IMG/VR virus record: IMGVR_UViG_3300037524_000424
Coordinates: 1 to 64,000 of that record
DNA: 64,000 nucleotides
DNA from: a virus
Lineage: Duplodnaviria; Caudoviricetes
Direction: 5' to 3' (one strand)
Shown in pieces: positions 1 to 64,000 of the stretch. The position numbers and the translations under genes were made by a program. How positions within the stretch are numbered: position 1 is the stretch's first letter; the number at the start of each line of letters is the position of its first letter. The notes under the pieces are model-generated. The model saw only the letters and a list, made by a program, of their open reading frames with translations, had not been told where the DNA came from and did not search any database.

Positions 1-51
1 ATTGTATGATCTTCGTACAATCTGGCTCTCAAACTTATCTTACACTCTGCG

Positions 52-324
52 TCATAACTCCTTCAACAATCTCTCAACTTCTTCAAAACTAGTCAACTCA
101 ACATCCAGCCCCTCTATAGCGTCTAAATAGTGGCGATGCTTGGCGGGATTAATAGCCGAAAAATAGTCCCAACCTCGATCCTCAGAGTCAAGCATCCATA
201 GTGCCACTTTTCCGTTTCTCATGCATACCGAAGTGCCATCAAAGCCGCGATCTTTGAGAATCTGATAAAGATCTTCTAGCTTGGCTCGAGTTCCCCTGAT
301 TATATAGCGTTCTACTGGTTTCAA
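52..324 (-). CDS. hypothetical phage protein
   Basis: 90 aa ORF, 4-nt overlap with the upstream gene; no recognisable motif. Confidence 0.6.
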   Translation of the reverse strand: MKPVERYIIRGTRAKLEDLYQILKDRGFDGTSVCMRNGKVALWMLDSEDRGWDYFSAINPAKHRHYLDAIEGLDVELTSFEEVERLLKEL

Positions 325-887
325 GTCCTCTCCCTCTTCATAGCCCGCATAATCCGTCCATAAACCTTAGCCGTAGCCGCAGCGTCCCATACCGCATCAT
401 GCGCTCTACCCTCAAACGGCAGCCCAAGTCGTTTACAACAAGTCTTAAGTCCGCCACTGATGTTAAGTCCATTGGCTTCGGCGTAAGCCCGGTATAAATG
501 CTTTACATTAAATCCTGAGCGTCCAAACATCCAACTCGTGTCCTTTCCTAGCTCCTTCTTTAGTGCCTCGTCATCCCCTCCACCCCATTGTAGCAGTGCC
601 CTAGAGGTCTTATAGTGGGCTTGAAGACGTACCATCTCTTCATAGGCAAAGTCCAGAGAAACTCCAAGTTCCAAGTCCTCGTTAGTGATGCCCGTCAGTT
701 TTTGGATATAGCCGCTGATTGGGACTCCAATATTGATGTGATAGCCGCGAGTTTCGATGATACCAACTTCTGGGTCATAGACCGCCAGTCCGACTTGGAT
801 TATAGCCGCCTCGTCAAGCTGAGAGTCTGGAGTTTGGGGGTTAGTCTTGTTCTGTTCAAGCTCTAAATCAAGAGATAGATGTATCAT
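321..887 (-). CDS. DEDDh 3'-5' exonuclease (DnaQ/RNase T-like)
   Basis: ExoI SLDLELE, ExoII-like WGGGDD, ExoIII HDAVWDA. Confidence 0.8.
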   Translation of the reverse strand: MIHLSLDLELEQNKTNPQTPDSQLDEAAIIQVGLAVYDPEVGIIETRGYHINIGVPISGYIQKLTGITNEDLELGVSLDFAYEEMVRLQAHYKTSRALLQWGGGDDEALKKELGKDTSWMFGRSGFNVKHLYRAYAEANGLNISGGLKTCCKRLGLPFEGRAHDAVWDAAATAKVYGRIMRAMKRERT

Positions 888-897
888 AGTCGCAACT

Positions 898-1197
898 TTA
901 AATTCGGTGTTCTATTAGGTTTATTTGCCTAGTAGAACAAAATGATTTAACTTTATTTATATGTGGGTTAAAAAAAGAATCCCCTTCTTTAAAAAAAATA
1001 CCTACTTCATCTACATCTAGAAGGCTAACAATACCATAAATTCTTTCCATGTTGTGAGGTTTAACTGTAATTATCTGTATCCTCAACTGTTTATCTTCAG
1101 TAATATAGCTGTCTAAATATTTAGTGAAATATCTTCCTAGTTTATTTTCCAGTTCTTGAGTCCTTTCGTCGTTAGCCGTCAAAAATAATTTTCTCAT
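898..1197 (-). CDS. hypothetical protein
   Basis: 99 aa ORF coupled to dUTPase. Confidence 0.6.
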   Translation of the reverse strand: MRKLFLTANDERTQELENKLGRYFTKYLDSYITEDKQLRIQIITVKPHNMERIYGIVSLLDVDEVGIFFKEGDSFFNPHINKVKSFCSTRQINLIEHRI

Positions 1198-1643
1198 AGT
1201 CCGCTCCCTCCGAAACCTGAAGTCCCTCGTTCATTTTCTTCTAGCTCGTCAGTCATCTCAAACTCAACTCCGAGTACAGGCACTATTTTTAGCTGCGCTA
1301 TCCTATCTCCTACTTCATAGATTTTAGGATTATATAGCCCGATCATTCCCTGCGGATACATAGTTTGCTTAAATCGAAGCATGACCTCACCGGAAAATCC
1401 GCTGTCTATTACAGCAACGTGATTACAAAGACTTAGATCATACTTGGATATAGAACTTCTAGGATATATTAAAGCTGCGAACCCACGAGGCACCTCAAAT
1501 GCTAAAGAAGTCCCAAATTCCCAGAACTTATGATCCCAGTCAAACCGTCGGCTAGTCGCAGTTAAATCAAAGCAAGCATCCCAAGTGTGTGCCTTAGTCG
1601 GGACTTTAGCGTCAGGTCTAAGGGGTCGTATTTTAATAATCAT
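1194..1643 (-). CDS. dut: trimeric dUTPase
   Basis: Motifs ACFDL, PRSS, VIDSGFSGE, GDRIAQL, RGTSGFGGSG. Confidence 0.95.
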   Translation of the reverse strand: MIIKIRPLRPDAKVPTKAHTWDACFDLTATSRRFDWDHKFWEFGTSLAFEVPRGFAALIYPRSSISKYDLSLCNHVAVIDSGFSGEVMLRFKQTMYPQGMIGLYNPKIYEVGDRIAQLKIVPVLGVEFEMTDELEENERGTSGFGGSGL

Positions 1644-1652
1644 AATAAAATC

Positions 1653-1943
1653 CTAATGCATTTCCAGTTTCTTAATCCTATTCTCCAGTTTCCGCAGTCT
1701 TAGCTCCTTGACGTACTCTATAGCCGAGCCTAGTTCCAGCATAGCGTCATGCTCTCGGTCAGTAGTGATATAGACTACATCATTATCCTCGTCAAGCATA
1801 ATGTCTTCTACGAAAATATCAATAAACTCGTCCATTTCCTCTACGAAAACTTTAATGGTCTGTCCCACTAGCTCGTCCAAGTCATGCTGGGGAAAGATGG
1901 CAGGTGGTTGAAACTTGATTACCTTACTCACGGGGCACCTCAT
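1653..1943 (-). CDS. hypothetical protein (true start may be GTG at 1931)
   Basis: ORF in operon; GAGG precedes GTG at 1931. Confidence 0.55.
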   Translation of the reverse strand: MRCPVSKVIKFQPPAIFPQHDLDELVGQTIKVFVEEMDEFIDIFVEDIMLDEDNDVVYITTDREHDAMLELGSAIEYVKELRLRKLENRIKKLEMH

Positions 1944-2184
1944 GGTCTATCAGGATTTCCCGGTACAACTCTTCTAAGAAGTCCATAAGCTCGTTTACGG
2001 CTGGATTTTCGGCTATAATTTCATTTACCCTATCATTATGGTAGCCGTGCTTATGTCGTGGTCTAAAAAGCACATCCCAGACCTCGTGGATGGCACGTTT
2101 ATAGGAGTATGCCTTCACTACATCTACGACTTCTGAATCGTCCTGACATTTTACTGTAATTTGGTAACGGGGTGCATCAAACAT
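1924..2184 (-). CDS. hypothetical protein
   Basis: ATG at 2184 preceded by GGAGG; start shortened relative to the ORF track. Confidence 0.6.
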   Translation of the reverse strand: MFDAPRYQITVKCQDDSEVVDVVKAYSYKRAIHEVWDVLFRPRHKHGYHNDRVNEIIAENPAVNELMDFLEELYREILIDHEVPRE

Positions 2185-2192
2185 ATTGCCTC

Positions 2193-2678
2193 CTAGGTCC
2201 ACCAGTATGGACTGTATTGCTTTAAAAGATCCCAAAGTAGGTTATAGTCGCGGCTGTAAATACGGTTCCCAAAATCCATGACTGCCCGAAAGTCAGCAGT
2301 TTCTTCAGCATCGCGGTCCGGGGAAGAGTTAGCGCGTTTGAAGTTAAGAATCCCCGTCCCGCTAGGGACTAGGTCGCCCCACTTTTTTTCAAAGTCAGCG
2401 TAGGCTCTAGTAGCATAACATATACTATCTCTAGTTGTCAACCGTTTTAATAACATAATACAAATCCTGAGAGCTACCATAGGACGATACTCGTCTTTGT
2501 CGCTTGGATCTTGAGTCCAAACAAAATTAGTATTGGATATTGATTCTGTATACATACGCTCTAGTTTATATAACATAACCTCTAGGAGATATTGACTATC
2601 CCAATCGTAGTTATGGCGCATCTTCCAGCCCCAGCTAGTGGCACGACTGATAGTTCTAAATCCGCTATATAAGTTCAT
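2193..2678 (-). CDS. hypothetical phage protein
   Basis: 161 aa ORF overlapping the upstream stop by 4 nt. Confidence 0.65.
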   Translation of the reverse strand: MNLYSGFRTISRATSWGWKMRHNYDWDSQYLLEVMLYKLERMYTESISNTNFVWTQDPSDKDEYRPMVALRICIMLLKRLTTRDSICYATRAYADFEKKWGDLVPSGTGILNFKRANSSPDRDAEETADFRAVMDFGNRIYSRDYNLLWDLLKQYSPYWWT

Positions 2679-3271
2679 TCAAGACTCCCTTCTGGTCGCA
2701 GTGCCCGGTTGTAGAAGTAGGCATTTCTAACTCTATGACCCTCAGCAAAATATATCCTAATAGCCCGATCTAACCCACCAATGCTACAATTTACTAAATA
2801 AGCGAACAGTTTGCCAAAAGTAGCAGCACCAAGCACCTTACGTCGGTAGAAAGTCCTAAGAGTAAAGTATGCTTGTAACTTACCAGAAGTAGGTATTTCT
2901 CTAATTCCGTGCCTATTCAGCTTAGTCGCCTGCATAGCCTCTATTATAAACGCAATATAAACGAAAGGCAAGAAAATAGTGCCGACTTTAGGATTTCTCA
3001 TAATGAAAAACATCATAAAGCGAATTGGGTGTAAAGAGTGGTGTCCAAATAGCGGCAACTCTTCCATAGTTTTAGGAGAAAATTGGGCTATCCATCCGTA
3101 TATTAAGTTCCAGTTATCGTGACTGAAGTTCTGTTCAGCTAGTGCCTCATTACCATTAGTTCGGTAGTAGGACTGGATAAAGTCAAATACATTACCATAA
3201 TGAGAGTCTGTCTTATATAACAAGTCCTCTTGGCAGCTAAACATAATTTCGTTGGTGCTGTAATTACTCAT
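2675..3271 (-). CDS. hypothetical protein
   Basis: Start placed at ATG 3271 (ATGA overlap with the small ORF 3268-3378). Confidence 0.6.
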   Translation of the reverse strand: MSNYSTNEIMFSCQEDLLYKTDSHYGNVFDFIQSYYRTNGNEALAEQNFSHDNWNLIYGWIAQFSPKTMEELPLFGHHSLHPIRFMMFFIMRNPKVGTIFLPFVYIAFIIEAMQATKLNRHGIREIPTSGKLQAYFTLRTFYRRKVLGAATFGKLFAYLVNCSIGGLDRAIRIYFAEGHRVRNAYFYNRALRPEGSLE

Positions 3272-3378
3272 ATTGTATATCCTGTTAAAACGCTGAACAT
3301 ATTTACTATAATCCAAAAATAGACGGTAAGTCCCAAAAATGCCAATATTATCAGTGTTAAGGGGTTAGCCGGTCTCAT
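3268..3378 (-). CDS. 36 aa single-pass membrane peptide (not in ORF track)
   Basis: GGAG RBS; MRPANPLTLIILAFLGLTVYFWIIVNMFSVLTGYTI; ATGA coupling to the next gene. Confidence 0.6.
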   Translation of the reverse strand: MRPANPLTLIILAFLGLTVYFWIIVNMFSVLTGYTI

Positions 3379-3387
3379 ATAATCTCC

Positions 3388-3436
3388 AAAAAGAAAGCCC
3401 CGGTAAAGGTTAAGGGGGATTAAGCCTCTACCGGGG
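3388..3436 (-). terminator. intrinsic terminator
   Basis: Minus strand CCCCGGTAGAGG...CCTTTACCGGGG followed by CTTTCTTTTT. Confidence 0.75.
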
Positions 3437-3468
3437 ATTTAGTCAGTAGTCGAAAGGGGGATTTCTGA

Positions 3469-3864
3469 CTACCAATCAGTATTAACAATCGGTTTATTTG
3501 CAATCTTCTTCTTACTGAAAGTCGGCACTTCTACCTTAGCTGGCGCAGAAGGTGTTCTAGTCTGCTGCACTTCCACTTTTTCCGCTACAACAGGAGGTTG
3601 AACTTCCTTATTCAACTCCTTGATTGTACGGGCATCATCCTGATACACATCTACTTTCGGGGGTAGGTAGACTTCATCAAATTCCTTTTCGCCTTTTAAT
3701 ACTAAATGTAAATCCTTTAGACCCAAGTCAACTCGAACAGGGAAATCCAACTGAGTACGGAGGTAAATCCTACTTGACTTATCTCCTTGAGATTCAACAA
3801 AAGATACGTCATCTGTGTTAATTAGTCTATGTAGTCCAACATCAGTTCTTAAATATACTAACAT
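3469..3864 (-). CDS. hypothetical protein, N-terminus resembles FlbD/SwrD-like domain; paralog of 3858-4043
   Basis: LxTDxG-RLINTDDVSFVE pattern shared with the neighbour; low-complexity tail. Confidence 0.45.
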   Translation of the reverse strand: MLVYLRTDVGLHRLINTDDVSFVESQGDKSSRIYLRTQLDFPVRVDLGLKDLHLVLKGEKEFDEVYLPPKVDVYQDDARTIKELNKEVQPPVVAEKVEVQQTRTPSAPAKVEVPTFSKKKIANKPIVNTDW

Positions 3865-4043
3865 ACTTCCTCTCCTTTTATCAATCGAAAAAATGATTCT
3901 ATATCAGACTCAACTATAATATGTACTCCACTTGTAAGTAGTTGAACTACCAACATACCCTCACCATCTTCAAATACAGTAGTAATATGTTCCGTATTAA
4001 TAATAAATTTTCTTCCCTGGTAGTCATCAAGCTTAATTAACAT
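3858..4043 (-). CDS. small FlbD/SwrD-like protein
   Basis: MLIKLDDYQGRKFIINTEHITTVFE...IVESDIE resembles FlbD-family MIxLT..NG..F.LN...I..I; GGAGG RBS. Confidence 0.45.
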   Translation of the reverse strand: MLIKLDDYQGRKFIINTEHITTVFEDGEGMLVVQLLTSGVHIIVESDIESFFRLIKGEEVC

Positions 4044-4070
4044 AACTCTTTTACCTCCTGATATAATAAA

Positions 4071-4190
4071 ATATCACCTATAATCCTAACTTGATACTCC
4101 TCCTACCTTTAGGTAGAGGATTCCGGTTTAAATCTCTATTTGACATCTCTGTCTCCTTTTGATACGAGGTTGTATCCCAACCCAACATTA
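4071..4190 (-). ncRNA. predicted TnpB omega-RNA (scaffold ~4190-4091, guide 4090-4071 GUUAGGAUUAUAGGUGAUAU)
   Basis: IS200/IS605 right-end signature GAAT-CCTCTACCTAAAGGTAGGAGG-AGTA-TCAA ending at 4091; upstream hairpin GGTTG-GGATA-CAACC (4182-4168). Confidence 0.7.
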
Positions 4191-5197
4191 AGAATTACAC
4201 GAGCAGAATTTACATCTCTATCGTGCTGTGCCCCACAAGCACATTCCCAATGCCTTACCGAAAGCTCACTCAATCCTTTGGGACCAGTTAAGTCCCCGCA
4301 AACCGAGCAAGTCATTGTGGTATATTGACTATCTACTAATTTCACTGCCCTACCGTGATTGTTACCCTTGTAGGAGATGAAAGTTCGTAATTGTGAAATT
4401 CCTGCGTCACCAACCGATTTCCCAAAGATTTTAGCTTGTCCTTTTAAATTATCGTTGGTGATATAGATTTCTTTATAATTTTGAACTATTTCCTTAGAAA
4501 CTTTATGGTTATAGTCCTTACGTCTATTTTTGTTTCTTTCATGAAGTCTTGCAACTAGTTTTCTATTCTTACCTCTTTGTGCTTGAGCTAATCTTTTTTG
4601 CCCTTTAACATAATATCTATTATTCTCAAAAATCTTCCCGTCAGACAGTGTAGCTAGAGACTTGAATCCTGTATCAATACCAACTTTTAAATCGGTTTCT
4701 TTTACTTGAAAAATACGATTAACATCAATCGTCAGTATAAGATACCAACCAGAAGCTCTCTTAATTATCCTACCATTCTTAATTTTACCCATAGGCAATT
4801 CTTGTTTATGAAAACGTAACTCTCCGATAGTAGGTAATTTTATCCTATTTCCTTTAATTTTACTTTGTGGTATAGCATCTGGAAAGGGAATAGAATTAAA
4901 TTTATTTCTTATTCCCTTAAGTTTTGGTTCTTTTGCTAGTTTTTTAAAACATCTATCCCAAGAATTATACGCTTGATTTAAGGTTCCTTGAATTGTATGC
5001 GAAGGAATCCCTATTTGTTTACTATGATTCGATAATAAGTTACAAAACTCAAACTTAGAATAATAAATTTTATCACTAGCATCTTGCTTAATTTTTCTGA
5101 TTCCCCAGTTATAAACACCAGTTAAAATCCACAACCATTCGGTCAAAGAGTCTTCTTGTTTTCTGGTTAGTCTTAATTTTAATTCTCTAGTTCTCAT
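4136..5197 (-). CDS. tnpB: TnpB (IS200/IS605 OrfB family), RuvC-II glutamate absent, predicted nuclease-dead
   Basis: N-terminal HTH KLRLTRKQE; RuvC-I GIDTG; zinc finger CSVC/CAC; RuvC-III HDRDVNSA; IYITNDNL where IxIEDL is expected. Confidence 0.9.
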   Translation of the reverse strand: MRTRELKLRLTRKQEDSLTEWLWILTGVYNWGIRKIKQDASDKIYYSKFEFCNLLSNHSKQIGIPSHTIQGTLNQAYNSWDRCFKKLAKEPKLKGIRNKFNSIPFPDAIPQSKIKGNRIKLPTIGELRFHKQELPMGKIKNGRIIKRASGWYLILTIDVNRIFQVKETDLKVGIDTGFKSLATLSDGKIFENNRYYVKGQKRLAQAQRGKNRKLVARLHERNKNRRKDYNHKVSKEIVQNYKEIYITNDNLKGQAKIFGKSVGDAGISQLRTFISYKGNNHGRAVKLVDSQYTTMTCSVCGDLTGPKGLSELSVRHWECACGAQHDRDVNSARVILNVGLGYNLVSKGDRDVK

Positions 5198-5206
5198 AAA
5201 CCTATT

Positions 5207-5368
5207 TTACTCCAAAACTTTAACCCTGTCAAGAAAAAAGTCCTCATACACATTTATTACAGTCCAAGCTATATGATCGTAAGTATCCTGGTCGCAATCT
5301 ATCTTGCATATAACAGCAATATCAATATCCACAACTCCAACTAACTTAGTCACGAGGTGCCTGCGCAT
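5207..5368 (-). CDS. small hypothetical protein
   Basis: Start taken at ATG 5368 (GAGG upstream, overlaps the previous gene end). Confidence 0.45.
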   Translation of the reverse strand: MRRHLVTKLVGVVDIDIAVICKIDCDQDTYDHIAWTVINVYEDFFLDRVKVLE

Positions 5369-5681
5369 AGTCGAGGAGTTTGGCGTACAACCCATCCATA
5401 ATTCTAAGATTCTCATCAGCCAACACCAAAGCATCTCCTTCGGGTTTCTGCTTCTCATAAGTATCCTTGGCATAATCAATTACTCCAGATACCGCCATGG
5501 TGATGCTTCGCAACTCAAAAGGATTAACATTACATACCGCAGTGTTCAATGTAAATTTGTCTGACATCCTCTCGAAATAACGACGCTCACTACGATCCTT
5601 GCGCTTTCTAGCAGCCTCAGCAAAATCTTCCATAAGAATCATTAAAAACAGCTTCTCTTCTCGGTCTAATTGTAGTTGCAT
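5346..5681 (-). CDS. hypothetical protein
   Basis: GGAGG RBS before ATG 5681, just downstream of a sigma70 promoter. Confidence 0.65.
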   Translation of the reverse strand: MQLQLDREEKLFLMILMEDFAEAARKRKDRSERRYFERMSDKFTLNTAVCNVNPFELRSITMAVSGVIDYAKDTYEKQKPEGDALVLADENLRIMDGLYAKLLDYAQAPRD

Positions 5682-5698
5682 AAGTCCTCCATGAAGAA

Positions 5699-5728
5699 AT
5701 TGTAACACAACAGAGGTCAGCAAGTCAA
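5699..5728 (-). promoter_or_regulatory. sigma70-type promoter for the tnpB-containing operon
   Basis: TTGACT-18 bp-TACAAT. Confidence 0.65.
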
Positions 5729-5756
5729 CAAAAATCTTTTGTAGGACAAAAAAGGC

Positions 5757-6150
5757 GTACTGGTGACAGGTCTTTCCGGGTTAATACTACAGCATTATTC
5801 CCGGAAATAGCGGTTGGTTAGAACGAGGAGTTTATGTCAGATTCCAGTTCCTACTGTTTAAGACGTTTAAGTCTCATTAACCCGGTAGGCGCAAAGTAAC
5901 AACCAAAGAAGCGTCTGTTACCTGACTTTTTCTCATCTATATTAGAATAACCGTTGTTCTGCTGCCTGTCCTTGCTCGTGTTGTTCAGCCGAACTCGAGT
6001 CTCATACCCTGGTCATGAACTTAGCCGATATACAGGTTTGTCGTTCAGAGGACTTCGAGTAGCATCATAGGGAAGTGCTTTAAGTTTAGTGTCCGAAAAC
6101 AGTTAAAAGGACTGCTTGTTGCTACGATGCTTAGATAGCAAAAAAGCATA
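5757..6150 (-). ncRNA. candidate large structured ncRNA (~390 nt)
   Basis: No long ORF; at least 8 nested helices; own TTGACA/TACTAT promoter; T-tract after the 3' end. Confidence 0.5.
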
Positions 6151-6159
6151 ATGCCTATC

Positions 6160-6188
6160 ATAGTATCACTTGTAATTTTGGATGTCAA
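6160..6188 (-). promoter_or_regulatory. sigma70-type promoter
   Basis: TTGACA-17 bp-TACTAT pointing into the non-coding region. Confidence 0.7.
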
Positions 6189-6223
6189 GAAAAAAGTGAT
6201 GTATAATATAAATTATTTATGGT

Positions 6224-6232
6224 CATCAAGTA
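6224..6232 (+). promoter_or_regulatory. CATCAAGTA late-gene motif copy 1
   Basis: Exact 9-mer followed by TATTATAA, upstream of the packaging operon. Confidence 0.65.
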
Positions 6233-6328
6233 TATTATAAGCGGCTGATAATTTGGAAAGTCCTAGTGGACAATAAAAAATTAAGCCATTAACATTAACC
6301 GCTTTCATTACGCCGTCACGGAGGAATT

Positions 6329-6592
6329 ATGCGCTTTCTAAAGGAATTGAACCATCCCTTATTTTTAATCGTCATTTACGTCATTAAAGTTGGGGTTGTT
6401 GGAGCAACTATCCCGGATGCACTCATAGTGGCAATCCTGGCGGCACTTATTTTTGGACTTAAGCACCTGAATATCAAACAACAGAATACATCCGAGAATG
6501 AGTTTAGGAATCAGGTATCCAGGGATTTAGCCGAGGTTAAGGCTAAGTTGTCGTCTATTAACCTACAGCAAGGAATGAATATCAGGAGATAG
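6329..6592 (+). CDS. membrane protein (2 TM plus coiled coil)
   Basis: GGAGG RBS; two hydrophobic segments. Confidence 0.65.
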   Translation: MRFLKELNHPLFLIVIYVIKVGVVGATIPDALIVAILAALIFGLKHLNIKQQNTSENEFRNQVSRDLAEVKAKLSSINLQQGMNIRR

Positions 6593-6597
6593 TCGAC

Positions 6598-6975
6598 ATG
6601 ACTAAGAAGATAAAAGATACTCCTATTAAGTCCTCAGAAGAAGTCCTTGATGCTATTAAAGCCGAAACTGACAGTGTTGAGGAGTTGAAGCAACAAATAG
6701 CCCGACTTGAGGAATTGTTGTCTAATGCCCGCAAAAAGAACGCTAAGTCGCACGAAGAAGAAATCATTATGGCAGAACTAAAGCGTATGTGGACTGTCCA
6801 TGTAGTCAAAGATGTCCCAATGTTTAAGACTAACGATGTGAAAAAGCTGAAAACTCTAGTCGAAGCATTGAATATTATTCGTAATGGTTTCAAAGAAGTT
6901 AAGCCCAAGGAAAAGGAAATGAGCGAGCAGGAGGCATTAAGAGTTATCAGTATGTTTAAGGAAGAAGCTGAGTAG
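6598..6975 (+). CDS. hypothetical protein, possible small terminase by position
   Basis: Coiled-coil protein directly before TerL; no diagnostic motif. Confidence 0.4.
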   Translation: MTKKIKDTPIKSSEEVLDAIKAETDSVEELKQQIARLEELLSNARKKNAKSHEEEIIMAELKRMWTVHVVKDVPMFKTNDVKKLKTLVEALNIIRNGFKEVKPKEKEMSEQEALRVISMFKEEAE

Positions 6976-6977
6976 TT

Positions 6978-9023
6978 ATGCATCCTAGAAAAGAGTTGGA
7001 GAAGTTTAGAGAACTAGTCGAAAAGAGTAAAGACGTTAAGTATCAAGAAGCTAGTGTTGCACCAGAAGATTTACCAGCATTTCAACCACTAGAAGACAAA
7101 AATCCAATAGAAATATTAGAAAAGAATACAGTGGTTCGCCCGAAGGGACGACCAAAGGGGTCTATTAGCAAGAATGTAGGATTTAAAAAGAAAGATTCGG
7201 AAGAAGTCCTCAAAGCTCGAAGAACTTTATGGAGGAAGGGTATCTTGGCTGAAATGAAGCTAGATAAAATGCAGCTTGAGTTGTATAAGAAATTTAAGAA
7301 TAGAACAGATTCGTTAGTAGTTTGGGTATCAGGAAGGCAAACGGGTAAATGTCTAACTGGCGACACTAAAGTAATGACTCCAGTAGGACCCAAGACTATA
7401 AATGAAATCCAAGTAGGCGATTATGTCATAGGTTATGATGGAGAAGGAAAAACTAGTCCAACCAAAGTGTTAGGTAAGCAGTACCAGGGTGAGCAGGAAG
7501 TAGTTGATTTGGTATATAATCGAGATATTTTAGCTACTTGCACACTGAATCATCGGTGGGTGAAATTAAACGAACTGACTGGAAACGAAGAGATTATAGA
7601 GACATCTGACATAACAGATTATACTACGTTAATATCTAACTTAGAATTAGATTATGTTGGAGTAAGAAAAGAGAATCTAAGAATTGAAGAAACTTGGGAT
7701 ATACTAATAGATAATGAAACACATCTATATCTAACTGCCGATGGGTTAGTTACACATAACTCCTTTACGGCACTAACTACTGTTATGGAAGCCTGTTTAC
7801 AGACCGCAGGACTAAGAGTTGCCTATGTTAGTCCGCAGAAAGCCCAAACGCGAGATGTGGTAGAAAAAAACATCCACATAATACTAGCCGACTGCCCAGA
7901 TCAACTTCGTCCTAAGTATGACCAACAACGAGGTATGTGGAAGTTTAATAACGGCTCTATCATGAAAGTAGCCGGTATTGATGGAGGTCACGTTGAATCT
8001 CTTAGAGGACAAACTTTTGACATAGTAGTAGTAGATGAAGCAGGATTTCCTTCAGCTCAGGAATTTGAGTATGCCATGGAGTCTGTTATTTTCCCTACAA
8101 TGACAAGAGCAACCAATCCTGTATTACTATTATTTAGTACTCCACCAGTTAACTATGACCACCCGTTCAACGATTATTGGGAAAAAGCAGAAGTCACAGG
8201 GAACTTTATCCTCAAGACAATATACGATAGTACGCTACCTAAGTCTCAAATAGCCGACATCGAAGCTCGCTATGGTATAGACTCTATTGCCTTTAGAAGA
8301 GAATTTAAGTGCGAACGTATAGCCGACACTAACGCCTTAGTAATCCCGGAAGCAACTCGTTCCGTTATGGAAGACATTGTAGTCGAACACAAACGACCTC
8401 CCTTTTACCAGACGTATGTGGTAGCCGACTATGGAGTCATGGACTTAAATGCAATAATATTCGCATATTACGACTTCAGAGAGGATGTTATAGTCATTGA
8501 AGACGAACTAAAATTAGCCGGAGCAGAGTACGACACACGAAAAATGGCAGAATGTATTAAAGCGAAAGAGTTGGAGTTATGGGGAGAAGGTGCAAACCCT
8601 ATGCGATATTGTGATAATAACCTCCAAATTATTATGGACTTTGCTAGTATATACAACCTCAATTTCATGGCTACAGACAAGAAGAACAAACACTCCCATG
8701 TGAACATAGTCCGAGAAAAGGTCAGCAGTCAAAAAATACATATAGATCCCAAGTGTGAGAATACCATAAACCATATCCAAAATGCTGTATGGGATAAAGA
8801 CCGTAAGAAGTTCCGAAAGGCGATAGGACACCACTACGACTTTTTGGATTGTGTTATTTATCTAGTCCGAAATATCGACTATAGAAGTAATCCATATCCT
8901 GCCCACTATGACGAACAAGGAATGTATCTTTCTCCAAAATACCTAAAAATGAGAGAGGGAGAAGGTTTCGTTAATCAACTCAAACAGATGTTTACCCCCA
9001 GAAAGACTCGAAATAACCGTTAG
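6978..9023 (+). CDS. terL: terminase large subunit (intein-containing)
   Basis: Walker A GRQTGK|S, Walker B VVVDEAG, coupling FSTPP, nuclease VADYG and HHYDFLD. Confidence 0.92.
   Translation: MHPRKELEKFRELVEKSKDVKYQEASVAPEDLPAFQPLEDKNPIEILEKNTVVRPKGRPKGSISKNVGFKKKDSEEVLKARRTLWRKGILAEMKLDKMQLELYKKFKNRTDSLVVWVSGRQTGKCLTGDTKVMTPVGPKTINEIQVGDYVIGYDGEGKTSPTKVLGKQYQGEQEVVDLVYNRDILATCTLNHRWVKLNELTGNEEIIETSDITDYTTLISNLELDYVGVRKENLRIEETWDILIDNETHLYLTADGLVTHNSFTALTTVMEACLQTAGLRVAYVSPQKAQTRDVVEKNIHIILADCPDQLRPKYDQQRGMWKFNNGSIMKVAGIDGGHVESLRGQTFDIVVVDEAGFPSAQEFEYAMESVIFPTMTRATNPVLLLFSTPPVNYDHPFNDYWEKAEVTGNFILKTIYDSTLPKSQIADIEARYGIDSIAFRREFKCERIADTNALVIPEATRSVMEDIVVEHKRPPFYQTYVVADYGVMDLNAIIFAYYDFREDVIVIEDELKLAGAEYDTRKMAECIKAKELELWGEGANPMRYCDNNLQIIMDFASIYNLNFMATDKKNKHSHVNIVREKVSSQKIHIDPKCENTINHIQNAVWDKDRKKFRKAIGHHYDFLDCVIYLVRNIDYRSNPYPAHYDEQGMYLSPKYLKMREGEGFVNQLKQMFTPRKTRNNR
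7350..7760 (+). mobile_element. mini-intein (137 aa, no endonuclease) in the TerL P-loop
   Basis: Starts CLTGDTKV after GK, block B TxNHRW, ends LVTHN followed by Ser. Confidence 0.92.
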
Positions 9024-9032
9024 CATCAAGTA
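9024..9032 (+). promoter_or_regulatory. CATCAAGTA motif copy 2
   Basis: Abuts the terL stop; followed by ATAGTATAAC. Confidence 0.7.
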
Positions 9033-9069
9033 ATAGTATAACATTCAAATATTTCAACAGGAAGTTCAG

Positions 9070-10071
9070 ATGGCTTTCCGAAAGAACCGCGGAATAGCGT
9101 CCAATTTGTTGTCCAAGCGCGATCCTGGACAAGTTATGCAAGATTCGCATAATATGGACGAGTTTGCCTTAGACGTAATGGTGGCAAACAGTTTTATTCC
9201 CAAGAGATACAGTAAAATATCCTGGGAGAACCAGGTGCTAACCGACGGAACAGAAGAAGTGAAGTATCTATTCTTCTGGGGTTTCGGGGAAAAAGAGTCC
9301 AATCAGCTTGAAGTCTACGATAGTCCTCTTGGTTCAAAAGAAAAAACAACAATAAATTTAGCAGCTTATAGTCCAGCATTACTAGCGGGCAAGTATTTCT
9401 ACGTCTATGATGACGTTGGAAGTGTAGCCGCTTGGTTTAATGTTGACGGTAACAACTCTCAGCCAGCAGTTTTAGCGAACAGATTCCTAGAAATTCCACT
9501 AGTTGCATCAGATAGTCCAGCCGCCATCGCCCTAGCAATTAAGACTGCATTTCATGCTGACAGCGAGTTTGTTTCAGTAAATACTAGTACTTATGTAATG
9601 ATTGAGAGTGCTACCAACGGCAATAAGACTAACTCAGTCAACGGCGACACTAACTTTAACTTTCTAGTTGAGGACGGGTCTGATAGTATAAACAGTAAAT
9701 ATTTAGAACTGTCAGATGACAAAAACTCCAAGCACTATATTTGGTTTAACGTAAATGGAACTGGGGTAGACCCGAGCATACCGTTGAGCGTCGGAATTGA
9801 GGTGCCCCTAGCAATAGCAGAAACAGCCTCTACAGTAGCCCAAAAGATTACCCTAGCCCTAAGTACCCATAGCAGATTTAAAGCGACGCAAGAGGGTGTT
9901 TACGTCGTTATAGAGTGTGTCTACGATGGCGCTAGTGACGGGCTAGTCGACGGTAACACAGGATTTGTGCTGAATGAAATCCAAAATGGGGAAGATAAGC
10001 CGTTGGTGGCGAAAGTAGAAGTGATATTGGATAGTAATGATTTTCCTGTTGCATTTGAAAGGATTCTTTAA
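9070..10071 (+). CDS. probable virion structural protein with an internally duplicated domain
   Basis: Two (G/S)KY(F/L)...WFNVxG...P repeats; late region. Confidence 0.55.
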   Translation: MAFRKNRGIASNLLSKRDPGQVMQDSHNMDEFALDVMVANSFIPKRYSKISWENQVLTDGTEEVKYLFFWGFGEKESNQLEVYDSPLGSKEKTTINLAAYSPALLAGKYFYVYDDVGSVAAWFNVDGNNSQPAVLANRFLEIPLVASDSPAAIALAIKTAFHADSEFVSVNTSTYVMIESATNGNKTNSVNGDTNFNFLVEDGSDSINSKYLELSDDKNSKHYIWFNVNGTGVDPSIPLSVGIEVPLAIAETASTVAQKITLALSTHSRFKATQEGVYVVIECVYDGASDGLVDGNTGFVLNEIQNGEDKPLVAKVEVILDSNDFPVAFERIL

Positions 10072-10089
10072 TAAAATCAAGGATTTAGT

Positions 10090-10503
10090 ATGATTGACAA
10101 TATCTGGCAATACTTAAATAATTGGATACGTCAAAAGTTCAAAGAGACTTTTACTGAGGACGTAAACGGTGATACTGCTTTTCGGGTAGTGGGGTCTTTT
10201 AGTCAAGCGAATGATGACCCTAATGAAGAGATAATCCTAAATGAGGAAATTCCTTTAGCTAACGTAGAACATACTATATCATTGCCAGCAGATACTCGTG
10301 GATATTGGATTAAAGTAAGGTCGGGGGTAAGCAGTCTAAAACTTGCCTATGAGGCAGGAGAAACTGCGACCAACTTCTATACTATAGCGGCAGGCAATGT
10401 CTACTACTCTTTTCCTATAAATTTTTTGACGGCTAAGGACATCTATATTTCATCATCAAGTAATAGTATAGTGGTTGAAATAAAAATACACAAAAAGGTC
10501 TAG
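10090..10503 (+). CDS. probable structural beta-sandwich protein
   Basis: Distant similarity to the C-terminal domains of 10537-11511 and 11808-12146. Confidence 0.5.
   Translation: MIDNIWQYLNNWIRQKFKETFTEDVNGDTAFRVVGSFSQANDDPNEEIILNEEIPLANVEHTISLPADTRGYWIKVRSGVSSLKLAYEAGETATNFYTIAAGNVYYSFPINFLTAKDIYISSSSNSIVVEIKIHKKV
10454..10462 (+). promoter_or_regulatory. CATCAAGTA motif copy 3 (inside CDS)
   Basis: CATCAAGTAATAGTATA identical to copy 2; 75 nt before the next ATG. Confidence 0.55.
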
Positions 10504-10536
10504 GAATATCCTAGATTAACTGGGGGAGGATGCATT

Positions 10537-11511
10537 ATGTTTGGTAAAGAAAAATTAGTTTTTGACCCTGCGGCTGCCAGCGAAACGGATAACGTGGGCG
10601 CATACTTACGAGCCAGCGACGGCACTCTTCTCACCCACACAGATGTTGGTGGTAAAAAAGCATTGGATGTTAATGTTGAGAATGACGTAACTGTTATTGC
10701 TACAGATTTAGACATTCGTGACTTAGACTTTGCTACTGACAGCGTAGATGTTTCTGGTAGTGCGGTTTCTATTACTGGTGATGTTAATGTTACTCAAGGG
10801 ACTTCACCTTGGGTTGTAAGTGCTACAGATCTAGATATCCGAGATTTAGCTTTCGCTACAGATAGCGTAACAGCTCATCAAGGCGGAACTTGGATTATTG
10901 ACAGCATCACTAACGATGTTAACGTGACTGCTACTGATTTAGACATTCGCGATTTAGATGCTGCTCAGGATAATGTAGCAATCAGCGATGGAACTAATAC
11001 TTTAGTTGTTAATGCTGATGGTAGCATCAATGTTAATGCTGACATTGACATTGTTACTGGTTCAGAGAAAGCCGAAGATGCTGCTCACGCTAGCGGTGAT
11101 ATCGGTAACTATGTTTTAGCAGTTCGTCAGGATACTTTAGCTAACAGCGTAAGTGCTGATGGTGACTATGCTTCTTTCAAAGTGAATGCCCAAGGTGCTT
11201 TGTATGTTGATGTATCCAAAGCTGCCCCTGCTTCTCACACTTCTTGGTTGGTTTCTCAAAATACAGTTAGTACTACTGCTGAATTAATTGTAGCAGCCGA
11301 CCTAGCTAACCGCAAGAAAATCTTAATTCAAAATGTTACTACTGGTGGAAAAACACTGTATTTAGGACACTCAAATGCAGTAACTACTGCTAATGGAATC
11401 AGACTTTCTTCTGGTGCCGGAATTGAATTAGAGTTAGCTGCCGGTGTTGAGATTTGGGCAATCGCTAACGATGCTAGTGCCGATGTTCGAGTAGCCGAAC
11501 TTGCTGCTTAA
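10537..11511 (+). CDS. virion fibre/decoration protein
   Basis: Three V.ATDLDIRDL repeats; C-terminal beta-rich domain; highly biased codon use. Confidence 0.6.
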   Translation: MFGKEKLVFDPAAASETDNVGAYLRASDGTLLTHTDVGGKKALDVNVENDVTVIATDLDIRDLDFATDSVDVSGSAVSITGDVNVTQGTSPWVVSATDLDIRDLAFATDSVTAHQGGTWIIDSITNDVNVTATDLDIRDLDAAQDNVAISDGTNTLVVNADGSINVNADIDIVTGSEKAEDAAHASGDIGNYVLAVRQDTLANSVSADGDYASFKVNAQGALYVDVSKAAPASHTSWLVSQNTVSTTAELIVAADLANRKKILIQNVTTGGKTLYLGHSNAVTTANGIRLSSGAGIELELAAGVEIWAIANDASADVRVAELAA

Positions 11512-11535
11512 TTAGTCGTATTACAAGGATGAAGT

Positions 11536-11808
11536 ATGCAAAACAATGATGTTAGCGTAAAGATTACAAAACAAGACAAAGCTCTCCTCGATAATCTCGT
11601 AAGGATTTTGGGGAGGGCTAAAATCGTATTAGAGGGAGTAGAAATCTTGGTAGCGGCAGACGCTATGAGATGGCTCTCCCGCTTTCAAAAACAAATCCAA
11701 ACAGAAGACTCCAAACCTCCGATTAATATAGTCGCTACAGAAATAGAGAAGCCAATTGGAGAGATAGAGTCAGCTAAACCTAAGAAATCAAAAAAGGTAG
11801 TTGAATAG
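11536..11808 (+). CDS. hypothetical protein
   Basis: ORF in operon with AAGGA RBS. Confidence 0.6.
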   Translation: MQNNDVSVKITKQDKALLDNLVRILGRAKIVLEGVEILVAADAMRWLSRFQKQIQTEDSKPPINIVATEIEKPIGEIESAKPKKSKKVVE

Positions 11809-12146
11809 TGGGATTTATATCAGATAGCAATAAAACCTATTTTGATGACCAAACGGCTAATGCTGATATCCTGAATAGCTCAGGACTAGAAGGAAGTTTA
11901 TCTGTTGGGACTAGCGCAATTGAAATCAAGGTTGGGGCAAGTCCTTTGACTGGTAGAAAAGAAGTAACTTTGTTTAATAACAGTAATAATACGATATACT
12001 GGGGATATACCTCAGGAGTAACTGTATCTACTGGTACTCCTATAGTCAAAAATCAGTTTGTAACTTGGTCAGTAGGGGATTTGTTGTCGTTATATGTTAT
12101 AGCCGGTAGTGCTGGGAATAACTGTAGAATAACAGAGGCGGCATAA
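11808..12146 (+). CDS. structural protein, paralog of the 10537 C-terminal domain
   Basis: RKEVTLFN...IYWG...VT...G aligns with RKKILIQN...LYLG...VTTANG. Confidence 0.6.
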   Translation: MGFISDSNKTYFDDQTANADILNSSGLEGSLSVGTSAIEIKVGASPLTGRKEVTLFNNSNNTIYWGYTSGVTVSTGTPIVKNQFVTWSVGDLLSLYVIAGSAGNNCRITEAA

Positions 12147-12938
12147 GTGACGACTAAAGTTACAATGAGTCCAGTCGCCCGTTCGATTCCTTATGATTTT
12201 CTAGCAAATTCTATTAGAGCCGATAATCTCCAAGAAACCATTGAAGAGTTGAGAAGACAAACCGTTTTTGAACCCGAATATTGGATTTCTACTCTAAATG
12301 GAGAAGCAATATTAAACTCCACAAATTCTACATTACATATTGCAAATGGTACGGCTACAGGATATCATTTTCATTTACCAGACGCGACTACTTTGTTTAA
12401 TGGTCAAAATTATATTATCGCTAATAGATCATCAGCAACAATGACCATAGTAGATTTTAATGACAACTTTTTATTCGAGTTATTAGCCGACTCTATAGCG
12501 ACTATATATTTAAGAGATAATTCTACTCAAAATGGGATATGGATTGGATATGTAGTTTCAGGATTTGCTACTGGAATTTTGAGTTATAATCTAATATCAG
12601 ATACACCATTTACAACTAACTCAACAACATTTGTCCCTATAACTGGATACTCTGTTACCCCAGTTGCAGGAACCTACTCTATATGGTACAATGCTTCAAT
12701 TCTTTATACAACTACCCCTATATCGCATTATTGGGCACTTTTTAGAGGGGGTGTCATAATAGTGGATAGTGAAAGAGAACAACTAACCTCTCGTTCTAAT
12801 CAAAATATGGTAGATACAACACAAACGGTAGCACAATTTAACGGTTCTCAGATACTAGATGTTCGAGTAAGAAGAGGAACCTCTGGACAAATAACTGTAA
12901 ATAGAAGATCATTAACATTAATCAGACTAGGACCCTAA
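12147..12938 (+). CDS. probable tail/fibre-associated protein
   Basis: GTG start; Thr/Ser-rich beta-type sequence. Confidence 0.5.
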   Translation: MTTKVTMSPVARSIPYDFLANSIRADNLQETIEELRRQTVFEPEYWISTLNGEAILNSTNSTLHIANGTATGYHFHLPDATTLFNGQNYIIANRSSATMTIVDFNDNFLFELLADSIATIYLRDNSTQNGIWIGYVVSGFATGILSYNLISDTPFTTNSTTFVPITGYSVTPVAGTYSIWYNASILYTTTPISHYWALFRGGVIIVDSEREQLTSRSNQNMVDTTQTVAQFNGSQILDVRVRRGTSGQITVNRRSLTLIRLGP

Positions 12939-12939
12939 T

Positions 12940-13932
12940 ATGCAATATAACTACACAAAAACAATAAATCCAGAACAACTATCGAGAGAAATCCAATCTA
13001 GTGCAATTACTGTCGCTTTGGACTTTGTAACATCCCTTGGTACCGATGTCAGTATATTTTTTAAAGCCGAACTTAGCCCAGATGAATTGACTATTTTAAA
13101 CAATTTAGTATCTAACCACATTGCATTACCTAGTCCAGATCAACCCACAGTGGTTGACTTAGCGACCAAAAGTTCTACCCGTAAACTACCTAAAGTTGAA
13201 ATCTACGAACCGGAAGGAACTTTTTACACCATAGTTTCTCACGATCTGACTGACCCGACAACCTGGTATCAACGCAGCGTAAGAGTTGAAAATGAAGAAT
13301 TAGTCCTAGACTCTGGATTGATATATAGTTTTGCCCATGACAAAGTCATCGACCTGACTCATGGTAAAGTCACCAAAGAGGACTTCTATAATATCGGTAG
13401 AGAACTAATAGTTCGGGACGGTCTAACTGTTTTAGTCGAAGATGTCGACTTCACTATGGATTATGCAGAAGGAAAACTGACGTTATCCCAAGCACCACAG
13501 TCTACTTTAACTGCCGACTATAACTATGCCACATCTTCTTGTTTCTCCTTAACTCCTACCTCTGGAAAAATCCTAACTATCCAACACGCAGAAGTTCAGT
13601 TTACTAAGAACATTCAAATGACTACCCCGCTACACTTTGACATCTATGCATATAATCCATACGACTATCCTAATAAAGTTTTAGTTGAGAGGGTTGTTTA
13701 TAAGAATGTTAAAGATATTGTTAATATTGCGAATTTGGGACAAGGATTTATCCCGGCTTTTGGTACTATATTAAATGATGTACTAGTTTTTCCTTTTCAA
13801 TATGCTCGAACTATTGACTTGAAGTCCAGTCAAGGAATCGAAATTGAAGTTTGTTTAAAAAACCACATTCCGTATACAGGTGAGTTTGCTACCGTAACTT
13901 TTTACTGCGTTGAAGAAGATGAGACTACTTAG
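12940..13932 (+). CDS. probable virion structural protein
   Basis: 330 aa, includes VEDVDFTMDYAEGKL repeat-type segment. Confidence 0.5.
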   Translation: MQYNYTKTINPEQLSREIQSSAITVALDFVTSLGTDVSIFFKAELSPDELTILNNLVSNHIALPSPDQPTVVDLATKSSTRKLPKVEIYEPEGTFYTIVSHDLTDPTTWYQRSVRVENEELVLDSGLIYSFAHDKVIDLTHGKVTKEDFYNIGRELIVRDGLTVLVEDVDFTMDYAEGKLTLSQAPQSTLTADYNYATSSCFSLTPTSGKILTIQHAEVQFTKNIQMTTPLHFDIYAYNPYDYPNKVLVERVVYKNVKDIVNIANLGQGFIPAFGTILNDVLVFPFQYARTIDLKSSQGIEIEVCLKNHIPYTGEFATVTFYCVEEDETT

Positions 13933-14269
13933 TGTCCTACTTTTTGTAGTATTCATAGTCCAAATGCTGCCTATATTACTGGTTTTAGCAGCATTACACT
14001 ATATCCCAGCTTTACGAATTTGGGCATATAATCTCCTCATTGGGATCGACCAATTCAGCAATACAATAATGCTGGGGTCTTATGAGGAAACTATTAGTAG
14101 TCGATTAGGTAGGGCGCAGTTGTCAGGCAAACCGACTTGGTATGCTAGATGGGCACAGATTTCGGTAGATTATGTATGTGCATTGTATGGAGATTATAAT
14201 CATTGCGTAAATGCTATTAAACCGGGCGAGGACTATAGCAGCGAAATTTGGTCTTGGATACGGGAGTAG
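13910..14269 (+). CDS. conserved phage membrane protein
   Basis: N-terminal TM; NLLIGIDQFSN...ETISSRLG motif typical of phage proteins. Confidence 0.55.
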   Translation: MKKMRLLSVLLFVVFIVQMLPILLVLAALHYIPALRIWAYNLLIGIDQFSNTIMLGSYEETISSRLGRAQLSGKPTWYARWAQISVDYVCALYGDYNHCVNAIKPGEDYSSEIWSWIRE

Positions 14270-14568
14270 ATATGGAACTTTATGAAAAATTATTGAATAA
14301 AATTAAAGAGTTGCAGGAAAGTGGAGTGCCATTACTATTTTTTCGAGATCCTAGAACCAAGTTACCATCAGTTAGTTTGACTATGATGCTAATATCATTT
14401 CTATTGGTATTGATAGGATTGATTAATAAATGGGCACAAATCGTGCAAGGAATCGAGATAGATGGGGCGATGGAGTTGCTTTATGTGACCTCTGGCTTGT
14501 ACTTCGGGCGCGCAATTTCGAAGCGCACCTATAATGCAGCCGATCAAGGCAAGGGCGAAGATAAATAG
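14248..14568 (+). CDS. 2-TM membrane protein, holin-like
   Basis: Hydrophobic segments SLTMMLISFLLVLIG and LLYVTSGLYFG. Confidence 0.4.
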   Translation: MVLDTGVDMELYEKLLNKIKELQESGVPLLFFRDPRTKLPSVSLTMMLISFLLVLIGLINKWAQIVQGIEIDGAMELLYVTSGLYFGRAISKRTYNAADQGKGEDK

Positions 14569-14574
14569 TCCTAG

Positions 14575-14583
14575 CATCAAGTA
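14575..14583 (+). promoter_or_regulatory. CATCAAGTA motif copy 4 (before portal)
   Basis: Followed by TTAGTATAAT; 27 nt to ATG. Confidence 0.7.
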
Positions 14584-14609
14584 TTAGTATAATCAAAAAA
14601 GGGACTTAC

Positions 14610-16679
14610 ATGGCAAGAAAGAATAATGGATATTTTGCTGCTAGGGAATCGGAAGAGGCAGTTTCGGCTATCCAGTCCAAAATTGACGGTTGGGCGACCA
14701 CACTAAGAAGCAACGGTTATATTGACAAACTACGTAATATGTATAATGCATATCACGGAGCATACTTCGACACTACCGGAGACTCCCATCAAATCAGTTT
14801 TGGTGGAGATGACGGAGAAATAGTTCAAATCGCAGTAAATCATATCCGAAACATTGGCGAACACATGGTCACGATGATGACCAGTTCTCGTCCTGCTATG
14901 GAATGTCGTGCCGCTAATACCGACTATCAATCACTTATCCAAACTCAACTAGGTAATGGTCTTTTGGACTATTATATGCGAGAAAAACGTCTTGAAGAAT
15001 ACTTCGTTGACGCTTGTAGGTTGGCAGTATGTCTAGGTTCGGGCTGGATTAAGTTAAACTGGAACGCCACCTTAGGTAACGTAGTCAACCAGGAAGAAAT
15101 AGACCAGGCACTAGAGGCTGGTGAAGAAGCTCCGATTAAGGACTACGAAGGCGACCTAGAGTATGATGTGGTTTCTCCTTTGGATATTATCCTAGATTTA
15201 AGTCAAGAAAATCGAGAACATGACTGGATTATTTGCCGCAGCTATAAAAACCGCTATGACCTTATTGCCAAGTATCCCGACTTAGAAAGTGAGATTGAGG
15301 GAATCGAGAGCAAGTCCAGACTAGATGGTATTAACGTATCCTCTTCAATCATGGACGAAACCGATTTAATTCCAGTATTTGAGTTCTATCATAAGAGAAC
15401 TGCTGCTATGCCCAATGGCAGATATATCTTTTTCTCCTCAAGCAATACAATTTACTATGATGGTGACTTGCCATACCGCAAAATTCCAGTTTATCCCATC
15501 TACTTTTCAAGAATTTTAGGAAGTCCATTAGGATATACAGCATTGTTTGATGTTCTGCCCATTCAGGACGCTATGAACACTCTTTATAGCAGCGCACTAA
15601 GTAATAACGTAGCGTTCGGGACTCAGAACATCCTAGTTCCTAATGGTAGTAACGTAGACATGAACCAACTCGGTGGGTCACTAAACGTTATTACCTACAA
15701 TCAACAAGCAGGACCTCCTACACCTTTGAACTTGACCAACACAAGTCCTGAACTATATAATTTTGTTAATATGTTGAATGGACTAGCTGAAACTATTTCA
15801 GGGATTAACTCTGTAGTTCGGGGCAATCCAGAAGCATCCTTACGTTCTGCATCTGCTATTGCTATGATTCAGTCAAATGCTATTCAGTTTATGTCTAGTT
15901 TGCAGGCATCCTATACCTACTTAATAGAAAACGTCGGAATGGGAACCTTAGAGATACTTCAGGACTTTGCTACCAGCCCAAGGATTGCTAATATCGTTGG
16001 AGAAAGCGGAAAATCCTACATGAAGACTTTTAAGGGAACTGACATTATTAAGATTAATCGGGTTATTATTGATAGTGCTAATCCTTTGACCCGAACCATC
16101 TCTGGTAGACTTCAGATGGCGGATAATCTTCTCCAGTACCAACTTCTCAAAGACCCACAACAATATATAAATATAATCAATAACGGGAAACTAGAGGTTG
16201 GAACCGAAGGGACTATGAAATCCTTCAACCTAATTCGGGGTGAGAACGAAGCGATGATGCAAGGGATTCCTCAGAGGGCATTAGTCTTAGATGACCACGC
16301 TCGACATATTTCAGAACACGCCAGTCTATTAGCTGATCCTATTTTCCGTGATCCAAGTGCTGAACAACTACAAGAAATCGTGCTATCTCATATCCAAGAA
16401 CATAAAGATTTGTGGGTAAATGCTGACCCTGCTATATTAATGGCAACAGGGCAACAACCAGCACCACAACCAGAACCTCAGCAACCTCCACCAGGACAAC
16501 CACCCCAAGCAGGAGAACCTCCGCAAGCCGAAACTGTACCCCAGGATGTAAATCAACAACCACCTCAAGAACAAGCTGGAGCAGAAGTAAATCAAACTAG
16601 ATTTCCCGACGGATTCGATGAAACAAACACGCCACTGACTCCTGAGCAGAACGCTCAGAATTTAGGCTTACGAGGATAA
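14610..16679 (+). CDS. portal protein (P22-like)
   Basis: 689 aa; position; YPIY...PLGY...PIQDAMN, INSVVRG, SAIAM segments; Q/P-rich tail. Confidence 0.85.
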   Translation: MARKNNGYFAARESEEAVSAIQSKIDGWATTLRSNGYIDKLRNMYNAYHGAYFDTTGDSHQISFGGDDGEIVQIAVNHIRNIGEHMVTMMTSSRPAMECRAANTDYQSLIQTQLGNGLLDYYMREKRLEEYFVDACRLAVCLGSGWIKLNWNATLGNVVNQEEIDQALEAGEEAPIKDYEGDLEYDVVSPLDIILDLSQENREHDWIICRSYKNRYDLIAKYPDLESEIEGIESKSRLDGINVSSSIMDETDLIPVFEFYHKRTAAMPNGRYIFFSSSNTIYYDGDLPYRKIPVYPIYFSRILGSPLGYTALFDVLPIQDAMNTLYSSALSNNVAFGTQNILVPNGSNVDMNQLGGSLNVITYNQQAGPPTPLNLTNTSPELYNFVNMLNGLAETISGINSVVRGNPEASLRSASAIAMIQSNAIQFMSSLQASYTYLIENVGMGTLEILQDFATSPRIANIVGESGKSYMKTFKGTDIIKINRVIIDSANPLTRTISGRLQMADNLLQYQLLKDPQQYINIINNGKLEVGTEGTMKSFNLIRGENEAMMQGIPQRALVLDDHARHISEHASLLADPIFRDPSAEQLQEIVLSHIQEHKDLWVNADPAILMATGQQPAPQPEPQQPPPGQPPQAGEPPQAETVPQDVNQQPPQEQAGAEVNQTRFPDGFDETNTPLTPEQNAQNLGLRG

Positions 16680-16680
16680 T

Positions 16681-17298
16681 ATGGCGAAATTTGAAGAACT
16701 TAAAAACAAACTTTTAGTCGGCAAACTAACCCCAGACGAAGAGGCAGAATATCTGGCAGCTTTGAAAGAAAAACAGCTAGAAACAGGTAAATACGACACT
16801 AATAAAGCGAGAATGTTAGATCAAGAGAGAACCGACAGAATGTTGAGGGAGAGAGGGGAGAGACTATTAAATCCTGCATCTCCAAAAGATCTTCCTGAAA
16901 AAGTATGGGATGCTAAAGCTGCTCGTGGGGCTAAAGATGTAGCCGAAGAAGTGCCAACTCTTTACGACTTAGATGAGGAAAAGTTGCGCTATAAAGAACT
17001 TATGAAAGAACAGAAACGGGCGGATATGCTGTCCGGGAAGGGCACTAAAAGATTCGGCAAGATAGCCGGAAAGTTGGGGAAAAAAGTTGCCATGGGGATA
17101 CCTCTTATTGGTCCAGCAATAGCTGGCATTTCTGCTTTAGCGACCAACGATGCGGCAGCCGCAGTTCCCTTTCTAAATGAAGCAGAGGATACCGGAGCTG
17201 CTCCAGGATCATTGTCGGCTAAACTAGAGTCTGGACAACGACTTACTCCCGAGGAAATGGAAGAATTTAAACGGCAAATGGAAAAAGAACTGGAGTAA
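16681..17298 (+). CDS. hypothetical virion-associated protein
   Basis: Charged N-terminus, Ala/Gly hydrophobic segment. Confidence 0.55.
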   Translation: MAKFEELKNKLLVGKLTPDEEAEYLAALKEKQLETGKYDTNKARMLDQERTDRMLRERGERLLNPASPKDLPEKVWDAKAARGAKDVAEEVPTLYDLDEEKLRYKELMKEQKRADMLSGKGTKRFGKIAGKLGKKVAMGIPLIGPAIAGISALATNDAAAAVPFLNEAEDTGAAPGSLSAKLESGQRLTPEEMEEFKRQMEKELE

Positions 17299-17300
17299 CT

Positions 17301-17615
17301 ATGAAGGAAAAACTTAAAGCATTTTTGGATAAATTAAACAAACAGTCCGATCCTTTAAGCGAAGAAGTTAATCCTCGTAGCCGAGAAGTTATGAATAAAA
17401 TGCTGGATGACTCTCCGCTCCAAGACGACGAGTATTACTACGAACCGGGAGAGAGCGAAGAAGATAATATCCCGAGAGAAGTCCATGCTGAGAGAAAAGC
17501 AAAAATCCAAGAACGCAGAATGGCGGACTGGAGAAAGATGGACAAAGAATATAAGAATAAACCTAGTTTCAAGAAGTTAATGCAGAAAATGGGAATAAGT
17601 AAAGAAGAAGAATAG
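17301..17615 (+). CDS. hypothetical charged protein
   Basis: ORF in the head operon. Confidence 0.55.
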   Translation: MKEKLKAFLDKLNKQSDPLSEEVNPRSREVMNKMLDDSPLQDDEYYYEPGESEEDNIPREVHAERKAKIQERRMADWRKMDKEYKNKPSFKKLMQKMGISKEEE

Positions 17616-17619
17616 TCCT

Positions 17620-17673
17620 ATCCAATATCGGACGGACATATCCTTGCCTACCTAAGGGCGGCAACATAAGGAG
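17620..17673 (+). promoter_or_regulatory. structured leader of the scaffold gene
   Basis: TTGCC(17644-48)/GGCAA(17660-64) hairpin; TCCTT can pair with the RBS AAGGA. Confidence 0.45.
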
Positions 17674-17678
17674 TATTT

Positions 17679-18638
17679 ATGAGTAACGAGGCAATCGCCG
17701 AAAGTGTCGACGCATCTAGCGAGTCCGCGGAAACCCCCGTAGAGAGCATTTCAGAGGCATCTGACGCATCCGAAGAGGCAACCCCTAGTCAGGGTGAGGC
17801 TGAACTTCAAAAAGCGTTAGAAACCAAGATTAAGAGTTTAAAACTCAAAATTGACGGGCAGGAAATTTCCGAGGACCTCCCCTTTGAAGTAACCCCCGAA
17901 CAAGCAGAGTGGCTGAAAAAAGAACTTCAATTAGCCCGAGTCTCCAGTAAACGTATGCAAGAAGCTGCCGAACTGAGAAAGAAAACTATCCAGTCAGAAG
18001 AAGAAGTCCAGAATTTCATTAACTATTTGAAAGCTAACCCCATGGAAGTATTAGAGAAAATGGGATTGGACACCAAAGAAATCAGCGAGAAACGACTTCA
18101 AGCTGAAATTGAAAAGATGCAGATGTCTGACGAGGAAAGAAAAATCCAAGAACTTCAGGAAAAAGTTCGTGCTTATGAGGAAGAGCAAAAACGGATTAAG
18201 GAACAATCCAAGTTGGAAAGAGAAGAAGCACTTCGGAATCAATATGCTGCCGAGTATGAAAAGGATTTGATGGCAACTTTGGAAGAGTCAGGTTTGGGCT
18301 ATAATCCAGAAATCATTCAACGTCTTAACCAGTACATGCATACAGCATTAAAGTTGGGAATTAATCTGTCTTATAAAGACTTAATGCCGATGGTAACTGA
18401 AAGTATTAATGCTGATATTGCTAAGTTAGTGTCCAGTTTTTCAGTTGAGCAGATTGAGAAGTTGTTGGGCGAAGATAAGATTAAAGGACTCGTAAGTAAG
18501 CGAAAAGTCGTGAAAAAGGAAGTTCCTCCAACGGCTAAGAGTATTACTGATACAACTGTAGCAAAGACCAAGGAAGATCCGTTTAAAAGGGTTTTTAAAA
18601 GTGGTCCAAATGCTAGAGACTTCTTTAATGGTATCTAG
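17679..18638 (+). CDS. capsid scaffolding protein
   Basis: Acidic N-terminus, long coiled coil, directly before MCP. Confidence 0.8.
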   Translation: MSNEAIAESVDASSESAETPVESISEASDASEEATPSQGEAELQKALETKIKSLKLKIDGQEISEDLPFEVTPEQAEWLKKELQLARVSSKRMQEAAELRKKTIQSEEEVQNFINYLKANPMEVLEKMGLDTKEISEKRLQAEIEKMQMSDEERKIQELQEKVRAYEEEQKRIKEQSKLEREEALRNQYAAEYEKDLMATLEESGLGYNPEIIQRLNQYMHTALKLGINLSYKDLMPMVTESINADIAKLVSSFSVEQIEKLLGEDKIKGLVSKRKVVKKEVPPTAKSITDTTVAKTKEDPFKRVFKSGPNARDFFNGI

Positions 18639-18639
18639 T

Positions 18640-18648
18640 CATCAAGTA
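18640..18648 (+). promoter_or_regulatory. CATCAAGTA motif copy 5 (before major capsid)
   Basis: 1 nt after the scaffold stop. Confidence 0.7.
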
Positions 18649-18663
18649 TAAATAGATAGGGTT

Positions 18664-18753
18664 TATTTATCGCAGTTACCGTATTCTATGCGATTGCCTA
18701 ATACCCGCAAGGATTTAGGACATACCAATTGGTTGAAGTAATGATGATAAATA
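18664..18753 (+). promoter_or_regulatory. structured 5' leader of the major capsid gene
   Basis: ATCGCA/TGCGAT stem; CCTAA..CC-GCAA-GG..TTAGG stem with GNRA loop; alternative TATTTATC/GATAAATA pairing. Confidence 0.5.
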
Positions 18754-18805
18754 GCTTTGAGTGTAGAGTTGTTTATTATTATTTAATTTTAACTAGGAGT
18801 TTAAA

Positions 18806-20083
18806 ATGTCTGAATTTAACGATATGGCTACCTTAACTGGTTTCCATAAAATTGTCTATGGTGATAAACTCACCGATTTAGTTCCAGAAGGTGTAAAACT
18901 TGCAAAAATGGTAGCTTTCTCAAAAGCTGACAAACGTCAAGGGTTGGAGTATCGTACTCCTGTAAACCTAAGATTAGAGCACGGGGTAAGTTACTTGGGA
19001 CCAAACGGAAATCAAACTTCTTTACAAACAGCAATTGCTGGTGCTACTGCTGAAGCCTCTGTAAAGGGTTGTGAAATGATTCTTCGAGGACGTATTGGTA
19101 TTGCTGCTATTTCTCGTTCTGTAAACGATAAAGCATCTTACGGTCGCGCTACTAAACACGTTATTAAGAATCTATTGATTTCTTCTTACAAGAAACATGA
19201 ACAAATGTTGTTCTACGGTCAGTCAGGTTTAGCCGTTGTTGAAAGTATCAGTGGTCAAATAGTAAAATTGACTGTTGATAGTTTTGCTCCTGGTATTTGG
19301 GCTGGCGCAGAAGGTATGAAAATTGACTTCTATGATAGTTTAGACCCTCTTGTTGGTACTCAACAAGGTGCAGTAACTAGTGGTTATTCTATTTCTAGTG
19401 TTAATATTCGTACTCGTGAATTGACTGTAGTTGGTTCATTGGCTGGTGTTGCTGCTGGTGACTTCGTACTTGAATTTGGAGCTTTTAGCAACGAATTTCT
19501 TGGTTTAGAAGCCATGTTAAAAGAATCTGCCGGTAATGTTTTCGGAATCTCTACTGCTAACTACTCTCTTTGGAGAGGAAACGTATACGATTTAGTAGCC
19601 GATGGCGGAGAAACTGCTCCTGCTCCTTTGTCCTTCAAACACATCTCTATGGCAATTGCCGATGCAGTTTCTAAGGGGTTAGAAGGTAAACTAGATTGTT
19701 TCGTAAACCCCAAAACTTGGGCAGATTTGTTGAATGAGCAAACCGCTCTTCGTTCTTTTGACTCTTCTTACAGCGTTAAAAAATACGAAAACGGTAGCCA
19801 AGCCATTCAATTCTACTCACAAAACGGTTTGATTGAAATTCACTCTTCAACTTATGTAAAACAAAGTCTTGCTTTCTTACTAGACCTTTCTTGTTTTACT
19901 CGGGTTGGTTCAAGTGACATTACTTTCAATCTTCCTGGAACAAACGAAGAATTTATGGTTAAATTGCAAGAACACAATGCAATCGAGTACCGCACTTATT
20001 GTGACGTTGCTCTTTTCTGTGATGCAATTGGTCATAACATTCTGATTTCTTCTATCAAAAACAGTCCTGACTATAATCCGTAG
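18806..20083 (+). CDS. major capsid protein
   Basis: 425 aa after scaffold, own promoter motif, strong codon bias, followed by a terminator. Confidence 0.8.
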   Translation: MSEFNDMATLTGFHKIVYGDKLTDLVPEGVKLAKMVAFSKADKRQGLEYRTPVNLRLEHGVSYLGPNGNQTSLQTAIAGATAEASVKGCEMILRGRIGIAAISRSVNDKASYGRATKHVIKNLLISSYKKHEQMLFYGQSGLAVVESISGQIVKLTVDSFAPGIWAGAEGMKIDFYDSLDPLVGTQQGAVTSGYSISSVNIRTRELTVVGSLAGVAAGDFVLEFGAFSNEFLGLEAMLKESAGNVFGISTANYSLWRGNVYDLVADGGETAPAPLSFKHISMAIADAVSKGLEGKLDCFVNPKTWADLLNEQTALRSFDSSYSVKKYENGSQAIQFYSQNGLIEIHSSTYVKQSLAFLLDLSCFTRVGSSDITFNLPGTNEEFMVKLQEHNAIEYRTYCDVALFCDAIGHNILISSIKNSPDYNP

Positions 20084-20092
20084 TCATTTTCA

Positions 20093-20118
20093 GCCGGGGA
20101 GTTCTTCCCCGGTTTTCT
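20093..20118 (+). terminator. intrinsic terminator after MCP
   Basis: GCCGGGGA-GTTC-TTCCCCGGT then TTTCTCT. Confidence 0.8.
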
Positions 20119-20134
20119 CTCTCCTCTCCCTAGT

Positions 20135-20143
20135 CATCAAGTA
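20135..20143 (+). promoter_or_regulatory. CATCAAGTA motif copy 6
   Basis: Directly after the terminator; followed by TACTATATA. Confidence 0.72.
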
Positions 20144-20170
20144 TACTATATACCCCCTGGGAGTTTAATC

Positions 20171-20740
20171 ATGTCTAAGAAAATCAATCTCGGTTCTAGC
20201 CAATATACTCTTTCAACCCAAGGAGACCCTGCTGGTTGGGGAGAGGAACAGTCTGACCTTATCGAAGCCATCGTAGACTCAATTAACGGTTTCTTTGGTC
20301 CAGGAGACATCCTTCCGGTTTCGTCCTTAATCGAAAACGATACACCAGACTTTAAACCAGTTCCATCGCTACAGTTTAATAGTGCCCTAGTCCGTTTTGC
20401 AGAAATTAACTATACAATAATCCGTACTAGCAGAATCCAACTCCTTCCTGTAATTAACAATGTTATTTATGAGGTAGGTAAAATTTTCACATTAAATGAT
20501 CCAAATACAGGAACTTGGGCACTAAACGTCCAAAATGTAAGCGGTAATGGGGACGAACTTCCTGGAGTTTTTGTAGATGCCCCAACTTCTGGTGAGGTAG
20601 GAAGTGCCGGAGTAGAGTTTAGGATTAATAGTTTTGGTCAGGTTGAATATAAATCAAGAGAAATGTCTGGAGACTATCAAAACAACGAATCCTATATCAA
20701 CTTTAGTGCTAAAGCAATCGTAAAACAAAGGATCGTATAA
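20171..20740 (+). CDS. tail-associated structural protein
   Basis: Shares the Y.I.R...E.G...W...GV.F.I...GQV.Y.S domain with 24168-24554 and the C-terminus of 20840-24151. Confidence 0.6.
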   Translation: MSKKINLGSSQYTLSTQGDPAGWGEEQSDLIEAIVDSINGFFGPGDILPVSSLIENDTPDFKPVPSLQFNSALVRFAEINYTIIRTSRIQLLPVINNVIYEVGKIFTLNDPNTGTWALNVQNVSGNGDELPGVFVDAPTSGEVGSAGVEFRINSFGQVEYKSREMSGDYQNNESYINFSAKAIVKQRIV

Positions 20741-20781
20741 TGGGCTGCGGTAAGAAAAAAGGTAAGAAAACTAAGAAGTAA
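20740..20781 (+). CDS. 13 aa basic micropeptide MGCGKKKGKKTKK (not in ORF track)
   Basis: TAATG coupling, AAGGA RBS. Confidence 0.5.
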   Translation: MGCGKKKGKKTKK

Positions 20782-20839
20782 TCCAATCGTTCTAGTTGGT
20801 TAGAAGCCGCTGGAAACAGTGTGACACTAGGAGACATCA

Positions 20840-23800
20840 ATGGCAACTCGTCGTTTTTATTCATTCACCAAGGGCATCATTCTTAAACCCGAAAACAGCG
20901 ACCCCACAGATAACATCGAAGGGTCAGTCTGGGTTAGAGCGTCAGAACTCAAGGCGTTTCTAGATGGAAACGTACGCACTTTAGTCAGCACTAACCAAAT
21001 ACAGACAATATCCATGAAATTCTTAGACGCTACAAACGTCGTAGAATATGAACCGACTGGGGCACCTTCAGGATTAATCGCTGATAATGTCCAGGGTGCT
21101 ATAGTTGAAATTGAAGGACGGATTATAGCCGACGAACAGGCATTAGCAGACCACATAGGAGAAGATGAGGGTGCCCACGCTGCTTCAGCTATTAGCGTAG
21201 TTCCGACTGGCAATTTAGCCGCCATTGAAGTCCAGGCAGCACTAGAAGAACTCCAAGGTGACATTGATAACATTAATGCTGAAACTTATGTAAACAGTTT
21301 TAATACACGGACAGGAGATGTAGTAGCCGAAACTAGCGACTATGACGCCGACCAAGTCGACTATGATAACACTACCTCATTATTGACTGCTACTGACGTT
21401 CAAGCCGCGATTGATGAAGTAGACTTTGACTTGGATACTCATAAGGGTAATGCCGCAATTCACTTCACTGAGGGCAGTATTGACCATGATAATATCCAAA
21501 ATGTAGGCACTAACACCCACTCTCAGATTGACTCACATATAGCCGACACCAGCATACACTTTACTTCTGGAAGTATCAGTCACTTAGACATTCAGGATAT
21601 TGGACTTAACACTCACGATGATATTGATGATCACATAGCCGCGACTTCAGCACACGGAGTTACCGGGGATGTAGTTGGCACTTCAGATACACAAGTTTTA
21701 AGCAATAAAAGGTTTAGTGATGCTATTACGTTGACCGAGATTGCCACTCCAGCAAATCCTGCCGCTACTCAGTATAAGATATATCCAAAAAATGACGGAA
21801 AGATTTATAAACTGGATAGTTTGGGTAATGAGGTAGAGATTGGAGGAGGCGGAGGCTACGACTTACAAGGGAGTATGACTGTTGCTAATGATGAAGCCGG
21901 GGAAGATATTTCAGGATTTATGCTTAATCCTATAGCGGGAGAACACGTTAAGGTTGATTATAGTGTGACTAGGAAGCATGACGGTTCTGATGTGACTGCT
22001 AGTTTTGATGCTCCAGTTGCTGGAGTAACTGGAAATGTAGAACTAGAAGCCGATATTGCAGGAGTTGGCGGTAACTCTATCCTTTTAGTTAACGATTATG
22101 TTCCACCAGTTGCTGCGTCTTTTGATGCCCCTATAACCGGACTTACTGGGAACGCAGAACTAGTAGCAGATGTTGCTGGTAGTGCTGGTAATAGTATATT
22201 ACTGTCTCATAATTATTTAGCTGCTACCCAAGCTAGTTTTAATGCACCAGTAGCAGGAGTTACTGGAAACGTAAATTTACAAGCAAATAATGCAGGTACT
22301 GTTGGTAATAGTATATTATTGACTGGAGCATTTTTACCGCCATCATTAGACCTCTTTTATACTAATGCTGTAGATGGTGCTAAATTTAATGGGGCAATAT
22401 ATTCTATTTCAAGACAATCTAATGGACAAATACTAGTTGCAGGAAATTTTACTAATTATGATGGAGTATCTGGTCGCTCTTATTTAGTTAGATTAAATTC
22501 TAATGGAAGTACAGATACTGCATTTTGTAATGCAGCCGTAGATGGGGGCAAATTTAATGCGGTAGTACTGATCGTATTGGCTCAACAAAATGGGCAAATT
22601 TTAGTCGGAGGGTCATTCACTAGTTATAATTCCACTTTTGGAAGAAATGCCTTGGTTAGACTAAACTCTGATGGAAGTACAGATACTGCATTTTGTACCA
22701 ATGCCATAGATATTTCTAAATTTGCTTCAGGAACTAGTGCTGTTTTAAGTTTAACCGAACAAGCAAATAATCAAATTTTGGTAGGAGGGCAGTTTACTAG
22801 TTATGGGGGGTTTACTGGGAGAAATATGCTAATTCGTCTCAATTCTGACGGAAATCTCGATACTTTATTTTGTAATAATGCAGTAGACGGGGCAAAATTT
22901 GGGAATCCTTGTAGATCTATGGTCGAGCAATTAGATGGAAAAATAATAGTTGGAGGAACTATACCTAACTATGGAGGAACAACTGGAAGAAATAACCTAA
23001 TACGACTTAATTCTAATGGGACTTTAGATACTGCCTTTTGTAATAATGCTACTGATAGTAATAAATTTGCTTCTACTGTGAATAAATGCTCACTCCAGAC
23101 CGATGGGTCAATAATAGTAGCAGGGGTCTTTTCAGATTATGCAGGAACTTCAGGAAGAAGTAGGTTAGTTAGGTTGGATTCTAATGGTAATTTAGATACT
23201 ATCTTTTGTAATAATGCTACCGACGGTAATAAATTTAACAATATACTATATGGAAATGTCATACAATCCGATGGTAAAATTCTAATCGGCGGGTATTTTA
23301 CCGATTATGCGGGAACTACTGGAAGAAGTAGATTAATACGCCTTAATACTGATGGTACTCTCGATACTGCCTTTTGTAATAATGCATCTGACGGTACAAA
23401 AATATCTGACTTCATTTTAGATATAATAGTACAACCTGACAATAAAATTCTAGTTGGTGGAGACTTTTTAAACTATAATGGAACTACTGGCAGAAACCGA
23501 CTACTCAGACTCAGCCCTACCGGCACAGTAAACGAAAATATACTCAAAACACTAACTACCTTAGTTTCCGAATGGAACGCCGCAAATCCAGGCAACCAAG
23601 TTACCCTATTGAGTGGAAATGGAGCAAATCAACCTAATGATGGTGCCCCTATGCAATTAGCAGGAGGAACAAACTCCAGTGGTTCTACGCTAAATACCTT
23701 AGCAACCAACTGGAACTCTGCAAATCCAGGTAATACTGTAACTATACTATCAGCTAATGGAGGTCAAGTACCACAGCAAAATATACAGTTAACCGGCGGA

Positions 23801-24151
23801 TTGGACGCTACTGGGACAATTTTAAGCAACTTAGTAAGCACTTGGAACTCAGCAAACCCAGGTAATACCGTAACACTCCTTTCAGCTAATGGTGGGGATA
23901 TTCCCCAACAAGACATACAGTTATCTGGGGGATTAGATAATACCGGAGCTACCTACCTTCGAGAGTCCGGTTCCTACTATATACAGTTTGACGAAGACCT
24001 CTCAATTTGGGACATCAAAGGTGAAACTTTTACTGGTGACTATGCTGGAGTTGACTTTTCCGTAGCAGGCAATCAAGTGCAGTATTCCTCCAGCAACATA
24101 GCTGGCACTATCGTCAAATCTGTACTGAATTGGTTTGCAAAGTATTTATAA
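20840..24151 (+). CDS. tail fibre / receptor-binding protein with delta-60-repeat beta-propeller
   Basis: N-terminal fibre motifs (VQAAIDE, His-rich); about 7 Q.DGKI.VGG.FT.Y.G...RN.L.RLN.DG.LDT.F repeats. Confidence 0.8.
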   Translation: MATRRFYSFTKGIILKPENSDPTDNIEGSVWVRASELKAFLDGNVRTLVSTNQIQTISMKFLDATNVVEYEPTGAPSGLIADNVQGAIVEIEGRIIADEQALADHIGEDEGAHAASAISVVPTGNLAAIEVQAALEELQGDIDNINAETYVNSFNTRTGDVVAETSDYDADQVDYDNTTSLLTATDVQAAIDEVDFDLDTHKGNAAIHFTEGSIDHDNIQNVGTNTHSQIDSHIADTSIHFTSGSISHLDIQDIGLNTHDDIDDHIAATSAHGVTGDVVGTSDTQVLSNKRFSDAITLTEIATPANPAATQYKIYPKNDGKIYKLDSLGNEVEIGGGGGYDLQGSMTVANDEAGEDISGFMLNPIAGEHVKVDYSVTRKHDGSDVTASFDAPVAGVTGNVELEADIAGVGGNSILLVNDYVPPVAASFDAPITGLTGNAELVADVAGSAGNSILLSHNYLAATQASFNAPVAGVTGNVNLQANNAGTVGNSILLTGAFLPPSLDLFYTNAVDGAKFNGAIYSISRQSNGQILVAGNFTNYDGVSGRSYLVRLNSNGSTDTAFCNAAVDGGKFNAVVLIVLAQQNGQILVGGSFTSYNSTFGRNALVRLNSDGSTDTAFCTNAIDISKFASGTSAVLSLTEQANNQILVGGQFTSYGGFTGRNMLIRLNSDGNLDTLFCNNAVDGAKFGNPCRSMVEQLDGKIIVGGTIPNYGGTTGRNNLIRLNSNGTLDTAFCNNATDSNKFASTVNKCSLQTDGSIIVAGVFSDYAGTSGRSRLVRLDSNGNLDTIFCNNATDGNKFNNILYGNVIQSDGKILIGGYFTDYAGTTGRSRLIRLNTDGTLDTAFCNNASDGTKISDFILDIIVQPDNKILVGGDFLNYNGTTGRNRLLRLSPTGTVNENILKTLTTLVSEWNAANPGNQVTLLSGNGANQPNDGAPMQLAGGTNSSGSTLNTLATNWNSANPGNTVTILSANGGQVPQQNIQLTGGLDATGTILSNLVSTWNSANPGNTVTLLSANGGDIPQQDIQLSGGLDNTGATYLRESGSYYIQFDEDLSIWDIKGETFTGDYAGVDFSVAGNQVQYSSSNIAGTIVKSVLNWFAKYL

Positions 24152-24167
24152 TTAAAAGGAATTTATT

Positions 24168-24554
24168 ATGGCACTTATAAAAGAGAAATGGCTTGACCCA
24201 ACAGTAAGAGCAAAGTTGTCGTCGGATATAGCGGGTACCTTTACTATCGCTAACAATCAGACTTCAGCTGCCAACGTAACTGGACTTTTAGTCGACGAAG
24301 TGACTGGACGTAGCGTTAAAATTGAGTATTCCATTATCCGACATCATACGGACTATAAGCACGAGATTGGGACTTTCTTTTTGTATTATAATCCTGTTTC
24401 TTCGTCTTGGAATCTAGTAGCCGAGACTTTTGGTGGGCTAGAAGCAGGAGTGACGTTTAGCATCACAGCCGGAGGACAAGTTCAGTATATTAGCAGCAAT
24501 TTAGCAGGAACTTTAGTGACATCGACTTTAAAATATCTAGGGAAGTATCTCTAG
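24168..24554 (+). CDS. tail-associated protein, paralog of the fibre C-terminal domain
   Basis: Ends GQVQYISSNLAGTLVTSTLKYLGKYL versus NQVQYSSSNIAGTIVKSVLNWFAKYL. Confidence 0.65.
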   Translation: MALIKEKWLDPTVRAKLSSDIAGTFTIANNQTSAANVTGLLVDEVTGRSVKIEYSIIRHHTDYKHEIGTFFLYYNPVSSSWNLVAETFGGLEAGVTFSITAGGQVQYISSNLAGTLVTSTLKYLGKYL

Positions 24555-24563
24555 CATCAAGTA
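24555..24563 (+). promoter_or_regulatory. CATCAAGTA motif copy 7
   Basis: Abuts the stop; followed by TAATTATAAT. Confidence 0.7.
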
Positions 24564-24598
24564 TAATTATAATATCCTGGAAGTGAAAGGAGAGAAAA

Positions 24599-26731
24599 AT
24601 GAGTAGTGAAAAAGGCTTTAACATCAAGAAATCGTTGGGGTTTAATGCATTAGCAACTCCCCCAGCAAATCCATCAACAGGTGAAATCTACCTTTCAACA
24701 GATGGAAATTTATACCAATTTTCCAGCGGAGCCTGGCGTAAACTAGCCGGAGGTGCTACTGCTTTCGACGTAGCCCAAACTGCTCACGCTTTCCCAGTCC
24801 TCACTGCCATCTACCACAACGGAACGACTTGGGTAGCCGCCAGAGCAGACGACCAAGATACGCTATCCACTCATATCGTAGTCGAAGTCATTGACGCTAA
24901 TAATTTCGTAGCCGCAAACTTTGGGAAATATACCGTACCACTCCACGGCAAAACAGTAGGACAATACTACTTTTTAAGTGCTGTAACTGCCGGAGCATCA
25001 TCTACCGCCGAACCAGCATCTCCTGACTTCAGTTGTCCTTTATATTACGTCCAGGATGCTGACACTATTCATGCTTTGGTTTATCGTCCGAGTAAGGTGG
25101 ATGCAGATGGATATTTGGGAGCGAATAAGTATGATACAGTTACTACTGCTGGACAAATATATTTTGACTTAGGATTTTGGGTAAACTTAGATGCTAAAAA
25201 CAGCTTTGACTTTTATTATGACGGTGTGCTGTTGAAAGAAGGCGTTGGTTTCGACTATACGTTGACGAATGTAGTGAATAACCACAGCAACCAAGTGACG
25301 TTGGCAGTAGCGGCGACAGTAGGCAAGAACGTGCAGGCGGTATATCGTGGGATTTATGAACAGATAGATTCTATGCCGAATCCAATGACGAGTGTAGGCG
25401 ATTTAATCCGCGGCGGCACATCCGGCACTCCGACTCGGTTGGGCATTGGCGCACTCGGCAGTTTGCTTAGAAGTAATGGTACAAATCCAGCTTGGGACAG
25501 TTCAATTTATGTAGCGGCGGATGGGAAAGTTGGGATTGGGACGAGTAGTCCATTATCAAAAACCAATATTGCGGATAACAGCTCTAATTTACCTCTTATG
25601 ATTAAAGGCGGTAGTGCTGGAATAGCTAATGATGGTGGAGGGATTGCTTTTTCAACAAACAATGGCAGCACCATTACATCAGCTTCACAAGCAGCTAGTG
25701 CAATTAGAAGCCTAAACTCTTACGGTAGCGAGACTAATGGAGAAGAGGCTTCGTTGGCATTTTATACAAATAAACGTACTGGAACAAATACTTATACTGG
25801 ATTAGTAGAACGTATGCGCATAGATTCGAGCGGGAATGTGGGGATAAGTGCAACAAGTCCTAGTACATTTAATCCAAATTCGACTCTAAACAGAACCCTG
25901 ACAATGCAATATTCCGATCAAGCCATTACATTGAGATCTTATTATGAGCCAGCTGTAAATCAATTTTCATTAATTAGATCTTCCAATGGAGCAAATACTG
26001 GAATTTCAGAACTCCAGTATGAAGCATTTATTCATAAATTTCTTTCTGGAACAGGAACATCTGGAACTGAACGTATGCGCATAGATTCGAGCGGGAATGT
26101 GTTGGTGGGACAAGCAAACCTATCTCCTATTACAGTAAGAGTCAATGGTTGGGCGATTAAACCCGGAGGGTCTACGGAAATAAGGGGAGCTGGCGATGTT
26201 CTATCTTTAGGATGTGCAACAACATCAGCAACAAACATACGATTTTACACTGACAACGGAAGTGCCTATGTAACAGGTGGGAACATTTCTACCAACGGTA
26301 TAACTACGTCATATAACGCCACTTCAGATTATCGTGCAAAAGAAAATATATCACCGTTAAATAGCGTGTTATCCGACATTATGCAATTAAACCCAGTAGA
26401 ATTTGACTGGAAGGTAGAATTTGCCGGAACTATTCCGCATACTACAGGATTTATTGCCCATGAATTACAAGCAATATATCCAAAATGTGTTACTGGAGAA
26501 AAAGACGCAGTTAAGGATGATGGTACGCCATTGTATCAGTCCATCGACGTTGGGAAGCTAATGCCAGAAGTAGTGAAAGCAATCCAAGAACTGAACGCAA
26601 AGCTAGACGCTAAATCCGCACTGGTCGAATCGCTGCAAACTGAGTTGAGTGACAAATCATCGCAAATTGAATCGCTGCAAACTGACATGGCTACTTTGGT
26701 AATGAGATTGGAAGCGTTGGAGCAAGCGTAA
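24599..26731 (+). CDS. tail fibre/spike with C-terminal intramolecular chaperone (peptidase S74-like)
   Basis: ERMRIDSSGNVGI repeats; TSDYRAKENI..L.PVEFDW...GFIAHEL...IDVGKL...KAIQEL plus coiled coil. Confidence 0.88.
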   Translation: MSSEKGFNIKKSLGFNALATPPANPSTGEIYLSTDGNLYQFSSGAWRKLAGGATAFDVAQTAHAFPVLTAIYHNGTTWVAARADDQDTLSTHIVVEVIDANNFVAANFGKYTVPLHGKTVGQYYFLSAVTAGASSTAEPASPDFSCPLYYVQDADTIHALVYRPSKVDADGYLGANKYDTVTTAGQIYFDLGFWVNLDAKNSFDFYYDGVLLKEGVGFDYTLTNVVNNHSNQVTLAVAATVGKNVQAVYRGIYEQIDSMPNPMTSVGDLIRGGTSGTPTRLGIGALGSLLRSNGTNPAWDSSIYVAADGKVGIGTSSPLSKTNIADNSSNLPLMIKGGSAGIANDGGGIAFSTNNGSTITSASQAASAIRSLNSYGSETNGEEASLAFYTNKRTGTNTYTGLVERMRIDSSGNVGISATSPSTFNPNSTLNRTLTMQYSDQAITLRSYYEPAVNQFSLIRSSNGANTGISELQYEAFIHKFLSGTGTSGTERMRIDSSGNVLVGQANLSPITVRVNGWAIKPGGSTEIRGAGDVLSLGCATTSATNIRFYTDNGSAYVTGGNISTNGITTSYNATSDYRAKENISPLNSVLSDIMQLNPVEFDWKVEFAGTIPHTTGFIAHELQAIYPKCVTGEKDAVKDDGTPLYQSIDVGKLMPEVVKAIQELNAKLDAKSALVESLQTELSDKSSQIESLQTDMATLVMRLEALEQA
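25808..26101 (+). repeat. 33-bp perfect direct repeat (25808-25840 and 26069-26101)
   Basis: GAACGTATGCGCATAGATTCGAGCGGGAATGTG twice. Confidence 0.9.
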
Positions 26732-26919
26732 AATATGCTGTAAACCGAGTCAATGCCCAGCGGTGAATGTCCTGTTGAGGAATATGCCGACGGAATCTGG
26801 GCTTTCAGTACCTCATGGGGTATAAAAGCGGTAGGTTTGAGGCAGATTATACCTTAGGGGGTATAGTATGATTAACTGGTGAAAAACGTGCAGTTTGTGT
26901 TAAATAATAGGAGGTCACG

Positions 26920-27318
26920 ATGAAACTAACAGTCCAGGACATCCTCACTTCAGGAGGCAAATATCCAGACCGTGCCAAGTCTCCCGAACTCACTGCCGAG
27001 CTAGAGTTTAACGCCCAAATGCTATGCGACCGCCTCAATATGCTGTTTGAAGAACTAGGGATAACATCCTGGAAGATTTCTTCAGGATTTCGTCCTCTAG
27101 CCGTCAATAAGAAAATCGGTGGAGCAACTAAGTCCGCTCATACCCAATGTCAAGCAGTCGATTTCGTAGGTCAAGACATCGGCAAAAAAGTGGCAGCACG
27201 ACCTGAATTGCTGAAAAAATATGGATTGTGGCTGGAAGATTTGAGTGCTAGTCCGACATGGACCCATTTGGATATAAAGCCTAGAAGACCTAGAGAAATA
27301 CAGATATTTAAGCCGTAA
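26920..27318 (+). CDS. endolysin, peptidase M15A family
   Basis: SSGFRP...SAHTQCQAVD...WTHLD zinc-binding motifs. Confidence 0.88.
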   Translation: MKLTVQDILTSGGKYPDRAKSPELTAELEFNAQMLCDRLNMLFEELGITSWKISSGFRPLAVNKKIGGATKSAHTQCQAVDFVGQDIGKKVAARPELLKKYGLWLEDLSASPTWTHLDIKPRRPREIQIFKP

Positions 27319-27327
27319 CATCAAGTA
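27319..27327 (+). promoter_or_regulatory. CATCAAGTA motif copy 8
   Basis: Abuts the endolysin stop. Confidence 0.7.
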
Positions 27328-27355
27328 TTAATATACCATTTATCCTGGGGGTAGT

Positions 27356-28066
27356 GTGGAAAATACAAACAAATTTTATTTGAATCGGTATGTCAGCCAA
27401 GGTGGCATATTGATTCGGGAATTTAGAGGAGTCGACTATGACTTCTTCACATCGAGAGATGACGACAAACTGCGCCTAACTGCTGAAGAATGTGGAGTTG
27501 CTAACTCTATAGTCGTCAGAGGTCGGGTACAAGGCGGAGTTAATTGGTCGAATTTAAAGACTTTAACTGGAGCCGGTTCCATTCTCGTCAACGTCAGCAC
27601 TTATGATGAAGTCCAAATCGAAGTGACTAACTTAGACGCACCAAGCGGGAGGTTTAAGCTCATAGCTTCGGGTTTTAGTATAGCTGGGGGGGACCTTCAA
27701 GTTTCCGCACCCTTCGGCGTTACCTCAGAGGGAACTACTGAATTAACCTTCACCTCAAACGACAGCACCGTAGTCATTACGACCGACGAGGATGGAGGAG
27801 TCGACTTTAGCGTAACCGCGACTAGCGGGGCAAACTTCAAGCCTGAACAAGTCAGGACTTTAGACGCAGGAGACATTAGCACAAAAGCTATAATCCTGAA
27901 TAGCATCCCAGCAAATGCCGCTATAACCCAGTTGTTTGTGGCTGGTGCCCCTATGCAAGTCTATGGTCAGGATTTTACTGTAACAGACGATGTATTAAGT
28001 TGGGATAGTTTAGGACTCGATGGTGAGTTACAAGTAGGCGATAAATTAGTAATAATGTATAATTAA
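27356..28066 (+). CDS. virion structural protein
   Basis: C-terminal GAPMQVYGQDFTV...GDKLVIMY domain also seen at the end of 28084-29319. Confidence 0.55.
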   Translation: MENTNKFYLNRYVSQGGILIREFRGVDYDFFTSRDDDKLRLTAEECGVANSIVVRGRVQGGVNWSNLKTLTGAGSILVNVSTYDEVQIEVTNLDAPSGRFKLIASGFSIAGGDLQVSAPFGVTSEGTTELTFTSNDSTVVITTDEDGGVDFSVTATSGANFKPEQVRTLDAGDISTKAIILNSIPANAAITQLFVAGAPMQVYGQDFTVTDDVLSWDSLGLDGELQVGDKLVIMYN

Positions 28067-28083
28067 CAAAACAGGAGAAAGTC

Positions 28084-29319
28084 ATGTCAAAGCAAAATGG
28101 TAAGTGGTTGGTCGATGGGTCGGTTGTACTCGACAAATTAAGCGCACTAGTACAAGCTGAAATTAACGATGTAGTGAATAAACTCGATGCGTCAGAAGTA
28201 GGCGTTAGTGTGGCTTCGTTAGTAGCCGGTAAAGTTCCAGTAGCACAACTTCCTAATGCTATTATGGAATACCAAGGTACTTGGAATGCTTCTACTAATA
28301 GTCCAACTTTAGCTAATGGTGCCGGTAACGCTGACGAAGCAATCGGTAACGTATACCGTGTAAGCGCAGCTGGCAGCGTAGACTTTGGTGCTGGTGCTAT
28401 CAGTTTTGAAGTAGGAGACTATGTTATCCTAAACTCTTCTAAAGTATTTGAAAAAGCTGATATGTCTGATGGAGTAGTTAGTGTTAATAGTCAAACTGGG
28501 GTAGTGGTTTTAGATGCTGATGATATTGACGATTCTGCTACCACCAATAAATTTGCTACCCAAGCACAATTAGATAAAGTTGACTTTTTGACTGTAACGG
28601 GTGCAGTAGACTTAGATCAGTTAGCCGCAGATTCTCACACTCACTCAAACAAAGCAATCTTAGATGCTACCACAGCATCATTTCTTGAATCACATGAAGA
28701 TAAGTTGGATTTCATTACTGTTACCCAAGCAGTAGATTTGGACGACATGGAGTCAGACATTGCAGATAATGCTTCTGCTATCTCTAATCACTTATCAGAT
28801 GCTTCCGATGCTCACGATGCTTCTGCTATCTCTTATGTTAATACAACTTCAGGACTAACTGCTACTGACGCTCAAGCCGCTATTGACGAAGTTGAAGGTC
28901 GTTTGGATACTGCTGAATCCAGTCTTTCTGGACACTTAAACGGTGGAGCCAATAAACACGACGCTTCTGAAATTGACGTAGAAGGAGCCAGCTATAACTA
29001 CGTTTCTGCTGGAGACTTAGAGTCTGCTATCGAAGACTTGGATGCTCAAGTTAAGGTAAATGCTGATGCCATTGCTGCCATCACTGACCCGACTTGGGTA
29101 GTTCAAGAGTTTGTATTGGTGTCTCAGGATATTACAAATGAATATGTCACACTATCTAATGCTCCAATTGCCGCTTCTGTTTTAGTATATCCAGATGGCG
29201 CACCACTCCAACGAGCTTCTGTGGATTATAGTATTGTTGGAACACAGCTTAATTTTCTCGGAGATTTACTAGCCCTACTAGAAGCTGGTGACGTACTTAT
29301 TGTTAAATATCAGTATTAA
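28084..29319 (+). CDS. tail fibre-like structural protein
   Basis: YQGTWNASTNSP, VVSVNSQTGVVVL and HDASAISY..AQAAIDE fibre motifs. Confidence 0.7.
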   Translation: MSKQNGKWLVDGSVVLDKLSALVQAEINDVVNKLDASEVGVSVASLVAGKVPVAQLPNAIMEYQGTWNASTNSPTLANGAGNADEAIGNVYRVSAAGSVDFGAGAISFEVGDYVILNSSKVFEKADMSDGVVSVNSQTGVVVLDADDIDDSATTNKFATQAQLDKVDFLTVTGAVDLDQLAADSHTHSNKAILDATTASFLESHEDKLDFITVTQAVDLDDMESDIADNASAISNHLSDASDAHDASAISYVNTTSGLTATDAQAAIDEVEGRLDTAESSLSGHLNGGANKHDASEIDVEGASYNYVSAGDLESAIEDLDAQVKVNADAIAAITDPTWVVQEFVLVSQDITNEYVTLSNAPIAASVLVYPDGAPLQRASVDYSIVGTQLNFLGDLLALLEAGDVLIVKYQY

Positions 29320-29325
29320 TGCTAA

Positions 29326-29349
29326 TGCCCCAGCTTAAACTCTGGGGCA
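29326..29349 (+). terminator. hairpin (possible terminator, no U-tract)
   Basis: TGCCCCAG-CTTAAACT-CTGGGGCA just before motif copy 9. Confidence 0.4.
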
Positions 29350-29350
29350 C

Positions 29351-29359
29351 CATCAAGTA
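29351..29359 (+). promoter_or_regulatory. CATCAAGTA motif copy 9
   Basis: Followed by TACTATATAAT. Confidence 0.7.
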
Positions 29360-29388
29360 TACTATATAATCCAAATTGGAGAAATCAC

Positions 29389-29712
29389 ATGAAAGAAAAG
29401 TTTAAAGAGTTACTCCTGAAGAAAAAAGCTGAAGGAAAGACTTTAAATCCTGAGCAAGCCGAAATGAAGATGAAACTCCTGGAAGAGTTGATGGGTATTG
29501 CTGAAGAAGGTATGGGAGAAAAACTGAAAGGGATGCAGAAAGTAACTGTAGCCGCCCCCAATAAAGAAGGTCTTGAAAAAGGACTTGAAAAAGCTCAGGA
29601 AGTAATCGAAGGTTCTGAGGAAATGGAAGAAGAGAGCGAAGACGAAGAGTCTCCTGAAGCTAAAATCGCTGCTCTTGAAGCTAAGTTGGCGGAATTAAAA
29701 GCTAATAAATAA
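29389..29712 (+). CDS. acidic hypothetical protein
   Basis: GGAG RBS; Glu-rich. Confidence 0.65.
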   Translation: MKEKFKELLLKKKAEGKTLNPEQAEMKMKLLEELMGIAEEGMGEKLKGMQKVTVAAPNKEGLEKGLEKAQEVIEGSEEMEEESEDEESPEAKIAALEAKLAELKANK

Positions 29713-29723
29713 TCGAGGCGGTC

Positions 29724-30692
29724 ATGGCTAACAAGACCTATATGACCTCATCGGACTTGCTGTCTAGCGTCAAAAGAAGAGGAAACATCCCAGATACTCA
29801 GGATATGATCACCGATGATGAAATCCTGGAGTTTGCCAACGAAGAGATGTTACTTAACCTCATCCCACTTATCTATAGCAAGCATGAGGGATACTATCTA
29901 AGAAGCACGGAGATACCCCTAGAAAGCGGCGTAACCCGCTACCCTATACCTTATCGAGGGATTGGGGCTAAAGTGCGTGAAATCCACTATAAAAGCGTTG
30001 CAGGAGAGGTCTCTGAGATGTTCGGCATTTCAGTAGATGACCTTGGTTCTGGTGTATCATCTGGTAATGAATCCGATTCAGTATTCAACTATCACTTTGA
30101 AGGCGAAGAGATAGTCCTATTTACCAATAAAAATGCAAACTTAACCGGCTATTTAGTCGTTTTCTACTTCTTACGACCCAATGCGTTAGTTAAGTCAGAA
30201 AGAGTAGGGATAATCCAGAACATAATTAACGACGTTACTCCTGGCTATAAACAAATCTACTTGACTTCATTCCCTGATGCTTTCTTAAACGGTGGCGAAA
30301 TTGACTTTATTAAGACTAAGTCGCCTCACCGGGTAGTCGACTATGACATTCCCCTATTTAGCATAAATTCCAACAATAAGTATATAGTAGTTGCAGAATC
30401 AAATATCCCCTCGTCTATCGGTATAGGAGATAGAGTAGCACTAGCCGGAGAAACCGACATAGTGAACGCTCCTAGTGATATGCACGTTCTTTTAGCCCAA
30501 TATACAGTAGAAAGAGTATTAGAGGCGATTGGAGATAGCGAGGGGCTTAGAAATGCTTCTGCCAAGTCTGCTAAGATGGAACAAAACGCTAACACTATAC
30601 TTGCCAATCGTAACATTGGTAGTCCAACAAAAGTCAGAGTTCGTAACGGAACCATAGGAAATGCTTCAAGACGTAATCGCTGGAGGAGTTAA
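29724..30692 (+). CDS. head-tail adaptor / tail tubular protein A-like
   Basis: LLSSVKRRGNIPD...EILEFANEE N-terminus; position before the nozzle. Confidence 0.65.
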   Translation: MANKTYMTSSDLLSSVKRRGNIPDTQDMITDDEILEFANEEMLLNLIPLIYSKHEGYYLRSTEIPLESGVTRYPIPYRGIGAKVREIHYKSVAGEVSEMFGISVDDLGSGVSSGNESDSVFNYHFEGEEIVLFTNKNANLTGYLVVFYFLRPNALVKSERVGIIQNIINDVTPGYKQIYLTSFPDAFLNGGEIDFIKTKSPHRVVDYDIPLFSINSNNKYIVVAESNIPSSIGIGDRVALAGETDIVNAPSDMHVLLAQYTVERVLEAIGDSEGLRNASAKSAKMEQNANTILANRNIGSPTKVRVRNGTIGNASRRNRWRS

Positions 30693-33600
30693 TGGCACAG
30701 AAATATGTAAACCGTGCTGCGGGACTCCACACCTTCAAGAATGAGCTGACCTCTCCTGACGGCGCACAAATCATAGCCGACAACGTAGTCATTGACCGAG
30801 ATAACACCATTGAATCCAGAAGAGGATTTAAGCAGTTTTTACCTTTTGGACTGCAAGATGATCGGGCTAAACAACTTCTTCAGTATAAAGACCGTCTTAT
30901 TACCCACTATGACGACCGATTGATATTTGAAAATCCTGGATTTGGTTTTGATGCTTTTAGTGGCAGCTATACCGAAACCGAGGCAGGACTTAGAATTAAG
31001 TCTGTCGAGGCGAACGGTAACTTATATGTTACAACTAGCGACGGAATTAAGAAGATAGCGGCTAGGACGGGTAACGACCTTAGCAGCCTTCCTGGATTTA
31101 TTATCGACGCTGGTGCCTATCGAGGCATCGACTTTACTGCTTTACCCAACTATAGCGAAAACGGTTTCTTTACACCAAATTCTAACGTCGCTTATCGTAT
31201 CGTTTGGGGCTATAACGACATCAATGACAACTTGGTATTGGGGTATCCTAGCGAGATAGTTTCTACCCAGAATGTTGATTTGAAAGAATCTTGCGTGGTA
31301 GATTTGAAGATAAGTATTCCGTCGCAGATCATAAGCAGTGGCAATGCTCAGAACTACTTCTATCAAGTTTACAGGTCTAACATAAAAACTCCTTATGATG
31401 CCGGAATTGATGTCGAGTTTAGATTAGTAGACGAAAACTTTCTAACTCAGGATAACTTAGATGATGGATTTGTCGACTATACAGACAACACCCCTGGAAC
31501 ATTCAGAGATGCTGGTCCTAACCTCTATACCAACGAAATCTCTGGTGAAGGAAACGCCCAAGCAAACGCACAACCTCCGTTCGCTAAGGATGTTTGTTTA
31601 TTTCGGGGGTCAGTCTTTTATGCCAACACTAAGACTCGACATACTCAAACTACTAATTTAATTGCTCCAGATAATTTTATAAGCGGACAAACTAAGTTTT
31701 ATATAGCATCAGAAAATCAAGTTGAGGAATATACTTTTCGTGGGGTACAACAAGTTTCTACCATAAACTTTACTGGATATAGTCCTTTACCTAATCCAGA
31801 CTATGTTAATAATTTAGACGGAAAATACTTCCTCTTAAATGTCGCTAATAATATCCGAAAATACTTCGTATGGTTTGATAACGTCGGCTCTAATGAAAAG
31901 CACGAACTAGACTTTGGGGTATCAGTTCCTACCGAAGGGTCGTTTACACTAACTATATTAGGTAATACTACCAGAGCAATCCCGTATACTGTTACTGCTT
32001 CTGAATTAAAAGACTTTATTGAAGAACTTCCTAACGTCGACTATGTTGATGTTACAGGGTCGATAGATCCAGATTTAAGTTTCACAATCGAGTATGGTGG
32101 GTCACTAGCGCAAACCTCGGTTCCATTGGTTTATCCTGTTAGTAATTTATTAGTCGGTGCTGCACCATTAACTATTACTGCATCTGTTGCTACTGCGGCA
32201 AGTGACGTTACACCCTCAACATCGGAAACCGTAGGAAGACTTCCAATTAGAATAGATATAAAAGGATTTACTACTAAAACAGAAGTCATTAATAAGATTA
32301 ATTCGGTATTTTTGGAACCCCAATATGCAATCGATTTTAATCTAGGAGTTGCTGGGGATATTATTACAATTACCAATGAAGAAGCGGGTTCTGCCGATGT
32401 AATAAAAAACTCAGGACCTATATCTATTACAATACCAGATGCTCAACCTTTACCTAACACTATAGTTTTTGCTACTCCGACACCAGGACTTGGTGAAGAT
32501 ACTTCTGGATTTTTTCTTTTATCAAAAGACCCATCATCTGGCGTTCGGCTAGAACAAACCACTAAAAGTATGGTTAGGATTATTAACTCCAATCTAACCA
32601 GTAAGGTAAACGCTTTTTATACATCAATCGGAACTGATCTTCCTGGACAAATATCTTTACAAGCAAAAACTACCGAAGATAGTCCATTCTATCTAGCAGC
32701 CAATGAATTTGGGGACGACTATAATCCTTCCTTAGTTACGACTGTAACTCCTCTCGCCAGCACTACTGACTTTGACGACAAAACTCTAACTGTTACCTGG
32801 ACAGGACACGGAATGACTGTTGGTACAAAGGTAGTATTATTTAATCCAGCAGGAGGACTAGTAGCTGAACCAATCAACGGAGTATATAGTATAAGTGCTG
32901 TAAATAGTGCAAATGAATTTGTAGTGGCATTTCCTGCCGTTATAGCCGACGCTACAGGGACTTTAACTGGATTTAAAACTACCAAAGCATCTTCTAACGA
33001 AGAAAAACCAAACCGAGTCTATTTCAGCAAGACCGACATTCCTGAGGCAGTCCCTCTATTGAACTTCTTTGACGTAGGGTCTAAGGACTCTGAGATTAAA
33101 CGAATCATCCCGCTCAGAGACTCGCTATTCGTCCTAAAAACCGAAGGGATTTATCGTCTGTCAGGAAGCAATCCTGCAAACTTTAGCGTTTCTTTATTTG
33201 ACTCCTCCAGCCCGATATTGGCACCAGATAGTGCTGCCGTTTTGAACAACCAGATTTACATCCTATCCACTCAAGGGATAGTTGCCATTGGTGATGGTGG
33301 TGTAGATATTATGTCCAGAAATATTGAAAGTGACATCATTCAACCAACCTCGAACAACTTTCCCGACTTTTCCACTCAATCGTTTGGGATAGCGTCTGAA
33401 ACCGACCGAGCGTATATCATCTTTTTACCCACCAAGACAGACGATGAAGTGGCTACCCAGGCATTTCGGTTTAACATCTTTACCCGAGCGTGGACTCGAT
33501 GGGTAATGTCCAAAACTTGCGGCATAGTCAAGAAGTCAGACGACCGAATCTACTTTGGGGCAGCAGACATAAATTATATCGAGCAAGAAAGAAAAGAGTT

Positions 33601-34510
33601 TTTAAGGACTGACTATGCAGACCGTCAGTATGATAAGTATATAGCTGGATCAGTGAACGGACTTAATTTGTTAGTAAATAGTGTTACCAATATCCAAGAA
33701 TTTGATGTCATTTATCAGGAACAATATATAACAATCTCTCGTTTTAATCGTATGTTACAAGCGTTAGATTTGGATTATTTCTTAGACGATGAAGATTATT
33801 ATTCTACTCTAGGAGCCACCTCAGGGTCAAATCTCGGGAATCTTTTAAGTGAACTAATATCCAAGGTTAATGCTGACGATGACGGGAAAGTGTCACCATA
33901 TACACCATATTTGGGTAGTGTTGATAAAGATGACATTCGTGATGGATTTAACCTTTTCGTAAACGAACTTAATAGTTCCGCCGGGATATTTAATAAATCC
34001 TATGTGCAGTATGATACTTTAGTGCGTTATGAAGGTGCCATAACTAAAGTAAATAAGTTTACATCAACCATCATGATTCAGGATGAAATTCCTTTCGTAG
34101 TGGGTGACTGTATAGTTTTCAGCTATATTGATGCCTTCATAGAGTATAGTCCTGACACTATTGGAGATGCGTCTTTAGGTAAGCATTTCAGTCAAGCGAG
34201 TTTATTGTTCGACCAGTTCAACTTCACCTTCGGAACTTTCGGATTCAGAAGTGACCTTTATGCTAGTCGACAAGAAGTCCTGTTTCCTGGTGACGGAAAT
34301 GGCGACTATGGAGTTCAAGTTTACGGTGAGGAGATATACGGCGGGCTATCCAACGAACGATCTTTCAGGACTTATGTGCCTCGGAACTATCAACGAGGCA
34401 AGTATTTGACCTTGTCATTTAGGCATTTACTCGCCAGGGAGAACTTTCAGCTGGTAGGGTATTCAATTACGCATGAAGGAAGTCCAGAGAAACGATTTTA
34501 CAAGAGGTAG
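30692..34510 (+). CDS. tail nozzle / tail tubular protein B-like with inserted domains
   Basis: N- and C-terminal propeller-like halves (NRVYFSK...PEAVP, IIPLRDSLFVLK), large central insertion. Confidence 0.75.
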   Translation: MAQKYVNRAAGLHTFKNELTSPDGAQIIADNVVIDRDNTIESRRGFKQFLPFGLQDDRAKQLLQYKDRLITHYDDRLIFENPGFGFDAFSGSYTETEAGLRIKSVEANGNLYVTTSDGIKKIAARTGNDLSSLPGFIIDAGAYRGIDFTALPNYSENGFFTPNSNVAYRIVWGYNDINDNLVLGYPSEIVSTQNVDLKESCVVDLKISIPSQIISSGNAQNYFYQVYRSNIKTPYDAGIDVEFRLVDENFLTQDNLDDGFVDYTDNTPGTFRDAGPNLYTNEISGEGNAQANAQPPFAKDVCLFRGSVFYANTKTRHTQTTNLIAPDNFISGQTKFYIASENQVEEYTFRGVQQVSTINFTGYSPLPNPDYVNNLDGKYFLLNVANNIRKYFVWFDNVGSNEKHELDFGVSVPTEGSFTLTILGNTTRAIPYTVTASELKDFIEELPNVDYVDVTGSIDPDLSFTIEYGGSLAQTSVPLVYPVSNLLVGAAPLTITASVATAASDVTPSTSETVGRLPIRIDIKGFTTKTEVINKINSVFLEPQYAIDFNLGVAGDIITITNEEAGSADVIKNSGPISITIPDAQPLPNTIVFATPTPGLGEDTSGFFLLSKDPSSGVRLEQTTKSMVRIINSNLTSKVNAFYTSIGTDLPGQISLQAKTTEDSPFYLAANEFGDDYNPSLVTTVTPLASTTDFDDKTLTVTWTGHGMTVGTKVVLFNPAGGLVAEPINGVYSISAVNSANEFVVAFPAVIADATGTLTGFKTTKASSNEEKPNRVYFSKTDIPEAVPLLNFFDVGSKDSEIKRIIPLRDSLFVLKTEGIYRLSGSNPANFSVSLFDSSSPILAPDSAAVLNNQIYILSTQGIVAIGDGGVDIMSRNIESDIIQPTSNNFPDFSTQSFGIASETDRAYIIFLPTKTDDEVATQAFRFNIFTRAWTRWVMSKTCGIVKKSDDRIYFGAADINYIEQERKEFLRTDYADRQYDKYIAGSVNGLNLLVNSVTNIQEFDVIYQEQYITISRFNRMLQALDLDYFLDDEDYYSTLGATSGSNLGNLLSELISKVNADDDGKVSPYTPYLGSVDKDDIRDGFNLFVNELNSSAGIFNKSYVQYDTLVRYEGAITKVNKFTSTIMIQDEIPFVVGDCIVFSYIDAFIEYSPDTIGDASLGKHFSQASLLFDQFNFTFGTFGFRSDLYASRQEVLFPGDGNGDYGVQVYGEEIYGGLSNERSFRTYVPRNYQRGKYLTLSFRHLLARENFQLVGYSITHEGSPEKRFYKR

Positions 34511-34515
34511 TCTAA

Positions 34516-34917
34516 ATGATAGTTGAAACTCCTAAACGTATCCTAACTGGCGATTTTGAGGAAGAAGATAAGGCATTAGCTGACCGTCTGGGGGGTATAT
34601 TAAACTCCTTTTTGGAGCAAATGCACCACCTTACACAGAAAAGTATAAATATCCAGGATAATCTTAATCAGTTTGTTAGGTCTGTAACTGTAACCGTTGA
34701 CGCTGCCGGAGTGCCCACGACTACGATAGGATTTCAGAATACTCTCAAGAGTCGGGTAAGCGGAACTCAAGTAATCCGAGCATTTGGAGATTCTGGAGTG
34801 GTTTCTCAGCCGTTTATAAGTTATACCGAAAGCAATGGGAATATTACTATAACGCAGATAGTCGGGCTAAGACCTAATGTTTCTTATAATTTAGTAGTCC
34901 TGGTTATAGGCGACTAG
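34516..34917 (+). CDS. tail-associated protein
   Basis: Follows the nozzle; coiled-coil N-terminus then beta domain. Confidence 0.5.
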   Translation: MIVETPKRILTGDFEEEDKALADRLGGILNSFLEQMHHLTQKSINIQDNLNQFVRSVTVTVDAAGVPTTTIGFQNTLKSRVSGTQVIRAFGDSGVVSQPFISYTESNGNITITQIVGLRPNVSYNLVVLVIGD

Positions 34918-34926
34918 CATCAAGTA
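34918..34926 (+). promoter_or_regulatory. CATCAAGTA motif copy 10
   Basis: Abuts the stop; followed by TAAGTATAGG; precedes the ejection genes. Confidence 0.7.
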
Positions 34927-34944
34927 TAAGTATAGGAGATAGAT

Positions 34945-36657
34945 ATGGGAATGAGGGTGAGCGACCAAAAGGGTTCAAAACTGTCTGGTGGCGATACTAA
35001 TTTAACTACTGATCGTGCCGAAGACAAGGATAATAAAGACAATCTTACTCTAAGTACGACCTCAACTATGAAGGATGCCGCCCCCAATTATAACGCATCC
35101 CAAGCGAAAGCACCAGCACAACAAGGGTCAGCAGCAGGAGAAAGATTTCGTTCGCTAAGGTCTTATATTGATAAGAGTAAGGCGAATATGGCAGGACGGA
35201 TCGGGCAAGGACTTCAACAAAGAGAACAAGCTGCTGTGGGAGAAATTAAACAAGCAGAAGGCACAGTAAATCGTCAGATTAAAAAGGTAGAGGACGCCCA
35301 AGCGGGCGCAACTGACTTTGGTTTTCAGGGACCTACTCCAGCAGCTCCAGTAGCCGCTCCAGCATCTACTGAAACTCCTCCTACACCAGTCAAACCAGAA
35401 ACCCCAGTATCCGCGGCAATTCAAGCAAAAGATACCTTTACTCCCGAAGAAATAGAAAAGTTCCAAGGATTAATCACATCCAAGGCACCAGAATTTACCA
35501 TTCCAGGAGTATCTAACATAGGTAATACCGTTGCTGAGTTAGGCAAGTCTGCTGCCGGTTTAGGGACTGAACAAGGAAGGTTTGAGGAGTTAAGACGCAA
35601 CTTGGGAGCAGGAAGAGGATATAGTGCTGGGGCACAACAACTTGACCAACTTCTACTTCAGACCCAGAAAGGTGAAGCATCCAAGTTGAAAGAATTGCAG
35701 AAAACTGTAGGAAAGGATAGTAGAGAGCAGTTACAAGGATTAGCAGCAAACGTAGATAATCAAACTCAAAAATTGGGACAAGCAGGAATTGATATAAAAA
35801 AGGCATTGACTGAAGGATTAAAAGCAGCACAGGAAGATGTAGTAGAAAGATCCAAAAAGGCAATGGAAGCATTTAAAGGAAGTGATGATTATAAAAAGCT
35901 AATTGCTGGCGGTTATAGTGAAGAAGAAATACTTCAATATTTACAAAATACGTTGACTCCTGGTTATGAAAATAAAATGAAGGGGGGCGGTAGAATAGGA
36001 AATAAAGCTATAACTTCAGGAGAGGCATCGGGAGATTTGTTATCCAACTTTTATGGATTAACTCCAGAACAGGTTTCAAATCTAATGACCGATGCTAAAA
36101 ATCAAGCAACCAATGTAGGTAGTTATAGTGGAATATTGAGCGAAAAAGACAGGAACGTATTAAAGAATTTAGGATTATTAGGCGGGTCTGTTATTCCTAT
36201 TGATTCAGCAGAAGATTTAGGTTATGCTGACGATACTTCAATTGATAAGATTAGACAATCAGCTTTAGACAGCGTTATGAAAGGAGTTACGGAAAGAAAG
36301 GACGAATATAAAAAAGTAGAAGATACATATAATACCGAAGTTAATAATTTAGTCACTGCCCAACAAATTTTAGAGAAAAGGGTAGATGATATTTATAAAC
36401 TAATGAAATTGGCTTTCCCCCCTAGGGATAGACCTTATACTCAAGAAAACGTCGATGCTTATAATGCTTATAATGCTGCTACCGCAGCTATGGCAAGGGA
36501 TTATGGTGCTGGATATGATTCTTCTTGGTTTGGAAAATTATGGAATAATCCACAATACTTTAAAGATTTACATAAAAATACTGCAATCTCTCCAGCTTTA
36601 AAGAAGTTAGAAGATAAATTCAAAACAGATACAGCACAATTTAGAAGACCTAAATAG
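34945..36657 (+). CDS. probable internal virion / DNA ejection protein
   Basis: Ala/Gln-rich helical protein in the post-tail cluster. Confidence 0.6.
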   Translation: MGMRVSDQKGSKLSGGDTNLTTDRAEDKDNKDNLTLSTTSTMKDAAPNYNASQAKAPAQQGSAAGERFRSLRSYIDKSKANMAGRIGQGLQQREQAAVGEIKQAEGTVNRQIKKVEDAQAGATDFGFQGPTPAAPVAAPASTETPPTPVKPETPVSAAIQAKDTFTPEEIEKFQGLITSKAPEFTIPGVSNIGNTVAELGKSAAGLGTEQGRFEELRRNLGAGRGYSAGAQQLDQLLLQTQKGEASKLKELQKTVGKDSREQLQGLAANVDNQTQKLGQAGIDIKKALTEGLKAAQEDVVERSKKAMEAFKGSDDYKKLIAGGYSEEEILQYLQNTLTPGYENKMKGGGRIGNKAITSGEASGDLLSNFYGLTPEQVSNLMTDAKNQATNVGSYSGILSEKDRNVLKNLGLLGGSVIPIDSAEDLGYADDTSIDKIRQSALDSVMKGVTERKDEYKKVEDTYNTEVNNLVTAQQILEKRVDDIYKLMKLAFPPRDRPYTQENVDAYNAYNAATAAMARDYGAGYDSSWFGKLWNNPQYFKDLHKNTAISPALKKLEDKFKTDTAQFRRPK

Positions 36658-36666
36658 GAGAATATA

Positions 36667-37737
36667 ATGGCTGACACTAAAAGCGATACAATTTCTGGAG
36701 CAGGACAGGGTGCCGCTACAGGTGCAACAGTGGGTTCGGTGGTTCCCGGAGTAGGAACTGCCATTGGTGCCGGGGTTGGTGCCGTTGTTGGGGGATTATC
36801 TTCCTATTTTGGATCAAAATCTGCCAGTAAGAAAGCAAAGGCAGCAGAAGCTGAAGCACGACGACTTTACGAAGAACAGCGACAAATGTGGATGAGTTTG
36901 GGTCTTCCTGATAAAGAAGCGTCAATGTATGCTTTGGAAAATTTGACTTCAGCAGGAGTATTAGTTCCAGAATCAGAAAAAGACTTAGGTCAAATACAAT
37001 CCCAAATGGAGGACATCCAAGGCGATCCGCGATTAAAGCAAGCACAGATGGATGCCTTAGCCGCAATGCAAGCTCGTAGCCAGGGACTTACCCCAGAAGA
37101 CTTAATTCAAATTCGCAAGACTCGTCAAGATATTTCTGGACAACTAGCTAATCAAGATGCTAATATAGTCCAAAATCTTCAACAAAGAGGTATGGGCGGT
37201 TCCGGTGTAGAACTAGCAATGCGTCAAGCTGGAGGACAACGTGCATTAGCTCAAGCAAGTGATGATGCTGACTCTTTGGCAGCAATGCAATATAACGCTA
37301 AAATGCAGGCATTACAACAAGCCGGCACAATGGCAGGCAGCATGGGACAACAAGAGTTTGCTCAGGAAGCCCAAAAGGCTGGAGCTATGGACGCTATGTC
37401 TCGCTTTAATATGGATAATCAAATGGGTCGCCAACAAAGAAATGTTGCAGGAAGAAATATGGCACAAGCAGCCAATCAAGCTAACGAACAAAGAATAAGG
37501 GATGCTAATATTGGATTTCGTCATGATGAGGCAAAAAATAAAGCAAATTGGGGGCAACAAAATTTTCTAAACCAAGTTATGAAATTACAAGGAGCAACAG
37601 GACAAACTGGTAATTTTGCAAAGTTAATCAGTGATAGTGGAGCAAATAAGGCAGCAAACGAAACAGCAATGTATAATGCATTCGGTGATGCATTTAAAGG
37701 GCTAACTACTGCAGCGGGTAAATACTACGACTCTTAA
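36667..37737 (+). CDS. DNA transfer/ejection protein (P22 gp7-like)
   Basis: GAATGATVG...GTAIGAGVGAVVGG N-terminus, Q/A-rich body. Confidence 0.7.
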   Translation: MADTKSDTISGAGQGAATGATVGSVVPGVGTAIGAGVGAVVGGLSSYFGSKSASKKAKAAEAEARRLYEEQRQMWMSLGLPDKEASMYALENLTSAGVLVPESEKDLGQIQSQMEDIQGDPRLKQAQMDALAAMQARSQGLTPEDLIQIRKTRQDISGQLANQDANIVQNLQQRGMGGSGVELAMRQAGGQRALAQASDDADSLAAMQYNAKMQALQQAGTMAGSMGQQEFAQEAQKAGAMDAMSRFNMDNQMGRQQRNVAGRNMAQAANQANEQRIRDANIGFRHDEAKNKANWGQQNFLNQVMKLQGATGQTGNFAKLISDSGANKAANETAMYNAFGDAFKGLTTAAGKYYDS

Positions 37738-37749
37738 TAGGAAATAAAT

Positions 37750-38079
37750 ATGTCTGAGAGATTTGATAAAATTAAAGAAAAACTGAACAATAAAGAAGTC
37801 GATAGCAAAACAGATCACTATGAAGATATGTTGCGTACACTACAAGAACGAAAAGCAAGAAAAATGAGGAACTATCTTCAAGGAAGACCCGAATTAGATA
37901 AAACAAGAATTGATGCACTGGATATTATACCTGGTAATAGAATAAAAGAAGTAGAAGATAGTGATGCAATTAGAATAGAGAAAGGACAGGATATAAATGA
38001 ATTGCCTGATATGAAAGAAGTTAGTGACGACATTAGACATTATAGGAAACTACTAGAAGAAGCCAAAAAGAAAAAGTAG
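37750..38079 (+). CDS. hypothetical charged protein
   Basis: ORF in the ejection cluster. Confidence 0.55.
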   Translation: MSERFDKIKEKLNNKEVDSKTDHYEDMLRTLQERKARKMRNYLQGRPELDKTRIDALDIIPGNRIKEVEDSDAIRIEKGQDINELPDMKEVSDDIRHYRKLLEEAKKKK

Positions 38080-38087
38080 GTAATACA

Positions 38088-39413
38088 ATGCAAGATAATC
38101 AATTTAAAGCACCAACGATTGAAGAACTTTTAAAAAGTTATTATGACCAAACTCCGGTCATGATGAGGGACGTTCCTCAGACTCCTATAGTCGAAAATGA
38201 ACCCCCTCAAGAACCAGTAGAACAAATCCCACAACCAGTAGTGGCACCTCAACCCATAATTCCTCCAAAACAAGCAGTAAGTCCAGAAGAAATCCAGGGG
38301 ATATTAGCTAGTCCAAGTCAACCGGTTCCTGCTGAATCTCCTAGTGAAGCAGAAAGACTTCAGGATTTATTAGCTCAATCAAGGAAATCTCGGGCACTAA
38401 CTGAAGGTCTTGCCAACGTAAGTGAAGGAATTAAACGTGCTGCTTCTGCCTATGCCGGACGAGGACTTACTCAGATTAAACCCGACGTTAGCATGGAAGA
38501 AAAGATGCGCGCTAGTGCTGAACGAGACTTTAAAGAAGGTATCGACGAGTTTCAAGCGAGCAGGAAACTTCAGCAAGAAAAAGATGCTGAGGATGCTAGA
38601 AAGAGGATGGAAAGTCCAGAAAGCGAAGAAAGTCAGAGGTATAGAGAGTTTTATGCTAAGACTTTGAAGATGGATATTCCTGAAAATGTGACTGCTGCTA
38701 TGTTACACGATAAGTTTGGAGCTTTATCTAATTTAGCAGCAAGAGGTGGAGACAACAAGGACAATAATTTAGCCGAAAGAAAGTTTTTACTAGATCAAGC
38801 AAAGTTTGCATTTGCCCAAACTGCCCCAAAAAGAAAAGAGGCAGAAATGGACAAAAAAGAAGAACAGAAGATTAAGACTGAAAACCGTTCCATGAGAAAG
38901 GATTTAGATAAAGCAGAAACCGCATTACAAGCGCAGATTAAGCAACTAGAAGAAGCAAACAAATCATTCGATAAATTTAGTAAGGGAGTTGGTCCTGGAA
39001 CTGGTCCTTTGGCTACTTTAGGCGGAATTAGAAAATATACTAATCAAGAACTAGAGGGACTTGATTCTAAGTTTAAGAAAATTGGACTAGATGAAATGGT
39101 TAAGATGTTTCAAGGTATGTCAAAAGCGGTTGATAGTGACGCAGAAAGACGAGCATTTGAAGCAACACAACCGTCTATTACATTAGATGATCCAACAAAT
39201 AAAGAATTACTTAGTAAAAAACTAGAAGCAGCTAAGTCATTACTTGCTAAAACTAAGGCAGCAAAAAATCAGTTTGATAAAACCGGGGACTTCGTTCAAC
39301 AAGAATCTCCTTCCTCTATGTTGTCACCTAAAGACCAACAAGCATTGGATTGGGCTAATAAAAATCCTGAAGACCCTAGATCTGCCGCTATTAAACAAAA
39401 ACTAGGAATGTAA
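38088..39413 (+). CDS. probable ejection protein
   Basis: Helical; C-terminal QALDWANKNPEDPRSAAIKQKL motif. Confidence 0.6.
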   Translation: MQDNQFKAPTIEELLKSYYDQTPVMMRDVPQTPIVENEPPQEPVEQIPQPVVAPQPIIPPKQAVSPEEIQGILASPSQPVPAESPSEAERLQDLLAQSRKSRALTEGLANVSEGIKRAASAYAGRGLTQIKPDVSMEEKMRASAERDFKEGIDEFQASRKLQQEKDAEDARKRMESPESEESQRYREFYAKTLKMDIPENVTAAMLHDKFGALSNLAARGGDNKDNNLAERKFLLDQAKFAFAQTAPKRKEAEMDKKEEQKIKTENRSMRKDLDKAETALQAQIKQLEEANKSFDKFSKGVGPGTGPLATLGGIRKYTNQELEGLDSKFKKIGLDEMVKMFQGMSKAVDSDAERRAFEATQPSITLDDPTNKELLSKKLEAAKSLLAKTKAAKNQFDKTGDFVQQESPSSMLSPKDQQALDWANKNPEDPRSAAIKQKLGM

Positions 39414-39415
39414 TC

Positions 39416-41254
39416 ATGGAAGACAATTTCGATCCTGACAAATATTTAGCAGAAGAGGAATTTAATCCTGATGCTTATTTAGGTGAAGAACCTATCGTTC
39501 AATCTCCAACAGAACCAACGCAGTTAGAATCAGGACTTCGTGGAGCAGTCCAAGGTACATCAGTTGGAATGGGTGACGAATTAGGAGCAAGTGCACTAGC
39601 TATTCCTGAAACGATCAGGCAAAGACTTGCCCAGTATCTCCCGGGCAGCCCAGAAAATGTCGATAAACAACTTAGAGAACAAGGATTTACCGGAGATATA
39701 CAACAACCCAGCGTTTTAGAAAACTATCGTCAACTAAGAGACACATCCAGAGAAGCAGATAAAGCAGCCAAAGAAGCTAATCCTTGGACTTACGGTCTTA
39801 GCGAAGTCGCCGGAGCAGCACTACCTGCTTCATTAGTTGGAGTTCCTGCTTCTTTAGGTGGAGCAGCAGCCTTAGGTGCCGGCTATGGAGCAGTTCAAGG
39901 ACTTGGAACTAGTGAAGCCGATTTGACTAAAGGAGAGGTAGGACAAGCAGCTATTGATACTGCCATTGGTGCAGGTCTTGGTGGTGCTATACCAGTAGCC
40001 GGAAAGTATGCGAAAGAAGGTGCTATACTTGCCGCTAAAGGAATAGGTAAAGTCGGAGAAAAACTAGCAGATGTAGCAGGGGAAAACTTAAAGCAACTTG
40101 GTACTATATATAAAAACGCCAGAGATGGGATTGCCACTTTAGGAAAGAAAGCAGGAGATGCTAGCGACCAACAAATGATGCAAATAGCGAAAGGTATTTC
40201 TAATAAAGTAAACTCCTTTAAAAAAGAATCCAATAAGATTATAAGTGACGGTCTAAAAGGGGATAAGCTCGACTTTACAGATAGCGTTGTTCAACAGAAT
40301 AAAGTTTTAGATGATCTTATTGAGAAATCCAAATTGAACGAAGATGCTATGAAACTGCTAAAGAGCGTTAAGGGATCTTTCAATAATCTGATGGAAGGGT
40401 CTAACGTAAATAAGTCAACTGTATCAAAAGAAGTAAAGTCTCTTATATTACCTCCCGGGGTTGCACCAAAACCGGCTAAACCCAGCTATCAGACAGAACC
40501 TCAGGATTTCTTTGACTTCCAAGAAAAGATTAATTCCTATGCTAATATGGCACAAAAGAACGACTTTACAAAAGAATTTGCCCCGGTTATTCGTCAAATG
40601 TCTGATGCTTTAGAAAATGACGTTCTTTCCAAACTTGGGACAGGGAAGAGAGAATTGGTAGAACAAGGATTTAATCAGTGGAAAGACATTCGTACTGTGC
40701 AACAAACTTTAGGTGAAGGGATAGGAGATTCCTTGGAGTCTAAAGCATTACCAGCCCAAGAAGATTTAAAGAAGCAATTGTTAAGACTGAGTGGTCTTAC
40801 TACTAAAAAGACCCTAGGAACACAACAAGAAGTTGAAAGGGGTATGAAGGCGTTAGAAAGGATTGACCCAGTATCTACCCCCAGTTTGATAAAAGAAATA
40901 CAAAAAGCTGCAAGAATATCAGACATTTCAGCTAAAGCACAAGGAACGTCGGAATCCGCCACAAAAGCAGGAGTCCTGTTAAAAGGTGGAATGATAACAG
41001 CTTCTGGAGTAGGACAAGTAGCCGGAGCACTAAAATACGTCACTAAGCTACCTAGTGCAGCTTACGGTCGTCTTAAAGAAAGCACAACCAACCCTAAATT
41101 AAAGTCATTCTTTGGTAATATGGAAAATAAATCTGATAACGAAAGATCTGCATTGATGTTTGCCGCTATGCAGAATCCTGCTATGAAAGAAGCATTATTA
41201 GAGGCATTGGGAGTTGACTCATCAAGTAATAATGAAGACATAACTCAAGACTAG
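39416..41254 (+). CDS. probable ejection protein (large)
   Basis: FDPDKYL/FNPDAYL N-terminal repeats; Gly/Ala hydrophobic segment. Confidence 0.6.
   Translation: MEDNFDPDKYLAEEEFNPDAYLGEEPIVQSPTEPTQLESGLRGAVQGTSVGMGDELGASALAIPETIRQRLAQYLPGSPENVDKQLREQGFTGDIQQPSVLENYRQLRDTSREADKAAKEANPWTYGLSEVAGAALPASLVGVPASLGGAAALGAGYGAVQGLGTSEADLTKGEVGQAAIDTAIGAGLGGAIPVAGKYAKEGAILAAKGIGKVGEKLADVAGENLKQLGTIYKNARDGIATLGKKAGDASDQQMMQIAKGISNKVNSFKKESNKIISDGLKGDKLDFTDSVVQQNKVLDDLIEKSKLNEDAMKLLKSVKGSFNNLMEGSNVNKSTVSKEVKSLILPPGVAPKPAKPSYQTEPQDFFDFQEKINSYANMAQKNDFTKEFAPVIRQMSDALENDVLSKLGTGKRELVEQGFNQWKDIRTVQQTLGEGIGDSLESKALPAQEDLKKQLLRLSGLTTKKTLGTQQEVERGMKALERIDPVSTPSLIKEIQKAARISDISAKAQGTSESATKAGVLLKGGMITASGVGQVAGALKYVTKLPSAAYGRLKESTTNPKLKSFFGNMENKSDNERSALMFAAMQNPAMKEALLEALGVDSSSNNEDITQD
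41220..41228 (+). promoter_or_regulatory. CATCAAGTA motif copy 11 (inside the CDS end)
   Basis: 36 nt before the next ATG; weaker downstream TATA element. Confidence 0.4.
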
Positions 41255-41263
41255 GATACTATC

Positions 41264-41611
41264 ATGGGAAATGACGACAAATTTGACGTAATTATAGCTC
41301 GCATTGACCGTATGGAAGATAAGCTGGACAAAAGTCAAGAGGACATTAATGAAATAAAGAATAATACCAATTTAATGAGGTTAGATTTGGACTATTTATC
41401 GAGGAAGGTTTCAGTCTTAGAACTAACCGTTGATAAACATGAAGCAATTAATAGTTTAAAGTTTAAAGAAGTATCAACATCTAGTCATTTACTTAAAGAA
41501 AGAGTCAACGAGTTAGAACTTCCTAGAAAATCCTTAAATCTTTTCATGAGAATAATAACCGCTTTGGGTGCAATAGTTGCCTTAATATTTGGTGTTTTAA
41601 AACTTAGATAA
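41264..41611 (+). CDS. coiled-coil protein with C-terminal TM
   Basis: Heptad pattern then IITALGAIVALIFGVL. Confidence 0.6.
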   Translation: MGNDDKFDVIIARIDRMEDKLDKSQEDINEIKNNTNLMRLDLDYLSRKVSVLELTVDKHEAINSLKFKEVSTSSHLLKERVNELELPRKSLNLFMRIITALGAIVALIFGVLKLR

Positions 41612-41645
41612 TCTTAACAATCATACTTTTTTGGAAATATGCAAA

Positions 41646-42326
41646 ATGAACTTTTATGTTTATGCCCACTACCATTCTGAAGATCAAATATTCTATATAG
41701 GAAAGGGTAGGGGCAACAGAGCGTGGAGAGATAATAGTAGAACTGATTTTTGGAAAAATATAGTTAATAAGTATGGTTACCAAGTGATTATTATTGCTAA
41801 TAATTTAGATGAATCTACTGCATTTGAGTTAGAAAAATATCTAATTAAAGAATATGGCAGAAGAGACCTAGGAAAGGGACCTTTAGTTAATCAAACTGAT
41901 GGGGGTGACGGAACCTCAGGTAGTATAAACAATCTAAGAGGCGATGAGCATCACGCTTCTAAACCGGTCATTTGTATAGAAACTGGAGAGATTTTTGAAA
42001 CAGGTAGAGCAGCTAGCTTAAAATATAATATAGATCCTACTAATTTATCTAGTGCTTGTAGAAAGGGCAAGGGTTCGGTTGCCGGACTGCATTTTCAATT
42101 CTTAGATGACAAAAGAATTATGTGTCTCGATGTTGGTACGCATAAAAATGGGGATCACCCAATGGCAAAATCCATAATATGCAACGAAACAGGAGTAGTA
42201 TTCGAAACTGCAAGGGAGGCAGGGAGAACTCTACAAATATCATATAAGGATATATCATATTATTTAACTACAGGCAAAGCACGGACAAAGTTAAATGGGT
42301 ACACTTTTAAGTATTATTTAAAATGA
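41646..42326 (+). mobile_element. free-standing GIY-YIG-type homing endonuclease with two NUMOD1 domains
   Basis: FYVY..10 aa..FYIGKG..R; two KP/SV/IIC.ETG..FET...A repeats; AT-rich. Confidence 0.8.
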
Positions 42327-42331
42327 ATTCT

Positions 42332-42949
42332 TTACGACTCTTCGTCATCATTCAAAAGTTGTTGTAGGACAATATCAACTTCCATAATCATCTGATCTTC
42401 TGGCGAGTTATAAGATTGCAACTTATCCATGTGTTCTTCTAAACTCTTTTCGTTTACATACATCAAATCTTGCTTTCTTTTAGACATTAAGTCATTTCTA
42501 TTAGCTCGAACATTCTCCACACAACTCAACCGATGCTCATCATTCAACGGATTATGTACGTTCTTCTTGGAGTATTTGTTGGTAATAGACGTACTTAGCG
42601 TGTCTTTTTTGGCTTCAAAGAATACTTCCAAATGACGTATTTTTCTGAAGTCTAAGTTAATTTGTCCGGGAATAGTATTGCCGTAGACTTGAACCATAGT
42701 CCCGTAGTCGGTGTTATATCTGATGTTGTTGCTAACTAAGTCCCTAAGACCTTCTTCATTCGGGATATTCTTTAGCACCATATAGACAGGGTTAATGTCC
42801 CAGGTAGCACCGTAGAACTCGTCTGTAAACTTAGCTAAATAGTCCCTCTCTTCTTTGGATAGTTTCTTTACATAGTCGTAGTCGACATATTCTTGGCGTG
42901 ATTGGATGTGTCGGTTAGCACCTAAAGCATCTCTTCGTCTCTTAGTCAT
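42332..42949 (-). CDS. hypothetical phage protein
   Basis: 205 aa; convergent with the late operon. Confidence 0.65.
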   Translation of the reverse strand: MTKRRRDALGANRHIQSRQEYVDYDYVKKLSKEERDYLAKFTDEFYGATWDINPVYMVLKNIPNEEGLRDLVSNNIRYNTDYGTMVQVYGNTIPGQINLDFRKIRHLEVFFEAKKDTLSTSITNKYSKKNVHNPLNDEHRLSCVENVRANRNDLMSKRKQDLMYVNEKSLEEHMDKLQSYNSPEDQMIMEVDIVLQQLLNDDEES

Positions 42950-43290
42950 TTTAGACTCCCTGCCGCTTTAACGGCATAATACATGGTTAGTCCCCCTAAG
43001 AAAAATCCAGCATAGACCCAATATTGATTGTATTCGTTCTTTTTAATCTCAGATTCAAGTCCTTTCCGTAAGTTGTCAATTCTCTCAGTTTGGATTTCAT
43101 TCAATGCGTCATACTTAATCTGAAGTTGCTCCAGTTTCAGCAGTTTCTCATCGTTAGCCCGAAGCTGTAGTTCTTCGTCCTCACTAAATAAATATCCTTT
43201 ATAAGGAGCCGGACTTCCCTTATCTAAGAAAGTCACGGCTAAAGACATCTGCGGTATCAATAAAAACAGCAGGATAACTAAAGGTTTCAA
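42946..43290 (-). CDS. signal peptide/TM plus coiled-coil protein (spanin-like)
   Basis: N-terminal hydrophobic signal, coiled coil, C-terminal TM. Confidence 0.4.
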   Translation of the reverse strand: MKPLVILLFLLIPQMSLAVTFLDKGSPAPYKGYLFSEDEELQLRANDEKLLKLEQLQIKYDALNEIQTERIDNLRKGLESEIKKNEYNQYWVYAGFFLGGLTMYYAVKAAGSLK

Positions 43291-43532
43291 TGTAGCCTCT
43301 TTTTCCAGTATTCAGTAATTTCTTCTGGAGACAAATCTTGGGGTTTAATGACCTCTATTTCGTCTTTTAAGGCACTAATTTCGTCTTGTAGAGTCGAAGC
43401 CTGGGTAGCAGCAGCATTGTCGTTCTGGATGACCTCATTTGCCTTCTTATTGCGTCTGGTGACGAATAGGAAGGTGACTATAGCCGACACTAGCGCACCT
43501 ATAGTCAACAATATTTGTTTGATAGTCTGCAT
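43287..43532 (-). CDS. N-anchored membrane coiled-coil protein
   Basis: ILLTIGALVSAIVTFLFV then coiled coil. Confidence 0.55.
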   Translation of the reverse strand: MQTIKQILLTIGALVSAIVTFLFVTRRNKKANEVIQNDNAAATQASTLQDEISALKDEIEVIKPQDLSPEEITEYWKKRLH

Positions 43533-43534
43533 GA

Positions 43535-44335
43535 TTACTTCCTTACGTTACGAGTATCGTTTAAGGTTTTAACGTATTCGGTAATGAAGTGGTCAACTCT
43601 AGGGTCTACATTGGCATTATAAGCAACACCATCAACTTTAGAGTTTACTATCTTATAGCCCTCGATTACAGGACAATTGCTTCTGGATACACTCAAGTCA
43701 ATATTTTTTCCTAAAAAGTTGATGCTAACATCTTTTACGGTAGTTCCCAATAATGACTTACCGCATTTTACTAGCACTACCTCGTCGGCAAATCCCAAAT
43801 CAACGCAATTCTGACCTTCACACCACATTTCGTTGGAGTACATATCAGAATACTGTTTGAATGTTAGTTTGCCTTCGGTGCGGGCTACTGTTAGATTATC
43901 CAAACTATTGATGCGTTTAAGCCAGAAGTTAAGGCGACTTTCTAGTTCGCCGTTAGGAAATTGACCTCTAATACCTCCGTTGGCACGATGTGACATTAAA
44001 ACGCCGTGGGGAGTGATATAGCGTTTTTTCATACCTTGGACAGTTACAAATCCCATAGAGGCAGAGAAGATGGTGATAGTATTGATTTTGTCAGAGATTC
44101 CGTTTAAGCTGTCGATCATAGAAAGTCCGGCACTAATTTCTCCACCCGGACTGATTAGGACTAGGTACTTATCCCCTAAAGCGGTAAGTTTCTGGAACTT
44201 TTCCACTACTTCGCTGGTGGTTTCAGAACTAAACTCGGCATCTAACAGCACGGTATTTCTGTCGGTCAGAAGGATAGTCCGTTGCGCTAAGGCAAGCGAC
44301 GGCACTAATAGTAGAAAAAGAATAAGATTTCGCAT
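43535..44335 (-). CDS. clpP: ClpP-like serine protease with predicted Sec signal peptide
   Basis: LISPGGEISAG, SASMG, LMSH; N-terminus MRNLILFLLLVPSLALA|Q. Confidence 0.8.
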   Translation of the reverse strand: MRNLILFLLLVPSLALAQRTILLTDRNTVLLDAEFSSETTSEVVEKFQKLTALGDKYLVLISPGGEISAGLSMIDSLNGISDKINTITIFSASMGFVTVQGMKKRYITPHGVLMSHRANGGIRGQFPNGELESRLNFWLKRINSLDNLTVARTEGKLTFKQYSDMYSNEMWCEGQNCVDLGFADEVVLVKCGKSLLGTTVKDVSINFLGKNIDLSVSRSNCPVIEGYKIVNSKVDGVAYNANVDPRVDHFITEYVKTLNDTRNVRK

Positions 44336-44384
44336 GATGTCTCCTAGAAAAGGTTTCTGTTCCCTCTAGGATAACATGAGGATT

Positions 44385-44960
44385 TTACTTTGTCAACAAT
44401 TTTTGTATGTAGAGGTAGGCAAGTGCGATGGCGATAGCTTCGGCGGTGTCGTTTTCATCATAGCCGAGGGAAATGCCGTAGCGGTCGTTAATGAAGTCGA
44501 TTATGGGTTGTTTATGATCTTTGACTTTAGTACGACTTTTGACTTGGACGTTAATGCCGTTTTTGCCCCTCCATTCACCAGGACCTAGCATAGTTAAAAC
44601 GTCCAGATGTTCTATACAGTCCATAAAGATGAAGGCATGAACAAACGTCAACGCTTTAGCCGTCACTATACTGCGGTGTAAGGATATTTCCTCGACTACT
44701 AGTTGGACTACTTCATAGCGGGAGAAAGCGTCCAGGACTATAGGGGAGATTTGGTCGGCTATAGATCTCGCCTTTAATAACGTACTCTTAGGATATTTAT
44801 CCTTGGTATGACCGCTGTATTTGATCGGGACTATGTTACCAGCTTCGACGATGTTGCCTTGTAGGTCAAGAATAGAATATCCTGAAGATGTTGTGCTTAA
44901 ATCGAGTCCGATGATTACTTTTTTAGTCATTTTCGACTTTACCGCTTTTAAACTGCTCAC
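44385..44960 (-). CDS. RuvC-like Holliday junction resolvase
   Basis: IIGLDLSTTSSG, VVEE, DTAEAIAIA. Confidence 0.8.
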   Translation of the reverse strand: MSSLKAVKSKMTKKVIIGLDLSTTSSGYSILDLQGNIVEAGNIVPIKYSGHTKDKYPKSTLLKARSIADQISPIVLDAFSRYEVVQLVVEEISLHRSIVTAKALTFVHAFIFMDCIEHLDVLTMLGPGEWRGKNGINVQVKSRTKVKDHKQPIIDFINDRYGISLGYDENDTAEAIAIALAYLYIQKLLTK

Positions 44961-45300
44961 GAAGTTTTCGTTTTAGTTCTTCTTTAGCTTGAGCGTCCTG
45001 TTGTTGTTTATCTATTTTAGTCTTTTCTTTTTTGGGAGGTCTTTGCTCGGCAGTACCTACTACTATACCTTTTTCGTATTTTTCTAGTTTGTGCTCCAAA
45101 ACCCGCAGGGTGCGTTTTAGGCGCGTTATCTGCTGCTTACGATCGTTAAGTTTGTTTTTTAACTTAGTAAGTTTGGAGTCTTCTCCCTTAGGTTCTTTCT
45201 TAATTGTTTTAGACATACTACCTCCATTACTTCTTATCCTTAAAATGTAGATCGTCCATTTCAGGAAAGTTTCGTCTATAGTAATCGAAGAACATAGCAT
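44923..45300 (-). CDS. basic coiled-coil hypothetical protein
   Basis: Probable start at MSKTIKK after GGAGG. Confidence 0.55.
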   Translation of the reverse strand: MLCSSITIDETFLKWTIYILRIRSNGGSMSKTIKKEPKGEDSKLTKLKNKLNDRKQQITRLKRTLRVLEHKLEKYEKGIVVGTAEQRPPKKEKTKIDKQQQDAQAKEELKRKLREQFKSGKVEND

Positions 45301-45571
45301 TAATGGCTATATGCACAGCATGGGGGAGCAAACTTTCGTTGTCAATATGATTCCCCTTCTTGATTTCGGACAGATGTCGCTCCAATGAATCCAGAGGAAC
45401 ACTAAAGTAGTTACCCTTAGCCCAGTTGAACTTACTGTATTTTCCAGCCTTTTCAACATCAGTTAGCAGCTTCGCCATCATTTCAATGAAACGGGGGTCG
45501 AGGTTGGAGGATTCTGGTTTGCCAGCATTTTTGCGAACAGAACCAGTTGGAGAAACTTGGTCAGACATCAT
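45227..45571 (-). CDS. dATP/dGTP diphosphohydrolase domain protein (DUF5664-like)
   Basis: K..AGKP...L, GKYSKFNWAKG, SLERHL, ID.ES.LPHAVHIAINAMF. Confidence 0.75.
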   Translation of the reverse strand: MMSDQVSPTGSVRKNAGKPESSNLDPRFIEMMAKLLTDVEKAGKYSKFNWAKGNYFSVPLDSLERHLSEIKKGNHIDNESLLPHAVHIAINAMFFDYYRRNFPEMDDLHFKDKK

Positions 45572-45818
45572 TACTCCTTGGATATAATTTATAGTAGCCG
45601 ATTATAGTTAGTATTATGAAGTTAAACCCGTAGTTCATTATTAGGGGTAAATTGAGCAGCCAGGAAACGTATATTAGTCCTAAAACATCGCCTGCGTACC
45701 AAATGGTGAACAATCCGACATCTATGTGATGAGAGTTACCATTTTTAATGGATAAATATGCAGTTGGTGCCCCGCAGACTGCTAGAAAGAATGAGGAGAG
45801 ATAGCCGACTATTTCCAC
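45561..45818 (-). CDS. PQ-loop / SemiSWEET-like 3-TM membrane protein
   Basis: IVGY....LAVCGAP.AY.S.K...SH.ID......W..G...L.Y....PLI.NY..N. Confidence 0.7.
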   Translation of the reverse strand: MEIVGYLSSFFLAVCGAPTAYLSIKNGNSHHIDVGLFTIWYAGDVLGLIYVSWLLNLPLIMNYGFNFIILTIIGYYKLYPRSNDV

Positions 45819-46429
45819 ATATCCTCCTTGGACGTTATGATCTTGTCCACTAATCCTAACTCTAGTGCTGCCTTAGCCGTCAGAAAGCGGTCAAAGGTTA
45901 TGAGCTTCTGGAGTTTCTTGCGGGTAAACGACGGATGCTTTTGTTTAATTCGTTCTAAGTAGATGCTTTCCATATCGACGTTGATGCGACTATTTTCATT
46001 AGCCCAGGATTCAAAGTCTTTAGAGTGCCCACCAAAGCCGTTAGTGCCATAGTGAAGCATCATACAAGCATTTTCCGAGATAGCACGATTGTCAGCCGCT
46101 TGCATAATGACTGACCCCATGGACATAACATATCCATAGCCGACGATGTTGACTTCGTTCTTGCATTGACGTATAGCGTCGTAAATGCCTATTCCATGAT
46201 AAAAATCTCCTCCAGGAGTATTTAATATAATGTTTATAGGCTGGTCTGCTTCTTTTGTGTTGTCTAGGATATATAAGTTTTTAATGACTTGGGCGGCAGT
46301 AAAGTTATCAATGCCCGCTTCTCCGTTTTCATCAGCTTGGATGCTGCCAATATAGAGAGTCCTGGTAGCAAAATGAATGTTATAGATGTGGAAGTTGTCA
46401 ATGTCATCCTTGCCGCTTTTCTTTGCCAT
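45809..46429 (-). CDS. clpP: ClpP-like protease
   Basis: INIILNTPGG...GIGIYD, VMSMGSVI, MMLH, FLTAKAALELGLVDKI. Confidence 0.9.
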   Translation of the reverse strand: MAKKSGKDDIDNFHIYNIHFATRTLYIGSIQADENGEAGIDNFTAAQVIKNLYILDNTKEADQPINIILNTPGGDFYHGIGIYDAIRQCKNEVNIVGYGYVMSMGSVIMQAADNRAISENACMMLHYGTNGFGGHSKDFESWANENSRINVDMESIYLERIKQKHPSFTRKKLQKLITFDRFLTAKAALELGLVDKIITSKEDMWK

Positions 46430-46438
46430 GACTAACTC

Positions 46439-47440
46439 CTAGAGTTTTACCATTAATGATTTCTTCTTTGCATCGCTATGTAAGTCTTTGGTGCCCCGAA
46501 GTTCGCAGCCACATTTAGTGCATTGAAACTTTTGGAACTTACCCTTTTGAGTATAATGAAATCCTGATTTCTTAAAGACACTATTGCCGCACTTACAGAC
46601 GTTTACGTCAGCTTCATGATATATGTTGAAGTCAATGCCGTTGTCCCAAGGACTCAGGATTTTAAATAGTTCTTCTAATGAGAGTACGTCATATTTGTTG
46701 TACTTTTCCATAGACTCGAACGCAGCTTTATTACCTTTAAGACATTCTGCCCACAACTTAAATCCAGAAAACTCAGCATGATCTTGTTTCTTAAACTCGA
46801 CGTTTAGCTTTGATGATAAGTATGCCAGTTTGTTTGAAGTGAAGCCGAACTTGGATTTAGCGATTTGCAACGTGTCGATATGCTTATAGCTGCGAGGAGG
46901 TTTAAATCCATTTAAGATAAAGCGAGCGTTCAACTTCTTAACGTCGAACTTCTTGCCGTTTTGAGTTACCACCACATCTGCCTCGTCTAAGAGCTTCCAG
47001 ATGCCTTTTAACAGTCGTTTGTCGTTGCTTATGTCCTTTTCGTTACGTTGATCGTCGTACATGATTTCAGGATTGTTTAGCCATTTAGCCGACCAACTCA
47101 GAACGTGCCAGTCTTCTTTGATCTGTTCTAGGGCTACGTTTTGGTCAAACAGTTGCCATACATAGCCGAGGATAGGGGAAGTCTCAATGTCGAAGATTAG
47201 GACTTTAGGTTGGACTATTTCAGTGTTAGGGAAGCAGTCTTTTTTGAGTTTGGTAAAGCCGCCTAGGGCATGTAAATCTTCTTTGTTTAGACGGTCGGCT
47301 ATATCAGTGTCAACGGAGATACGGATGTATTCGTCACGGCTAATAGCATACTCGGGTTTGCTGACTAAGTGGGCGACTTCAGACATAGTCGAGATAAAAC
47401 GGTCTTTCTTCGCTTGGAGTTCTTTTTTTAGTTTTGACAT
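46439..47440 (-). CDS. RNase H-fold (PolB-type) 3'-5' exonuclease with C-terminal zinc ribbon
   Basis: VLIFDIETSP, TQNGKKFD, HIDTL, YNKYDV; C..C...C..C tail. Confidence 0.8.
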   Translation of the reverse strand: MSKLKKELQAKKDRFISTMSEVAHLVSKPEYAISRDEYIRISVDTDIADRLNKEDLHALGGFTKLKKDCFPNTEIVQPKVLIFDIETSPILGYVWQLFDQNVALEQIKEDWHVLSWSAKWLNNPEIMYDDQRNEKDISNDKRLLKGIWKLLDEADVVVTQNGKKFDVKKLNARFILNGFKPPRSYKHIDTLQIAKSKFGFTSNKLAYLSSKLNVEFKKQDHAEFSGFKLWAECLKGNKAAFESMEKYNKYDVLSLEELFKILSPWDNGIDFNIYHEADVNVCKCGNSVFKKSGFHYTQKGKFQKFQCTKCGCELRGTKDLHSDAKKKSLMVKL

Positions 47441-47616
47441 TACTGTTCTCCAAATCCGGTATGACGTATAGTGTTGAGCTTCTCATACGTTAGCAGGATT
47501 TTGTAAATAAGGTTGCGAAATTGCAGGAGTTCGTCTGGAGTTTCGGCTTCAAAACCGATGTCCTGGATGATGGTTTCAACTGTTGTCTCGTACTGTTTTT
47601 GATTTAGAAGTCCCAT
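47440..47616 (-). CDS. 58 aa hypothetical protein (not in ORF track)
   Basis: MGLLNQKQYE...; AAGGT RBS; TAATG coupling to the exonuclease. Confidence 0.6.
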   Translation of the reverse strand: MGLLNQKQYETTVETIIQDIGFEAETPDELLQFRNLIYKILLTYEKLNTIRHTGFGEQ

Positions 47617-47622
47617 ATACCT

Positions 47623-47631
47623 TACTTGATG
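47623..47631 (-). promoter_or_regulatory. CATCAAGTA motif copy 12 (minus strand)
   Basis: 14 nt downstream of a TATAAT; followed by AGGTATATG. Confidence 0.6.
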
Positions 47632-47645
47632 CGAGTTTATATTTT

Positions 47646-47674
47646 ATTATAGCACGAAAAGTTCGCCCAGACAA
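47646..47674 (-). promoter_or_regulatory. sigma70-type promoter
   Basis: TTGTCT-17-TATAAT. Confidence 0.7.
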
Positions 47675-47692
47675 TATGCTAGACATTAGTTG

Positions 47693-47914
47693 TTATAAAA
47701 AATAAACATGACCTTTAGTTCTGGTTATAGATGGGTAGATTATAGACGTTAGTATATAATCTTCGTCTTTAAGAGAACCAGCAATAGTAACTTCCTCAAA
47801 AGAACGACCTCTTAAAAGTTCTACGTCTTTTTCTCGGACAATTAAAGTTTCATCTTTAGGAAGGTCATTAACTCGAACGGTTTTCGCATTTTTTGTAATT
47901 AATAATAAGTTCAT
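47693..47914 (-). CDS. hypothetical protein
   Basis: AGGAG RBS. Confidence 0.6.
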   Translation of the reverse strand: MNLLLITKNAKTVRVNDLPKDETLIVREKDVELLRGRSFEEVTIAGSLKDEDYILTSIIYPSITRTKGHVYFL

Positions 47915-47925
47915 CTTTTGCTCCT

Positions 47926-47934
47926 TACTTGATG
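47926..47934 (-). promoter_or_regulatory. CATCAAGTA motif copy 13 (minus strand)
   Basis: 14 nt downstream of TATAAT; abuts the RBS. Confidence 0.55.
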
Positions 47935-47948
47935 CAGGGTTAGATTAC

Positions 47949-47977
47949 ATTATAACACAAAAATGTCGCCCAGACAA
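47949..47977 (-). promoter_or_regulatory. sigma70-type promoter
   Basis: TTGTCT-17-TATAAT; shares TTGTCTGGGCGA with the 47646-47674 promoter. Confidence 0.7.
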
Positions 47978-47978
47978 T

Positions 47979-48170
47979 TTATTTATACTCAAACTTGGGA
48001 TGTCCTCCCTCCTCAAATTCTTCTTGTCCTTGGGGTAGATGTACCTGTAAGTGTAAATGTACTAAAGCTAAAACGTCTCCCCACTGTAATTCATGAGTCA
48101 CGACCATTTCGTCGAGGAGTATTTCAAGCTCCAAGAGAGTGTGCCCTAAAGGTCGAATTTTGGATTTCAT
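47979..48170 (-). CDS. hypothetical protein
   Basis: Coupled small ORF. Confidence 0.6.
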   Translation of the reverse strand: MKSKIRPLGHTLLELEILLDEMVVTHELQWGDVLALVHLHLQVHLPQGQEEFEEGGHPKFEYK

Positions 48171-48403
48171 TCTAACTCCTCATCCCACATTAAAACACAT
48201 TTATTTCCCTCTATCTCAGGAAGTCCTGGATAATACGTTTCTGGAGGTAGCATACCTAAATCCTCAACGTGCTTGAGGAATGATCCTGACAGCTTCGATG
48301 CCATTTTATCGTAGGTCATATCCCCATTTGCCCATCGTATCAGCAAGTCTTCGTTAGAATGGATGATCGCGTTAATTTCTTTTAGCATTTTTTTTCGTTT
48401 CAT
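48167..48403 (-). CDS. small protein, 'GMLPP...W' family
   Basis: FLKHVEDLGMLPP...WDEE. Confidence 0.6.
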   Translation of the reverse strand: MKRKKMLKEINAIIHSNEDLLIRWANGDMTYDKMASKLSGSFLKHVEDLGMLPPETYYPGLPEIEGNKCVLMWDEELE

Positions 48404-48810
48404 TTTACTTTCTCCAATGCTTTATATAACTTGGTATCGACCGGTATTGTGTCTACTACTCCAATTCCAGCGGCTAAAGACATACAACTAAGGCAATATC
48501 CGTGAGTGCCATCAAGTCGGGTTGTCCAAACGTCTTTTTTGCCGCAAGATTGACAGAAGTAATTAGTACGGTGTAACGTGTGTGTTTTTCCTTCGTATAT
48601 AAATTCTTTCTGCATTTCGACTTCTAGCCCACCGTTCGACTCTACATAGTCAACTATAAATTCCATAGCAGTCGTAACGTCTCTATCGTGGGTCAAATCT
48701 ACGTCAGCTAACTTTGGACGATCTACCAGTTCATTTGCTACCCGTAGAGCGTCTGCTTCGCTGCATAGGTAGTAACTTTTGATAAGTTCGGCTAATTGGT
48801 TGGTGTTCAT
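48400..48810 (-). CDS. zinc-finger hypothetical protein
   Basis: CQSC...CLSC; GGAG RBS. Confidence 0.6.
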   Translation of the reverse strand: MNTNQLAELIKSYYLCSEADALRVANELVDRPKLADVDLTHDRDVTTAMEFIVDYVESNGGLEVEMQKEFIYEGKTHTLHRTNYFCQSCGKKDVWTTRLDGTHGYCLSCMSLAAGIGVVDTIPVDTKLYKALEKVK

Positions 48811-48910
48811 TTTATCTCCTTTAATGTTCGATAGAGCGATACTATTATTTGTAGAATTATTATAATAAAACCTAATGCTAATAAAATCAATAAAAAAATT
48901 GCAGCTATTT

Positions 48911-49186
48911 TCATTTTAACTCCTCTATGTTAAACGTAATTCCATTTTTATACTTTTTAAAATCCTCATCATTTTGAGCTAGAAAAATTCGACAAACCTC
49001 ACCGTTTTTTTCTTTGTATTCGGAAATACATCCAGATCGTTCATCTACAAAATAGAAAATATCACCTCTAAGGCGAGGGTATGATATATATAATCTTTCT
49101 CTTGGAACAATAATCTCTTTTATTACACCAGGCGATTCACATACTTTTATTTTTATAGAAAATGGCGGATGTTTTATTGCACTCAT
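48911..49186 (-). CDS. hypothetical protein
   Basis: Coupled ORF, AT-rich. Confidence 0.5.
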   Translation of the reverse strand: MSAIKHPPFSIKIKVCESPGVIKEIIVPRERLYISYPRLRGDIFYFVDERSGCISEYKEKNGEVCRIFLAQNDEDFKKYKNGITFNIEELK

Positions 49187-49443
49187 TTTAACCCCTCTGA
49201 ATCATTATAAATTTTATCTATTGCCTTAAAAAACACGTTCAAACTCTCACCGTCATGAGCAAGCATTTTATGTAAACTTTCGACGGTAGTGCCTATAGCC
49301 GCAGCAAAGTCCTCACGATCGGTAATATATGCCGAGATTAAGTCAGTGCTTGCAGATATGTCGCCTTCTCGGATGTAGGTGGCGATTGTGTCTAGGATGA
49401 ATTTAGGATTTTTGAGTTGGTTGGTCATTTTAAACCATCGCAA
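49183..49443 (-). CDS. XRE-like HTH protein resembling addiction-module antidotes
   Basis: DREDFAAAIGTTVESLHKML...SLNVFFKAI helix-turn-helix pattern. Confidence 0.5.
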   Translation of the reverse strand: MRWFKMTNQLKNPKFILDTIATYIREGDISASTDLISAYITDREDFAAAIGTTVESLHKMLAHDGESLNVFFKAIDKIYNDSEGLK

Positions 49444-49655
49444 GAAATTTTCTCAGAATTAAAATCCATTACAATTTGGTAATCAAATTCTTTAGGATAA
49501 CAATACGGAAATTCACAATAATGGTATCTAGACTCTGTTACTTTTAAGATTTTAACAGCCGTATTAGAACTCAAAACAACACAGTCTCCTTCTTGGTATT
49601 TTGGTTCATTTGAACAGGATACAAACATTAATAATACTAATAAATACTTAATCAT
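49425..49655 (-). CDS. putative lipoprotein
   Basis: Lipobox-like FVSC; Y.EGDC motif shared with 52924-53145. Confidence 0.55.
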   Translation of the reverse strand: MIKYLLVLLMFVSCSNEPKYQEGDCVVLSSNTAVKILKVTESRYHYCEFPYCYPKEFDYQIVMDFNSEKISCDGLK

Positions 49656-49676
49656 AAAAACCCCTTTGTTGTATTC

Positions 49677-49705
49677 ATTTTACCACAAAATTAATCCGTA
49701 GTCAA
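49677..49705 (-). promoter_or_regulatory. sigma70-type promoter
   Basis: TTGACT-17-TAAAAT. Confidence 0.65.
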
Positions 49706-49709
49706 CTTA

Positions 49710-49910
49710 CTATATCGATGTTTTTTTCAAGAAATCTTTTAAAGTCTCTACCTCTTCTTTGGTTAATGTTAGAGAAACACAATCTAGTTCACATTCAAGT
49801 CCGATATGTAGTTCGCCATTCTCCTCTAAAGCGACATACAAGCTAGAATTATTCCATTGATCCTCTGCCTCAAATTCAACTGAATCATCCTTTATTATCG
49901 TTTTTCTCAT
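49710..49910 (-). CDS. hypothetical protein
   Basis: Coupled ORF. Confidence 0.55.
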   Translation of the reverse strand: MRKTIIKDDSVEFEAEDQWNNSSLYVALEENGELHIGLECELDCVSLTLTKEEVETLKDFLKKTSI

Positions 49911-50104
49911 TATTTTATCTCCTTTTTGTTATATCTCTCCAACTTAAATGCCACGCTCGGCACTAAAGTCTCCACTAACTCGTCGAAACTGATTTTACCT
50001 GACTTATACAACTCGAACCAAATTTCGTCTTCTTCGAGGATGTGTTTTAGTTCGGATTCGAGATTAGGTTTCATTTTCGGACTCCGTGTTTGTCTTTTAT
50101 TCAT
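49910..50104 (-). CDS. hypothetical protein
   Basis: Coupled ORF. Confidence 0.5.
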   Translation of the reverse strand: MNKRQTRSPKMKPNLESELKHILEEDEIWFELYKSGKISFDELVETLVPSVAFKLERYNKKEIK

Positions 50105-50107
50105 ATA

Positions 50108-50302
50108 TTATTTCTTTTCCACATCTACAACCGCTTCAGAGTTCCTTTCAAATGAGTTACTTACTTCCTCTCTTTCATAGTCTCCCTCATACTCCCCATT
50201 CCGCCATTTTTGTAATGCCTCTTCTTCTGATTCAGCCTCAATCCAGATTGATGAATCAAATTTGACTATTTCTCTCCATGTTATACAAAATCTTTTATTC
50301 AT
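50108..50302 (-). CDS. small acidic phage protein
   Basis: IEAESEEEAL motif. Confidence 0.6.
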   Translation of the reverse strand: MNKRFCITWREIVKFDSSIWIEAESEEEALQKWRNGEYEGDYEREEVSNSFERNSEAVVDVEKK

Positions 50303-50305
50303 ACC

Positions 50306-50602
50306 CTACTCCAATTTCTCGCTCTCTTTATAACACTCATTGTTGAGCTCTTTCTTTTTTGTTTTTAATTCTATTAATTCCTTATTAGCTCTCTCAATTC
50401 TGGAAGTTATTGTCTTTACTATTTTCTCTTCCATAGTGTCTTGTCTATGTTTAAGCACTCTTTCCCAATTACCTATGTAGCTTTCTTGTAAGGATATGGC
50501 ATCATTTATAGATACTATAGTAAACCAACAATCGGGGACAGGATTTTCGTGTTTTTCATAGCAACAACCAATCAAAAGTAGAAGTATTAAATAAGACTTC
50601 AT
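50306..50602 (-). CDS. putative lipoprotein
   Basis: LLILLLIGC lipobox. Confidence 0.55.
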   Translation of the reverse strand: MKSYLILLLLIGCCYEKHENPVPDCWFTIVSINDAISLQESYIGNWERVLKHRQDTMEEKIVKTITSRIERANKELIELKTKKKELNNECYKESEKLE

Positions 50603-50808
50603 TATCTTTTCTCCAGTTTATCCAAAGCAAGTTGTAAACTTTCCTCCAAAGACAGACCGTCTTTTTCAACGAAAACTAGTTTTTCGCAATTATAGTTGTT
50701 GCCTCTAATTTCAACCGACCATATATCTCCTAGGATGTCCAGATTCATTATAAGACAACAGGTGTCGTGTTTTCGTATTTTGTTGACTAATTCTTTAATA
50801 GTGTTCAT
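50602..50808 (-). CDS. hypothetical protein
   Basis: GGAGG RBS. Confidence 0.6.
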   Translation of the reverse strand: MNTIKELVNKIRKHDTCCLIMNLDILGDIWSVEIRGNNYNCEKLVFVEKDGLSLEESLQLALDKLEKR

Positions 50809-51293
50809 TTTAATCCTCCATCAATTAGCTGAAGACTCGATTTCTTAATTCTAGACAGTTTGTAGTAATTGTCAACCCCAAAATCTGGGTATTCGATTGA
50901 CCTTGGGAATAGATATTCATAGGGTAACATTCTAGCTTCTCTTAGATCTCTATATATAACACCAGCCAATTTATTTGACATCTTTTTGTATGGAAAATTG
51001 TTGCGCTCCCACTCTAAAATAATGGAATAATGTTCATCTATAGTGTTTAAAACCATTCTATATAGTCGTTTTTTGTCTGTAGTCATTTTTATTAGGTCTT
51101 GGTGTTTTCTGCGCCAAATATCTAGTGGCAATAATCCAGAATTTAGTAAGTTTTCTACTATAATAGTAGACAGGGTTTTGTTCATAATTCTGAAGTTTAT
51201 AGCATTTTGTTTATATTTTAAAAGTAAAATGTGTTTGTCATCTATAGATTCACTAATCACATTGACTAGCTGTATTTCTTCACAATCGTTCAT
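50805..51293 (-). CDS. hypothetical protein with two 'G/RMLP'-type segments
   Basis: LLNSGLLP and LREARMLP. Confidence 0.5.
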   Translation of the reverse strand: MNDCEEIQLVNVISESIDDKHILLLKYKQNAINFRIMNKTLSTIIVENLLNSGLLPLDIWRRKHQDLIKMTTDKKRLYRMVLNTIDEHYSIILEWERNNFPYKKMSNKLAGVIYRDLREARMLPYEYLFPRSIEYPDFGVDNYYKLSRIKKSSLQLIDGGLK

Positions 51294-51296
51294 TTT

Positions 51297-51647
51297 CTAC
51301 TCCCACCAGTAATACATATCATAATCCCTAAACTTCTCGCAATCTGCTCCGTCCTTAATCCATTGCTCCAGTCTCTTACTATTATAACCGAATTTTGAAC
51401 AATAGTCAATTACAAACTGCTTACCAAATCGCATTTCCGGCATATACATTGTCCAAACTTCGTAGTCTGGATATAGTACTTTTAATGCTTCTTTGCATAA
51501 CTCAGACCCAGCCATTTGGTTTCCGTGCAGTCTATCGCTTTCAGGATACATTATTTCGGCTAATGCTCTGTAAGTGCAGGTCTTTTTGAGTTCTCTGATG
51601 TTTAGTGCTTCTTCAGGTGTCATTTTCGGACTCCAACCAAAATCCAA
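51297..51647 (-). CDS. hypothetical protein
   Basis: ORF in the early cluster. Confidence 0.55.
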   Translation of the reverse strand: MDFGWSPKMTPEEALNIRELKKTCTYRALAEIMYPESDRLHGNQMAGSELCKEALKVLYPDYEVWTMYMPEMRFGKQFVIDYCSKFGYNSKRLEQWIKDGADCEKFRDYDMYYWWE

Positions 51648-51849
51648 TTACTGGTTCATAAGGCTCTGATAGATCTACATAAGTAATTCCAGACTCTTCT
51701 AGGCTATCCAAAATATCCTTAGCGATGAGGGAAAGATCTTTCTCATTAGCATTAATAACTGCATTATATTCGTCGTGATACTTAAGTAACTCTTTTTTAA
51801 TTATGTTTATTGCGTCAATTTTTTTCATTCTATATCCTCCCATGTCCAA
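51613..51849 (-). CDS. small protein, 'GMLPP...W'-like family
   Basis: ILDSLEESGITY...WLE. Confidence 0.5.
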   Translation of the reverse strand: MDMGGYRMKKIDAINIIKKELLKYHDEYNAVINANEKDLSLIAKDILDSLEESGITYVDLSEPYEPVIGFWLESENDT

Positions 51850-52097
51850 TCGTCACCAAATTCACCACAGTCTTCTTCCCATTCAGCAATTGACTGGTTA
51901 TACGTGAATGTTCCGTCAACTTCTCCAGTTTTACTGTCTCTAGTATCTAAAGTCACTTCTCTAACAACCGTTGGCGGACTCATTCCCATTTTCTCTGCTC
52001 TACGAATCAGCATATCGCAGATGTGGTAGTTGGAGCATCCTTCGGGGAAGGTGTCGAGGAAGTCAGCAAGTTGTTGGATGAAAATTGAACGAATCAT
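51825..52097 (-). CDS. small protein, 'GMLPP...W' family
   Basis: LIRRAEKMGMSPP...EWEED. Confidence 0.6.
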   Translation of the reverse strand: MIRSIFIQQLADFLDTFPEGCSNYHICDMLIRRAEKMGMSPPTVVREVTLDTRDSKTGEVDGTFTYNQSIAEWEEDCGEFGDDWTWEDIE

Positions 52098-52100
52098 GGT

Positions 52101-52256
52101 TTACTCCCCGTTTCCAAACCGGATTATTAGATATACACAAAAATAATAAAACAATAACAGACTTATAGCACGAATAATGGATATTGTATCTATGTTTGTG
52201 TGTAATCCTACGACAAGACCTACCAAAACATGATGTTTTATTTCAATTCTAGTCAT
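52101..52256 (-). CDS. 51 aa membrane peptide (not in ORF track)
   Basis: GGAG RBS; two hydrophobic stretches. Confidence 0.45.
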   Translation of the reverse strand: MTRIEIKHHVLVGLVVGLHTNIDTISIIRAISLLLFYYFCVYLIIRFGNGE

Positions 52257-52258
52257 TT

Positions 52259-52441
52259 TTACTCCTTCGGCAATTCCGGCAAATCTGCTTTTTCTGCTGC
52301 TACAACTTCTGCGAACTCACGCTGTAGTTCGTCGATTTTAGCGAGTAGGGGGTGTTTAGCTAATTGGTAGTTGTATTCAACTTCTCCTAGCTGTGAAATC
52401 AAGGTCATGTACTGTTGTTGTAGTTCCTCTTTCCTTTGCAT
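52259..52441 (-). CDS. small coiled-coil protein
   Basis: AAGGAG RBS. Confidence 0.6.
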   Translation of the reverse strand: MQRKEELQQQYMTLISQLGEVEYNYQLAKHPLLAKIDELQREFAEVVAAEKADLPELPKE

Positions 52442-52583
52442 CTGGATTCTCCTTGTGTATTAATTTAAAGCACCGATCACATAAATATCTGTTATCCATA
52501 TTCCCGCTATAGCAGCATTTAGACGTTAATTCTTCCTGAACTCTATTACAGTTCTCGCATCTCAACTTCTTCGACTTTCTCAA
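52377..52583 (-). CDS. zinc-finger small protein
   Basis: CENC...CDRC. Confidence 0.5.
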   Translation of the reverse strand: MRKSKKLRCENCNRVQEELTSKCCYSGNMDNRYLCDRCFKLIHKENPDAKERGTTTTVHDLDFTARRS

Positions 52584-52924
52584 AATATTTCCTTTTTACA
52601 TTTCCGACATACCTTAAACCACTTACCGTCTGCAACATTAGGAATAACTTCATGTTCGCAGTCACTAGGAGACTTATAAACCAATTCATCTAGTCCCCAG
52701 ATTTTAGCATCAGGATTAAACATCCCAAAGTCCAGTTGGTCGTCTATCAACTCTATCTCAGACTCCTCAGCTTCAACTAGTCTAATTCCGTACTCTAAAG
52801 CATACCTTTTTCTATTATATCCTGAAATATAAAAATCGTAAACCTTTAATATTTTAAAGTCCATTTTTGTCCAAGCGTGCCCATGCCTAGTGAACTTTAC
52901 CCAATCTCCCACTTTAAAAGACAT
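52580..52924 (-). CDS. hypothetical protein (SH3/KOW-like N-terminus, C-terminal Cys pair)
   Basis: FKVGDWVK; CEHE...VCRKC. Confidence 0.6.
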   Translation of the reverse strand: MSFKVGDWVKFTRHGHAWTKMDFKILKVYDFYISGYNRKRYALEYGIRLVEAEESEIELIDDQLDFGMFNPDAKIWGLDELVYKSPSDCEHEVIPNVADGKWFKVCRKCKKEIF

Positions 52925-53145
52925 TATTCCTCCCCGCAGTCAATAGGGACGGTTCCCCTATCAAAAGACTGCTTTCTCTGGACGTATAGCCGAGATTCTG
53001 GCAGTATGCGGTATACATAAACCGAACTTCGCACTTCGACTATTTGCCGCAAACTATCGTCTATCTTAGAGACTGCACAGTCGCCGACTTTATAGCGAGA
53101 AGAAGCAGAACATCCTATTAGCAGCAATAAAAGCAGTAGTCTCAT
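52924..53145 (-). CDS. putative lipoprotein
   Basis: MRLLLLLLLIGC; YKVGDC. Confidence 0.6.
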   Translation of the reverse strand: MRLLLLLLLIGCSASSRYKVGDCAVSKIDDSLRQIVEVRSSVYVYRILPESRLYVQRKQSFDRGTVPIDCGEE

Positions 53146-53146
53146 A

Positions 53147-53359
53147 TTAATCCCAATCTGTAAAGTTGCGCTCAAAGCTGATGCTATGAACGTCAGTTAA
53201 TACTTCCTTGCCTTCTTTTATGACTTTCTCTACCAGCAACCACTCTAGGTTAGAACCATAGCGGGCATACTTTTGGGAGTACAGAATAAAATGCTCCGGG
53301 AGTCTATCGGCTAGGTAGCGCATGGCAGCAAGTTGCGACTGTTTATTTGTCCTCATCAC
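53147..53359 (-). CDS. hypothetical protein
   Basis: Coupled ORF. Confidence 0.55.
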   Translation of the reverse strand: MMRTNKQSQLAAMRYLADRLPEHFILYSQKYARYGSNLEWLLVEKVIKEGKEVLTDVHSISFERNFTDWD

Positions 53360-53528
53360 CCCTCCCTAAATATTCGTTAATTTTCTCTTGCATTTCCATC
53401 ATTTTAACATACTGATTTAATATTCCTTGGATTGTGAATAGCGCGTAAGCAAATCCAAGATATTCGTTAAACTTGTAGATAAGGTATGACATAATAATGT
53501 GATACAGGATATTCGCCGCTATATACAC
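53343..53528 (-). CDS. small membrane protein
   Basis: Two hydrophobic stretches; GGAG RBS. Confidence 0.5.
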   Translation of the reverse strand: MYIAANILYHIIMSYLIYKFNEYLGFAYALFTIQGILNQYVKMMEMQEKINEYLGRGDEDK

Positions 53529-53530
53529 GT

Positions 53531-53968
53531 TTATCTCCTAATGTTGCTCGCCACTACTCGTTGATAGTAGCGATCTTTGTGTAGGTCTATTCTACCACGT
53601 TTTTTAACCAAACGCAATAGTCCAGTTGTTCCTCGATTGTATGCGATGATATATTTCTTTTTGTACTTAGGGTGAAGCCGAGACTTCAGCTTTGAAAGAT
53701 AGGAAAGTCCATAATGAATGTTTATTTCTGGATCATATAAGTCCAGGGGATATGCCAGGTATTCTTTCCGTACTTGGAATAGACCTCTCTCTCCAATGGA
53801 ACCTCTAGCATTTGGTTTATAGCGGGACTCGGTGTATACAATTCCGTGAGCGATTTTTCTATCTATTCCGTAAAAAAACGAGTTGACACTGATTAGCGCA
53901 CTTATCATGTAGAAACCCATAATAACCCCCTTTGTGCATTTAAACGTCAATTGGTGCAAATAGGGCAT
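53531..53968 (-). CDS. lytic transglycosylase (SLT domain)
   Basis: Catalytic TES, GLFQV, NIHYG..YL, AYNRG. Confidence 0.88.
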   Translation of the reverse strand: MPYLHQLTFKCTKGVIMGFYMISALISVNSFFYGIDRKIAHGIVYTESRYKPNARGSIGERGLFQVRKEYLAYPLDLYDPEINIHYGLSYLSKLKSRLHPKYKKKYIIAYNRGTTGLLRLVKKRGRIDLHKDRYYQRVVASNIRR

Positions 53969-54194
53969 TTCCTCCTATCATCATTTGAATATAAACCCCT
54001 AACGCTCTTTTGCCGCAAACTCCGTAGTTGACCCCATAGGACTTCCCCATGTCCTCAACCCGAGATTCTACGCATCCTCTGAAATAGCCGACGCTACAAA
54101 GTGCAGCTATATCATGTTTCAGGATTATATCCATCTCTAAGAACTTTACGGCTACAAAGAATCCTAAAGCAAAGTATATCAACCGCTTACTCAA
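53940..54194 (-). CDS. hypothetical membrane-anchored protein
   Basis: N-terminal TM. Confidence 0.55.
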   Translation of the reverse strand: MSKRLIYFALGFFVAVKFLEMDIILKHDIAALCSVGYFRGCVESRVEDMGKSYGVNYGVCGKRALGVYIQMMIGGNALFAPIDV

Positions 54195-54642
54195 AGGAAG
54201 TCTCAGTCTTTACTGGAAGAAGGACTTCTTCTGGTACTTCCTGATTAATAATTTCCATGACCTTTTTGCTTTCAACGAAGTCGGTATTTTCACACAACTT
54301 TTCAAAGTCGGAAGTAATTTTGTTAGCAAGTAAGTCAAACGTCCTAAGTTCTTTTTCAAGATGTTTAGCATACTCGGTAATTTCATATAAAGAAGTAGCT
54401 CGGTCGTTATGTTCCATGTTAGCTTTCTTCAATTCATTAATTAGGACAAAGCAGAAGTTAGTCTTAGCAGTCAGTTCTTTCTGTAGTTCCGTCAGCTTTT
54501 CTTTGGATATATTAAATTCCTCTGACTTAATGATTTCAGTCAGTTCGTTTACCAGTTTGTTCTTTTCGGTATTATATTCCAGAACTTCTATTACTGAATC
54601 CAGCCCGTCAGTTAAAATTCGTCGCAATTCGTTGTTGTCCAT
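54187..54642 (-). CDS. coiled-coil hypothetical protein
   Basis: GGAGG RBS behind a strong promoter. Confidence 0.65.
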   Translation of the reverse strand: MDNNELRRILTDGLDSVIEVLEYNTEKNKLVNELTEIIKSEEFNISKEKLTELQKELTAKTNFCFVLINELKKANMEHNDRATSLYEITEYAKHLEKELRTFDLLANKITSDFEKLCENTDFVESKKVMEIINQEVPEEVLLPVKTETSFE

Positions 54643-54661
54643 ATAACCTCCGATTTTCTTT

Positions 54662-54690
54662 ATTATAAACGATTTTTTATTTTAAGTCAA
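54662..54690 (-). promoter_or_regulatory. sigma70-type early promoter
   Basis: TTGACT-17-TATAAT. Confidence 0.75.
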
Positions 54691-54750
54691 CAGTTAATCG
54701 TATAATTTTAGATCTAAAAACACCTAAAATCAAAGATTAATCCAGAAGTG

Positions 54751-54789
54751 GTCTCGTTTATGAGTCGCTTCGGCGTTAGTGCGTGAGAC
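54751..54789 (+). other. long hairpin with cUUCGg tetraloop upstream of the second tnpB
   Basis: GTCTC...CGC-TTCG-GCG...GAGAC. Confidence 0.5.
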
Positions 54790-54855
54790 AAGGAAGTCGA
54801 ATAGAATTTAAGAATTTGATTGACTATGATAATAAAGATATGGTATATTAATAGT

Positions 54856-55941
54856 ATGGAAAAGAAAGATAAATCAAAAATTACAGTAACCCGTAGCTAT
54901 AAATTACAAATTATAGCAAATAAAGCTAAAACAGATACAGCTAAGTATTTGATAAATCGTTATAACTTATATGTTGTTCAGTTTTTAGGGAATATGTATT
55001 ATTATAATAAATCAGAGTCAACTTCCGGATTAGGAGAATTAGCCAATCAAGCGCAGCATTGTGCTAAAGGTAAATCTAAGGCAATTAGAGAATCAGCAAA
55101 AGCTACAGGAAATAAAGTTAATTTACCGTTAAAAACGAACGAAGGGGTTCCTGTTAAAGTAGAAGAAAATAAAGAAACAACATTTGACTATGTGGTAAAA
55201 GTCCCTAACCATTGGGTAAAAAATAACAAGTTAAACTTAATGGTAAAATCTACTAAAGTTTTAAATAAAGCATTGAAAAATGGATGGACTCGAACTACCT
55301 TTGGGGAGTTAAAACTAGATAAATCTGGTAATCTTTACATCATAATAACCGTTCAAAAAGAAGTTAAACGAGCAGAAAAGAATAAAAACTGTATCGGGGT
55401 TGACGTAGGAATTAGAAATGGAATAGCTAGAAGCGATGGTTACTTAGGAGAAGAACTATCACAAGTAATTAAGTCACAAAAATTAAAGCAATCAGCACGT
55501 CAAAAACAAGGGCATAAAAGTAAAATAAATAAAACTACCGTTAAACAAATATTAGATAAAGAAGCCAAGAAAACTGTTGCACGTTGCTCAGAATCGAAGT
55601 TGTCTTTAGCGGTTGAATCGAGAAAAGTATTGAATAACCTAAGAAGCGGGAAGTTACAGGGTTGGGCAAGAAACTATTTTGCCAATCGTTGTGAAATCTT
55701 ATGTAAGGAAAATTCAGTATTCTTCGTAGAAGTAAATCCATACCAAACATCGCAGTTGTGTGGTCATTGCGGTTCCGAAGGAATTCGTGATGGAAAACAG
55801 TTTAACTGCCTTTCTTGCCAGAAAACCTTTGATGCTGACTTAAATGCCAGCATCAATATAGCAAAGAAAGGACGGCAAGTGATTGAACAAATCGCGATCA
55901 GGTTGTCGGAAAAAGCGAGGCGTGATGCGAGCGTTTCGTAA
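54856..55941 (+). CDS. tnpB: TnpB-family RuvC nuclease, catalytic triad intact; probably leaderless start at 54856
   Basis: GVDVG (D), LAVES (E), CGHC..CLSC, DADLNAS (D); TTGACT-18-TATATT places +1 at about the ATG. Confidence 0.88.
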   Translation: MEKKDKSKITVTRSYKLQIIANKAKTDTAKYLINRYNLYVVQFLGNMYYYNKSESTSGLGELANQAQHCAKGKSKAIRESAKATGNKVNLPLKTNEGVPVKVEENKETTFDYVVKVPNHWVKNNKLNLMVKSTKVLNKALKNGWTRTTFGELKLDKSGNLYIIITVQKEVKRAEKNKNCIGVDVGIRNGIARSDGYLGEELSQVIKSQKLKQSARQKQGHKSKINKTTVKQILDKEAKKTVARCSESKLSLAVESRKVLNNLRSGKLQGWARNYFANRCEILCKENSVFFVEVNPYQTSQLCGHCGSEGIRDGKQFNCLSCQKTFDADLNASINIAKKGRQVIEQIAIRLSEKARRDASVS

Positions 55942-56938
55942 ATGTACCTGAACAAGCGTCGTAGAAAGGACATTTCTTTCCAAACATCCGTAAACACTGT
56001 GTTTCGTCCTTGGGGAAGTTCTCGGATTTAATTTCGTGGAGTATAGCGTCAATTTCGGCTATAATCGACTCCTGAGTTTCCGGGACTACCGGCATAAACA
56101 TTTCCTGGAACTCTGCCACTACCTCACCTTTCTTAGCCCCTCTCTGAGGCGTTTTAATGCCCTTTAAAGCGATGATATAGCCGATGGCACCCACTTCCCT
56201 GTCATAGTCGTATAAATTGAGCTGTTGGGACTTTAATAGCTTCTCAGGGGTATACTTGGCTGAGGCGGTCTTAAAGTCGGCTATAACTCGTTGGATATTG
56301 CCAGGTTCTACCTCATAGTCGCAGATTAAGTCCAGGAATCCCCGGATTTCATCTCCTGCCGAGTTTTTGATAGAGATAGCACCCTCGATTTCGTAGACAG
56401 TCTTGATTTTAGGATTAATATCCAATAAAAAATGTTTAATTAGGATGTGTCCTTTACGTCGCAAGGATAACCAGTTGTAGAGATTATATAGCGCAGTCTC
56501 GGACTCAGTGAGGTTGTATTGGTTGAACTCTGCTCTTAGGTAGTCGAAGTCTACATAGTCCTCAAAGCCACAGGATGCTTTATAGTCGGCAATAACCGAG
56601 TAATCCTCGGGAGTCAGTATTTTAGGATCGAAGTCGTTCTTAAAATAAGAGACTTCTGTACTATTAGATAGGTCGATTGACCTACCATTAAAGTCGATGG
56701 TTCGCAGCTTATCGTCGAAAAAGTCGTAGGGATTGCTGCCTAGGATTTTCTTTTCGTCGTCTGTTAAGTTAGTTTTGCGGTCAAGGATAAGCATCTGGAA
56801 GGTGGAACCTAGGGCAGAGCCGAAGAATAGGGCACTAGAAACAGTGGTTTCGGAGTATTTCTCGACGTACTTGAACTTGTAAGCAGCAGGGCAAGTCCGG
56901 TAAAGTTCGAGAGCTGAGTGACTAAGTTTCACTGTCAT
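55898..56938 (-). CDS. PD-(D/E)XK (RecB/Cas4-like) exonuclease
   Basis: LSHSALELYRTCP..Y; GFLDL..ADFKT..QL..Y; C-terminal C...CPFYDAC. Confidence 0.85.
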   Translation of the reverse strand: MTVKLSHSALELYRTCPAAYKFKYVEKYSETTVSSALFFGSALGSTFQMLILDRKTNLTDDEKKILGSNPYDFFDDKLRTIDFNGRSIDLSNSTEVSYFKNDFDPKILTPEDYSVIADYKASCGFEDYVDFDYLRAEFNQYNLTESETALYNLYNWLSLRRKGHILIKHFLLDINPKIKTVYEIEGAISIKNSAGDEIRGFLDLICDYEVEPGNIQRVIADFKTASAKYTPEKLLKSQQLNLYDYDREVGAIGYIIALKGIKTPQRGAKKGEVVAEFQEMFMPVVPETQESIIAEIDAILHEIKSENFPKDETQCLRMFGKKCPFYDACSGTFTKRSHHASLFPTT

Positions 56939-57212
56939 ATTTTTCCTTTACGACCTTCTCTAGGTACTTGCATATTAATAGCGTATGCTCACAATGTTTG
57001 TCCCAAGGTACGCTTGAGTATTTTAACACGTATTACTTCTCGACGCTACATATATCCGGACGAGTTTCGTAGATAGCACAGGATTTGTCTGGATTCAGAT
57101 GTTTACAGTGTGGTTTATCAGGATGTTTATAGTCCTCATAGCCGGGAACGTGGTGGATTAGGTAGCAGCAAGCACCACATCCATAGCAAGGGAATGGGGT
57201 ATTAGATGACAT
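56922..57212 (-). pseudogene. YkgJ/CxxCxxCC cysteine-cluster gene with in-frame TAA at 57035-57033 (not in ORF track)
   Basis: FPCYGCGACC...CKHL..D.SCAIYETRPDIC; the frame stays open 36 codons past the TAA to a TAG overlapping the next gene. Confidence 0.65.
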
Positions 57213-58890
57213 TTAGTACCTCGTTTAGGGGCAACAGTACCCTATTTAGTCGTTTAATATATTTTGCTTGACCCGCGTCGTATAGTTTATACAACTTTAG
57301 TTCTTTGGCGTGTTCTCTCTCAGTTAAATGTCTATCATCCATGTTTGCTCGGCAATGTAGTCTATTAAAGACATTGATGTTATTCGTCCACCACCATCCT
57401 AGCGTAATATTTTCTAAGGTGTATCCTATTTGACTAATAGCATCACCATTACCATAGCGTAAATCAATATAGTATTGGATGAACTGAGGATTATTGTTGA
57501 TTTCTATATATTTTAAGAGTTTTGATAACCCTCCATATACTTGAGTATTTAGTTCGCAACTAAACCTAGAAATGTCTATACCCTCTTTATATTTTTTATA
57601 AGATGCCATACAAACCAGTCTACCATTAAAAAAAAGACCGATATGCTTTGCCGTTTTATATTTCCCCATTAAATGAGTTCTATTTAAAAAAACTTCAGCT
57701 TCATTACTTAATACTGATCTAATTTCACAATTCCTAGCATAAACTCTAGTCTGGTATATACCGAGTTTGCTTAGGATTATTGATTGCACTATTTCTTTTT
57801 TCTGCAACCACTCCGATTCCCAAAATTGTAACAGTCTAATGTTGTGTTTTTCTACCTCTACTCTTTTTTGAAAATGGTAGTGCTTATTCCGCTTATTTTC
57901 ATTATGCCAGTAAAGTCCGTGGTATTCAATCCCTATGTTATATTTTTGTAAATATATGTCTATTTCTTTTGGTGCAATTAGTCTGCGCTGCCTTCTTTTG
58001 TATTCGATGTTATGTTCATCTAGAAACTTGCAGATTTCTATTTCTCCAATAGATGCTTTTTTTGAACAAGTAGGACAGTTAGTTCCTTTTTCTCGGTACA
58101 GATTAAATACCAAAGCAGACCAATTAGGATGGTTTTTGTTTTTTAAACATTTATATTCTAATATAGAAGTCAAATTTTTGTGTTCACCTCCAACTATTTC
58201 TATTCCTTTATCTAACAGGACATTTTTTATGTCATCTAGCGGAGTTGTCATATTTTCACGTCTTCTATCTGTTGAACACTCCCAACACCCAGTTCCTTTA
58301 CTTTTAACTTCATTAGGTGCAGTCCACCATAATGGGTGTTCTTTATTAATAAGACACCCAAACTGTGCCCTTTTTTGGGTATTAGTGAATGTTTCTTCTA
58401 CTATATATATGTTTTTTTCTGCACATACTGTTTTAATTTCATCCAAAGTAATTCTTTTAGGACCCATGGTTTTTCTAGAGCAATGGGGACATCCTCCCCC
58501 TGTTTTCAAGTCCCCAGGTTTACACCACCATTTCGGGTGGGTTAGATCTTGCATACACTCTGCCAAAATCCTACCTTTACTATCATAATTTGTAACGTCA
58601 ATTTTAACATTTCTTTTACCACATTCTTTAATTAAATTCTCATATAAGTCTAATTTTCTACAAAATGCACAGTGAGGATTGCTATATCGTATAGTGTGAA
58701 CGGATGCATATATTTTCGGATGTAACTCGTTTCGTAGACAATGGATTTCCAATTTATTTTTTATAATAAACGACGGACTTTTCACAATTAAGTTCTTAGG
58801 GTTTAGGATCGAATTTACTTCTTTAAATAAAGCTTCATTAATCCCAACTGTTGTTCTTTTTCCATTCATTCTTTTTTTGTTCCTTTTCAT
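57202..58890 (-). mobile_element. free-standing Hef-like homing endonuclease (zinc-ribbon repeats plus very-short-patch-type nuclease)
   Basis: Three C...HP.W......GC..C repeats; EIDIY...IGIEYHGLYWH; AT-rich; overlaps both neighbours. Confidence 0.75.
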
Positions 58891-60895
58891 CTAACTTGTC
58901 TGATTCTATCATATCCAGCAAGTCTTGGAAACCCAATTTTTCTGTAGATGTTAAATCTCTTACTCTCGCCTTCTCTCCATCAAAATACATCGGGATGCTC
59001 CCCATTGGACCGAAACGATTTTTCAGTATGTTAGCTACCATATAATTGTCGTAGTCTTTGTACTTCAAGGACTGCCCGGGTCTATGAATACCTATACCTA
59101 CACTGATGCCTTGTTCGATCAAGCTCGCTCCTTTTATCGACCTCATATTCTCAATCGGCTCCCCAGGCTTAACAGTCTTCTGCGTTTGCATTAACGTAAT
59201 CCCCAGGACGTTCTCATCAGCACAAATGTTGGCAATATGCTGCGCTACCACACCGGATGCCATAGAGGGGTCCATGCTGACCGGCGGTGTTACGTTTTCG
59301 AGATAGTCGATAAGGATTAGTCTAACCTTCTTATCGTGCAGTCTTTCATATTCGTGAATAGCATCCCGAATATCAGCAGGAGTTACCCCAAACTTAAAGG
59401 AATATCCAACATTCTTATAAACCTCTAAAGCTCGCTTTCTGATTTCCTCGAACTCTTTAGGATTTTCTTTTGCCAACAAAAAGACTTTATCAATATTATA
59501 TCCAGTAATGTCCTTAATCATATTTGTAGCGATTAGCGAGGCGTTCATATCTAAGCTAAAGAATAAAGCAGTTTCTCCATTCAACGAAGTGTTTCTTAGG
59601 ATGTTCATTGACAGGGTCGTTTTTCCGCTCCCGGGCGAACCAAGTATGGAGACTGAGGTTCCCGTAATCAACTTAATTTGTTTATCAAATTCTTTAATGC
59701 CAGTCTTAATAGTATTCTTTTCGATGTCAACCGAAAACTTTTTAAACTCATTGAAGATAAACCCATTATCGACTATAATCTCTTTCTCTTGCAATAGCGA
59801 CGTTGGTAGCTGCGCCCTAATCCTTGCTAATATAGGATGTCCTGGACCATAAGTCCCTCCCTGCCAATTAGGACTGAAAACCGTAGCTATGATATTATTC
59901 CAAAGTTCTTCCTTGGAGAATCTCTCACGATTAAAGATAGAGGAATGTCTGCGGTCAGCATCTTTGATTGCGCTGTAGGACTTTTCTGCATCATGTCCAC
60001 TAGCCCGATATGAAGCCGCTAAAATCATGTACGCATCGTGTCTATCACCAATACCATACCCTAAACCTTGAGACAGTACCCACTTCTCGGGAGTTAAATA
60101 CTTCACTCTAGTAGTAAAATCCAAGTTAGATATACTGGAAACCAGTTCTGAAGATAATTCCCTCATCGGAGCTGCTATCTTGACATTCTGGACTTTCTTT
60201 AGAGTTGCTGGCAATTCCGCCGGACTATATACGTCCTTAATGTCTTCAATATTTATCCTATTCTTGCATACATCACGTATATCGTCTATCTTATTGTCTA
60301 ATGCTTCTATAGGTAGTGGGGTTTTATAGAGTCCCGAACTGTGCCTAGTCAACGGCACTCGAAATATCCTAGTTGGGTTATATATCCTAACGTCAAAGGT
60401 TTTCAGTCCTTCAGCAAGCTTATAACAGACATTTTTCAGTTGGTCTGGGGTTATGAAGTCAGTCAACTCGACGACTATAGAGAATCCCTTACCGCCACTG
60501 AAAGCAACTTGGATGTTTTTTTCTTTGAACTTTTCGGCTTTAAGTCGGGTGATAAGTTCTTTAGCGTCAGCTTGAGACTCGGCTATAACTTCAGAGTCGA
60601 AGTCCCAAACGAGTTTGTTGGTTACGATGTCAGTCATGGTTTCATATCGAGTGCCAGTTCTAACGTCCACCACGTTCCCAGTACCCCTAATGCGTTCGGT
60701 AGTCTTGCCGTAGCTATTGGCGACGACTATCTCCTTTAACGCCTCCTCTTTTTGGATTTCATTATAGAGGTAGATAGACTGGTAGTAGTCCTGGTCAAAG
60801 TCTTTAATGTGGTAGTATGGCAGTTCGGTATGCTCGATAAACCTATAACGGAGGTCATATAACCCTGAATGGAGGCGATAATAGAGTTTAGACAT
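58838..60895 (-). CDS. primase-helicase (AEP-type primase plus DnaB/RecA-like helicase)
   Basis: WDFD, FSGGKGF, RIFRVP in the N-terminal half; Walker A GSPGSGKT, LIDY, ILKNRFG. Confidence 0.85.
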   Translation of the reverse strand: MSKLYYRLHSGLYDLRYRFIEHTELPYYHIKDFDQDYYQSIYLYNEIQKEEALKEIVVANSYGKTTERIRGTGNVVDVRTGTRYETMTDIVTNKLVWDFDSEVIAESQADAKELITRLKAEKFKEKNIQVAFSGGKGFSIVVELTDFITPDQLKNVCYKLAEGLKTFDVRIYNPTRIFRVPLTRHSSGLYKTPLPIEALDNKIDDIRDVCKNRINIEDIKDVYSPAELPATLKKVQNVKIAAPMRELSSELVSSISNLDFTTRVKYLTPEKWVLSQGLGYGIGDRHDAYMILAASYRASGHDAEKSYSAIKDADRRHSSIFNRERFSKEELWNNIIATVFSPNWQGGTYGPGHPILARIRAQLPTSLLQEKEIIVDNGFIFNEFKKFSVDIEKNTIKTGIKEFDKQIKLITGTSVSILGSPGSGKTTLSMNILRNTSLNGETALFFSLDMNASLIATNMIKDITGYNIDKVFLLAKENPKEFEEIRKRALEVYKNVGYSFKFGVTPADIRDAIHEYERLHDKKVRLILIDYLENVTPPVSMDPSMASGVVAQHIANICADENVLGITLMQTQKTVKPGEPIENMRSIKGASLIEQGISVGIGIHRPGQSLKYKDYDNYMVANILKNRFGPMGSIPMYFDGEKARVRDLTSTEKLGFQDLLDMIESDKLDEKEQKKNEWKKNNSWD

Positions 60896-61088
60896 AGTGA
60901 AATTCCTTCTTAAAGTTATCGATGTCCCAGACGATTTTAACACAATTCCAAGAAGAAGTCAAAGCATCTACGACGTTTTCTAGTTCGACTAGAGTGAAGC
61001 ACTGTTGATTGGGAAAGGGAGATAGTCCGTTGGGGGCGACTATGGTAAACTGGAAGTTGCCGATATAGCGAACAGTAAAGACTGTCAT
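60888..61088 (-). CDS. hypothetical protein
   Basis: GGGGG RBS. Confidence 0.55.
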   Translation of the reverse strand: MTVFTVRYIGNFQFTIVAPNGLSPFPNQQCFTLVELENVVDALTSSWNCVKIVWDIDNFKKEFHYV

Positions 61089-61147
61089 CTTTCCCCCTTA
61101 TTTAGGCGGCAGCCACCTCACCACTAACCAGGTGACGGTTGGGGGTC

Positions 61148-61402
61148 TTATTCCTCGATCTTTAATACTAAGTCGTTTAAGATAAAGTCTGGAGCTTTTT
61201 CATTTGGGGAGTACATACTGATACGAACTTTAGGAAGTTTCTTGTCAGTTAAGTCCTTACCCTTGAGATTTTCCGCACCGAAAGCAGACAAGTATTCAAT
61301 GAACGCTTTCAGATTGAAGTTGTTCAATTGGATGTACTGGTAGTCGTTGCCGTCTTTACCTTTCGCTTGACAAATAGATCCTACGTTTACAAATTTAGCC
61401 AT
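61148..61402 (-). CDS. hypothetical protein, possible ssDNA-binding protein
   Basis: Follows ERF; GGAGG RBS; KAPDF motif. Confidence 0.4.
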   Translation of the reverse strand: MAKFVNVGSICQAKGKDGNDYQYIQLNNFNLKAFIEYLSAFGAENLKGKDLTDKKLPKVRISMYSPNEKAPDFILNDLVLKIEE

Positions 61403-61413
61403 AAATCCTCCTA

Positions 61414-61875
61414 TTAAAAGTCGCTATTCTTTTTAAAACTGGGAACCGTCCCAACTTTTTTTGTATCTTCTTTCTTTTCTTTTTTCTCTGAGTCATAAGA
61501 ATCTTTAGCACGATTAGCGTCGTCATCTTCTGGGGCAATCCCACAAGCCGCCATTAATGAATAGCGTCTGCCATACGTCAAAGCAGAGCCAAACCCTTGC
61601 GGATCTTTCTTAGAAGCAGGAACAAACAACGTCCCACATCGCAACGATTCCCCAGATTCATGCATTAACACAGTTTCGATAATAATGCCGTCGACATGGT
61701 CTTTAGTTTCTTGGTACATGACTATTCCACACTCAAGAAAAGCGTCGTCAACTGCCTCAATACAAGCAGCTAAATCAGCATACTTACTTTTGAAGTGAGG
61801 ATTAGTTGATGCTTTCATCGCTGGTGCAAACTTCTTCTTTGCGTCTATAAATGCCTTTGCTAGTAAACTTCCCAT
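61414..61875 (-). CDS. erf: ERF-family ssDNA annealing protein
   Basis: NPHFKSKYADL, GSALTYGRRYSL, EDDDA. Confidence 0.92.
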   Translation of the reverse strand: MGSLLAKAFIDAKKKFAPAMKASTNPHFKSKYADLAACIEAVDDAFLECGIVMYQETKDHVDGIIIETVLMHESGESLRCGTLFVPASKKDPQGFGSALTYGRRYSLMAACGIAPEDDDANRAKDSYDSEKKEKKEDTKKVGTVPSFKKNSDF

Positions 61876-61898
61876 AATTAACTCCTTTCAGTTACCTA

Positions 61899-61927
61899 AT
61901 TTTATCACGTCAGCTAACGGATGTCAA
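61899..61927 (-). promoter_or_regulatory. sigma70-type promoter for erf
   Basis: TTGACA-17-TAAAAT. Confidence 0.75.
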
Positions 61928-62014
61928 CAATTTTCTTGCAACATTGAGGAGTGTCGTTAAATCCTATTTTAAAGGAAACTGCGGCTATAAGCACCGCCAG
62001 CAATATTAAATTTT

Positions 62015-62254
62015 TCATCGTTTACACTCCACGACGTTATAGATTTCAGCATCCCTTACCTTCAGCATAACTCGGTAATAGTCATTCCCATCGACTGGGA
62101 TAAATCCAGTCTCATGAATTAGGACAGTCACGCTATCCAGTTTAACGCAAGTGCCGACTGGTATCTCCCTGAGTTGTTGAGGAGATAGGGCGAAGGCATT
62201 GAGAGGTAGTAGCAATAGGATTAGTTTTATCATTTGTAACATCCTTTTCGTCAT
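62015..62254 (-). CDS. secreted hypothetical protein
   Basis: Signal peptide MIKLILLLLPLNAFA. Confidence 0.5.
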   Translation of the reverse strand: MTKRMLQMIKLILLLLPLNAFALSPQQLREIPVGTCVKLDSVTVLIHETGFIPVDGNDYYRVMLKVRDAEIYNVVECKR

Positions 62255-62325
62255 TATAGCATAATTCTGTTACGATGACAACTCCAACATTGACCACTTT
62301 TCGGCAAAAACGGTTATTATTTGAA

Positions 62326-62391
62326 TCTCCCACTAGGGAGAAAAACACAGTCTATTCCACAAAACTATGACATAATCTCCCGTTGGGGAGA
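62326..62391. repeat. two palindromes TCTCCC-N4-GGGAGA 50 bp apart
   Basis: 62326-62341 and 62376-62391, both preceded by AA. Confidence 0.7.
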
Positions 62392-62411
62392 CTTAGTGCC
62401 TACTTAGTGCC

Positions 62412-62963
62412 TTATATCCTAACGAGTCCTAACTCCTCCAGCATATCAAAATACAACGCTACCTTCGTGTCCCGGTATTTCGGACTGTTAGGAATACCCC
62501 AGGCATCTTTCTCCTTAATATCTACAGCACTAGCAAATCCTAGGAAGTTCACTTGATGTCTCCCCATATCGACTATACAGAATACTAACCAATCTCTAGG
62601 AGTAGGTCTGCGGTATAGAGGGTCTGACTTCTGGAATAACCAGCTTATGCCATGCCGTTGTGAGGACTCTAAAGACTGCGACTTAACGTGAAAGTCGAAG
62701 GAGTCGGACTTTAGGTCGGCAGAGAAGGATTTACGTTCTTTGGTGTATAGGGTAAAGTCGGGAGAGGATAACGAAGGGTCGATGTTGGAGTAGACTCGGT
62801 GAAAACAGATTTCTCCTAAAGCTCCGACGATAGTATCTTCGTTTATTTTGGAAGGACGGGATTCTCCTCGGCTGGAGTAGATGCCGAAGGACGTTGCCGT
62901 TCTTCGGACTGCGAAGGTTTCAGCTAGGGAGAGGTCGGAGGGAGTGAAGGAAGTTGAGGTCAT
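62412..62963 (-). CDS. hypothetical protein, possible PD-(D/E)XK-like nuclease
   Basis: GALGE...PD...DL...HVK pattern. Confidence 0.45.
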   Translation of the reverse strand: MTSTSFTPSDLSLAETFAVRRTATSFGIYSSRGESRPSKINEDTIVGALGEICFHRVYSNIDPSLSSPDFTLYTKERKSFSADLKSDSFDFHVKSQSLESSQRHGISWLFQKSDPLYRRPTPRDWLVFCIVDMGRHQVNFLGFASAVDIKEKDAWGIPNSPKYRDTKVALYFDMLEELGLVRI

Positions 62964-63649
62964 TCGTTACCGTCAATTAATTCTTTCAGGACGTTTCTTT
63001 TCGATTTCAGATAGTATTTCTCAAACTGAGATAAGTCAAGCAAATTCTCGAATATCTCCAGCGTATTCCAGACTCTTTTCAACAGTCGTTCCTTATTCTC
63101 GTCATTCTGCCATTTATCCGCCAGTTTCAAGCTATCGTTTACATCGAAGTAAACGTAAATCTTATCTCCTTCTCGAAAGTCTTCTCCCTCTAAAGCATCC
63201 AGGACTTTCTGTTCGTTAGTCCGTTCTGGATTCATTACTGACTTAGTGATGGTACGTTTGGTAGACCAACGGGATATGTCGGTAACGGTTTGGGATTCGA
63301 CGATATAGGATTTGTATATCTCCTGGATTTTGAATAGAGAGTTGTCGTCCAGCATTACTTTGATAATACGTTCTATCATTTCTCGTAGTGCAGTTTCTCT
63401 CTTTGAATCTGTAAAACCGGACCCCTTGATTTTAATCTTTCCATCCTTTTCTAGGATATAATTTTTTGCTTTATTAACTATAACGGTTTGATAATATCCA
63501 TCATCTTCCATTTTAATTAAATCAGGAAGAAAATCGTTTATCTCTTTTAACAGTTTTTCTCTTTCTTCTTTAGTTATTTCGGACATATCTTTTTTACAAA
63601 AAGAGATACTATCGGTGTCTACAACATTTATTATAAAATCATGTACCAT
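62960..63649 (-). CDS. family B DNA polymerase, C-terminal segment (motif C to thumb)
   Basis: VVDTDS near the N-terminus, KAKNYIL, IKIKGSG; AAGGA RBS. Confidence 0.8.
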   Translation of the reverse strand: MVHDFIINVVDTDSISFCKKDMSEITKEEREKLLKEINDFLPDLIKMEDDGYYQTVIVNKAKNYILEKDGKIKIKGSGFTDSKRETALREMIERIIKVMLDDNSLFKIQEIYKSYIVESQTVTDISRWSTKRTITKSVMNPERTNEQKVLDALEGEDFREGDKIYVYFDVNDSLKLADKWQNDENKERLLKRVWNTLEIFENLLDLSQFEKYYLKSKRNVLKELIDGNE

Positions 63650-64000
63650 TTTTTATCCTTTTTCTTAACATAGAAATTATATTTTGTATGATTGTTTCTT
63701 TTTCCTAATATTACCTGGTTAATATGAGAAAGACAGTTAAAGTTTAATTTTTTAAACAATTGTTTTAGGCTAAAAAATCTACCAACTAGATTATTATCAT
63801 TTTTAAGATAAACGTCAATATGGTCGTATTTTTGTGAATAGTGGTACCTTTCTTTGGTAAAAAAGTCCTCTGGTACATTATTAAGATAACATATAGATAG
63901 ATTGTGTTTTTTAATTGTCTTAGACCTTCCCATTAAAACGTCACATATTGTTGATGGTGCGATTCCTAATTTTATAGAGGCATCAGTTAGTGATTCATAA
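63631..64000 (-). mobile_element. 3' part of a NUMOD1-containing homing endonuclease (runs off the window)
   Basis: Frame open to the window edge: YESLTDASIKLGIAPSTICDVLMGRSKT; second repeat FFSLKQL....SHINQVILGKRN; AT-rich. Confidence 0.7.

Follow-up and report, generated by a model that had tools for sequence, protein, structure and literature searches.

A probable structured non-coding RNA gene between the divergent operons of an uncultured phage

The gap between the divergent early and packaging operons of an uncultured phage very probably contains a real, structured and hitherto undescribed non-coding RNA gene, as judged by comparison with related phage sequences. We analysed the first 64 kb of a 77.6-kb virus record of IMG/VR, here called the window, in which the RNA would be encoded on the minus strand as a separate gene of about 420 nt. 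The generic mark of a structured non-coding RNA was found: helices are kept by compensatory changes above controls, in three or four distinct sequences, too few for formal significance. The RNA matches no described family, and our claim of novelty concerns the family of the RNA. An initial annotation of this DNA had proposed a large phage RNA of several domains, as yet undescribed and encoded on the minus strand. The kept promoter, the covariation, a local peak of conservation and the absence of a matching Rfam family all bear this proposal out.

The case rests on the relatives, thermodynamics aside, because the single-sequence folding energy of the 411-nt stretch is no better than that of shuffled sequences (z = -0.3 for the minus strand, -0.7 for the plus strand). 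Clearly diverged homologs number just two, namely contig L008 and, in part, contig L006, so that statistical covariation tests such as R-scape are without power here.

The locus and its relatives

The early genes occupy positions 52-5681 on the minus strand and include, by their relatives, a dUTPase and an RNase T-like exonuclease. The packaging operon begins on the plus strand at position 6329 with the gene for an 87-aa protein, followed by the genes for a 125-aa protein and the large terminase. Between the two operons lies a non-coding gap of 605 bp (5724-6328), and a gap of 340-830 bp is kept between the divergent operons in all relatives compared. The first early gene (Table 1) belongs to a family of about 100-113 aa which is present in every relative with 18-42% identity. 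AlphaFold models its 111-aa product as a confident helical bundle (pLDDT 92); the predicted fold has no match in the PDB, and the protein falls into no Pfam or PHROG family.

Table 1. Features of the RNA locus and its neighbourhood in window coordinates, with the sequence identity to the close variant L027
Feature	Position	Strand	Description	Identity to L027
Terminase N-terminus				93.7%
125-aa gene				83.1%
87-aa gene				91.7%
Late promoter and leader of plus-strand operon				86.8%
RNA promoter	6188..6160	minus	-35 6188..6183, 17-nt spacer, -10 6165..6160; TTGACA / TACTAT	91%
ncRNA	5731..6155	minus	about 420 nt; both ends inferred	
RNA 5′ domain				95.7%
P1 5′ hairpin	6114..6147	minus	4 + 7 bp	
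Small hairpin	6091..6112	minus	3-4 bp, pyrimidine-rich loop (alignments A3, A5)	
Earlier-noted 5′ helix	6131..6122 / 6070..6061	minus	P1 loop and part of P1 3′ strand with downstream strand	
Central region	5971..6060	minus	about 90 nt; about 150-190 extra nt here in L008	
3′ domain	5765..5970	minus	206 nt; tight three-way junction with 0-1 nt linkers, and long arm	97.1%
Closing helix	5970..5964 / 5772..5765	minus	RNAalifold; two double changes in L008 (A-U to G-C, G-C to A-U)	
P2	5963..5959 / 5813..5809	minus	G-C to C-G, C-G to U-G	
P7	5937..5932 / 5830..5825	minus	added helix of long arm	
P5	5926..5922 / 5840..5836	minus	added helix of long arm	
P4	5904..5901 / 5849..5846	minus	added helix of long arm	
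P6	5889..5885 / 5854..5850	minus	added helix of long arm	
P3 hairpin	5807..5800 / 5780..5773	minus	C-G to U-A in L008, U-G in L002 and L027	
PK2 long-range pairing	5885..5876 / 5785..5776	minus	P6 loop with 3′ half of P3 hairpin; inverted repeat I4, 10/10 complementary	
Tail	5730..5759	minus	block conserved in L008 5759..5748, AU-rich 8-bp hairpin 5753..5735, U-run 5734..5730 (five U)	
Second promoter	5728..5699	minus	TTGACT-18-TACAAT; serves 111-aa gene; downstream limit of RNA module	76.6%
First early gene	5681..5346	minus	111 aa, served by second promoter	77.2%

The label "early accessory operon", which the minus-strand genes had been given in the initial annotation, needs correcting. The TnpB gene in this operon (4136-5197, minus strand) is missing from close relatives with the same RNA and is, by this comparison, a recent insertion into the early operon. 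It lies in a 1.1-kb segment (4093-5190) with almost no flank beyond the ORF; in L002, L003 and L027 about 93 bp replace this segment, yet the same RNA is carried.

We considered an omega RNA of TnpB and rejected it. The guide RNAs of TnpB, IscB and IsrB (omega RNA, HEARO) recall the present case, in which a TnpB gene has a structured RNA of a few hundred nt in its vicinity. These guides are located, however, at the 3′ end of the gene, whereas here the RNA lies on the upstream side of TnpB, separated from it by 530 bp and two genes, and the RNA is present in the three variants without TnpB. Furthermore, the Rfam model of HEARO gives no match to the RNA. A second TnpB-like ORF is present at 54820-55941 on the plus strand of the window.

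Relatives were found by looking up the flanking proteins in a large protein collection. Two contigs, L004 and L005, are near-identical to the window. Close variants were retrieved through the 111-aa protein (L002 and L003, 82% identical) and through the 87-aa protein (L027, L028 and L029), and more distant phages through the terminase with 52-71% identity (L006, L007, L008-10 and L018-L026). The homologs of the RNA come from a few of these metagenomic phage contigs, namely L002/L003/L027-29 (95-97% identical), L006 (partial) and L008 (about 65%). The L008 copy is detected by nhmmer with an E value of 1e-13 next to a protein that is only 31% identical. In L006 the RNA is cut at the contig end, and the match covers the 5′ third (E 1e-26).

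Beyond these contigs we searched widely. GenBank phages gave no DNA match and contain no close cultured phage, the best terminase relative being just 25% identical. The search of IMG/VR with proteins, a terminase profile and four DNA patterns retrieved no real relatives; the seven pattern matches (L011-L017) are chance matches inside unrelated genes. Patterns common to the window and L008 are absent from IMG/VR and from 185,579 GTDB genomes (two scans). A covariance model which includes L008 (R2) was run with filters off on L007 and L018-L026, and it gave noise-level matches outside the expected place. The RNA thus appears so far to be restricted to a narrow clade.

In the comparison of the window with L027 the RNA is the local conservation peak of its neighbourhood (Table 1). 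The block of high identity extends in L002 and L003 as far as the -35 element of the second promoter. Beside selection, a recent recombination patch could partly share in the very high identity of the RNA with L002 and L027.

The stretch 6200-6328, located 5′ of the 87-aa gene, is conserved in many relatives, including those without the RNA. It carries a conserved putative late-promoter motif at about 6226-6234 (alignment A10) and more conserved blocks up to the ribosome-binding site. This conservation probably belongs to the late promoter and 5′ leader of the packaging operon and lies outside the RNA.

Coding potential, family and fold

About 400 bp without a long ORF had been noted initially, and this holds: no ORF of more than 47 aa is present in 5724-6328, the longest stop-free stretch has 53 codons and no frame is common with L008. 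A protein-coding gene or its decayed remnant was rejected. The blocks conserved between the window and L008 lie in different frames, and the best cross-frame match spans 26 aa with an E value of 0.003; the match to a decayed gene, which the initial annotation had named as an outcome that would refute the RNA, is thus lacking. A small protein inside the RNA was rejected as well, as its frames are not kept with L008.

We then turned to known RNA families. With the 4227 models of Rfam 15 at the gathering threshold no match is found in the 64-kb window, and a search at E values up to 10 over 3500-6700 gave four chance-level matches only, all far under threshold. The RNA regions of L008, L027 and L002 gave no match with Rfam either. 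The models included tmRNA, RNase P, group I/II introns, HEARO, GOLLD, ROOL, Phage_pRNA and riboswitches, and the result agrees with the earlier statement that signatures of group I/II introns, RNase P, tmRNA and HEARO are lacking. Two further candidates were dropped. A CsrA-type sponge is not indicated, as GGA motifs occur by eye at about chance frequency, and a likeness to a B12 box near the closing helix concerns positions that covary as a helix, with no match to the Cobalamin model.

The 3′ domain was folded with RNAalifold on a plain, structure-blind MAFFT alignment of the window, L002 and L008 (in the numbering of the RNA, W is 6157 minus the window coordinate). In this alignment the three junction helices are 95% paired, and five of their 20 pairs are double-changed as opposed to 0-2 with slid partners. 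The A.C mismatch that P2 shows in the window is G-C in L002 and A-U in L008. A covariance model built from the window and L002 (R1), which includes the added helices of the long arm, recovers L008 with 48 bits (E 6e-11). On the alignment fitted to the covariance model 95.5% of the cells of the 3′ domain pair and 8 of 39 pairs are double-changed, compared with 0-2 in slid controls, and none of 500 shuffles reaches this value; the fitted alignment leans towards the model and comprises only four distinct sequences, so that these numbers indicate structure and are no proof. P4 is misaligned by the covariance model; read directly, L008 has seven perfect pairs at this helix with two further double changes. 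Among the close variants 10 of the 12 variable sites of the 3′ domain are located outside the modelled helices, and the remaining two keep or restore pairing (C-G to U-G, A.C to G-C).

The long-range pairing PK2 is also found in L008, where a script check gives eight contiguous pairs with two double changes. Five of its pairs can coexist with the P3 stem, whereas the others compete with it; in the window PK2 has 10 bp, of which the outer 5 bp compete.

The RNA could be read differently, as a tRNA-like or tmRNA-like RNA which is processed and aminoacylated, or as a packaging RNA of the phi29 type. In the window and in L002 the 7-bp closing helix is followed by ACCA, a hairpin stacks straight onto this helix in the fashion of a T arm, and the three-way junction with its loop-loop complementarity recalls the phi29 pRNA. 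The ACCA is, however, replaced by ACCC in L027 and by ACAG in L008. ARAGORN finds neither tRNA nor tmRNA, and the Rfam models for tmRNA, tRNA and Phage_pRNA do not match even at E values up to 10. A T-loop, a G-U as third pair of the helix and a conserved tag frame were not seen, and the hairpin beside the closing helix, with 8 bp and a large loop, is no T arm. Because the ACCA end is not conserved and tRNA and tmRNA features are absent, aminoacylation, as suggested in the initial annotation, is unlikely. Nothing indicates the packaging role that had been suggested along with it: the large terminase is of the ordinary type, and the RNA stands under an early, host-type promoter which is directed away from the packaging operon. 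In our view these readings are barely credible.

In the 5′ part the window, L006 and L008 differ in the sequence of the P1 hairpin but share its shape. On the MAFFT alignment A5 eight of the 11 pairs of P1 are double-changed, 90.9% of the cells pair and none of 500 shuffles is as good. The small hairpin that follows has a loop of 14 nt in all three sequences; its stem is invariant and hence gives no covariation signal. The helix 6131..6122 / 6070..6061, already listed in the initial annotation, acquires three double changes in L006, and its G-U pair becomes G-C in L027; it is not found in L008. As this helix reuses the P1 loop and part of the P1 3′ strand, the alignments suggest that it either forms a pseudoknot with P1 or replaces the upper part of P1. 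Such an overlap concerns two pairs of supported helices, P1 with 6131..6122 / 6070..6061 and P3 with PK2. For the 90 nt of the central region the comparison supports no helix.

Eight helices had been drawn by hand before the relatives were known. Covariation speaks for four to five of the eight, and of the others one is invariant, one wobble-compatible and one disturbed. Besides the 5′ helix just mentioned, double changes occur in 5965-70/5765-70 (two), 5800-07/5773-80 (one, and one wobble) and 5922-26/5836-40 (one). The helix 5885-89/5850-54 is conserved and invariant, while the loop that it encloses varies in length. Two wobble-type changes seen in close variants agree with the helix 5917-21/5896-5900. 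The helix 6051-60/5993-6001 is disturbed by uncompensated changes in L002 and L027. Homologs lacking compensatory changes had been named as an outcome that would speak against the RNA; such changes are present in L008 and L006.

The double changes also bear on the question whether the stretch acts as DNA, that is as a replication origin, a packaging site or an array for a regulatory protein, with complementarities that are incidental or form DNA hairpins. Origins and pac or cos sites are often located between divergent early and late/packaging operons, as this stretch is; the stretch is also strongly conserved, and the GC skew changes its sign here. Against a DNA element, helices with strands about 200 nt apart keep their pairing through double changes, and some of the changes yield G-U pairs which work only in an RNA of one strand. 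Indels are located in loops, a conserved promoter fires into the stretch, and there are no iterons and no direct or tandem repeats. A DNA element is thus very improbable.

Promoters, transcript and mode of action

The promoter that had been recognised as TTGACA-17-TACTAT is confirmed as a motif on the minus strand and is kept in three diverged lineages. It agrees with the sigma-70 consensus at 10 of 12 positions and has an extended -10 TG. The homologous promoter, at the same position as in the window, scores 12/12 in L008 and 10/12 with the TG in L006. Among the window, L006 and L008 the hexamers are kept while the spacers have diverged (alignment A10), and the first transcribed bases are kept as well. 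From the promoter the RNA is expected to start near 6155-6152. Several pairs are G-U on the minus strand only. Because of the conserved promoter and these one-strand G-U pairs we assign the RNA to the minus strand. The L008 homolog is about 560 nt long.

At the downstream end both the T-tract and the separate promoter for the next gene, as first described, are present (Table 1). The consensus scan makes no terminator call at the tail, and a canonical GC-rich terminator is absent. In L027 changes are confined to the loop of the tail hairpin; L008 has a similar hairpin but without a U-run. Hairpin and U-run are a candidate weak terminator just before the -35 element of the second promoter. Read-through from the RNA into the early operon would be possible, because there is no canonical GC-rich terminator and no U-run after the L008 hairpin. 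Of the second promoter L002 and L003 keep the hexamers with a scrambled spacer, and L008 has an equivalent promoter. Judged as an independent unit, the RNA has its own conserved promoter, and at its end just a weak AU-rich hairpin with U-run in the window and no U-run in L008.

We suggest that the RNA works in the following way. On entry of the phage DNA the host RNA polymerase would transcribe the RNA from the near-consensus sigma-70 promoter. Its gene, a separate minus-strand unit for a structured non-coding RNA, would be co-oriented with the early operon and located upstream of that operon's own promoter. The transcript would fold into a 5′ hairpin whose loop pairs downstream, a variable centre and a compact 206-nt 3′ domain, in which a tight three-way junction carries a long arm with its tip paired to the junction hairpin. 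Early in infection the RNA would then act in trans via its fold, by binding or scaffolding a factor of the host or the phage, and neither by coding nor by long antisense pairing nor by aminoacylation. We infer the transcript ends, the independence from the early mRNA and the mode of action. As an explanation of the locus we give such a stand-alone early RNA acting through its fold an even chance. It is favoured because it has its own conserved promoter, because a hairpin with U-run and a separate conserved promoter precede the genes, because the conserved block ends at the boundary of the second promoter and because relatives have the same operon without the RNA.

The main rival explanation makes the RNA a cis-acting leader. 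Transcription from the upstream promoter would continue into the early operon, with the structured 5′ part serving as a switch that senses a ligand or protein or as an element conferring resistance to termination, and the second promoter would be the unregulated one. The RNA lies directly upstream of the early operon in the same orientation and a strong terminator is absent. Tandem early promoters of the sigma-70 type are located 150-630 nt apart in all relatives. The two mutually exclusive pairs of covarying helices, P3 versus the extended PK2 and P1 versus 6131..6122/6070..6061, would also suit a switch. However, a conserved second promoter separates the RNA from the first gene and the block of high identity ends before it. 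L007 and L018-L026 have the same first gene family and no detectable copy of the RNA. Moreover, no terminator-competing expression platform could be drawn, and no known riboswitch or antitermination family in Rfam matches. We hold a cis-acting leader to be possible, if doubtful.

The slot between the tandem early promoters is hypervariable and contains unrelated sequence among L007, L008, L018, L023, L024 and L025. In these relatives it may house further small genes or RNAs.

With its first 16 nt (6141-6156) the RNA resembles 6322-6337, the region of ribosome-binding site and start codon of the 87-aa gene, at 13 of 16 positions in the same sense. The 5′ end of the RNA would mimic the 87-aa mRNA rather than pair with it, and the likeness may be due to chance.

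Known RNAs and neighbouring genes

Small RNAs are known from comparable places. The CI RNA of P4, the c4 RNA of P1 and put of HK022 are simple RNAs of 65-80 nt, encoded directly after an early promoter and ahead of early genes, which work through short antisense pairing or target the polymerase. The RNA described here shares with them the location between early promoter and early genes. It has, however, 5-7 times their length and a pseudoknotted fold, and between it and the genes stands a second promoter.

The pRNA of phi29 is likewise phage-encoded, is made from an early promoter and has a three-way junction and complementary loops. In contrast to it, our RNA has no match in Rfam and more than twice the size, and while the phi29-like phages are protein-primed, the genome studied here has 78 kb and a terminase.

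ROOL and GOLLD are large "ornate" RNAs of bacteria and phages with about 580 and 800 nt, respectively, and of unknown function (PMC12286853). Like them the RNA described here has several hundred nt, many helices and long-range loop contacts, and like them it would be a stand-alone gene in phage or prophage DNA. The loop-loop contacts could, as in ROOL and GOLLD, be intermolecular. The differences are that neither model matches our RNA, that our RNA is smaller (about 420-560 nt) and not located beside tRNA genes, and that it comes so far from a handful of related phage contigs.

It is conceivable, though we consider it unlikely, that the RNA represents, as its first member, a new class of phage RNAs, large and pseudoknotted, which are made from the very start of infection. 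Such an RNA could form a multimer via intermolecular PK2, as do the phi29 pRNA and the cages of ROOL and GOLLD, or it could be a ribozyme or a decoy which captures a protein and so disables a function or defence of the host. If this reading were true, the paired alternative helices would make the RNA a conformational switch.

Large RNAs with intricate conserved folds are rare, and earlier cases have proved to be ribozymes, ribonucleoprotein cores, guide RNAs or self-assembling cages. A new RNA of this kind would lengthen the short list of "ornate" RNAs, and it would be small and tractable for work on structure and function. In this uncultured phage lineage the RNA has the strongest early promoter, and among close variants it is kept better than the terminase N-terminus. 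Its presence suggests that RNA genes can occupy the variable slot which, in this phage group, separates the tandem early promoters.

Some other genes of the window are of interest in their own right. Two genes for ClpP-like proteases are found close together on the minus strand (43535-44335 and 45809-46429), and a ClpP-like protease gene is also present within the early operon of L024. The large terminase (6978-9023) has 681 aa, whereas that of most relatives has 537-545 aa. Its additional stretch of about 137 aa begins with Cys just after the Walker A lysine and ends with His-Asn followed by Ser, thus resembling a small intein or mini-intein. Larger inteins with LAGLIDADG domains are found in the terminases of other relatives (P0004, P0009 and P0018-P0023).
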